The notes beneath the pieces are model-generated. The model saw only the letters and a list, made by a program, of their open reading frames with translations. It was not told the DNA's origin and did no database searches. DNA of 63,993 nt, filler included, from Octopus bimaculoides (taxonomy: Eukaryota), in the NCBI RefSeq assembly GCF_001194135.2. It is 8 parts of 5 records of this genome, joined end to end, with 100 filler letters (N's around TTAATTAATTAA, not from the genome) between each part and the next. Parts side by side here need not be neighbours in the genome. Positions count along the whole stretch, not along the records: positions 31,979 to 37,818 come from NC_068982.1; 7 more parts are not named here. The stretch is one strand, 5' to 3'. Positions 1 through 63,993 of this stretch are shown in pieces. Positions within the stretch are counted from its first letter, which is position 1, and every line of letters starts with the position of its first letter. A program made the translations under genes and the position numbers.

Positions 1-1400
1 GGGTAAAAAATTGTTATTGAATGACCATCTGTTAGCGCTGTTTAAAAATTACGTGCTTGTTCCATCAAGGATTTTCATTTCAATCTCTCCTGATGTTAAG
101 TCAATTGTTGCGGAAGTTCGATGTGTTGAGGGGCATTCCATTCGGACTGGGATGGAAATATACCGTCCTTCCATACACGTTCGACCTGAGTAATATGTTG
201 CCGCACACATAGGAAGTTTTCGGTGGACGGTACCATAGAGGAGGTGTACTGTCACATAAAGAGAACATATATTAGCAAGGACACTGTAGTGGGCTTTGAA
301 CTCGGGGCTTGGGAAGGGAAGTGTAAATGGTTGAACTGCATGTGTAGGTGTACCAAATGCTCGATCAAAGGGATTAGGATTTGGTTCGATCGAGATCATC
401 AGGGGAATAAAAACTGAAAAGGGTGGTCAGATTTAGGAACAGAGGGAGTAGTTCATAAAAGATTTTTTGGAGATGGCTGACAATTACATTTCTTTGGTAG
501 TGTATTTCCAACGTATATGGTTCCAAAAAGTAGGTATGTGGGTAACTAGGGAGATGGATGCAAACTGCAAGCTGAAACGTTGGTTCTTTCGTTTCGTGTA
601 GATGGGATGGGCTTCATTGTTAAGCAATGTGCTCATCAGCCACCTCTGACTCATGGCGAGGTTAGTGACAAATAATCACGTGCTTGGCACTCCGTCGGTT
701 ACGAAGACGAGTATTCCAGTTGATACAATCAACCGAGCAGCCTGCTCATGAAATTAACGTGCATGTGGCTGAACATTCCACAGTCACGCGCATCTTTAAC
801 GTAGTTCTCAGGGAGATTCAGCGTAACACACTGAATATGAGCTGGCCCTTTGAAATACACGCACGTCTCATTTCTGCCAGCTGAGTTGATTGGAGCAACG
901 TAAAATGAAGTATCTTGCTCAAGGACGCAACGCATCGCCAGGAATTGAATTCACGACCATGCGATCGGGAACCGAATGCCCTAACCACTAAGCCACGCGC
1001 CTTCATAATCACGTGCTGAGATTGCAATACGTGCAGAGACACCTGGATGATGACGTCGGTGGGTGACTGAAGATCTCGTTCGAGAAAAGCTGACTAAGTT
1101 TTAGAACTTGGCCAGATGATGCGGTTGGCTGAACAGATAGAGGGTTAGCGACAGGTATGAGTGACGATGACCTGGGGATCGATTCTGAGGCATCGACGAA
1201 CACTGTTTGAGTAGATTTTTAGGTCAGGGAATGAAACATTTCTCAACTTCTTTTGTTTAGCAGTGCTGCAGTGAGAAGTTCTGCCTATATTCCACAGCCA
1301 TGGCTATATGTGTAGAGCCTGTAGTAACCAAACCTGTCTGAGTTGAATGCAGGGAAACAAATTTATCCGAGACAAACACGTTCAGTATCTGTTCAATGCT
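1..1400 (-). mobile_element. Degenerate Penelope-like retroelement remnant, interrupted by a SINE
   Basis: Broken-frame peptides such as KPTTVSLL..FLCVRQH weakly resemble the PLE RT thumb (KPTDSH..FLRLRR); many stops. Confidence 0.3.
685..1004 (-). mobile_element. tRNA-derived SINE (family C) with 13-bp TSD
   Basis: Head ggcgcgtggcttagtggttagggc..gtgaattcaattcc (A/B boxes); TSD ataatcacgtgct at 672-684 and 1005-1017. Related copies at about 6985-7210 and 10100-10290. Confidence 0.85.
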
Positions 1401-1437
1401 GATTTATGGGTTTATGTTGAATAGATGAGGGAGGAAA

Positions 1438-1650
1438 GGTGACGAGTTAGCAGAATCGTTAGCACGCCGGACAAAGTGCCTAGTAGCATTTCTTTCATCT
1501 TAAAGTTTTGATTCCTAATTCCGCCGAGGTTGACTTTGTCTTTCATCTTTTCGGGGTCGACAAAATAAGTACCAGTTGAACACTGGGTCGATGTAATCGA
1601 CTTACCCTCTTCCCCGAAATTATTGGCATTGTACCAACATTTGAAACCAA
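1438..1650 (+). mobile_element. SINE family A (Meta-domain-like core), diverged copy
   Basis: Core ctttcatcttttcggggtcgacaaaataagtaccag preceded by a tRNA-like head. Confidence 0.75.
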
Positions 1651-1924
1651 TATATGAGGGAGGGAACTGATTACCAGTCAAGGATGTGAGACGTTTTGGC
1701 ACAGTTGTTTTGGCGCGGCTGTTTTGACATCGTTAATTCAACGTTGACTTATTCGACCTCAAGCATATTAATGTTTCTCTCGTTTTAATGTGTTTTATAG
1801 TTCTCACTCACTCACTCACTACTCACTCTCTCTCTCTCTATTTATGTGTGTGCATATTTCTCTTTATGTGTATGAGGAGAGGGTAAATGTTTATACCGAC
1901 GATGTTTAATTAATAAATTGTAAC

Positions 1925-1977
<53 letters not shown>

Positions 1978-2751
1978 CACTCGCTATCTTTCTCTCGTGC
2001 TCTCTATTTGTAGGTGTATATTCTACACGTGCGCGTGCCCATGCACGTGCTTACCTCCAGTGCCAAAATGTACTGTCTCCAAACAGGTTCCATGTTTAAT
2101 CAATCATACCGAATTGCTAACGTCCAAACAACAGCGCCCAGTCCTCCCATCCCGACTAGTCGATCGATCTATAATGAACATTGACCTACTTTTGGNNNNN
2201 NNNNNNNNNNNNNNNNNNNNNNNNNNNNNNNNNNNNNNNNNNNNNNNNNNNNNNNNNNNNNNNNNNNNNNNNNNNNNNNNNNNNNNNNNNNNNNNNNNNN
2301 NNNNNNNNNNNNNNNNNNNNNNNNNNNNNNNNNNNNNNNNNNNNNNNNNNNNNNNNNNNNNNNNNNNNNNNNNNNNNNNNNNNNNNNNNNNNNNNNNNNN
2401 NNNNNNNNNNNNNNNNNNNNNNNNNNNNNNNNNNNNNNNNNNNNNNNNNNNNNNNNNNNNNNNNNNNNNNNNNNNNNNNNNNNNNNNNNNNNNNNNNNNN
2501 NNNNNNNNNNNNNNNNNNNNNNNNNNNNNNNNNNNNNNNNNNNNNNNNNNNNNNNNNNNNNNNNNNNNNNNNNNNNNNNNNNNNNNNNNNNNNNNNNNNN
2601 NNNNNNNNNNNNNNNNNNNNNNNNNNNNNNNNNNNNNNNNNNNNNNNNNNNNNNNNNNNNNNNNNNNNNNNNNNNNNNNNNNNNNNNNNNNNNNNNNNNN
2701 NNNNNNNNNNNNNNNNNNNNNNNNNNNNNNNNGTTCCAGGCTTTAAAAAGT

Positions 2752-3062
2752 GTGGAGGCACATGGCCTATTGGTTAGAGCATCGGACTCGCATTCGAGGG
2801 ATCGTGGGTTTGAATCTCAGACCTGGAGATGTGTGTGTTTATGAGCGAAACACCTAAGCTCCACGCAACTCCGGCAGAAGGTAATGGCGAACTTCTGCTG
2901 ACTCTTTCGCCACAACTTTCACTCTTTTCTCCTGCATCTAGCAGCTCACCTGTGATGGCCCAGCATTCCATCCAGGTGGGGGACCTATACGCCAATGAAA
3001 CCGGGAAACCGGCCCTTACGAACCAAGCATGGCTCGAGATGGAACAAACAATAGCAACAACT
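2752..3062 (+). mobile_element. tRNA-derived SINE (family D)
   Basis: Head tggcctattggttagagc..gggtttgaatctc (A/B boxes) with an (aac)-type tail, followed by the 3' end of a family B SINE (3063-3155). Confidence 0.7.
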
Positions 3063-3179
3063 TTAAAAAAATTACTGGGGTCGATTCCTTCGACTAAAAA
3101 TATTTCAAGGCGGTGCTCTAGCATGGCCGCAGTCTAATGACTGAACCAAATAAAAAATTTTTAAGAATCATAAATGGTC

Positions 3180-3450
3180 ACCTGGTCTTTGCTCTTCATT
3201 CATACAGTCATAAATATTCCAGCTTTCTGGTCAACAACTGACAAGGACGTTCGGCTGAAGTCCTCCATACATTGAATCTTTCTCATTTTTCTGTCTAACG
3301 TATCTATTATAGCTTTCGTTCAGTTCCGTATTTCAGCACTATAACACATGTCAACAACCTCCCATGTGTTGATCGCATTTGTTAAATTCCTTGAATTAAG
3401 TTCAGACTTCAGTAGAAGCTTTAATCATTTCAAATATGTCATTTTCGCTG
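3180..3450 (-). mobile_element. R4/Dong-type (RLE) LINE fragment
   Basis: Translates to LLKSELNSRNLTNAINTW..TLDRKMRK, homologous to the 20985-21560 fragment. Confidence 0.7.
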
Positions 3451-3496
3451 TTTATTATTATTATTATTGTTCAGTAGTTTTATTTTTATAACGTGC

Positions 3497-3596
3497 NNNN
3501 NNNNNNNNNNNNNNNNNNNNNNNNNNNNNNNNNNNNNNNNTTAATTAATTAANNNNNNNNNNNNNNNNNNNNNNNNNNNNNNNNNNNNNNNNNNNN
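3497..3596. other. Assembly gap marker 44N-TTAATTAATTAA-44N (also at 15468, 31923, 37863, 44141, 50501, 60063)
   Basis: The identical 100-bp construct occurs seven times; the 12-mer has stop codons in all six frames. Confidence 0.95.
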
Positions 3597-3636
<40 letters not shown>

Positions 3637-3758
3637 CGCATCTGTCGTTCTCATGAGTCACTGCTGCTATGTTTATCGTCAAAACGAAAGTATCAGATCG
3701 ATCTCCACAAACACAATAAATAGGTAATTTAATTAATTAGTTGGTTAATTCTACTTAC

Positions 3759-3848
3759 AATCTATGTTAAATAACATGGCGAAGTTTGATAGATTCTTCG
3801 ATGTCTGTATCAATTGGTAACGTGAGCGTTCGATCTTGGAATACAATT
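3759..3848 (-). CDS. Candidate third exon of the lectin-CUB gene (ELYSKIERSRYQLIQTSKNLSNFAMLFNID)
   Basis: 90 bp, phase 1-1, open frame, GTAAGT donor at 3758 and a pyrimidine tract upstream. A competing AAG acceptor 7 nt upstream would give a stop, and no homology was recognised. Confidence 0.3.
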
Positions 3849-4559
3849 CTGCTCGCTTGAAAGGGGAACAGGAAACCTTAATCGTTGTTTCGATCGATGA
3901 ATTAACTGCACAAATTTGTTTGAAAGGAAATATGTCAAGAATTTAATATGAAATTATGACATGTAAAATACATTTTTATTGGGGAAAATATGACATAACA
4001 TACAGAACAAAACAAAATTAAACATATCAACTCAAAAATCACCATCAAATATGTTTGTGTGTGTTTAATAAAAGTGTAATTTAGTCTGAGGGTGAAAAGT
4101 AAAAGTGGTAACAAAGCTATTGATTTTTCTCCCTTTGGCCAGAAAAAAAAAATCGATTTGATACTTGTAGTTTTATTACTTTTATCCTAAAACATTATTT
4201 TTGCGGAACTTGCCCTTCCTTTTATGTTCTTTGCTTTTTTTTCTTGACGAACGACCGCAGACCGAAACGTTGAACTGTCTTCTATTTCTTGCTTACAGTT
4301 TAAAATTAGATACGTCGTATTTTCGATTCATTCTGTTTAGGATATCATTACCAAACGCTGGCACAGACATACCTCCCGATTTATTTGTAGTTTCAACGTT
4401 TATTAACAACTCACCAGTAACTGTTATTTATAGTGTACAGAAATTCGTACAGAAATTAATTATCTACCAAATACGCATTCCGTTAATTAACTAATGGCAA
4501 TGAGAATTTATAAATTAATATATGTACGTATGTATGGGTGTATTTTTATTTGATTACTG

Positions 4560-4880
4560 TTGTCCAATCGTGACCGAGGAAGACCATCACTGACCATTGT
4601 CCATGCGTAAGGTTATTGCACCAGCAGTCGGCTTTACCCAAGTTCGGGTCCGCAGCTTCCCTGCTCGCCGCAGCGCCCTCCTACTTGAGGTCCAATATGA
4701 TTTGCAGACCCAAGAATGTGGGATCACCATCATCTCAAGCACAAGAAAAAAGATCCATTCCCTGCATTTCTGGTCTTATATCAGAGTGACCTTCTAGAGA
4801 TATTACTTTAATAAAAGCTAAGAGATCCCTCATTCCCACTAGTCTTCCAGCACGCCGAACACCAACCCGGAAATTCTGCA
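4560..4880 (-). mobile_element. Possible RTE-like LINE 3' remnant
   Basis: RRAGKLRTRTWV resembles the RTE C-terminal RRxGRPRxxW motif; degenerate. Confidence 0.3.
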
Positions 4881-5141
4881 ACACTGTGCATGTATATGCA
4901 TATGTGTATATATATNNNNNNNNNNNNNNNNNNNNNNNNNNNNNNNNNNNNNNNNNNNNNNNNNNNNNNNNNNNNNNNNNNNNNNNNNNNNNNNNNNNNN
5001 NNNNNNNNNNNNNNNNNNNNNNNNNNNNNNNNNNNNNNNNNNNNNNNNNNNNNNNNNNNNNNNNNNNNNNNNNNNNNNNNNNNNNNNNNNNNNNNNNNNN
5101 NNNNNNNNNNNNNNNNNNNNNNNNNNNNNNNNNNNNNNNNN

Positions 5142-5191
<50 letters not shown>

Positions 5192-5259
5192 CTGTGTGTG
5201 TGTGTGTATAAATTCATACATTTATCTCTTTTTTCTATATTTTTCCTCTTTTAGCTTAA

Positions 5260-6136
5260 ACCTTCCACCAAATACAAAACGTTGCTCATTACAAAGTAAT
5301 TTTGTAATACACTTGCACCACCCACACATCATTCCCACCTTCCATATTTTTCTCTCATTTGCTTCACCAGCATCATCTTTTTGTTTTCACGCTTGCATCC
5401 GCTCTCATCTCTTCACATTCACGATTTCATAGCAATTGTGTACTTAACCTTTAAACCCACACACACACACTCATGCTTCAACATTCCACACACGTGCACT
5501 AACCTACGTCTCTATACTTCTACACTTGCACACATCTACACACATACACATCACACTAAAATACACACACCGTTTCCCCTTATACCCGACTCCAGACACA
5601 GGTACACCCCTCGAACATGCATTTATACACCTACCCTTCCTTCCTTTCTTAACTCTTCCCCACCTATCAGCATTATCTCCTGGTTTCTAACTTTTCATCC
5701 GTTTCTTTTCTTACTAACCATTTCTCTTTCTCTCTCCTCTACGCTTTTCGCTTATGATGAAGGATTAATGTCCGAAACGTTATAACTTTCTTTAAACATA
5801 AACAATATGAGAGGTCACTCTATGGATCCCTTGTATGCTAAAAATAGATGTCAAACCGTCTTACCACTAAATCTGTGTTCGCAACTTACTGACACACGCG
5901 ATGTTTACGAGCTAGACAAATGAAAAGAAATAAACATAGCACTTAATTAAATGCTATGTTTATTTCTTTTCATTTCTTTTCATTTGTCTAGCTCGTAAAC
6001 ATCGCGTGTGTTAGTAAGTTGAGAACACAGATTTAGTGGTAAGATGGTTTGACGTCTATTTTTAGCATACAAGGGATCCATATAGTGACCTCTCATATTG
6101 TTTATGTTTAAAGAAAGTTATAACGTTTCGGACATT
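5260..6136 (+). mobile_element. Penelope-like 3' end/pseudo-LTR with an inverted partial copy
   Basis: A CA/CT-rich tail leads to a hammerhead-like motif (5751-5785). The downstream ~170 bp is repeated in inverted orientation up to 6136. Confidence 0.55.
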
Positions 6137-6407
6137 TTTAAGCATGCTGACCACTAGTTGAAATTGATATTATTTAATAATATTAATTTCTACTCTTGTT
6201 ATAACTTTCTTTGTTCCCATTAAAGCGTTACACTCAATACCTTATTTATTGAACTTTGTTCTTCTTGTGTCGGCCTTTTTTTATTGTTCATCATATTTAT
6301 ACTAATTATCTATGTGTATATGCGTGTGTGTATACATAGATAACGATCTTGTCAAAACGTTAAACTAAACCAGAGCATATATATAAGTGTTTAATCTGAC
6401 TACTTAC

Positions 6408-6767
6408 CTACAAAGTAGAAAGCAAATTCTCTTTGGGGTAAATACCATAAACTGATGCCAGGTTTTGTGCCGTCCGCTACATAGATTGTATCGAGACCCT
6501 TCAAATTCATTTCATACGTAATATTTTTCATTGGGTAATTTGTCGTATCGGATTCATCAAAAACAAACAAGGATTGTGGGTAATTAATTTCTGCATTAAG
6601 AGCTTTCAATTCGATCCGGTGGTTTACAAGACCTGTTGTCTGGATATTGCACCTGCATGCCCCCTTCTTCAGGTAAGGGTATCCGGGAGATTTTAGATAA
6701 ATTGGTTTACCCTGGCGAGATATAATTTCTGGACCAGTCGGAGAACATACTTCCATGATGTCGTTTT
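6408..6767 (-). CDS. Internal coding exon, CUB-like domain (120 codons, phase 1-1)
   Basis: Acceptor tttctttccgcAG (6769-6768) and consensus donor GTAAGT starting at 6407; 360 bp, phase-compatible with the upstream exon. The peptide EVCSPTG..IYLKSPGYP..CRCNI matches the CUB N-terminal C...SPxYP...C motif. Confidence 0.8.
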
Positions 6768-7399
6768 CTGCGGAAAGAAAGAAAGATACATCAAGTTCAG
6801 AACGATGCTTTTGTTTTCACTTAAAGGGTCGCCATTTATTTTAATGGTTTGATATGAGAAAGGGAAAGAAAACATTGTGTCCATAGCTTCAGCAAGTTCT
6901 TCTCTACCGATAGTTAAGTCGAGCTGCTTACGTCCATCTGTACATTGCTGCAGGAAAACATAGATAAGTTCCTTCCCGAGTCATATAGACTCATAGGGCC
7001 GTTTTCCTGGTTTCAGTGCTGTATATATTCACCCCTGGACGGGACGCCAGTCCATCGCAGTGTTACTCATTTTTGCCAGCTGAGTGGACTGGAGCAACGA
7101 GAAATGAAGTGTTTTGCTCAAGAGCATAACGCATTGCATGGTCCAGGAATCGAAACTGCAATCTTACGATCATACGTTCAACGCCCTAACCATTAAGCAC
7201 ACGTCTCCACAAAGAAAAAAATATAGGAAGGAATTCCAGAGAGAGAAAACTCAGCAGGGGTTGGGTTGAGAATGGGGTTAGAAGAGAATGGACACAATAT
7301 GGGCGACGAGAGGCGTGAGTCAAGGGCAACAAAAAGTGTGAGTCAAGTGAATCAAAAAGAACTGAATGGAACTGGTTCGAGATCAGTAAGGTCTTTATG

Positions 7400-7568
<169 letters not shown>

Positions 7569-7624
7569 GACACCCTATCCCCCCTTCTCGCATATATGTG
7601 TATGTGCGTGCGTGTGTGTTTTTG

Positions 7625-7830
7625 TCTCCCCAACATCGCTTGACAACCGATGCAGGTGTATTTACGTCCCCGTAACTTAGCGGTTCGGCAAAAGAGACCG
7701 ATAGAATAAGTACTAGGTTAACAAAGAATAAGTCCTGCGGTCGATTTGCTCGACTAAAGGCGGTGCTCCAGCTTGGCCGCGGTCAAATGACTGAAACAAA
7801 TAAAAGAATAATAGAATAAAAGAATAAAAT
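7625..7830 (+). mobile_element. SINE family B, 3' half (CpGs intact)
   Basis: ttgacaaccgatgc..ggcggtgctccagc..aaatgactgaaacaaataaaagaata; the motif recurs across the window. Confidence 0.85.
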
Positions 7831-7851
7831 AGAAGCCGAAATCCTACATAC

Positions 7852-8214
7852 TTTTTGCGCACAGATATTCTGCAGTCATGTACTGTGTGGTCATGCCAAA
7901 CCTTGAAGTGGGACATTTATCAATATTTAAGGCCCAGTCTACAATAAACCAGCATTGGGATTTTCCGTGACATTTTCGGAATTTCTCGTCCGTCGCAGTT
8001 AAGGGTTGACCATAATCAAAGTAACAATCATTCTCGGAATCCCATTGACAACAGAAGTTTGTGTCCGATTTCGATTCCGTGCAGTTCGTTTGGAGCTGTT
8101 TACTTCCAAGTTTCAAAGAATTCAGGACGACTTCTTCGTTGTGGTTTTGGCATTCTATTTCTAGGAGATGCGTGTTGATGCCGTAACATTGGGTGACGTT
8201 CAAGAATGGATTCC
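7852..8214 (-). CDS. Internal coding exon, divergent SUEL/galactose-rhamnose-binding-lectin-like domain (121 codons, phase 1-1)
   Basis: Acceptor ttttccttttcacAG (AG at 8216-8215) and donor GTATGT starting at 7851; 363 bp, open frame. The peptide NVTQCYG..LEIEC..VVLNSLKLG..C..CC..C..KCHGKSQC..C..YMTAEYLC has SUEL-type Cys spacing and the C-x-G-x-x-x-C and Y-x-x-x-x-Y-x-C motifs. Confidence 0.8.
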
Positions 8215-8437
8215 CTGTGAAAAGGAAAAATTGATAGAAAACATTACAGAAAATCACGTTTAGTTTTTCGTGAACGTTAATATAAAGGTGACGAAATTTC
8301 TTGTTAATTATTCTCAGCATTTGTTATCTACGTAAATATACAGACATGTGTCAATATTGATCTTGATTACGGACAGAGGTAGGATCGATAAGGGTTAACA
8401 CCTCTCATTAATAATAAGAAGAAGAAGAAGAAGAAGA

Positions 8438-8630
8438 GACGAACAAGGACAGACAAAGGGATTAAGTCGATCACATCGATCCCAGTGCGCAACTGGTACT
8501 TAATTTATCGATCCCGAAAGGATGAAAGGCAAAGTTGACCTCGGTGGAATTTGAACTCAGAACATAAAGACAGACGAAATACCGCTAAGCATTTCGTCCG
8601 GCGTGCTAACGTTTCTGCCAGCTCGCCGCT
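8438..8630 (-). mobile_element. SINE family A
   Basis: About 90% similar by eye to 56834-57066 in reverse complement. Confidence 0.9.
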
Positions 8631-9089
8631 TTTCATCTCTCCAGAATTGATATAATAAAGTACCAGTCAAGTACGTGGGTCGGAATGTTCTCTATCCTTG
8701 AAATTTCTAGTCTTTTGCCTAAATGAGAAACCATTGCTGTTGTGACTAATATTTTACATTTTTTAGTTCAAATCTCGCTGAGGTTGACATTATCTTTTAT
8801 CCTTTCAGGGTCGATAAAATAAGGTTAAATCTAATATAAGGTTAAGGTTAAATTGTTAGTAATTGAGTTAATGACCAGACAAGGAAATATATATTGAACG
8901 AGTTTTGCGTATAAAGGTGTAAACAAAGATTAGGGTGGATTAAGGGATTCTTATTGTGTGTACTCGTAATGTTTTAGATGAGGGTATATAATTAAAAATG
9001 GATTAAGCAGCTGTTTCTCGATATTTGTTTATTTAATCAGTTATTTATTTTGGCTAACGTAGTAGTTCTTTTATTTATTTATTTTTATT

Positions 9090-9446
9090 CTTTTTATTTG
9101 TTTCAGTCATTTGACTGCGGCCATTCTGGAGCACCGCCTTTAGTCGAACAAAAAGACAACCCTAGGACTTACTCTTTGTAGGAAACATAGAACTTATTCT
9201 ATCGGTCTCTTTTGCCGAACCGCTAGGTTAAGGCGACGTAAACACACCAGCGTCGGTTGGCAAGCGATGTTGATGGGGAGGGGACAAACACAAACGACTG
9301 GCTTCTTTCAGTTTCCGTCTACCAAATCCACTCATTTTTCTTTCCTTCCCTGAGCGTCTGCTGATACGTTACATGTAACACGTCCTCACGTTGTTGCTTT
9401 TTTGTGTTTGTTCTTAGTTTTTGAGGGGATTTACTACATAAATATA

Positions 9447-9492
<46 letters not shown>

Positions 9493-9600
9493 CATACACG
9501 ACAGGTTTCTTTCAGTTTCCGTCTACCAAATCGACTCACAAGTCTTTGGTCAGCCCTAGGGTATTGTAGTGGACAAATGGCCAAGGTTCCACTCAATCGG
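9090..9600 (-). mobile_element. SINE family B fragments interleaved with a Penelope-like tail and (TA)n
   Basis: Reverse complement of the family B tail and head segments (agtttccgtctaccaaatccactca). Confidence 0.75.
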
Positions 9601-9737
9601 ATAGCTAGCTAGCTAGTTAGCTAGCTAGTTAGCTAGCTAACTAAGATAGATAGGTAGATAGATAGATAGATAGATAGATAGACATTAATTTGTACACATT
9701 TATACACGCATACACACACATATACACAATGAGACGA

Positions 9738-9772
<35 letters not shown>

Positions 9773-11324
9773 GAGAACGCAAAAACTAATAAGTGGATCT
9801 GGGCTAAACAACAATAACAATAACCATATTGTTTAGGGAGAGGCGCTGCACCGTCAAGGTACGGAGCAACCAACCCAGTTGGCACTCATCTCCCAGCACC
9901 ATCAAATGCTAAAGCAAAGAGTGCGATGTACGATTCAGGCTGAATAACAGACAAGAAGGCGATCCTGGGTGAATAAATGTATATCTGAGAGACAGTCTTT
10001 GAGACGAATCAATTAAAAGTAATGTCTCGATTCCTAGGGCTCCTAGGATTGGTTACCACGTTTTCCGTGGAGCAATTGGACACGAGTTTGTCGAAGTGTT
10101 GTCCATATTTACAGTTGAGTGGACTGGAGTAACTTGAAATGAAATGTTTTGCTCAAGAACACAATGCATCGCCTGCTCCAGGGAACGAAACCTCAATCTT
10201 GCGATTGTGAACGGAATAGCTTAACCACATGGCTACGAGGCGATCGTGAGTGGAATCGCTTAACCATGATGCTACGAGGCCACGCGTCTTCACCGAATCA
10301 ATTAAAACCATTTGAAATATCGATCTTGAAAATGGTTTTAGGATTATTCGCATGGAATTACGGATATCGATGAATGGTATAAGTGAATCTAAGAGAGCAA
10401 TGCCTGATTCCTGTCAAGAGTCTTTGTTGTGCTGTGGTCTTAGGCACTCAAGACCATTCCCTGGCCATTACGATAAAAAGAAATTGCTTGTGGGGAATTA
10501 CTGTAACTAATGATAGTGATGTGGGTTAACGGTCAGGAAAAACTGGCCATTCTAAACTTTGTGATGCCTGAGGTTACTTCGACTCAAAGCTTGGAAGTGA
10601 ATAACGAAAGCATTTGAGTTTTTATAATTGTACAGCAACCATGAGGCCGTATTGATTTAGTTCTGAGTCTAGAACTTTTGAGATTAATTCGAGTGTTGCA
10701 GGATGTCTTTCTTGATGAGAGATTTTTTGGTTTGTATAACGAACTGAGACTAGATCTATGGACATAAATGTCGCGAGCTGTTTCCTGGGGCATAAAATTA
10801 AGAGTTGATCTCTTAGCATAGTGGATACATGCCATGTTTACAGTGGAAGAAAAACTGTTTCCGACCTTAGTCGGGAAAAGAATTTGAAGAGTAAATATCA
10901 CTTAGCAGTTTTGTGTGCGATTAAATAAAATAAATTTGAGCCGCTTTTGGTATTTTTTAAGAATTAGACGCTTGATTGGTTTAAAATGCTACAAAATAAT
11001 GGAAAAAACTTCTCCATTGACAAAACAGTCATTTATATGGAACGGTTGGTGAAGGGTTACGTAAAAAGACGACGAGGGACACAAAAGCTAAGCTTCGTTT
11101 CGTTAAAATCTCTGCAGCCCGTCTGGTGGATGCTGTAGCGAATGTTGCTGGCCATTCTCCGCGGCAACACCATTGCGGTCCTGTCCTCAGGGTGCGGCTG
11201 AACACGCCATTTGTTTTGGGATCTGTTCCCTCCCCACATCTTCTGCTTCTTAATCTACTCCGTTTTTCTCTTACTTTGTTTCCTTAGAATTATATTGTGA
11301 TTCAAATTTTAAATAAATAAAACT

Positions 11325-11565
11325 AACGTTTCTTATTTCTTTATTGCCCACAAGGGGCTAAACATAGAGGGGACAAACAAGGACAGACAAAGGGGCTAAG
11401 TCGATTACATCGAACCCAGTGTGTAACTGGTACTTAATTTATCGACCCCGAAAGGATGAAAGGCAAAGTCGACCTCGGCGGAATTTGAACTGAGAACGTA
11501 ACAGCAGACGAAATACCGCTAAGCATTTCGCCCGGTGTGCTAACGTTTCTGCCAGCTCACCGCCT
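11325..11565 (-). mobile_element. SINE family A, full length
   Basis: Head ggcggtgagctggcagaaacgttagc, B-box-like gttctcagttcaaattcc, Meta-like core, tail agccccttgtgggcaataaagaaataag. Confidence 0.9.
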
Positions 11566-12694
11566 TCAGCACTTTTAATAATGCGTGATGGAAGAATTTG
11601 CAGTTACGAAGAAGGAAAACTCTTGCATGGCAAGAATAAGCAATGGAGATTTTCGTTTTTGATTATTTCATATTCCAGATTGACTGTAGCACAAACAAAA
11701 TGAAACCAACATTGAATGAATCACATCCTATTGACGAACAAACCATGAAGGACAGCAGCAATTGTGTCGTGGAGAGACTATTGGCAGCACCAATTCTACT
11801 ATCAGTAGTCTCTTAAGATTTGTTAACTTTTAATTCAAAACTGCCAACTCATTTTTGAAACCCAAAACACGAAGGAAATCCTCAAGTGGATGCTATACAT
11901 AATAGTTTTAGATAAACGATACATAAAGACTCAAATATTTTTTCTTTCTTTTTTTATTCAGTGACTGTACACAGAGAAAGAAAGAAAGAAAATTTACTCC
12001 TGTAGTAAAACGAGATATAAAACAAGCTTTATTAAAGGATTAATATCACCAGATGTCACCTTAATGTTTTAAATAATGAAAACTTACGTCATTCAACCCT
12101 TTCTATGGACGTTTAACCAAGCATAATAATCCTCTTAAAGCAATCCCTCGTTGTTCCCTCAAGGGAGCAGCCATTTCATATTCTTTTGCGATAACGATCG
12201 TTGAATTTCGAAAAAATACTTTCACTTGGTTGTATTTATTTGGTGTGGGGAGGGGTATTTCCTGTTTGTAATGTCACTCATTCGCTGTCCATGTCGCCAA
12301 TCAAAAACTACGACCTTAATCCCATCTTTCGTGTACATGATTAGACATTTTTTGCAACTGTAGCAAACGTTACTCACTCGACAACTACCACGTCGATTCG
12401 CGTCCCACATTGTCACCTGACCTAGCAACGAGAGAACTCATTGTGTTTGTAATCTTTAATCTCCTAAGTAATTCCATTTAACTTCTTTAAGATCATCCTG
12501 ACCAGGAGTTTGGAGGGGGAGGGAACAAGCGGTCGTCGAAGACGTTCGTGAACAGATGTTATCAAAGAATGAACAGAAAAACTAGGGTCCGGCTGATTGT
12601 ATGCATGCAGCGCAATACCGAGGGGATTGGAGACTCTTTGCAAGCCCTGCTCAGAGGAAGGGCACCTGCCTGATGACTAATATGCATGCATGCA

Positions 12695-12728
<34 letters not shown>

Positions 12729-12746
12729 CATACATACATACATACA

Positions 12747-12778
<32 letters not shown>

Positions 12779-12808
12779 AATATACATACATACATATAAA
12801 TATACATT

Positions 12809-12856
<48 letters not shown>

Positions 12857-13814
12857 NNNNNNNNNNNNNNNNNNNNNNNNNNNNNNNNNNNNNNNNNNNN
12901 NNNNNNNNNNNNNNNNNNNNNNNNNNNNNNNNNNNNNNNNNNNNNNNNNNNNNNNNNNNNNNNNNNNNNNNNNNNNNNNNNNNNNNNNNNNNNNNNNNNN
13001 NNNNNNNNNNNNNNNNNNNNNNNNNNNNNNNNNNNNNNNNNNNNNNNNNNNNNNNNNNNNNNNNNNNNNNNNNNNNNNNNNNNNNNNNNNNNNNNNNNNN
13101 NNNNNNNNNNNNNNNNNNNNNNNNNNNNNNNNNNNNNNNNNNNNNNNNNNNNNNNNNNNNNNNNNNNNNNNNNNNNNNNNNNNNNNNNNNNNNNNNNNNN
13201 NNNNNNNNNNNNNNNNNNNNNNNNNNNNNNNNNNNNNNNNNNNNNNNNNNNNNNNNNNNNNNNNNNNNNNNNNNNNNNNNNNNNNNNNNNNNNNNNNNNN
13301 NNNNNNNNNNNNNNNNNNNNNNNNNNNNNNNNNNNNNNNNNNNNNNNNNNNNNNNNNNNNNNNNNNNNNNNNNNNNNNNNNNNNNNNNNNNNNNNNNNNN
13401 NNNNNNNNNNNNNNNNNNNNNNNNNNNNNNNNNNNNNNNNNNNNNNNNNNNNNNNNNNNNNNNNNNNNNNNNNNNNNNNNNNNNNNNNNNNNNNNNNNNN
13501 NNNNNNNNNNNNNNNNNNNNNNNNNNNNNNNNNNNNNNNNNNNNNNNNNNNNNNNNNNNNNNNNNNNNNNNNNNNNNNNNNNNNNNNNNNNNNNNNNNNN
13601 NNNNNNNNNNNNNNNNNNNNNNNNNNNNNNNNNNNNNNNNNNNNNNNNNNNNNNNNNNNNNNNNNNNNNNNNNNNNNNNNNNNNNNNNNNNNNNNNNGGA
13701 GTTGTCTTTTTTTAGTTCCCAAAATTCGTTAAGGATCATATTACATAATTAGGGTTCGCATTAATTTTATCATAAGGGGCCACAATTCTATCTTTGTAAT
13801 CTTTGCTCACGAGT

Positions 13815-14045
13815 TATTTCTTTACTACCCACAAGGGGCTACACAGAGGGGACAAACAAGGACAGACAAACGGATTAAGTCGATTATATCGACCCCAGTG
13901 CGTAACTGGTAATTAATTCATCGACCCCGAAAGGATGAAAGGCAAAGTCGACCTCGGCGGAATTTGAACTCAGAACGTAACGGCAGACGAAATACCGCTA
14001 AGCATTTCGCCCGGCGTGCTAACGTTTCTGCCAGCTCGCCGCCTC
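13815..14045 (-). mobile_element. SINE family A with TSD
   Basis: Full head, core and tail; TSD ctttgctcac(g/a)agt at 13801-13814 and 14046-14059. Confidence 0.9.
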
Positions 14046-14094
14046 CTTTGCTCACAAGTACGAAGTTTTCTAATCTGTGCAAACGCTTCACTGT

Positions 14095-15045
14095 GTCACG
14101 AACTTATACAGTTCAGTTACAAGATTATACAGGATATTATACAGGTAAGTCATAAAATTATGCAGGCGAGTTATGAAGATATAGAGATGTGTCAGGAAAT
14201 TATACAGGTGTGCAGGCGTACAGATGTGCTGGCGTGCAGGTGAGCAGACGTGGCTGTGTGGTAAGATGTGGTGCTTCTTAACCACATGGTTCCAAGTTCA
14301 GTCCGACATCGTGGCACCTTGGACAAGTGTCTTCTGCTACAGCATCGGACCGAGTAGAAACTTGTGAGTGGATTTGGTAGACGGAAACTGAGAGAAGCTC
14401 GTCGTATACATACATAGATATATGTGTGTATTTCTGTCTGTATTTGTCCTCCACCTCCGCTTGACAACCGGTGTCGGTGTGTTTACGTCCCCGTAACTTA
14501 ACTTTTCGGTAAAAGTCACCGATAGAATAAATACCAAGCTTTACAAAAAAGTAAGTACTGGCGGTGCTCCAGCATGGCCACAGTCTAATGAGTGAAACAA
14601 GTAAAAAATAAAAGGTGTGCCACTAGATTATACAGGTGCGTCACGGAATTATGCAGGTGAGTATTGAAATCATACAGGTGAGCAACAAAATGATACGGAT
14701 CAAACACAAAATTATACAGACGAGTCACAAATTATACAGGTGAGCCATGAAATTAAACAAGAGTATCACTAATTTATACAGGTATGCTCCAACACTATAT
14801 AGGTGTGTGACCAAATTATACAGGTGTGTAACGAAATTACAGAGGTGTGTGACGAAATTACACAGGTGTGAGGTGAGTCATTAATTTATGCAGGTGTGTA
14901 TAAGTCATGAACTTATACAGGTGAGTCACAGGTGTGCTGTAAATGATGCATATGTATTCCGAAATTTTACAGGTGTTGTACTAAATTATACAGATGTGTC
15001 TCAAAATTATACAGATGAGTCAGGAAATTATACAGGAGAGTCTCA
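14095..15045 (+). repeat. Degenerate ~21-bp minisatellite (consensus about aaattatacaggtgagtcacg) split by a family B SINE (~14240-14612)
   Basis: Roughly two dozen ttatacagg(t)g-like units at ~20-21 bp spacing on both sides of the SINE. Confidence 0.8.
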
Positions 15046-15720
15046 TATGACCCCACTATGCTCCATGCGATTCTTAGCAGTTGTAGTCTATTCTTAGCTA
15101 CAATAGTGGCAACATGGAATTCCTTCCATCTTCTTACTCCGTTAGAATACTTTAGAAAAATTAAATTAATGTGTCCTACTTGTTAAAATTCCATTTATTT
15201 ATTTGTGCAGCTGAAGATAGCATTGCGTTTAAATTGATGTAATGATTGCATTGTTCGATTAAACGGAGTCGCTTGAAACGGTCGTACTACATTACTATTA
15301 CTACTTGATATCCTGTTGCTTATTTTGATTTCATTCACCTTACTTCAATCTGTGCAAAGGATACCGGACTGATTTGGTGCTTCAACTTAAGTACTTAATT
15401 CAACTAAATCTTAATTATATATANNNNNNNNNNNNNNNNNNNNNNNNNNNNNNNNNNNNNNNNNNNNTTAATTAATTAANNNNNNNNNNNNNNNNNNNNN
15501 NNNNNNNNNNNNNNNNNNNNNNNTATATATATATATATATATATATTATCTTGGTTGAAAAACTTCGATAATGCAAATATGTTAATAGTTACCAGGGTAT
15601 CAAAAATCACACAAAAACTGGGATATTATACCCGGTTGATGGGTAGAAATTCCATGTTAAAATGATGTATTTTGAGTTGATATAAAGAATAATAATAAAT
15701 GGAGCAAACCGTTCCTTTAA

Positions 15721-15796
15721 TTCCTACATATGTTTCAAAAACTCCAAAGAAATAAGAGATGCTGTTATATATACACATAATTTCATCATCAGGGAA
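15721..15796 (-). ncRNA. Type I hammerhead-like motif with long helix II insert
   Basis: ttcc-CTGATGA-[49 nt]-GAAA-CATATG-TA^-ggaa; stem I ttcc/ggaa; palindromic stem III ACATATGT. Confidence 0.5.
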
Positions 15797-16760
15797 CCAT
15801 ATTACAAATGCAATACTTGCGCTGAATGCTAAGGTTACGTACGAGTAATAACACTATATAGCTAAGTCAAAAGACCGTTAGAAACAAGAACGCTAGTTTA
15901 CAGGGAGCTGCTTAGGGAGAGAAGCTATGAATGCTATACTAAGAGTTTAAATTAAAGGAATACATAATGAACCGCAGAAAAATCTTAAAGTTAATAATAA
16001 TGGTAATAAAAATTTATTGTAATTGGAAGGAGAAAGGGAGAGAATCCAAGGAATTCTTTATATTCGATTAATTATGTAAATAAACGTTTATAAGGAAGGA
16101 AAATTAAAGATGGATTGTAAATATAATTAACCGTTAATGTTGTATCGTATTAAGTTACGGTAATTAACCTAAATAAATGGCAATACAAGGTACAAAACTA
16201 TAAGGTGATGAAATAATAAGAATAAACATGCTTAGATTAACAAAATCGATAGTATATATGTAAATATATATAAGTATACTTAAAATTCTACGAATATAAC
16301 TTTTCGGGGGTTAAACTTGCTGTACAAATTAGAGAAAGAGAGAGAGTGTGAATAACTGGCGTTGAAGTAAGATATAATTGTTATTTTAGATAATATTATA
16401 ATGTAATTATTCTCATTGTTGTTATTATTATTATTATAAATGTAAAAATAAATTTATTATTATTACTATTATTGTTATTGTCTAAAGTTAAATAAAAAAT
16501 AAATACAAAGTGGGGTGGTAGTTCATACCACATGTAAAGTGGCTGTCAACTAGTGAGTATGTTGGTAGATGAAAAAAATACTAATAATAACTAAAATTTG
16601 TAAAAAGGATGAAATTAATGAAACGAGCTGAAGGTGTGTTTCCTCCAATGCTGGCATCTGTATGCTCTCTGTGTTATCTGGTTCACTAAATTATTCTTGG
16701 AGAACAGAATGTGGAATAGCTCCAAGTTACAGAGAGGACAAAAATCTTTACCCTTGTCGT

Positions 16761-16811
<51 letters not shown>

Positions 16812-18479
16812 GTGTATGTGTGTGTGTAGGCACCTCTCTTGGCCCTGTCTGAGATTTGAAACCAAATCCACCCGCTTGTTGCTTGTCAAAACAAGGGGGA
16901 AATCCTTTGTTTGCAGCCTCACACCAGATGATTGATGAGGAAACACTTGATCCCCAAGGCCTGTGCTGGTCAAGGAAAGGTCAGTCCTTTGTTTAGGGTT
17001 TGACCTATATTACTGACCATAGTCTATATAACAAAGAGCATTTCCTATCTCTTCTTGTTTTGTGTCAGCCAGACAAAGGAGCAGCACCCTGTTTTGCGTC
17101 AGCCATGACCAAGAGAGGCACTTCCCTTCGCCCTTCGCTTCACATACGAAGAAAAGCTTTCGGCCACAAGAAAGTCGAAGCCACATTTATCCTTTCTTCC
17201 ATTCCAGTTTGTATCGTACATTCCTTCCCTCTCTATTGGCAGACAGCAACTTTTACACTATCAACTACTAACCAGCGAGCCAACCTTTTTGTCACTATTA
17301 CTACAATTACTACTGTCTCTCTAACTACCTGTTGGGCAAACGAATAAATGTAAATAATATTTCTTCCTTCTTGGTGTTGATTCTTCGATGTTCACTGGTT
17401 ACTCCGACGCGAGAACCTTCAAGCGTTACCTCTACACGCTACATTTGGTAGTGAGCTACATCGTACCGACGTGATTATATATGTTCTATATCCGTTAAAT
17501 CGCACATCATTTCGCTGCATCGCGCAACCTTGTGAAAACAATTACGGCCTTCACCAAATGCCCACTACAATTGGTGACCCCGAGCTAAAAGATCTACAGC
17601 CTTCGCTCCAACAGCCTTTACCTCGTTTGATTCCCGACGTTCTAATACACGATTGCCTCTACTTCACCAACTTCATTGCATTTGGAAAATTAGACAAATT
17701 TTGTTCCGCGGTTAAATTTTCCATTTCGTCGCTACATTCTGGTGACCCGAGCTCAAGAATTACAGCGTTTACATCATGCTCATCATATGGAAGACAAGAA
17801 TAACAACTTTCACTACACAGTTTTCGTTTCGACTGTCACAACACGAAGGAAAAATCTCACCGACACAATGGAAACCCACCATGCACTTTCGACCTGCCAC
17901 AGAATGCACTCCACTACGTTGCACAGAGTCACGTAAGAAACATCTACAATAAAAAAAAATGTAACATTTCGACAGCCATCCGACCAAAAACTATCTGGAT
18001 GAAAATATGGAAGCCCGCACATGCAACGTTCTCCACAGCCACAGATTTTTCGAACACAATCCTGCATTTTAATCTACATGTCACATGAACACTTGTACAT
18101 AGACTTAAACTTTCTTTGCATGCACATATTTTTGCATTTCAAATGCTTACTTATTTCGTTCTTTTTTGTAGCACTACACACTTTCGTTTGTTCTTGAATG
18201 TTCTATATTTGTATAATATATTTTTTCTCGTTGGCCACCGGAATTGCACATTTTTGCACACATGTTTTATAATTCTTTCAACTACACTGTTTTTTCCTCT
18301 CTACATATTTTCTTTTTGAATGTCTGCAACTTCTTTCTTACTTCGCACGCTGACCCATTTATGCAATGTTCCGTATTTTGTTGGTTAAACAAAATTTTTA
18401 AAAAATTTCCCTCAACGTTCATACACAAACCTGCAAGCCACTTACACTCACGTACCAAAAGATAGTGCCCTTAGAGTCG

Positions 18480-20900
18480 TTTTCTCATGTTTGTACCCTC
18501 TCAGCTCTTTTCCCTGACTCTGCGTACGTTGGATGTCAGCTCATGCTCTCTGCGCCCTTGTCAGACACAACTTGCCTCTATTCATCTCTATGTTGGTCAC
18601 GAAGTTAATGAAGAAAGTTGTCTGTCCTACTCGACGAAGTTCCACAAGTCAGCAATGAGCGACACTACTGCTTGTAGAACAGTTCCCTCGCTCCGCATGC
18701 ATCTCGGAGAAGACCTTCTGACTGCACATCCGTGCTTGTAGAGCTTATTACGAACCGGCAGTGCCCCCTGGTAGCATTGCCAAGCCAGAGATTTCTGAAA
18801 ATTATCCATAGGCCCCGGCCCGAAAGTCCTCCGAAAGGGACTAGCCAGTTTATCCCTCTCAACGCCCGGTCTCTCCGAGATCGTTGTCTCCCTAGCCCTC
18901 CACTAATACCCTATAGGACTCCAGGGTAGAACTTCCACCGACCACATTGCCCCACTGGCCGAGGGCTGTGAGCGCTTGGAGACACTCTAGATGCCAAGCG
19001 CCCTGTCTCAGTCTATGCCTGATCCAGGACTTTAGCTCTGTCAAGCTGCAGAAAAGCGTGACTAACAAACGGCGACCACACCTGCTCACCGCTAAGGTAT
19101 CGCTGGAGATGTAGCAGCCCAGTCCTCCACGCAACGGGTGCTGACAGAAAAGGGATTGTCTGACAAGTGGTACCCTTCCCTTCCACAAGAAGCAGAAGAG
19201 CAAGCGTACCAGCCTGTTCAGCCACAAAGTGGGGCAAGGGACGATGGTCAGGTGGTAGTATATGACGGATGAGATGTACGCATTCGCCACCTCCACCCGA
19301 CCTTTCAAGAAAAGCTTGCTCTCGGCCCATTTCTGGGTGAGACTGGCCACCTTGTCTGTCACCTCTCCCCAGTTTTTATCCACTTGGAGGTCCGGACCAA
19401 ACCAGACCCCACCCCCGATCAACTTAACCAGTCCTTCCGTCCAGCGCACCACAACCCTCTCTATGATGTATCGCGTGAGGTCGAGGTTATCGGGGATAGA
19501 TCTGTTGGGGATAGCGCAAGTCTGTGCATCACTCACTAGTCAGGCCACGACAAGCGCCAACCTCTTTGCTAACACCATAGCCAAACTTTTGTAATCTGCA
19601 AGCCTGTAATTATCAACAATGTCCACCTTGTTCGGATTATTTCTCAGTAACGTCAACACACCTCAGCTCACAAATCTGGGAATTCTCCCGTTCTGCTGCC
19701 ATTTGCGGTAGACATCTACCAAAATCTCACCAAACAAGTCTGGCATATGAATATAAAGTTCGAAGGGCAGACCATCCGATCCCGGAGACTTCTCCCTCGT
19801 GCAACTATCCAATGCGTCATGTATATATTCTGCTTTTATCGGCATTTCGCAGAACTCCACATCTCTAGCCAAAAGCCCGTCCCAACCCATCAAAGACCGA
19901 ATTGTGGTTTTATTGCCGCGTTGCGCCTCGGCCACCCGGGTCCATAGAACGGCTTTCATTCCCTCGTGTCTTAGAGCATGAGCCCTCGCTCTGACAATGC
20001 AACCTTCATGCTTGGTGTTGAAGAATTGGTTCAGAACCAATCTCACAGCACGTCGGTCGCTATGCCACTACTGAATGCCTCTTCTAATTTTCTAACAAGT
20101 TCTCCCTCTACTCTAGTATTCTCTATCGCTAATTCCCTGCTAAATCCTACCACCTGAATTCTAACCGCTTATTTTAGGGCTGTCCACCATCGGTTGTTGA
20201 TGTCTGCACCCGTCATTTTCAATGGACTAACTTACTAATCCGGTCTCTGAAATCTCTGAAAACGCGCCGGGAAAGACGCGTTTAATTTTCAGTATCAGGG
20301 TCCCTGCTTATGGAGCCTGCCTAGGTCGACCATACAGACCACAAATTCGTGGTCTGTATAACTGACAACTTCAAATTGTGGACAACCTATGCTATCCTTA
20401 TCTGCTGGCCTACAAAATACCCTATCTAAATAAGGTCTGGATGACCCAACGCTATCTGCCCACGTCCACATTTGAGCATTCAGGAAATCCAGTCTGAACC
20501 TGTCAGCCAATTGGAAACGACCGAGCAGGTTTGCGATGCTTGCGCACCTTCTTTCCCTCTCGGCTTTCCAAATCTACACGTACATCCAAGAAGGTGTTCT
20601 AGTCATCCACTAACACTAAGGAGCGAGATATCCCAAGAAAGACCTCCAAACGTCTAAAAACATCCGGCTGTCCCACTCCGGTCGGTGAGTACACAGCGAC
20701 CAGTCCAAAGGCGCTGCGTTCGTTATCATTCACGTCCATGACCACCATCCTACCTTCCGGGACCGTATCTCGAGATCTAAGCCTTTTCTGAACAACACCT
20801 CCACCCCACCCCCCATTCCCGGTCGACTAAGAGATGCAAAGATCCTGGTCTCTCTGGCAGCTATTACGTCTAATTTTCGTCACCTGGGGTCAGTGAGCAA
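18480..20900 (-). mobile_element. Tx1/L1-clade non-LTR retrotransposon ORF2, disrupted with internal deletions
   Basis: APE-like WTW..YLDRVF..YTDH (20295-20510); KSPGSDGLPFELY (19663-20046); RSIPDNL and KGRVEVANAYISSVIYY (18892-19536); C-terminal WQCYQGALPVRNKL..PRC. Frameshifts and stops throughout. Confidence 0.9.
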
Positions 20901-20984
20901 ACTATCTTGCTTCCTTGACGACCCCAGACCGCATACATTTATACTGCTCACTCTAAGTAATACCGTATTGGACGATCGGAATGT

Positions 20985-21560
20985 GTGAAAGTAGGAGAAA
21001 GCTACTTACCAATGCTTTGTAGAGAGTATTAGAATCTGATAGAGTACTAACTATAGAAATAAAAAGGAAAATTAAGGAGTACACCAAAAGGGTGAGGAAG
21101 CTAATGAAGTCAAAACTAAATGGCCCGAATCTAGTGAAGGCTGTAAATACTTGGGTGGTATCATTACTTAGCTACCCAGTAGCTTTTGTAGATTAGACAA
21201 AAACTGAATTAGCAAATCTAGATAGAAGAACTAGGAAGGAATTCAATATGAATGGAGGACTCCACCCAAGAGCAGAAATAACAAGATTATACTTACCTGG
21301 AAAAGAAGATGGAAGAGGGTTAATATCAGTAGAAGACTGCGTGGAGTTAGCTAGAGTAGATATAGCCTCCTATGTAGGTAATAATGAAAACCATTTATTA
21401 AGAATTGCTAGAGTCACTGTAGGACATAGTGAAACCATAAAGCCAAATGAAGTTAAAAACCAAAGAAAGAAGAAAGATTAACTGACTGGCAAGAGAAGGT
21501 TTTACATGATAGAGTCCCAAAGATATTGCAGCAAATAGTAGTAATGTGAAACATGGTTAT
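20985..21560 (+). mobile_element. R4/Dong-type LINE fragment
   Basis: KSKLNGPNLVKAVNTW..LDRRTRK..GGLHPRAEITRLYLPGKEDGRGLISVEDC. Confidence 0.85.
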
Positions 21561-21769
21561 GGTTGCAGAAAGGGATGCTTTGACAATTACTTTATTTTAT
21601 CGTCTCCAAAATGTTGAAAAAGAAAGGTGGCTGCGCTGGGAATTAAATGCAGAATGTAAAGAGCCGGAAGAAATACCGCAAGGTATTTTCCAACTCACTG
21701 AGTGGAAACATCTTCTTAATTCTCACGATCAAAGAAACAACAATCTACAGGTATATTGCTTGCAAAACT

Positions 21770-22960
21770 GAATTTTATAAAACCTTAACTGCTAAAATAT
21801 CGCAAAGAATAAATATACAGCAATAGTAAGCAATGTCATGAGTAAGTGGCCAACAATTTTGCTGATTGAGACAAGAGTAAAAAATCTTAAAAATTGTGAA
21901 CAGTAATATCATACTAGCTCAAGAAACAGAGACAAGAATAACAGACACATTCGATAAATACTTAAGGCACAGCTAAATGTGAAATATAAGGTAACACACA
22001 TCAATTGCTTGGCTTCCTTCCTAGTAAGTTTTATTTATAGTATTCGCAAGTTGACACTAAATGAACTGGCAAGAATACATAACGAACGCATAAATAACGA
22101 GCAAATTACAAAAGACGATACTAAAGTCACTGAAAACGCTAATTGCGATGATAGATCTCATATGTGGAAAACAAATATCAAAACCTGAAATCAAACCGTG
22201 CAACACCTACTGAATATTGACAAACAAAACGAAATACATTTAAGTAACATGCTTAAGCAGACTGAACTTGATACAAATACAATGAATAGATAATTTTTTG
22301 CATGTGCATGACCTCAAGTCTAGAAACACTGTTACACGCAATATTTGCTAGAGGAAAATACATGAGATTCTTGTTAGAAATATAAGCTAAGGCAATCACA
22401 AAGAAAAAGAAATAAGCGGTAATGTTATATTAGACAAAGAAACAGGGAAAAGGAAACTGCGTCGAAAATTGATATGCAAAACTTTTAATGAACTAGAAAT
22501 AGTACAGCCAACAAAACTGAAAGAAAAACTTAGGAGGGAATATCACAAATGCATTGGATTAGCATTTTAAAACAGAGTTAAATACGATAAGACAATAGAT
22601 TTTAGTATCGAAGCAGCTGTCAGTAATAATTTTTAGTTCTCAATTTGTCGTTAAATGAATTAATTAGTGGATAGAAAAGCAAGATAGATAATGACTGTAC
22701 TTACACCAACCAATGTAGAATATTATTTACCACGAATTCAAGAAATTGGAAGCCTTATGCAACCAGATGGCTAATATAACATACCCACTTCTGAACTACA
22801 ACATAAACAAAACAAAAAACAGTTTTCTGCCTTAAAATGCCGACAAATACAAAATATATGCTGCCATGACACTCTTTTGCAAGTGAAACAAGAGACATTA
22901 GGAAAAGGCTAAAAAGTTAAACAAGTGCAACACGAAGTTCTACTAAAATGATGGCAGGAA
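21770..22960 (+). mobile_element. Highly degenerate R4/Dong-type LINE fragment
   Basis: LKEKLRREYHKCI resembles MKEKIRKEYYRRV; A-rich coding-like strand with many stops. Confidence 0.45.
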
Positions 22961-23418
22961 CAGATTTTGCTTGGCCAATATCCGGCAAAAAATGAACGGG
23001 CTGGAAAAGAGAAAGAAAACTTTTTAGGAGTGTTTAACCCTACCAAAAGTTTCATTCCCTATTCGCATTCGTGAACATTTTCACCCAATTTTCCTTTCAT
23101 CTACAATAACAAACTTTGTCTAACAACCACTATGCAGCAGGAGTTGTAGTGTCTGCGATAATAGAAACATTTACCAGATGCACCTCCTGTAGTACACAAA
23201 AGAGTTAAAAGAAAATAAACTAGAATCTTCGAGTTTAATTATATGCAAGTGCCAGTTGCCATCAGTTATAAGCTATTTCCATTCCAGTAGTATTGTAAAT
23301 TCCAGAATTCTTACTGCGACTTTGTATGTATGTATGTATGTATGTATGTATGTATGTATGTATGTATGTATGCATGTATGTATGTAGGAAAGTATGTTAG
23401 AATGTAACTATCTGCCTG

Positions 23419-23463
<45 letters not shown>

Positions 23464-24967
23464 ATATCTATCTATCAGTCTATCTACACAAATGCATGAG
23501 GTGATTTTCGTATGCATTTGTATGTATTCATTTGCATATGTGCGTCTGTGCGTGTGTGTGAGTGCGTGTATGTGTGTGTGAGTGTGTGCAAAATTATGTG
23601 CTTTGAAATAAACATATCATAGACTAACACAGCACCATCGTTGTAATAATAAAACAATCTAAATGAAGAGATGAACGACAGATTTACAATTCCCTAGACT
23701 AAGCTGTGATTCTTGAGCAAATTGCATGGTTCTTATCCTGCTGAAAATTGGTAATAAAAATCTCAAGAAAGAAGATATTGTTAAATAAAGAGGACTTTTC
23801 TGTCTCTATGTAACTTTTTTATGCTTTGGTGATATAACTCTCAGTTGAAGATGAACTCAGAATATGAAAGTTTTTCGACGTCATTTATTTCTTTACTACG
23901 TTCCTTTAAATCTATAAACCATGCATCGTAGTAGTTTAATTTGGCTCTCAGAAGCTATAATTAATCGTTTGAAAATGCATCGCAATAAAACTGTTATCTA
24001 TTGTATCTATCTACCTTTTCATCCATATATTCACATACACGCACAGTCAGACACACACACTTGCATACACACCATGCACACTCATATAGTTTGGTACTAA
24101 GTATCTAAAAGCACGCTGTGTGACGATTTAAATTCAACTCCATATAAAGAATTAAATTCCAAAATATGCACCTAGGATGGGAGTGTGTAAGCAGCTTTAT
24201 ATAAGTAGCCCCACAACTTAGGTTCATTGGCAGCAATATTCATTGAATACAAATACAGATTATGTAGCAGAAGAAAAATATATATTTATAATAAAAATAC
24301 ATGCCTTCATAATTCATTCGGTAACGACAATAATAGCTATTTATGAGACGACTAAAACTTCGAGCTGTCATAAGACTACAGCACAAAAGAATATTTATGC
24401 AATAAAAATATATGCATATGTATACATACATACATACATACATACATACATAACACACCACACACACATACATATGTGTGTATGTCTCTCTCTCTCTATA
24501 TATATATCCCTTTCCTTCTCTGTCCTCTGTATCGCTCTCTGACCTCCTCTACTTTTCCCTCTCCTACTAGTGAAACGTGAATCGTGGCGCAACCGTCATC
24601 TTTTATTTTCTTTTTCACTTCGATCGCCGAAGGGACTGGTCGTATTTTCTCTCGTCTCCCACTTTCAATACGTTTCGCTGTTTCTAATCTGTTGTCGTGT
24701 TTCTAATCCTTTGGGATATTCCTCCAGATGTGGACAACATTTTCGTCTCGTATCTGGCCCTAAGGCCCTATTCTGTTTATTTATTTCAGGTTGTTCGTAT
24801 GTTCACATTTGGTCGTGTTTGTTTTCGTCTTTGACCCCCGTCCATTCACTAATGGTCTCATCTTGAATCACATTTATTTCATGTTTGTATGTTCACTTCC
24901 GAGGTAAGTGATGTTATCGTTTGAAGACGCGAAATTGCGTTAATCCTTTGGCGGATAACTGATGAGA

Positions 24968-25419
24968 CGAGGGGATACCCAAAAGAAACCGGAATTTTGC
25001 AATATATTTTATTCAATTAGTTTTATATGTTTCCACTTTTATTACCATTTGAAGGAAGGCGCGTTTTCCACTGTTCAAAGCAGTGCAGGATTTCTTGCGA
25101 AGTGATACCTTTTAACGCCTCCGTTGTTTTTTTCTTCACCTCTCCCACATCTGCAAATTCCATAGCACCAGCTTTCGTCACCAGTGATGACCTTCAAAAA
25201 AAAGTCCGGATCAACTTCCAACTGTTCTTTCAGTTCACAACACGCATTCAGGCGTGGCTGCTTTTGACCTTCCGTGAGCAATCGAGGCACAAATTTTACT
25301 GCAACGCTCTTCATTCGCAGTTCCTCGCTCAAAATTCATTGGCAGGAGCTCCAGGATAGAACAATCATACCAACAAGTTCGTCAATTGTTTCGTGACGGT
25401 CCTCCAAAATCAGTTCATG
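24968..25419 (-). mobile_element. Mariner transposase fragment with one terminal inverted repeat; runs into a gap
   Basis: VAVKFVPRLLTEGQKQPRLNACCELK..DPDFFLKVITGDESWCYG (the WVPRxL and GDExW motifs); TIR-like cgaggggatacccaaaagaaaccgg at about 24968. Confidence 0.85.
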
Positions 25420-26187
25420 NNNNNNNNNNNNNNNNNNNNNNNNNNNNNNNNNNNNNNNNNNNNNNNNNNNNNNNNNNNNNNNNNNNNNNNNNNNNNNNNN
25501 NNNNNNNNNNNNNNNNNNNNNNNNNNNNNNNNNNNNNNNNNNNNNNNNNNNNNNNNNNNNNNNNNNNNNNNNNNNNNNNNNNNNNNNNNNNNNNNNNNNN
25601 NNNNNNNNNNNNNNNNNNNNNNNNNNNNNNNNNNNNNNNNNNNNNNNNNNNNNNNNNNNNNNNNNNNNNNNNNNNNNNNNNNNNNNNNNNNNNNNNNNNN
25701 NNNNNNNNNNNNNNNNNNNNNNNNNNNNNNNNNNNNNNNNNNNNNNNNNNNNNNNNNNNNNNNNNNNNNNNNNNNNNNNNNNNNNNNNNNNNNNNNNNNN
25801 NNNNNNNNNNNNNNNNNNNNNNNNNNNNNNNNNNNNNNNNNNNNNNNNNNNNNNNNNNNNNNNNNNNNNNNNNNNNNNNNNNNNNNNNNNNNNNNNNNNN
25901 NNNNNNNNNNNNNNNNNNNNNNNNNNNNNNNNNNNNNNNNNNNNNNNNNNNNNNNNNNNNNNNNNNNNNNNNNNNNNNNNNNNNNNNNNNNNNNNNNNNN
26001 NNNNNNNNNNNNNNNNNNNNNNNNNNNNNNNNNNNNNNNNNNNNNNNNNNNNNNNNNNNNNNNNNNNNNNNNNNNNNNNNNNNNNNNNNNNNNNNNNNNN
26101 NNNNNNNNNNNNNNNNNNNNNNNNNNNNNNNNNNNNNNNNNNNNNNNNNNNNNNNNNNNNNNNNNNNNNNNNNNNNNNNNNNNNNNN

Positions 26188-26345
26188 GGCGTATGCATAT
26201 GTATTTATGCGCAGATTTGTATGTTCGCTTTATGGATGCGTTTTTATGTATATATTTTCATGTCTAGGCGTATGCATATGTATTTATGCGCAGATTTGTA
26301 TGTTCGCTTTATGGATGCGTTTTTATGTATATATTTTCATGTCTA
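26188..26345 (+). repeat. 79-bp tandem duplication next to a gap
   Basis: Two identical units starting ggcgtatgcatatg. Confidence 0.85.
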
Positions 26346-27200
26346 GATGATTTATGTATTTATGTGCTAAATTTTTGGAAATGTTTACATATCTTTACAG
26401 TTCCATTGATGGCTTGAATCTGTAGTCTTCTAATCAGCCTTTTTCTTTCAGGTTTTGAGAACCCTAATTTTTCCAGGTTTTTGTTGAGGCAGTTCGTTAG
26501 TATGTATGTATGTATGTATGTATGTATGTATGGGACACGGCACATTCATTGAAAACACATTCGTCGTCTCGTAGAAAGCGCATGCGTTGAAAGTATATTG
26601 GCCGAAAGTCAAATTAGTCGAAGCAATGAAATTTCATGAGCAAACCTATGGATACTTTATCTAATTAATGCATACAAATTTTAATGAAGGGACTCTACAG
26701 TGATTTCAAATTTTGGCACAAGGAGAGCAATTCCCCATTCTTAATTGTTGAATTTATTTAATTATGTGACTAAAACTCTTGAAAAGGCCAAGAGTATTAG
26801 TTGTTGCTGGAATAACTACAATTTTTAAATGTGTCTTTTCAAGCGACTCTGAACATTTCCTAGCAACGTTTTGTGTCATCAGTTGGTTGTCCAATAGAAA
26901 TTAATTCTTTAAGCATCAGACTGCTAACCTAAATTTAGCTCTATAATATAATCGTTTTGCCGTGAAATAAATAGATATAAGTTATTAAAGAGGTTATAGA
27001 ATAATATTTATCTCTCCAAGCCCTATCAGCAGGATAGAATTTGGCCACATGTATCATTTTTCAAAGACGGCCATTCAACTGTATAGCCATTGTCCGATAA
27101 TTTTCAGACAGTTTGGAATTTATTTTTAGTAGCAAGCTTATCAAGTTTAGCTTTACTCTCATTCTAGAAGTAGTACGGTACCATTTTCAGGGAGCGATTT
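26345..27200 (-). mobile_element. RLE-type LINE 3' fragments
   Basis: RRLQIQAINGTVKICKHFQKF at the 3' end; degenerate PTDDTKRC zinc-knuckle-region peptide further upstream. Confidence 0.5.
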
Positions 27201-28001
27201 AGAGGAAAATAAATTTAATGAGAGGAATCCCTTAACTAGAACAGTTTGTTCTTGTTAACGTATTCATATTATTGAAGAAAGTATTTTCTTCATAAACCTA
27301 TGCAAAATGTTAAAAACATATCTGAATCACTTCTAATGTAAATAATTTTGGCTTTATAACTTTTTTATTTAGTATTTGTTTTAACACAAGATTTTCCACA
27401 TTGTTTTATAGGCTTAAGATACAGCCACCTATTTACAGAATCTTCCAACAAAAACAGTTACTATCTACGACTGCAGATGACTCAATTATCATGTACACCT
27501 GCATACCATCACAACCCAGTTGGAATAGGTATGGAGTCGGCGGATACTTCTGATCAAAGAAACCTCCACAGGAAGTGAAATAGCAGACACTATAGCTTCG
27601 TATTTTTAGATGGGGATATTGCAGCCAAACTGTCAGACAGTACCGTATATAGGTAATCATTACTGTCCAGCACACTTTCAGTGTGCTTATTTTTGCCTAA
27701 TATTAGCTGTAGTAGGAGTCATCAAGGTATAATTTCAATTTACCTGGAAATGTGGAACGAATCAAATACTGAGCAATTTAACCTGATATACAATCTATCG
27801 ATACACAACTCGAAAGGGACTGTTGCTCTTATTCAGTCTAATATGCCTCTAGTTTAATGCAGATCATCTCAACTTTCGAGACATTCAGCACTAGAATCGG
27901 CCCAGTTCGAGAGGTGAAAGAGAAAGGGAAAGAATAAAGGGAGAGTGAAAGAGAAAGAAAGAGAGAGAGGGGGAGACAGAGAGAGAGAGGGGGGAGACAG
28001 A

Positions 28002-28057
<56 letters not shown>

Positions 28058-29432
28058 CTTTTCATTAGATGCAGCTTCTACAGTAAGGACTCAAAAGTTA
28101 AAACATACATAAACGCCAATAGAACCAATCAAATCCCCACTAAAATTTGACTTACTTCCAATACCTTCTAGATTGTACCACAAGATATAGAAACTGATCT
28201 GGATATATTTTTCATAAATTTCCCAAAATTTTACTGACTCTTGAACTCTTCCAAGGACAAACATCAATTTTTTAAAATTGTACCTTGATAAAAATAAACT
28301 TTAACTCCATTTTTAGTTTAGTCGTGGGCCTAAAATGACATCATTTCCCAATCTAATACTCACATAACTTGTAATTCTCCGACTCTAGTGTAAGTTGCGG
28401 TTCAAGTTAGCAAAAGCAGGAAAGAAGAAACTTGGTAATGAGTACCTTAAGCAGTTTTTCAGTTCATTCCATATTCCAGATACTTCAAAAAAGAGTCATT
28501 CAAAGTTCTGCTGAAATATTGCAAGGTTCTCTTAGGTATCCGGCACTACGCACCTATTCTGGTCCATCAAATGTTGTCTTAGAAATTCCCCTTAAACGAA
28601 CAAAAATATAAGAGGCTTATTTATTCCTCGCACACACACCTAGCAAGTATCTAAGACGCTATTCCAACTTCTCACTAGTAGTAATGAGAAACATATGTTG
28701 AGTAATGTTTCCAGATACCTAAATAAATCAGGAGTATGACCCTGTGTGGCTCGCTGAATGTGGTCTTGTGAGTTTTTAGCCCTGTGAGTTTGTGACATCC
28801 AAAATAATCAATTTGCCATCTTGAAGGATTGTCCTTATGATTACTTCTAATCTCTGTTCATATCCTTTTTTAGATTGAGAAAATGCTATAATTTTATAAC
28901 AGTCAATGTTTCGTCGGTATTTAAATAAGAAAAGCAACTCTTTATGTCAAAAGGGTAACGGTGTGTTGTGTGAGCTGTTCAGGGTTCGTGTGTGAGAATG
29001 GTGATGGTCTGTTGAACTTGTAGCAAATGCACTTATTAAAATTTTGTTTCTCATCCTTTGGGGGTCGATGAAATAATTACCAGTCAAATACTGATATTGA
29101 TGTAATTAACTAGCCACCCACATCGTCCTCGCAAATTGTAGGCCTTGTGCCTATAGAAGAAAGGGCTATTAGAGCAGGTCCAACATGACTCTCACTGACA
29201 CGGTTTGCACAGCTATGAAACGGATCATATAACCTGTTGTGTCTAGACGTAGAAAAGGAAGCAGTCAACTATTAATAGCTTAGATTTTAATAGAGTAACC
29301 ATTTAGGGGAGGCGACAACAGAATGAGAGTAAAGTACAGCTGATGTGCGTCTGTTTAGTAAAATCATCATATAAGTATTACCTTATTACAAATCAATTTT
29401 ATTATAGATATATACATCAATACATCTGTAAG

Positions 29433-29665
29433 CGGAATGGGCTTCTCGACCTGAACAAAACTGTAAATGAGTCTGACTGGCAAGGTCATGTGCCATTTAT
29501 CTTGATATGAGATCACCATGTCACGCACATATGGCTGTGATGCATGTACCTGGTGCACCTTTATCAGACGGGTAGTCGTGATGGGTATATTGGACTTCGT
29601 ACGTTACTCTCCCAGAGTCACTTTGATGGCATGTGCTACTCTCTCACTCAATAACAATAATAATA
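29433..29665 (+). mobile_element. 5'-truncated non-autonomous element related to 32506-33100 but with a different 3' tail and an (AAT)n end
   Basis: Shared body gcaaggtc..tttatcttgatat.agatcac..acgggtagtc; tail ttactctcccagagtcactttgatggc..ctcaataacaataataat. Confidence 0.7.
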
Positions 29666-29689
29666 ATAATGATTTCTTTGTTAACCCCA

Positions 29690-30060
29690 AGGAATCAAAA
29701 ATACAAAGGACAAAATATAACACAAGATGCAGGGTATATTTTGACGTGTAACAACAAACAAAACTCCAAAATGGAAAGATAGCTGCATAGGACCAATCAA
29801 GAAACTTCCATGAAACCCCGGTGATCCTCGCCAGCAAAGAATTGTTCGATAAAACCTCACAAATCAGTAATGCGTGGACACTGTAGGAGCTCGTGCAGTC
29901 CGGTTTCAGCGCTCGGCGTACATCTCCTTGAACTCTTGCAATAAGTTTCTAGTACCCTTTCTTGCTTAGTAGGCATCGGCGATGTCCGTGGTCTTTCGGA
30001 ACGTTTCTTGTGCACATTCTGAACAGATCCATCTGCTTCAAACTTATTCAAAATTCGATT
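29690..30060 (-). mobile_element. Tc1/mariner-superfamily transposase N-terminal fragment
   Basis: KFEADGSVQNVHKKRSERPRTS resembles the KFxxTGSV..RSGRPRT HTH region. Confidence 0.6.
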
Positions 30061-30105
30061 GGTGTTAAGTTGGGTAGATGGATCCCTCCTAACTCTCTAG
30101 TGGGT

Positions 30106-30330
30106 TAAGGCGGTGAGCTGGCAGAAACGTTAGCACGCCGAGTGAAATGCTTAGCGGTATTTCGTCTGTCTTTACATTCTGAGTTCAAATTCCGCCGAGG
30201 TCGACTTTGTCTTTCATCCTTTCGCGGTCGATAAATTAAGTACTAGTTGCATACTGGGGTCGATTTAATCGACTGGTCCCCCCTTCTCCAAAATTTCCGG
30301 CCTTGTGCCTTGAGTAGAAAAGATTATTTC
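30106..30330 (+). mobile_element. SINE family A, alternative-tail subfamily
   Basis: Same head and core; tail ccaaaatttccggccttgtgccttgagtagaaaagatt. Confidence 0.85.
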
Positions 30331-31824
30331 TAGTGAGTTAAATCGAAAAAGAAATGAAAATTAAGTGAGTATACATTGCTTTTTGGGATACTTCCTTTAT
30401 ATTTTCATAGTATATAAATAGATATATTTAGAGAAATGTATGGGTTTACAAGCATATGAACGGAAAGAGTAAATAATATGAGAGCATTACATCACAGTAG
30501 ATATCAACGAGTTAACTTAGCTATATATTATTCTGACAAAAAACAAAGCAATTAGTTACAGTTAATGTAGGAATATACGAACAAATTCGATGATTTGGCA
30601 TCTATTACTGAAGCTTCATGTAAATGACGTAATAAGATGCATAGATTTTTAGCGTTGGCCACCTGATACAAAACTATTCAGTTCATTAAACTAAAAAGCA
30701 TTTCATTTAACTACTAGTTTTCCTAATACATTACGTGTTTCCGTTCTATCGCTAAGGTAACCACTACAGCCAATGCCTCATTAGTTGTCGTCACCGTTGA
30801 GGTAAATTTAATTGTTGGCGGCTGTATTGCTACAATTTTTATCGAGAATATCATTTATATTGCAGGCATTAAATAATTTGTTGCTCATCTGTCACGGCAA
30901 AAGATACTGGCACGATATTTACTTTGATTCGTCGTCTCTTTTGCATAATAGAATAGACAAGCGGTGATCGCAGATGATTACAACCCCTATTCTGGAATTC
31001 CCACTCGTTGAAGAAGCGGAGAGGAGGTTAATTAGATTGGTATTGCTGTGTAGAAGATCTAATGGCTACACATTGTAATACTTCAGAAGAAGATTAAAAT
31101 GAACAGCAACTCCCAGTGGTGATGACTGTGGCAGCCGCTCCGTTGTTTCCAGAGAGCCGCCGGTCGCAGCTCCGGAGATAGCCTTAGCGGAAGCAAATGA
31201 AATCGCTAAATCTTAGTTCGTCACGTCGAACATGGAACTGTATAGAGACTACAAGCAGAAGGACTCTTCATCGATGCAGCAGAGTGGTGTAGATAAGAAA
31301 AGAAACTTGTGAAATATGGGAAATCGTCGGAGATGGTAAAGTCAGTGTAAAGACTGAAGCCAGATCAAAATCAAGTGAGAGGAGTGCTTGAAGTCGATTC
31401 ACAGTTGTCCAAAACTTTTAACGATAGCCTGTCAAATCTAAGCTATCTAGAGATGTAGATAAAAAGAATATTGTGCTTGGGACCTAATTACATAAAAAAC
31501 AGAAATGATAGACTACTAGCGAAAAGCAATATGTGCAAAAGATGCTCATGGGAACACTTGAAACCCAGGACGGAAATTTGCAGATTTGTAGCGTATACCC
31601 ACTCCCTGTACTAAAAATTACTTTGTACCAGGCCTCATTTATTGTATATATGTACCCTTTCATGTCATGTGACACTTTTCTATTACACTTTTTTTAAATA
31701 TATGCATACACACAGAAAGATATAGAAGACAGATATACACTAATGTTTTCAACAGCTTATATGCTACGTATTGCTTTACAAAGTAGAATACACGCACGCA
31801 CGCACGCACGCACACATACCCACG

Positions 31825-31878
<54 letters not shown>

Positions 31879-31978
31879 NNNNNNNNNNNNNNNNNNNNNN
31901 NNNNNNNNNNNNNNNNNNNNNNTTAATTAATTAANNNNNNNNNNNNNNNNNNNNNNNNNNNNNNNNNNNNNNNNNNNN

Positions 31979-32441
31979 CACCTGCATTAGTGTTTATGGT
32001 TGGTTCAGAGAGTATTTCACTTTGCCTATCAGTTACCTTAACTCTTTCAATCATTACTGTATTTTCTTCAGCCTTGGGCTGGTTTATAATTATTTCTTCT
32101 GTACTATCTTCTTTAGCTGCAGTTTCATTCTGTTTATCCTTTACTGCTTGCTTAATTTGGTCAATCTCTACTTCTGTTAGTAATTTTTTTTTCATAATGT
32201 TTCTTCTGACGTTGGCAAGTTTGTTACTGTCTATGTAGGGTCTTACTTCAAGGTGTTTCTGTCTCCAGTTTAAGTAGGTTTGTACAGTATTAGATTTATC
32301 TGTAGGGAAATATATGGCATGGTAGAAGGCTGTAAGAACTTCTTTATTATCTTCCCTAGACCATTTTTCATTTTTATTCTTTTGGTTATTTCATGACGTG
32401 CATGGATGGCCATCTGTTGGAATATTCCGGTTGTGGAGTAC

Positions 32442-32442
<1 letters not shown>
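31979..32442 (-). mobile_element. R4/Dong-type LINE ORF N-terminal region, abutting (TAA)n
   Basis: KWSREDNKEVLTAFYHA..KLANVRRNIMKKKLLTEVEIDQIK resembles the R4/Dong N-terminal KWTxEEN..LLxxxEIxxI pattern; truncated by a gap. Confidence 0.7.
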
Positions 32443-32490
<48 letters not shown>

Positions 32491-32505
32491 ATTATTATTA
32501 TTATT

Positions 32506-33100
32506 GCTTTTGCACGGCTTCTAACGCTGGAGATATACTGTGGTGTTAGCTGTTCACTACCAGTTAACTAAGGTAACACCTCTTATTTTTCGAGCACCTA
32601 TCAGGACTACCCGTTTCATAAGGGTACGTCAGGCACATGAATCACTAACAAATGTGGTGGGGGGGTGACCTAGTGATCTGATATCAAGATAAACTGCGCA
32701 CGACCTTGCAAGTGGAGCCCAGTTAAAATTTCTTTGAGGTCGAGTTGCCTATCCCACTCAAATAAGGTTGTTTAAGGATGATGATCAAAAGACCCATGTT
32801 TTCAAAAGTAAATTATCCAAACGTCAAAGAATACAGTAGTTGTATACTGTCAGCTTAATGTGACAGCAGTCACCTGAAGGGAGTAATACTACTGTTGGTT
32901 AGACCTAGGAAGCTGCACCGCTTCCTGTCGGACTTGACACATTTCTTGTGTCCTTATGTTTACAAAGGGGATACAAGCACTTCCACCCAGCTAAGCCTGC
33001 ATCCAGAGACATGTTTCTGAATCTTTGCTCGTCATCAGTCTGGAGTAGCATGACCTGCTAGTCGAAGATGCCTGTCAAGCTCTTGTAAACATACGATAAT
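32506..33100 (-). mobile_element. Non-coding element with a 5' hammerhead motif and an R4/Dong-type 3' tail
   Basis: The 3' ~65 nt match the LINE terminus at 55383-55450; (TAA)n tail at 32443-32505; no ORF seen. Confidence 0.7.
33002..33044 (-). ncRNA. Type I hammerhead ribozyme motif
   Basis: tccaga-CTGATGA-cgagcaaagattca-GAAA-CATG-TC^-tctgga: perfect 6-bp stem I, intact core, GUC triplet, palindromic stem III (ACATGT). Stem II is imperfect. Confidence 0.7.
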
Positions 33101-35354
33101 TTATAAGTTGATAGTTTGACGTTAAGACGACAGTAAAAGGTGATGATATTATGTACATTTAAGATTACTTTGAAATTGTTTACAGATTAAAATATTTTCG
33201 TGATTACATGGGCAATATTCTTTGTAGGATATGAATAGATTCTATTCGCACTAGTTTTTGAATTTCTTCTATATTTTAGTTTCCTTATATCTGGGAGAGG
33301 TATTATTATTTTTGTTATTATTATCATTTGAAACAGTTTGATGAGCTCCATGAGACTTAACGCTTCACAAGCTTCTAAGAGTAATCCGGCTCACTCAGTC
33401 TCAGATTACCGAATACCGATAATCTGTGATTGAATCAGCCGAGTGTCTGCTAGAAATCTGCAAAACCTTAAAACGCATGGAGCTGAATGAAACTGAAAAT
33501 AATATGTGAATCCGACGAAATGTGTTGAGATAGGTCGGTCGGTTGGTCGGGTAGGTAGGTAGGTAGGTAGGTAGATAGGTGGGTAGGAATACGCATACAC
33601 ACACACAATGGATAAACATCTTAATGTTCAAATGATTCATCTCTCGATAGCAAAGCGTGTTAACTTAAAATTTTTAAATTCTTTATTCTCTTCAAAATAT
33701 TGGAAATATATTTTCGTTTTAGTTGAGCATGTGTACTTGCTAATGTAATTGTGTGGATGTGTCTAGCATAATACAAGTGAGAATCACTGCTTTAAATGTT
33801 TTGAATAAAGGATAATATTCCAATGTAGAAAATACCTCCTCTGAACTAAATCTGAAGCGAAAAATATTGCTGTATATTCTTAAATATTCAATCCCGTGGA
33901 AATAAATTAAAATATCTTTGCTAAAAGGAAACACACACATAACACATTTTCATGCTGCAGCGTAACCCTTTGTAATAACAGAATAAATGGTAAGATTCCG
34001 TAATATAAAAAGAACTCAAATATTGGCATGAATAGAAAAATGCAACGAATATCGATTTTCAGAATATTTATTTACTGACATAGTTGCTGTAATTGACAAG
34101 ATATTTGCTGTAAAAGTGATTCGTATTGGATATTGATATTTTCATGGCGATCGTTTATTTTTTTGTTGTGATTTTTCTTTCTGCATTACCAGCAATCACT
34201 TTCTGCTACCTTCGCAGATATTTTAGTTGTACTTAGCTCTACCAATGATCAATAAGTCTATATGAAGAAGAACGCCTTGTTCCATTCTGTGCTAATGTAT
34301 AAAATAATAGAAATGCAACATATGATTTTGTTCAGTACAACTTTCCTATAGATTAGTTTCCTTGAAGTAACTCAAGAATCTAGTTGTGATTGGTTTAGAC
34401 GTAAACCCAAACGAGGAATCTGCCGGCCGCACACTAGCATTAATAGCTGTACAATTGATAATGCATTATATGTAATACTTTGCCTGAGTTTCGTTCAAGC
34501 ATGCAACTCGCAATTATAGGGCAACTCAATACATTGAGAGATATCCGATGGGGAGAAAATATGAAAAAGAAGGTAATAGCATCACTTATATTCTCCGAAT
34601 GCCAAGAGAGTGTGCACGCTTCGATCGATTGCCTACTGCATTTTTTGCTTTATTCGTTCAAACGTGGGTCAGATAAAAGCATTAGCCTTACATATGCCAA
34701 CTCATACCAACACGCAGAAATATTAATCATGTGAATATAAGAAATTTTTACTTTGGATAAGTGTTTTTATAGAACTATACACAAAAGATGAGTGATATGA
34801 AAGTGGTTACGGAAAGCAAACAAGAAATGCAACGGTTCAGAAAGACTTCGAAACTTTTTTTTGTTTTATGTCAATCGTAGACTTGTCGTATAAAGAGAAC
34901 ACTGAGCTTAATTAATAAAATATTCATGTAAACTATGCATATATTTCATGGAACATAACCAAACTTTTAGTTATATAGCAATGTTTACTCTTTCCTTGTT
35001 TCTGATTTCTCTACCGCTTTCTTATGGCGATTCTTGTTTATTTTTAAGCCATGTAACAGCTCTAAGTTAGTAATCATACAATAAACTGCTATTTATTTCT
35101 TTTTATAAGGTAAAATATGTTGTTGAAATATGAGACATACTTTCATTTTCTTTTAAACAACCATAGTGGTCGACTGCTTACTGGCATGCTAAATGCTCTA
35201 TGTTGACCATCAATATACGAATATCCAATACTTATTTTTTTCCTTTTATAGACAATCACCGGATCAGGTCTACACAACTTCTAAGCATATATATATATAT
35301 ATATACATATTCTGTTTTTCTTCCTCCGTTTTTCCCTTCTTTGGACTTTCTTTG

Positions 35355-35388
35355 TTTCCGACGAAGAGCTCCGCTCGAAACGTCATAT
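35355..35388 (+). ncRNA. Minimal Penelope-type hammerhead-like motif (U4C variant)
   Basis: CCGACGA-a-GAGC-tcc-GCTC-GAAA-CG-TC^; weak stem I; embedded in a PLE-like tail also seen at ~9340-9420. Confidence 0.45.
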
Positions 35389-35591
35389 TCGCTTTCATTC
35401 TTTTCCCGAGCGTCTAGGATCACAGTCTGTATCACGTCCTCACGTTGTTGTTTTTTTGTTGTTGTTTCTTGTCTTTTTCCTTTTTTGAACTATATATATA
35501 TATATATATATGCATGTATATAGATACAGAAATATATGAATATATATATATATACATATACATATATTACATATATNNNNNNNNNNNNNNN

Positions 35592-35627
<36 letters not shown>

Positions 35628-35964
35628 GACGGACTTCTTTCAAATTCTGTCTGCCAAATTTACTCATAAGGCTTTGCTAGGCCCGAGACTACAGTAGAGG
35701 ACGTTTCTGTGTTTGTGTTAGTGTGTTTAGGGATATATAACACAGTACCCTCTCAGAAACATATACACATATGCATGATAAGCGAAATAATAACGTATAT
35801 TCTAGAAATAGGAGAACTATTGGAATGACTAACGCATGCAACTAACTTTAACTGAAATAAGTTAAACGCTCTTCTCAGGCGTTAAGTTAGAATTTTTTAT
35901 ATTCCTGACTATTGCGCAACTAACTTAATCCCCAGTTTCATGATGATGATGATGATGATGATGT

Positions 35965-36012
<48 letters not shown>

Positions 36013-36449
36013 CGGCGATCATCATCATCATCGTCATCGTCATCATCATCATCATCATCATCATCAACATCAACATCATGAACATAAGCATCATCATAAT
36101 CATCAACAACAAAAACAACAACAAAAACAGCATTATTGCATTTATTTCAGTAAACATTTCATACATGCATTTACACCCGTCAAAAGAGCGAATAATCGAT
36201 CACTTTGATAACGTGTGTTTTTTTGGAATGTGTGATGAGTTTCATTATTATATTGCAAGTGCTATATATTTTCTCAGTCCCCTCTGCTTAGTGGAGCTAT
36301 TTATCTATATTGTGTGTGTATAATTGGTGTTCTTTCCGCTATATATTAATTGCATCTAATGCAGCATCTGTTGTCGTTGAAATCGTTAATGTTTTCCCTC
36401 CTCACACACAGTTTCCTCATTTGTAGTTGGAATTGTGAATCTATTGACT

Positions 36450-37000
36450 CTGGGATTTAAAATTCTTTTAGCATTTGACTCCGTTGTAATTGATATATCG
36501 AACAGAGAACATTTATTTTGCTCATAGCTTTGACAATAGCGTCTGATCAATTTACCTTAATCCTATTGTATGTATTAATTGACATGTTCTTCAGTTTGCT
36601 CACATTGTCATTATCTTATTACATTCTGGTGTTTGTAACATCTGTCTGTTTTCTTTTACTCTTTCATATTACAGACACATTTTGCAATGTGTGAAAGTCT
36701 CAAATTTGTAATATATCAATATATTCTGCAGTTGCTACAACTAATGAACCTCAAAAATGTAATTCTCCATCAATCTATGGCTTCGTGTGTAGTGCAGATA
36801 CTGTTATTCACTTTGTCTCAATATTTTGTAGTTTCAGTTTACTCTGCGTTGGCACTGTACGACAACCAATTTCGTTGGTCCCAGTATAGCGACTATTAAT
36901 TTTCAGGTACTACAGACTTTATCCATTTTCTTTTTCTTCATTGTTCACAGTACGTTGTGATAATCACCACTATATTCAGGTCTTCTCCTGCTCAGGATAC
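36450..37000 (-). mobile_element. Highly degenerate R4/Dong-type LINE C-terminal fragment
   Basis: VATAEY resembles LAPTEY, and IKVN*SDAIV resembles IKANRPDIIV. Confidence 0.45.
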
Positions 37001-37965
37001 GAGTATCTGGCAGGGAACACATTTAACAGTCAAGTATGTTGGTGAAGATGTATGGAATTCGGAGAAAAGTTGACCGTTAGATGTGTGAACATGCCTTGAT
37101 ACTGAATCATACAGTGCCTTGCCGAAATATTCAATATAATGTGTTCCTCCAAAATACATACTGGACATTAGGAGATTAACAGTGTAAATTGGAAATAAAT
37201 TGACAGAAGGCAACATAGAACCATTGTGGTATCACTGCGGCAATAGTTTGATAAGTTCTTACATGGCAGTTCGTAACCACTATAGTACATTTTTTTCTGC
37301 CTAGATAGTATGGGATGTTGCGCTTTGTGTGTGTTGCGTGGCATGTTTTGAAATATAGATACTAGTGTCTCTCTGTGCTTTTGAAATAAATATCAGTTGT
37401 AACTGTGGTGTAGTTTTTAACTGACATTATGTCATGAAATGTGTAATTCTATGTTGCTCAATTCTCTTGTGTATTTGAGATTCGGGTGTAGATTGTTGAG
37501 ATGGGTGCTGCATTCTTCCAGATTTTCTAAGGGTATGGTCCAAATTAGGAAATAACCATCGCGGTATTTTTCCATGTGTCCTCTATACACCTTCTAAAGA
37601 TCGTGGCGTATTTTCTTCAATTATTTCATATAGGTTTTGTTGCAAATATCCAAGTATATATATATAGGTGTAAGAGTGGCTGTGTGGTAAGTAGCTTGCT
37701 TACGAACCGCATGGTTCCGGGTTCAGTCCCACTGCGTGACAACTTGGGAAAGTTTCTTCTAATATAGCGTCGAGCCGACCAAAGCCTTATGAGTGGATTT
37801 GGTAGACAGAAACTGAAANNNNNNNNNNNNNNNNNNNNNNNNNNNNNNNNNNNNNNNNNNNNTTAATTAATTAANNNNNNNNNNNNNNNNNNNNNNNNNN
37901 NNNNNNNNNNNNNNNNNNATATGTTTTTAATTGATATTAGCCCTTGTGGCCAATAAAACGAATTA

Positions 37966-38028
<63 letters not shown>

Positions 38029-39802
38029 GTTATTATTATTATTATCATCGTCATCATCATCATTATTTTTATTATCATTATTATTAATCGTTACCACGTC
38101 GGCCACAGGTTTTACTGCTATATCTGTGGACCCTTTGTTTACCTTCTGGTTGCTTTTTGCATAATGGAATAGATTTCAGGTGGTCTGTTAACGTTGGAAA
38201 TTCTAGTTGTTGCAGAAACCTGTCGCTACTCAGTGTATCATCATGTATGATAGTTAGTTTTCGGTAGAGAGTTATTTTTTATCAAAATTTTATGATGCAA
38301 CCACAGTTCATCTGTGTCAACTATGAGCATAATAATAATAATGTGGTACGGAAGAAGAGAAAGTCGTTTTAGTATTATGGCAAATGAACAATGAGAAAAC
38401 ATGTAGTAGATTAACGTGTTTGTTCCAGGCAGCATTCCTCCTACATGTTAAAAATCTATTTTTCATGTAGACAACAGCAGTAGCAAAAGCATTAAAAGCG
38501 AAGATAGTGAACGGCAACGATTAAAAGAACGAACGTTGTGTAGGAGAGCAGCATCTGATATCAAAAATTGTGAGAATGGTGGTAAAATCAGCATACTGTA
38601 TTAATGAACACACTACCAGCGAAGACAACAACAGAAGTAATCCTCCCGATGTATTTTTGATGGAGAGGGTTTTTTTTTTTTACCTCTAGCAAGCTGACCG
38701 AATAAATGTTGTGACCATTTCTATCATCGGTGAATTATCAACAAGGTTTATAAGAAAGCAGCAAGAACAGCATTATTTACAAACAGCAATAATTGAACTG
38801 ACTCATAAAAGATTTTTACACGTGTAAAATGGAAATAATTTTGCTGTGTAAACCACTGGGGATATTGGAGGAACAAAATTTAGACTGACAGTGATATAAT
38901 GATGCATGAATATGTCAACACACAACGCGAGTTGCTCATACGAGCAGATGTGGAAAGTGTCATGAATTATGTGTTGTGGGAAAAATAAATCATATATCGC
39001 CAGTAAAACAAATTGTTACGGTCGATGATAGATTTAACACGGAAGCTGAAGCGAAAAAGTATTTCGTCACCCCACTGATAAATGAGGATTTGATATTCAT
39101 ACCGACTTGCAAGACGATGGTAAAAAAGTAATCGTACGTCCAGAAAGAAGCCTCTGGTGTGTAACAGTTGCTCATTTGCCCATAAGAAAATCTTCCAAAG
39201 GTACTCTCAGTATTTTGAATTTTCTTTAGTACTCCCACGTAACACTGTCATTCATTATTGACCTATCAATTTCGACCATCCTATGTATTTTATGTTGATT
39301 CTTCTGTTTCAGCCTTCTGATTTCTCTATTTTCATTTAACTTGAATTCCCCAAAGTATATTGAATTTAATTCAGCTTATGGTATATTTTCCCTCATAGAC
39401 CAAATTTAGCGAATTCTATTGTGGCTATAGACATTTCTGGAAGCATCCATAAAGAAGTGCTGGTATATAAATAGATCGTGCAGCGTTCATAATAAACAGT
39501 GGCTTCATACATAAAATATAGTAAATTGTACGAGACTTATAAAGATAGTCTTTCGGGGTAATTGGTAACATATACGCAGTATATTACCTTCTAACTTACC
39601 ATTTTGTTTGTTCACGAAACTACTGACATAAATGAGATAATTAAGTCTGTAGGAATTCTGCTAGCAGTTTTATTTGGAAAATATTATATTTCGTGGAGCA
39701 CTGCACTTCAACACCTACTTCTTTTTGGAAAATTTACTTGCTGAAGTGCAGTTTTAAAAACGGGCTTCCGTTGATACATATCTTCATCGAATTTATTTTT
39801 CA

Positions 39803-40085
39803 TTCTTCTTCTTCTTATTATTCTTCTTCTTCTTCTTCTTCTTCTTCTTCTCCTTCTTCTTCTTCTTCTTCTCCTTCTCCTTCTTCTTCTTCTTCTTCTT
39901 CTTCTTCTTCTTCTTCTTCTTCTTCTTCTTCTTCTCCTTCTTCTTCTTCTTCTTCTTCTTCTTCTTCTTCTTCTTCTTCTTCTTCTTCTTCTTCTTCTTC
40001 TTCTTCTTCTTCTTCTCCTTCTTCTTCTTCTTCTTCTTCTTCTTCTTCTTCTTCTTCTTCTTCTTCTTCTTCTTCTTCTTCTTCT
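39803..40085 (+). repeat. (TTC)n/(GAA)n microsatellite, ~280 bp
   Basis: Direct reading; a few CTC interruptions. Confidence 0.95.
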
Positions 40086-54608: not shown

Positions 54609-55085
54609 GTTCCCTATTTTTTTTATGACGGTTTTTCATTTTTTATTTGTCTAAATATATATTTTCTTCTGCATTTATTTTGTTCCATGCGACAACCATT
54701 CAGACATAAATGTGATTTGCGAGTGATCTGGATGCAAAGAAGAAGAAGAGGAAGAAAAAGAAGAAGAAAATAATAAAAGAAAAGGGTAAGAAAAAGAAGA
54801 AAAAGAAAAACAGTCAGGAAAATTTAAAAAAAAAATAAAAACTAAGAAAAAAACATAGAATCAATGGTTAAACAGTGATGGTCATCATTCAACATTTCAT
54901 CAGGAAATAACATTATATAAATATATACACAACAAAAGTGAGCAAACTGAGACAAACAAAAGAGAAACATAATCATCATCATCATCATCATTATTATTAT
55001 TAGTAATATCATTGTTGTTGTTGTTATCATCATCATCATCATCATCATCATTATTATTATTAGTAATATCATTGTTGTTGTTGTT

Positions 55086-55117
<32 letters not shown>

Positions 55118-55127
55118 TATTATCATT

Positions 55128-55340
55128 AAGGTGGTGAGCTGGTAGAGTCATTAGCACACCGAGAGAAATGCTTGGCGGCGTTTTGTCTGTCTTTACATTC
55201 TGAGTTCAAATTCCACTGAGCTCAACTTTACCTTTCATCCTCTCGGGGTTGATAAACTAAGTACCAGTTTTGTACTGGGCTCGATGTAATTGATTATCCC
55301 CCTTCCCCAGATTTCAGGCCTTGTACCTATAGTAGAAAGG
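55128..55340 (+). mobile_element. SINE family A, alternative-tail subfamily, with (ATT)n tail
   Basis: Head ggtggtgagctggtagag; core; tail cagatttcaggccttgtacctatagtagaaaggattatt. Confidence 0.85.
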
Positions 55341-55382
<42 letters not shown>

Positions 55383-55965
55383 GCCTTTGCACAGCTTCTA
55401 ACGCTGGAGATGTACTACGGTGTCAGCTATCCACTACCAGTGAACTAAGAGTTTTGAGCACCATCGAGAGTATTCGAGCGGTTCCCAGCAGTGCTGTTTT
55501 CTTCAAGTGCTCCACCCTTATTACAGCCCCTATTTGTTCCACGTACTTCACAAGATTTTTACTCACTGTCCCCAGGGCTCCGACAATTATTGGTACTACT
55601 GCTACCTGTTTCATCGACCACAACTGCTTAACCTCCCAAGCTAACCTGTTATACCTCTCGAATTTTCTTTCTTCCTTATCGCATACCTTGTTGTCAGCTG
55701 GACATGCTATATCTATGATCTAGCATTGTTTGTTTTCTTTCTCAATTAACTTATGTCTGGTTTGCTATTCACTGTCTCAAGGTTGCACTGAATCATAAAA
55801 TCCCACAGAATATTTGCATTATCATTTTCGATGATGCCTTTGGGTTTATGATTGTACCACTTTTCTACTGTCAAGTTCACACTTGTTATAAAGTGTCCAA
55901 TGGACAATCCTTGCTATGTTGTCATGACGCCTTTTATATTCTTTCTGGGCTAGTGGCGTACATAC
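55383..55965 (-). mobile_element. 5'-truncated R4/Dong-type LINE (RLE endonuclease domain and 3' UTR) within a (TAA)n tract
   Basis: AQKEYKRRHDNIARIVHW..IIDIACPADNKV..RYNRLAWEVKQLW..VPIIVGALG..KKTALLGTARIL; TTA tracts at 55341-55382 and 55966-56005. Confidence 0.9.
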
Positions 55966-56010
<45 letters not shown>

Positions 56011-56047
56011 TATGAAGGTATCAAGCTGGCAGAAGTGTGTTGGAGAA

Positions 56048-56278
56048 AGGCAGTGAGCTGGCAGAAACGTTAGCATGCCGGGCGAAATGCTTAGCGGTAT
56101 TTCGTCTGCCTTTACGTTCTGAGTTCAATTTCCGCCGAGGTCGACTTTGCCTTTCATCCTTTCGGGGTTGATAAATTAAGTACCAGTTACGCACTGGGGT
56201 TGATGTAATCGACTTAATCCCTTTGTCCTTGTTTATCCCCTCTATGTTTAGCCCCTTTGTGGGCAGTAAAGAAATAAG
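56048..56278 (+). mobile_element. SINE family A, full length, young
   Basis: Near-consensus, CpGs retained. Confidence 0.9.
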
Positions 56279-56833
56279 AAGTGCATTGGAGAAAATGCTT
56301 AACTCTAGACAGAACTGCCCATTGCTGTTTGGCAGCTGTCCTCAAAGTAGCTGGGGGCCTTCAGCCCTGTTTTCAGAGGCTGGATCACAAAGTGATAAGC
56401 CACTTCTTAGGACCTTTCCATGTCCCCCCCCCCACACACACACACTCAGTTCATCAAGGCTGTTCACTCTTCTCTCTGGTACTATACTGCCTGGCCCATG
56501 GCCAGCCATTACTTCAGAAGATGGAACCCACGATGTGGCATCTTCCTCAAGCTGGAATGCAGGGAGAGCTGAATCAGTATATACGGATGGTGTTGGACAC
56601 CAGACAAGTGGAAGTAGCTGACTTCATTCTGAAAAGAACACTAGGATAGGGTAAAAGCAAAGATAAATACAGACAAATTGGTAGCTTTGTGGTTCAGCAC
56701 CTAAAGAGGCAAGCCTATACTGTTGAACCTGGTTGACCTGGTGTCTGTCCATAGATCAGTGAATAGACACCAGGCCAACTATACTGCTAGTGGTGTGGTG
56801 CAGTCAAGACTTCCAGGAACTTGGACAAGGATA

Positions 56834-57066
56834 AGGCGGTGAGCTGGCAGAATCGTTAGCACACCGGGCGAAATGCTTAGCGGTACTTCGTCTGCCGTTA
56901 CGTTCTGAGTTCAATTTCCGCCGAGGTCGACTTTTCCTTTCATCCTTTAGGGGTCGATAAATTAAGTACCAGTTATGCACTGGGGTCAATGTAATTGACT
57001 TAATCCGTTCATCTGTCCTTGTTTGTTCCCTCTATGTTTAGCCCCTTGTGGGCAATAAAGAAATAA
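56834..57066 (+). mobile_element. SINE family A with 17-bp TSD
   Basis: TSD gaacttggacaaggata at 56817-56833 and 57067-57083. Confidence 0.92.
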
Positions 57067-57853
57067 GAACTTGGACAAGGATATATGCAGGGTGAGCAGC
57101 CTTAATTAGAAATGCACTGAGAGAAAGCTAACCTTGAAAGGTGTAGCAGAAGTGCCACCACTGCATCTTTCCCCACTCCCCACATGGTCAAGTGGCAGTA
57201 TGTGTTCTTGCACTTGCTGTGGAAAGTATGCATTCCATTGGTCAGTTGGGCCACCAGTAGCCAGTGCCCTCACAAAGGCAAACTCAGCAAACACACATGG
57301 AGGCTGTACCACTTTCAGATGTTTTCTGAATGGTATGGCCTCCCCTTTGTAACACACATATTTTCTGCAGCCCCTTTTCATTGATGAAACTGCAGTCCTG
57401 GATCCCAAAATGTGTTAAGATTGTAAGTTTTAGCAATATATAGGGAACTAGGGGCGAGTATAGTAGGGTTTAGATACTCTGGAGGAAGCTACTGGTACCA
57501 ACATGAACAAAGTAAATGGTTTGTTTGAGAGGACTTTCATGCTAGGCAGGTGGGGAGATCCCTACAGATAAATTGCAGGAATCTCTGGCCTGGCAGTGTT
57601 ACCAAGGGGCATGACTGGGTCAAGCTGATGTGTGTAGATATGAAAGTGCTACCAGGCAAGACTGTCAGAGATCTGTGCAGAGTAAAGAGACAGTCCTACA
57701 CATCCCTGAAGACGTGTATGACAACTTATATGTTTGACTTAAATTTGACGGTCAAATATAGCTTTATACAGAAATGTTGACATAGGAATAAATTACATTA
57801 ATAATGGATATTAGAGTCAAATCTCTCTCTTAAATTTAAAAATTTTAAACTTT

Positions 57854-57889
<36 letters not shown>

Positions 57890-58739
57890 ATTCTTTTANN
57901 NNNNNNNNNNNNNNNNNNNNNNNNNNNNNNNNNNNNNNNNNNNNNNNNNNNNNNNNNNNNNNNNNNNNNNNNNNNNNNNNNNNNNNNNNNNNNNNNNNNN
58001 NNNNNNNNNNNNNNNNNNNNNNNNNNNNNNNNNNNNNNNNNNNNNNNNNNNNNNNNNNNNNNNNNNNNNNNNNNNNNNNNNNNNNNNNNNNNNNNNNNNN
58101 NNNNNNNNNNNNNNNNNNNNNNNNNNNNNNNNNNNNNNNNNNNNNNNNNNNNNNNNNNNNNNNNNNNNNNNNNNNNNNNNNNNNNNNNNNNNNNNNNNNN
58201 NNNNNNNNNNNNNNNNNNNNNNNNNNNNNNNNNNNNNNNNNNNNNNNNNNNNNNNNNNNNNNNNNNNNNNNNNNNNNNNNNNNNNNNNNNNNNNNNNNNN
58301 NNNNNNNNNNNNNNNNNNNNNNNNNNNNNNNNNNNNNNNNNNNNNNNNNNNNNNNNNNNNNNNNNNNNNNNNNNNNNNNNNNNNNNNNNNNNNNNNNNNN
58401 NNNNNNNNNNNNNNNNNNNNNNNNNNNNNNNNNNNNNNNNNNNNNNNNNNNNNNNNNNNNNNNNNNNNNNNNNNNNNNNNNNNNNNNNNNNNNNNNNNNN
58501 NNNNNNNNNNNNNNNNTGGTAAGTATCTGAAGGTTAATAAGGGAAATAATTAAAAAGAATATTTTGGACCAAATCAAGATAAATTCAAAGAGTCGAATGA
58601 TACGCAAGGAGAATATAATGAAAGAAAAGGATGTAAATTGAGGAATATTACAAAGATATAGCAGAATACCTACTGGACACACACACACCACCACCACCAC
58701 CACCACCATCATCATTGTTTTAGCGCTCATTCTTTGCAA

Positions 58740-59860
58740 GCTTGCATGTGTCAGATCGATGTTATTTATACTGAGGCAGATTTTCTAAGGCTGGATGCCC
58801 TTCCTGTCACCAACCCCAATTTGTTCACAAGCTAGGTAATATTTCTCCATGGCCAGACATGTTTTTGCAGAATACTGGAAATGAACATAAACAAACCAAC
58901 ACCAGTTGTCAAGTAACAGGTGACCGTGAAACTCAAGCATAAAAACATACACATGCGTATACACATACACACACACACACATCTTTTATCATTTTCCTTT
59001 CACTAGCTTCAATCATTTGACTGCAGCCATGCTGGAGCACCGCCTTTAGTCAAACAAATTGACCTCAGGACTTATTCTTTCTCACCCTAGCACTTATTCT
59101 ATCAGCCACATTTGCTGAACCACTCAAGTTACAGGGACAAGCACAGACACAAAGACAGACACACACACACATATATATATATATGATGGGCTTCTTTCAG
59201 TTTCCATCCACCAAATCCACTAACATATGCCATCTCAATGAATTTAGTAAATGGAAACTGTGTGGAAGCCTGTTGTGTCTATCTATTTATATGTAAAATA
59301 TAAATAGATAGACAGCCTGTGGCTAAAGTAGAAGACACTAGTCAAAGGTAGCATGCAGTGGGTCTGAACTCTGAACCACGTGATAGGGAAGCAAGCTTCT
59401 TACCACACAGCTGTATATTTTACATATAAATAGATAGACACAACAGGCTTCCACACAGTTTCCATTTACTAAATTCCTTGAGAAGGCATCCATTGGCCTG
59501 GAGTATAGTAGAAAACTTCTTGCCAAAAAGCCATGATGTACGATGAATGCAAAAGCACAGGGTTGCAAAGTAAGTTGCCTGAACACACAGTATGTTCATA
59601 CCTATGTATGTGTGTGTGTGTGAGTGAGTGAGTGTGCTAGTGTACAGCTTCTCCATTTCTACAAAGAATGGGTAGTGTTGTTGGCAGTTCCTCCCTCAAC
59701 AGCTCATCCATTTGTCCCTTTGAAGCAACTTGGAATAAGAGATTCCCAGACTTGAAATTAAAAAGAAAAAAACATCCGGATAAAAAGGAAGAGCATCCAG
59801 CTGTAAAACTATGCCTCAATAATATATTCACCTAACCCATGCAGTTATGGAGAAAAATGG
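58740..59860. mobile_element. Cluster of old SINE fragments (family B, and an RTE-tail-like family with ggaagggcatccagc)
   Basis: ggctggatgcccttcctgtcaccaaccc at 58790 (minus) and ggaagagcatccagctgtaaaac at ~59786 (plus); CpG-decayed family B copy at 58990-59220. Confidence 0.65.
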
Positions 59861-59959
59861 ATGCAAAAGTCAAATGAAGAACAAGAAGAAAACGTACGGA
59901 TATGAACATGTATAAGTATACACACATACAGACAGATAGGTAGATACACACACACGCAA

Positions 59960-60018
<59 letters not shown>

Positions 60019-62198
60019 NNNNNNNNNNNNNNNNNNNNNNNNNNNNNNNNNNNNNNNNNNNNTTAATTAATTAANNNNNNNNNNNNNNNNNNNNNNNNNN
60101 NNNNNNNNNNNNNNNNNNATAGGCAAAATGTAAATATATATTGGGATATATAGAGAGAGAAACAAAAAATGAAAATATTCAGACTTGTAAACCGGATCTT
60201 TTCTGCTTGGTTGCCAACGGCTCCAAAAATTAAATTTTACCGGAAATTTTTAAATTTGGCAGAATAATACACTTGCCCAAAACTGAATTGCTGAAGTTAT
60301 TTCATTTTTTTTTTTTTTCAGAAAAAATGTTTTAATGAGTTATAGAGGCTTAAAGTTTGATCATTTTCACCTAGTCAGGAAACAGAATTTGGAAGCTGTC
60401 CTTTTGTGCGTGACTGCACATTTTGTTGTCAACATCCTCTAAATAGCACATGTTGTCGATTTTGGGATGCAACACCTGTTGTGTCTGCGGTAATTTCCTT
60501 TTATGTAAACAAATCTTATTTAGCTGTTATTTTTAGCACACCTCACAACCACCAGTATTTAATGATGCAAATGCGATAAACAACACATTACATGCGATAA
60601 ACACATTACAATTTTTAACAGAAATATTTAGAAGAATTAGATGAATTTTCTTTCATGCAAATTTTCTTTCGTGTAAATAAATGTTCATGTTAATTTAAAT
60701 GAAAAAAAAAAGAGTTAGTTTTAAATCTCTGGGCGAGATGTTGGCAAATAGACTTTAATTTTAAAAATTTATCCACAAAATCTTATTTGGCTGTTATTTT
60801 TAGCACATCTCACATCCACCTCAATGCTCAATGACAAAAAGAAACAAAAATTAAACAAGCAATTTAAATATGTTTAAAAAACAAACATTTAACTTTCAGT
60901 TTTAATTTTTAAAATATCCTCCTCTGTTTTCAGTGTTTCTGTAATAGAAGCGAAATTACTGGAGCTTGCTGCCATAATCTTACAGAACACAGCGTCAAAT
61001 TTGTCAACACGTGTTTCCTCGCAGATAAAAGACTGCTCGGATTCGCTTGTTATTATGACAACAGGCACGTTGAGAGACAAAAGAGTTTCCATGTTCCGCT
61101 TCTTACTATCAAAACAACCATGAATGTGTCTGTGGCTTACGATTGGCTAAAATTACCAAAATTTTCAAACTTTAATTACTAATAGCTCTTCATTTATTGA
61201 TTTATAGCAAAAATTACTTTCATTAGCCTATAAAAGTGTATCAATGCACTGAATATGAAATCAATTCGAACAGAAAATTGACGCTAGCAGATGCTGGCAA
61301 TCAAACAGAAAATATCCTGTAAACCTTTAATATACTTAGTATGTTATGCTACACAACGAAATAGTGTCCTAACTAGCAATTGATATGTACATACCAATTG
61401 TTAGGAATGCGTTTAATATGTAAAGTGGTTTATTCAATTGTATTACATTACTAGACTTAGTGGATAAATACATTCCTGACAATTGATAAGGGGAGACAAT
61501 ATGGTATTTCGTGTCCGACAGCTGTTTCTGGAGCTTGGAATTACGTAATAGTTTTAATGTTGACAGGTGGAATGTGTAGAAAGTTGAGGAAATGCTTATA
61601 AACATTACCGTAAATCCGTACCCCGTCTTCAGAGTGGAAAGAGTAGCAACTAGCAGTTCAGATCGTAATGCAAAAGAATTTGAGGATAGAATGGGTGAAG
61701 AAAAAGGCAAATAGAAATAGGTGGAAAGGGGATGTAGGCGGTTCAAGAAGGAGGGGAGTATTGAAGCAGAGTAATGGCATGGAGAAATAGGAGAGGAATA
61801 ACAAGCAGAGAGAAGGGATGAGTGACTAAGGAATTGAGAGAAGTAGGAGTAGAAGTGGTGAGTCGAGAAATGAATAGGAATGGGTGGGATGGGTCGTATT
61901 GTGAAAAGTGGCGTCGTTCTTGAGTATGATGACAATATATGTTATTAATCAATGATGGTGGCGGTTATACAAGTAGAAGAAGCGGTGAATGAACTAGGGA
62001 GTGGGGTTAGGTTACCAAGACTCGAAGTGCTACTGAGGAGGGAGGCAAGTACGAAGAGAGAAGGGAGGGGCGGGTATTGAAACGAGAGGAAGGTGTCGGC
62101 AGGGAGGCGAGGGGTAAAGTCAAAGAATGAAGGTGGGTTGCGAATAAAGAAAGAATACTGAAGTAGGGAGAAATGCATGAAAGTAAATACAGGGAAGT

Positions 62199-62234
<36 letters not shown>

Positions 62235-62235
62235 C

Positions 62236-62267
<32 letters not shown>

Positions 62268-62416
62268 AAGGGAAGGACAGGTTAATAGCAATAGCAAGGG
62301 TTAAGTAGTGATGAGGGGTTCTGATTGAGGATGAGGCCAGGAGGAGGTGGGGAAGGTTGAGGGTAGGGTAGTGGTATAAAGGATGTGCTAGGTAAGGAGC
62401 AGTGTGCGAAGGGAAT

Positions 62417-62775
62417 CGAGGCGTGGCTGTGTGATAAAAAAAAATTGCCCCCCAACCACATGGTTCCGGGTTCAGTGTGAGGGGATTTGGTATACAGAAA
62501 CTGAAACAAGCTCGTTGTATGTGTGTATATATGTATATATCTATGTGTGTGTGTCGTTGTGTCTGTGTTTGTCCCACACAACGACTTGATAAATGGTAAT
62601 GGCGTGTTTACACCTCCATAACATAGCGGTTCTACGAGAGAAATCGATAGAATAAGTATCAGGCTTTAAAAAATAATAAAAAATACTGGGGTCGATTCAT
62701 TCAACTAAAAATTCTTCAGGGCAGTGCCCCAGCAAGGCCACAGTCTAATGACTGAAACAAGTAAAAGATAAAAGA
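62417..62775 (+). mobile_element. SINE family B, diverged, with internal deletion
   Basis: gaggcgtggctgtgtg..catggttccgggttcag..gtctaatgactgaaacaagtaaaag. Confidence 0.8.
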
Positions 62776-62784
62776 TAAAAAATA

Positions 62785-62823
<39 letters not shown>

Positions 62824-63011
62824 NNNNNNNNNNNNNNNNNNNNNNNNNNNNNNNNNNNNNNNNNNNNNNNNNNNNNNNNNNNNNNNNNNNNNNNNNNNNN
62901 NNNNNNNNNNNNNNNNNNNNNNNNNNNNNNNNNNNNNNNNNNNNNNNNNNNNNNNNNNNNNNNNNNNNNNNNNNNNNNNNNNNNNNNNNNNNNNNNNNNN
63001 NNNNNNNNNNN

Positions 63012-63053
<42 letters not shown>

Positions 63054-63510
63054 AGGGAGGGATAAGTAAAAGGGATATGTTGTTAGCACAGCAACATATA
63101 CACATCCAAAACTGGTTGCGTTTCCTTGACTTTTTGCATACCCCATCTGCCAACATTACAACTGTTACATAACTCTGAGCCCCAGAAATAGTTGTCGGAC
63201 CTGAAATAGCATACCTTTTATCATTAGTTTTCTATACCCTTTGTACTCCATGCAAATTTGTTCTGTAAATATATAAATATTTATGTTTAAGCACAAATGT
63301 TCATCTTTTGGATATTTTCGGTTTTTCTTTCTTTCTCCATATATCCCTGTATATATTTACGTGTATATACGTACGTGTGTATACTTTATATATCAAGCCC
63401 AAGCGTATTTATTTGCATCTTTCTGTCCCTCTCTCTCCTCTCTCTCCCTCTCTCCTCTCTCTCCGTCTTTCTCCTTCCTCTGCCTCTCTCTCTCCTCTCT
63501 CTCTCACTCT

Positions 63511-63584
<74 letters not shown>

Positions 63585-63948
63585 ATACATGTATATCCTA
63601 ACCAAATGTTTTCTAAGCATCATTTAGTAATACATTTATTTGAATTCATGGACCACAGACGCTCGTCAATGTTATATGAATTCAAATCTTGCTCCCAACA
63701 TGGCCGTCTTATTTTCATTGTCCATAGAATCACAATTCAATATCGACATTCATTCCCTGAACAGCTCGAACCAATCGGAGAATATAAATGGCAGTAACAA
63801 TTGCATTTATACTAACGCGTGAGAAATGTTTTGACAAAGTCCAACTGTGAACTGACGCAATTCTGTCTTTGAACCATTTCATTAAGCGCCTAGTTTTCTT
63901 CTTGTACAGTGTTACGTGACCAACACTTTCTCTATCTCTCTCTCTCTA

Positions 63949-63993
<45 letters not shown>

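What the first reader, a model, noticed from the sequence alone, without database searches (positions are those of the whole stretch)
31979..33100. Hammerhead-capped non-autonomous retroelement using an R4/Dong LINE tail (best candidate for an undescribed system)
Seen: a ~600-nt ORF-less minus-strand unit with a type I hammerhead near its 5' end (33044-33002; perfect tccaga/tctgga stem I, GUC site, predicted cut between 33008 and 33007). Its last ~65 nt (tagtgaacagctaacaccacagtatatctccagcgttagaagccgtgcaaaagc) match the 3' terminus of the RLE LINE at 55383-55450, followed by (TAA)n. The N-terminal ORF region of an R4/Dong element lies directly after that tract. Known: site-specific RLE LINEs such as R2 use 5' HDV-like ribozymes to release their RNA, whereas hammerheads are typical of Penelope elements and retrozymes. 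Inference: a Pol III-independent, ribozyme-processed parasite of a (TAA)n-targeting LINE, or alternatively a Dong lineage whose 5' UTR carries a hammerhead and a terminal repeat.
Basis: partly seen in the sequence, partly recalled or inferred. Interest (0 to 1): 0.8.

Follow-up and report, generated by a model that had tools for sequence, protein, structure and literature searches.

The report
Retrozyme-type hammerhead beside a TAA repeat
A convincing self-cleaving "hammerhead" RNA motif of the kind carried by small animal retroelements sits in a 0.6-0.8 kb non-coding segment that ends in a long TAA repeat, but whether that segment is a mobile parasite of a TAA-targeting LINE could not be tested from this single copy.

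Summary
The hammerhead is real at the sequence level. At 33044-33002 (minus strand) all core boxes, a perfect 6-bp helix I and a GUC site predict a cut between 33008 and 33007. A covariance model built only from four published, bench-tested retrozyme hammerheads finds exactly this site (27.4 bits, E about 1e-6; next best 7 bits). Rfam's own hammerhead models are silent. Helix III is identical to axolotl Ax330, a type that cuts efficiently only as a dimer. Helix II is weak, with C.A at 10.1/11.1. The motif caps a 139-nt hairpin (z = -3.2).

The segment has no ORF or protein remnant. It ends in (TAA)21, and a decayed (TAA)9 lies upstream. The shared LINE tail and the Dong identity of the downstream ORF could not be checked, and no other copy was reachable.

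In a type I hammerhead the catalytic core lies 5' of the cut, so a cleaved RNA loses the ribozyme. It cannot be a heritable 5' cap like the HDV-like ribozymes of R2 and Dong.

Best reading: one copy of a composite non-autonomous retroposon with a retrozyme-derived head and a TAA tail, or a relic of one. Moderate interest.

The parts
33301..33328 (-). Degenerate (TAA)n tract, about 9 copies at 80% purity. It may be the upstream half of a TAA target microsatellite. Membership is uncertain.
   Evidence: TRF; the repeat finder family D3
33094..33300 (-). AT-rich 207-nt stretch (GC 0.23-0.28) between the upstream TAA tract and the hammerhead hairpin. It is either the 5' part of the element or plain flank.
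   Evidence: composition profile; no ORF or domain
32955..33093 (-). 139-nt hairpin domain with the hammerhead at its apex. Helix I is extended by an internal loop (UAC opposite U), a 3-bp distal helix and further pairing, closed by an 11-bp perfect inverted repeat (33093-33083 with 32965-32955).
   Evidence: fold (MFE -51.3 kcal/mol, z = -3.24, 0 of 200 shuffles as stable); inverted repeat I2
33002..33044 (-). Type I hammerhead motif. Helix I is 33044-33039 with 33007-33002. CUGAUGA is 33038-33032. Helix II is 33031-33028 with 33021-33018 (C.A, G-C, A-U, G.U). Loop 2 CAAAGA is 33027-33022. GAAA is 33017-33014. Helix III with its loop, ACAUGU, is 33014-33009. C17 is 33008.
   Evidence: model R1 hit of 27.4 bits, E 1.3e-6, full length
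33007..33008 (-). Predicted self-cleavage site, after C33008. The 3' product would begin with U33007 (UCUGGAUGCAGG...).
   Evidence: Position of the GUC triplet relative to helix I. In the constructs of PMC7229834 Supplementary Table 2 the cut falls after GUC/GUA and before the 3' strand of helix I.
32506..32954 (-). GC-richer non-coding body (GC 0.35-0.49).
   Evidence: no ORF, homologue or domain; folding not unusual
32442..32505 (-). (TAA)21 tract, 96% pure, directly after the body. It could be the 3' tail of the element, the target microsatellite, or both.
   Evidence: TRF
31979..32441 (-). Start of a different downstream element. It has a 246-nt leader (with a 47-aa upstream ORF) and then an ORF, MKKKLLTEVEIDQ..., from 32195 to the edge of the piece (72 aa seen).
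   Evidence: No homologue, no Pfam domain, no similarity to the hammerhead segment, no HDV-like ribozyme detected.

Best explanation
The segment is one genomic copy of a composite, non-coding retroposon. Its 5' domain is a retrozyme-class, dimer-type type I hammerhead held at the tip of a 139-nt hairpin. Its 3' end is a LINE-style tail followed by (TAA)n.

Integration (inferred). It was most likely inserted into a TAA microsatellite by target-primed reverse transcription, using the enzyme of a TAA-specific LINE. The neighbouring element starts immediately after the same TAA tract, as expected when such elements pile into one target.

What the hammerhead can and cannot do (shown from the anatomy). 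It cannot serve as a heritable monomeric 5' cap. Its catalytic core lies upstream of the cut, and its helix III needs a second copy.

What it may do if still active (inferred). It would cut only paired or multimeric transcripts, for example read-through across head-to-tail arrays that TAA targeting naturally creates. That would release unit-length RNAs in the retrozyme manner, possibly circularised by a tRNA ligase. In this particular copy it may already be weakened, because positions 10.1/11.1 form C.A.

Shown: the motif, the hairpin, the TAA tracts, and the absence of coding capacity. Inferred: mobilisation by a LINE, existence of a family, and ribozyme activity.
For: Hammerhead:
- Full match to a model built from four bench-tested retrozyme hammerheads that excludes the candidate (27.4 bits, E 1.3e-6, next best 7 bits).
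- Features outside my descriptor also match published ribozymes. GAAAC-AU-GUC is identical to axolotl Ax330, and loop 2 is CAAAGA against CAAAAA. The UAC/U internal loop lies exactly 6 bp from the core, as in the Schistosoma Sm1-derived N79 ribozyme, whose loop 2 is CAAAUA.
- The architecture fits the published description of canonical metazoan hammerheads: helix I 6 bp, helix II 4 bp, helix III 1-2 bp with a 2-4 nt palindromic loop (PMC4209133).
- A non-Watson-Crick 10.1/11.1 pair (U.U) occurs in the cleaving Ax353.
- The chance rate is about 2e-3 per window before counting these extra features.

Surroundings:
- The hairpin is unusually stable.
- Two copies are predicted to pair through ACAUGU.
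- A long, pure (TAA)21 follows the body in the same orientation as the ribozyme. A decayed TAA tract lies upstream, and GC content steps at the base of the hairpin.
- There is no ORF, homologue or domain.
- In Bombyx Dong the sense strand follows (TAA)n, the orientation seen here (primer sequence in PMC3774820).

Precedents: SINE-like Sm-alpha and Sj-alpha elements carry hammerheads (PMC2770079). R2 SIDEs combine a ribozyme with the LINE 3' UTR (PMC3774820).
Against: - Only one copy could be examined. No other copy was found in any reachable collection, so family status, boundaries and conservation of the core are untested.
- The claimed tail identity with a LINE lies outside the piece.
- Rfam's hammerhead models give nothing.
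- Helix II is weak.
- There is no second hammerhead or tandem repeat within 5.8 kb.
- The tail and the whole module fold no better than shuffles.
- TAA microsatellites are common in AT-rich genomes, so the flanks could be coincidental.
Confidence: 0.42

Rival explanations
1. Relic mosaic. A fragment of an ordinary hammerhead retrozyme, or of a Penelope-like element's flanking repeat, decayed in place and merely lies next to a TAA microsatellite that later received a LINE. There is no composite family, and the ribozyme has no current function.
For: - Single hammerhead with no tandem partner.
- C.A at 10.1/11.1 and only 3 bp in helix II.
- Rfam is silent.
- Only the hairpin, not the rest of the module, is structurally unusual.
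- Penelope-like elements and retrozymes are the documented carriers of such motifs, and Penelope-like elements favour microsatellite targets (PMC4209133, PMC7229834, PMC8557442).
Against: - The GC-richer module runs uninterrupted from the base of the hairpin to the TAA tract.
- The tract is long and pure and lies on the 3' side in the ribozyme's orientation.
- No reverse transcriptase or GIY-YIG remnant of a Penelope-like element lies nearby on that strand.
Confidence: 0.28
2. A non-autonomous element whose 5' hammerhead cuts its RNA out of read-through transcripts as a monomer. The cleaved RNA, starting at UCUGGA, is then copied by a Dong-type LINE.
For: The motif is genuine and lies near the 5' end of the GC-richer module. 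The TAA tail is present. R2 SIDEs show that the combination of ribozyme and LINE tail exists.
Against: - The core lies 5' of the cut, so the processed RNA loses the ribozyme and its copies could not inherit it.
- This copy retains the core and upstream sequence.
- Helix III cannot form in a monomer (2-nt loop). The identical Ax330 type cuts poorly as a monomer.
- Known R4 and Dong elements use HDV-like ribozymes that stay with the 3' product.
Confidence: 0.12
3. One element. The hammerhead segment, the internal (TAA)n and the downstream ORF together form the 5' region of a single LINE, that is, a Dong lineage with a hammerhead in its 5' UTR.
For: All parts lie on the same strand and are contiguous.
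Against: - A 64-nt pure microsatellite would lie inside a UTR.
- The two parts share no similarity, so there is no terminal repeat.
- The downstream ORF has no detectable LINE homology.
- Documented Dong and R4 5' ends begin directly after (TAA)n with an HDV-like ribozyme.
Confidence: 0.05
4. Chance resemblance. The boxes and the inverted repeat arose at random, and there is no evolutionary hammerhead.
For: Rfam finds nothing at E<=10. The 58-nt core folds no better than shuffles. A relaxed descriptor predicts on the order of 100 chance hits per 2.7-Gb genome if helix II is ignored. The first stage may have read many windows.
Against: - 27.4 bits against an independent model, with the next best hit at 7 bits.
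- No shuffle hit had a 6-bp helix I.
- Agreement with published ribozymes in loop 1, loop 2 and helix III, none of which the descriptor used.
- The extended hairpin has z = -3.2.
Confidence: 0.07

Closest known systems
Metazoan non-LTR retrozymes (type I hammerhead repeats of coral, mussel and axolotl; Cervera and de la Pena 2020, PMC7229834)
   Same: Same ribozyme class and architecture: 6-bp helix I, a 4-position helix II with a 6-nt A-rich loop, and a very short palindromic helix III. GAAACAUGUC is identical to axolotl Ax330. The sequence is non-coding with moderate to low GC.
   Different: Retrozymes are 170-400 bp units in tandem arrays without a microsatellite tail. Here there is one hammerhead in a 590-795 nt segment that ends in (TAA)21, with no tandem copy within 5.8 kb.
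Sm-alpha / Sj-alpha SINE-like retroposons of schistosomes (hammerhead-bearing; PMC2770079 citing Ferbeyre 1998 and Laha 2000)
   Same: A dispersed, non-coding, SINE-like element that carries a canonical type I hammerhead. The Sm1-derived N79 ribozyme shares the UAC/U internal loop 6 bp from the core, and its loop 2 is CAAAUA against CAAAGA here.
   Different: Sm-alpha has a tRNA-derived head. Here ARAGORN finds no tRNA, and there is only an A-box-like string at chance level. No TAA tail is described for Sm-alpha in the text read here.
R2 SIDEs (short internally deleted elements; Eickbush and Eickbush 2012, as summarised in PMC3774820)
   Different: SIDEs use an HDV-like ribozyme, which cuts at its own 5' edge and therefore stays with the element. 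A type I hammerhead is lost from the 3' product. SIDEs derive from the LINE itself, whereas this segment shows no similarity to the adjacent element.
Dong / R4 clade LINEs (TAA-specific Dong of Bombyx mori)
   Same: The sense strand is preceded and followed by (TAA)n, and elements cluster at one microsatellite.
   Different: No reverse transcriptase or endonuclease is visible in the piece. Documented Dong and R4 5' ends carry HDV-like ribozymes (PMC3774820), and none was detected here.
Hammerheads in the flanking repeats of Penelope-like elements (PMC4209133, PMC8557442)
   Same: Dimer-type hammerheads with a minimal, palindromic helix III, associated with retroelements. These elements show an insertion bias for microsatellites.
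   Different: Penelope-type minimal hammerheads usually have a longer helix II (6-8 bp), a shorter helix I and an extra base before 10.1 with a G-C closing pair. No reverse transcriptase or GIY-YIG remnant lies nearby.

Membership tests
Hammerhead ribozyme, type I (canonical metazoan / retrozyme class) | Conserved core boxes CUGANGA and GAAA, and an RUH cleavage triplet, in the right order and spacing | tested here: met
   CUGAUGA 33038-33032, GAAA 33017-33014, GUC 33010-33008
Hammerhead ribozyme, type I (canonical metazoan / retrozyme class) | Helix I formed by the two flanks (open end), about 6 bp, followed by an internal loop and a closing stem | tested here: met
   6 Watson-Crick bp, a UAC/U internal loop, a 3-bp distal helix and further pairing. 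None of 3335 shuffle hits had a 6-bp helix I.
Hammerhead ribozyme, type I (canonical metazoan / retrozyme class) | Helix II of about 4 bp, closed by a 10.1-11.1 base pair (usually G-C) | tested here: inconclusive
   C.A at 10.1/11.1, then G-C, A-U, G.U. The published, cleaving Ax353 has U.U there, so this does not disqualify the motif, but it is not the norm (PMC4209133).
Hammerhead ribozyme, type I (canonical metazoan / retrozyme class) | Short helix III (1-2 bp) with a small palindromic loop, allowing a dimeric active form | tested here: met
   ACAUGU is a perfect palindrome identical to Ax330. The cofold of two copies pairs it between molecules.
Hammerhead ribozyme, type I (canonical metazoan / retrozyme class) | Significant score against a covariance model of known members | tested here: inconclusive
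   My model from four published retrozyme hammerheads gives 27.4 bits, E 1.3e-6. The Rfam 15 hammerhead families give no hit at E<=10, even on 131 nt. The two results disagree and the reason is unknown.
Hammerhead ribozyme, type I (canonical metazoan / retrozyme class) | Self-cleavage at the predicted site | not testable with these tools
   Needs transcription assays of monomer and dimer constructs
Non-LTR retrozyme | Tandem repeats of a 170-400 bp unit, each with a hammerhead | tested here: not met
   One hammerhead and no tandem or direct repeat of the segment in 5.8 kb
Non-LTR retrozyme | [quoted passage not shown] | not testable with these tools
   No transcriptome access
LINE-dependent non-autonomous retroposon (SINE / SIDE-like) | 3' tail shared with a partner LINE | not testable with these tools
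The quoted tail is present at 32559-32506.
LINE-dependent non-autonomous retroposon (SINE / SIDE-like) | Terminal simple repeat matching the LINE's target or tail | tested here: met
   (TAA)21 at 32442-32505, directly 3' of the body
LINE-dependent non-autonomous retroposon (SINE / SIDE-like) | No coding capacity | tested here: met
   Longest ORFs are 48-54 aa. A six-frame search found no homologue at E<=1. No Pfam domain.
LINE-dependent non-autonomous retroposon (SINE / SIDE-like) | Multi-copy family with defined ends | not testable with these tools
   No animal genome can be searched by DNA here. Scans of the metagenome, prokaryote-genome and viral collections, and the protein look-ups, returned nothing. 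These collections are not expected to hold this genome, so the negatives say little.
LINE-dependent non-autonomous retroposon (SINE / SIDE-like) | Internal Pol III promoter (tRNA-type A and B boxes), for the SINE subtype only | tested here: not met
   No tRNA-like gene. One A-box-like string with 1 mismatch at 32993-32983, at chance frequency, and no B box at the right distance.
Dong / R4 LINE (for the downstream element 32441-31979) | Reverse transcriptase and restriction-like endonuclease domains | not testable with these tools
   The ORF is cut by the edge of the piece after 72 aa
Dong / R4 LINE (for the downstream element 32441-31979) | Detectable homology of the N-terminal region | tested here: not met
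   No homologue by word-indexed search; no Pfam domain
Dong / R4 LINE (for the downstream element 32441-31979) | 5' HDV-like ribozyme cutting at the junction with (TAA)n | tested here: inconclusive
   No Rfam hit. A naive search found no 7-bp P1/P1' pairing in the 460 nt available. These ribozymes are very variable in sequence (PMC3774820).
Dong / R4 LINE (for the downstream element 32441-31979) | Sense strand immediately preceded by (TAA)n | tested here: met
   ...AATAATAATAG|TACTCCACAACC at 32442/32441. The orientation is the same as at the Bombyx Dong 5' junction (primer in PMC3774820).

The most novel reading that the evidence does not exclude
A retrozyme that has switched partners. In this reading, head-to-tail arrays created by TAA-targeted insertion are transcribed, and the dimer-type hammerheads cut out unit-length RNAs that contain the LINE tail and (UAA)n internally. 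These RNAs are circularised, then copied by a TAA-specific restriction-like-endonuclease LINE priming on the (UAA)n. Each new copy would then be flanked by (TAA)n and would keep an intact hammerhead. This would be the first hammerhead retrozyme tied to a LINE rather than to Penelope-like elements, and the first hammerhead in the R2/R4/Dong world, where only HDV-like ribozymes are known.
Probability: 0.12. Interest if true: 0.75.

Novelty: new variant of a known kind. Interest (0 to 1): 0.45.

Why it matters
Animal hammerhead retrozymes are currently thought to depend on Penelope-like elements. Site-specific LINEs of the R2/R4/Dong group are known to use HDV-like ribozymes. A retrozyme-class hammerhead fused to a TAA-LINE tail would link the two systems, and would show that hammerhead modules can be recruited by a different reverse-transcription machinery. 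It would also add cephalopod-like genomes to the hosts of canonical type I hammerheads; I found no paper in the library reporting that.

One practical point stands whatever the outcome. Rfam's hammerhead models missed a motif that a four-sequence retrozyme model scores at 27 bits, so Rfam-based annotation probably under-counts this class.

Tried and rejected
1. Rfam at E<=10 on the whole piece and on 131 nt gave no hammerhead family. I kept this as evidence against the motif, but it is outweighed by the independent model.
2. A plain MFE fold of the 58-nt core is not more stable than shuffles. This is uninformative, because the active fold needs a dimer.
3. I searched for other copies in several ways. 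These were the 72-aa ORF, exact look-ups of the 48-aa and 47-aa ORFs, a concatenated six-frame translation of the segment and leader, and exact-pattern scans of the metagenome, prokaryote-genome and viral collections for the tail and the hammerhead. All were empty. These collections are unlikely to hold this animal genome's non-genic DNA, so nothing about copy number follows.
4. I tested the terminal-repeat idea with local alignments of the segment against the downstream element and against the rest of the piece. Scores were no better than shuffles, so I rejected it.
5. I tested whether the segment is the 3' end of a 5'-truncated LINE with ORF remains. No Pfam domain was found in any minus-strand frame from 35577 to 32506. 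A copy made only of 3' UTR cannot be excluded.
6. A tRNA-derived SINE head was rejected.
7. An HDV-like ribozyme at either candidate 5' junction was not found. This is inconclusive.
8. The tail and the whole module are not unusually stable when folded.
9. MAFFT misaligned the 3' half whenever the N79 ribozyme or the candidate was included. Only alignment A2 was used for the model.
10. A literature search for the SINE sequence, meant to identify the organism, found nothing.
Full report
SCOPE. Only the piece 31979-37818 was available. All features of the finding lie on the minus strand.

1. WHAT IS THERE. Reading the minus strand from high to low coordinates, the layout is:
- a degenerate (TAA)n, about 9 units at 80% purity (33328-33301);
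- an AT-rich stretch of 207 nt (33300-33094, GC 0.23-0.28);
- a GC-richer non-coding module of 588 nt (33093-32506, GC 0.35-0.49);
- a long, pure (TAA)21 (32505-32442, 96%);
- the start of another element (32441-31979), with a 246-nt leader and an ORF, MKKKLLTEVEIDQ..., cut by the edge of the piece after 72 aa.

The GC step coincides with the base of the hairpin described in section 3. With one copy I cannot decide between them.

2. THE HAMMERHEAD IS REAL AT THE SEQUENCE LEVEL.

The motif. 33044-33002 reads UCCAGA-CUGAUGA-CGAG-CAAAGA-UUCA-GAAAC-AU-GUC-UCUGGA. The predicted cut is between C33008 and U33007.

Chance. I wrote a deliberately relaxed descriptor: CUGANGA, 6-40 nt, GAAA, a helix III of at least 2 bp, then U and H. 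In the piece it finds two core strings, and only this one has a helix I. In 6000 dinucleotide-preserving shuffles (70 Mb) there were 3335 core hits, or 0.56 per piece. Helix I length fell by about 0.27 per added base pair, and no hit reached 6 Watson-Crick pairs. Extrapolating gives about 3e-4 per piece and about 2e-3 per 38-kb window. It also gives on the order of 100 chance hits in a 2.7-Gb genome when helix II is ignored, so the descriptor alone is not proof.

An independent test. Supplementary Table 2 of PMC7229834 prints four retrozyme constructs that were assayed for self-cleavage: coral Amil224, mussel Mg353, and axolotl Ax353 and Ax330. I aligned only their hammerheads (A2) and built a covariance model with the textbook structure (R1). 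I then searched the whole piece on both strands with the filters off. The model finds exactly 33044-33002 on the minus strand, full length, at 27.4 bits and E about 1.3e-6. The calibration is rough. The next best hit scores 7.0 bits.

Features no descriptor asked for.
- GAAAC-AU-GUC is identical to Ax330.
- Loop 2 is CAAAGA, against CAAAAA in Ax330.
- A UAC bulge opposite a single U lies exactly six pairs from the core, followed by a distal helix. The Schistosoma Sm1-derived N79 ribozyme has the same arrangement (...GCAGG-TAC-ATCCAG-CTGATGA-GTCC-CAAATA-GGAC-GAAAC...GTC-CTGGAT-T-CC...; PMC12550524).
- PMC4209133 describes canonical metazoan hammerheads as having a 6-bp helix I, a 4-bp helix II, and a helix III of 1-2 bp capped by a 2-4 nt palindromic loop. 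This is the anatomy seen here.

Weak points.
- Helix II is C.A, G-C, A-U, G.U. The 10.1/11.1 pair, normally G-C, is a mismatch. Ax353 carries U.U at that position and still cleaves, so this does not disqualify the motif, but the copy may be impaired.
- Rfam 15 reports no hammerhead family at E<=10, either on the piece or on a 131-nt slice. I cannot explain this disagreement and list it as evidence against.

3. CONTEXT OF THE RIBOZYME.

The hairpin. Helix I continues outward into a long imperfect stem, closed by an 11-bp perfect inverted repeat (33093-33083 with 32965-32955). The hammerhead therefore caps a 139-nt hairpin. That domain is more stable than all 200 shuffles (z = -3.24). The tail (z = -0.13), the 588-nt module (z = -1.1) and the 795-nt span (z = -1.5) are unremarkable.

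Helix III needs a partner. It would be A-U and C-G around a 2-nt loop. That is sterically impossible for the inner pair, so a monomer has effectively one pair. ACAUGU is a perfect palindrome, and a cofold of two copies pairs it between the molecules. The identical axolotl type shows weak self-cleavage as a monomer and efficient cleavage as a dimer (PMC7229834). There is no second hammerhead and no tandem or direct repeat of the segment in the 5.8 kb.

4. WHAT THE SEGMENT IS NOT.
- It is not coding. The longest ORFs are 48-54 aa. A six-frame translation has no homologue at E<=1. There is no Pfam domain in any minus-strand frame from 35577 to 32506.
- It is not a tRNA-derived SINE.
- It is not a repeat of the downstream element, so there is no terminal repeat.
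- It is not a classical retrozyme array.

5. WHAT COULD NOT BE TESTED. No tool here searches animal genomes by DNA. Protein-indexed look-ups and exact-pattern scans of the metagenome, prokaryote-genome and viral collections all returned nothing. Those collections are not expected to contain this DNA, so the negatives carry no weight on copy number.

Four things therefore remain open: the shared LINE tail, family size, the distribution of 5' ends, and conservation or covariation of the core. The Dong/R4 identity of the downstream ORF is also unverified. It has no homologue and no domain, and no HDV-like ribozyme was detected. Its position directly after (TAA)n in the sense orientation does match the published Bombyx Dong 5' junction (PMC3774820).

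6. MECHANISM. Two facts visible in the sequence constrain any model.

First, this is a type I hammerhead. The catalytic strand (33038-33014) is 5' of the cut, so the 3' product begins at UCUGGA and carries only one strand of helix I. HDV-like ribozymes differ. They cut at their own 5' edge and stay with the element, which is how R2, R4, Dong and the R2 SIDEs use them (PMC3774820). An element that retrotransposed from an RNA cut by this hammerhead could not pass the ribozyme on. The copy here retains the core and at least 49 nt upstream of it.

Second, the ribozyme is built to work in pairs.

They point to the retrozyme logic, in which cleavage of multimeric transcripts at successive hammerheads yields a unit-length, permuted RNA that still contains all the sequence. 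tRNA ligase can circularise such an RNA (PMC7229834).

TAA-targeting elements insert into one another's tails and so naturally create head-to-tail arrays. The junction at 32442/32441 shows such piling-up at this locus.

My best-supported reading (0.42) is a composite non-autonomous retroposon with a retrozyme-derived hammerhead head and a LINE-type tail ending in (TAA)n. It would have been inserted by target-primed reverse transcription at a TAA microsatellite. The hammerhead would act only on paired or multimeric transcripts, or would already be decaying.

Shown: motif, hairpin, TAA tracts, absence of coding capacity. Inferred: mobilisation by a LINE, existence of a family, ribozyme activity.

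The rivals are:
- a relic mosaic (0.28);
- chance (0.07);
- a single LINE with a hammerhead in its 5' UTR (0.05).

7. COMPARISON WITH WHAT IS KNOWN. The ribozyme belongs with the canonical metazoan type I hammerheads of retrozymes and of the schistosome SINE-like Sm-alpha and Sj-alpha elements (PMC7229834; PMC2770079). A hammerhead on a short non-coding retroposon is therefore not new.

What would be new is the partner and the architecture. The copy is single and TAA-flanked with a LINE-style tail. It lies in the territory of R2/R4/Dong elements, for which only HDV-like ribozymes are documented. Animal retrozymes are currently attributed to Penelope-like elements (bioRxiv 10.64898/2026.07.22.740005; PMC8557442).

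The segment fails the defining tandem-repeat test for a retrozyme. Its defining test as a LINE-dependent element, the shared tail, could not be run. I therefore file it as a new variant of a known kind, with the caveat that it rests on one copy.

8. ORGANISM. From memory only, the tRNA-derived SINE at 37670-37818 resembles the abundant octopus SINE. A literature string search did not confirm this. I found no paper in the library reporting hammerheads in cephalopods.

VERDICT. The proposed mechanism needs correcting. The claim that would make this exciting, a hammerhead element riding a TAA-specific LINE, remains untested. Interest 0.45. The most novel surviving reading has probability about 0.12.

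Noticed in passing
window 37670-37818 (+) and 35638-35701: The head of a tRNA-derived SINE, with an A-box-like TGGCTGTGTGG at 37677 and a B-box-like GGTTCAGTCCC at 37720. It is cut by the edge of the piece. A 64-nt stretch at 35638-35701 is 80% complementary to its 3' part (37755-37818), so a second, inverted partial copy lies 2 kb away. From memory it resembles the abundant octopus SINE; this is not confirmed.
   Followed up: partly
window 35936-36113: A compound microsatellite, (ATG)n switching to (ATC)n, forms an almost perfect 82-nt-arm palindrome (88% complementary, 1 nt between the arms). It produces a crowd of spurious microRNA and snoRNA hits in Rfam at E down to 1e-11, all below the gathering scores.
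   Followed up: no
window 35578-35592: A run of 15 N (an assembly gap) inside a long (TA)n / (TATG)-like simple-repeat region (35280-35630).
   Followed up: no
window 33531-33587: A (TAGG)14 microsatellite, 81% pure, lies 200 nt beyond the upstream TAA tract.
   Followed up: no
window 33002-33044 (-): A sensitivity gap. The Rfam 15 hammerhead models give no hit at E<=10, while a covariance model built from four published retrozyme hammerheads scores the site at 27.4 bits. Rfam-based annotation may systematically miss dimer-type animal hammerheads.
   Followed up: partly
window 32071 (-), inside the downstream ORF: A second string fits CUGANGA...GAAA...UH (CTGAAGA...GAAAG AG TTA) but has no helix I. 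It is a chance core match and illustrates how common core-only hits are (0.56 expected per piece).
   Followed up: yes
window 33001-33022 (-): The 3' strand of helix I (UCUGGA) can also pair with UUCAGA, which is the 3' strand of helix II plus G12-A13. This forms a larger palindrome around ACAUGU (14-nt arms, 86% complementary). It could compete with the active fold or stabilise the dimer.
   Followed up: partly
window 32270-32413 (-): A 47-aa upstream ORF (MAIHARHEITKRIK...) lies in the 246-nt leader of the downstream element, ahead of the main ORF at 32195. Its exact sequence is not on record in the protein collection.
   Followed up: partly
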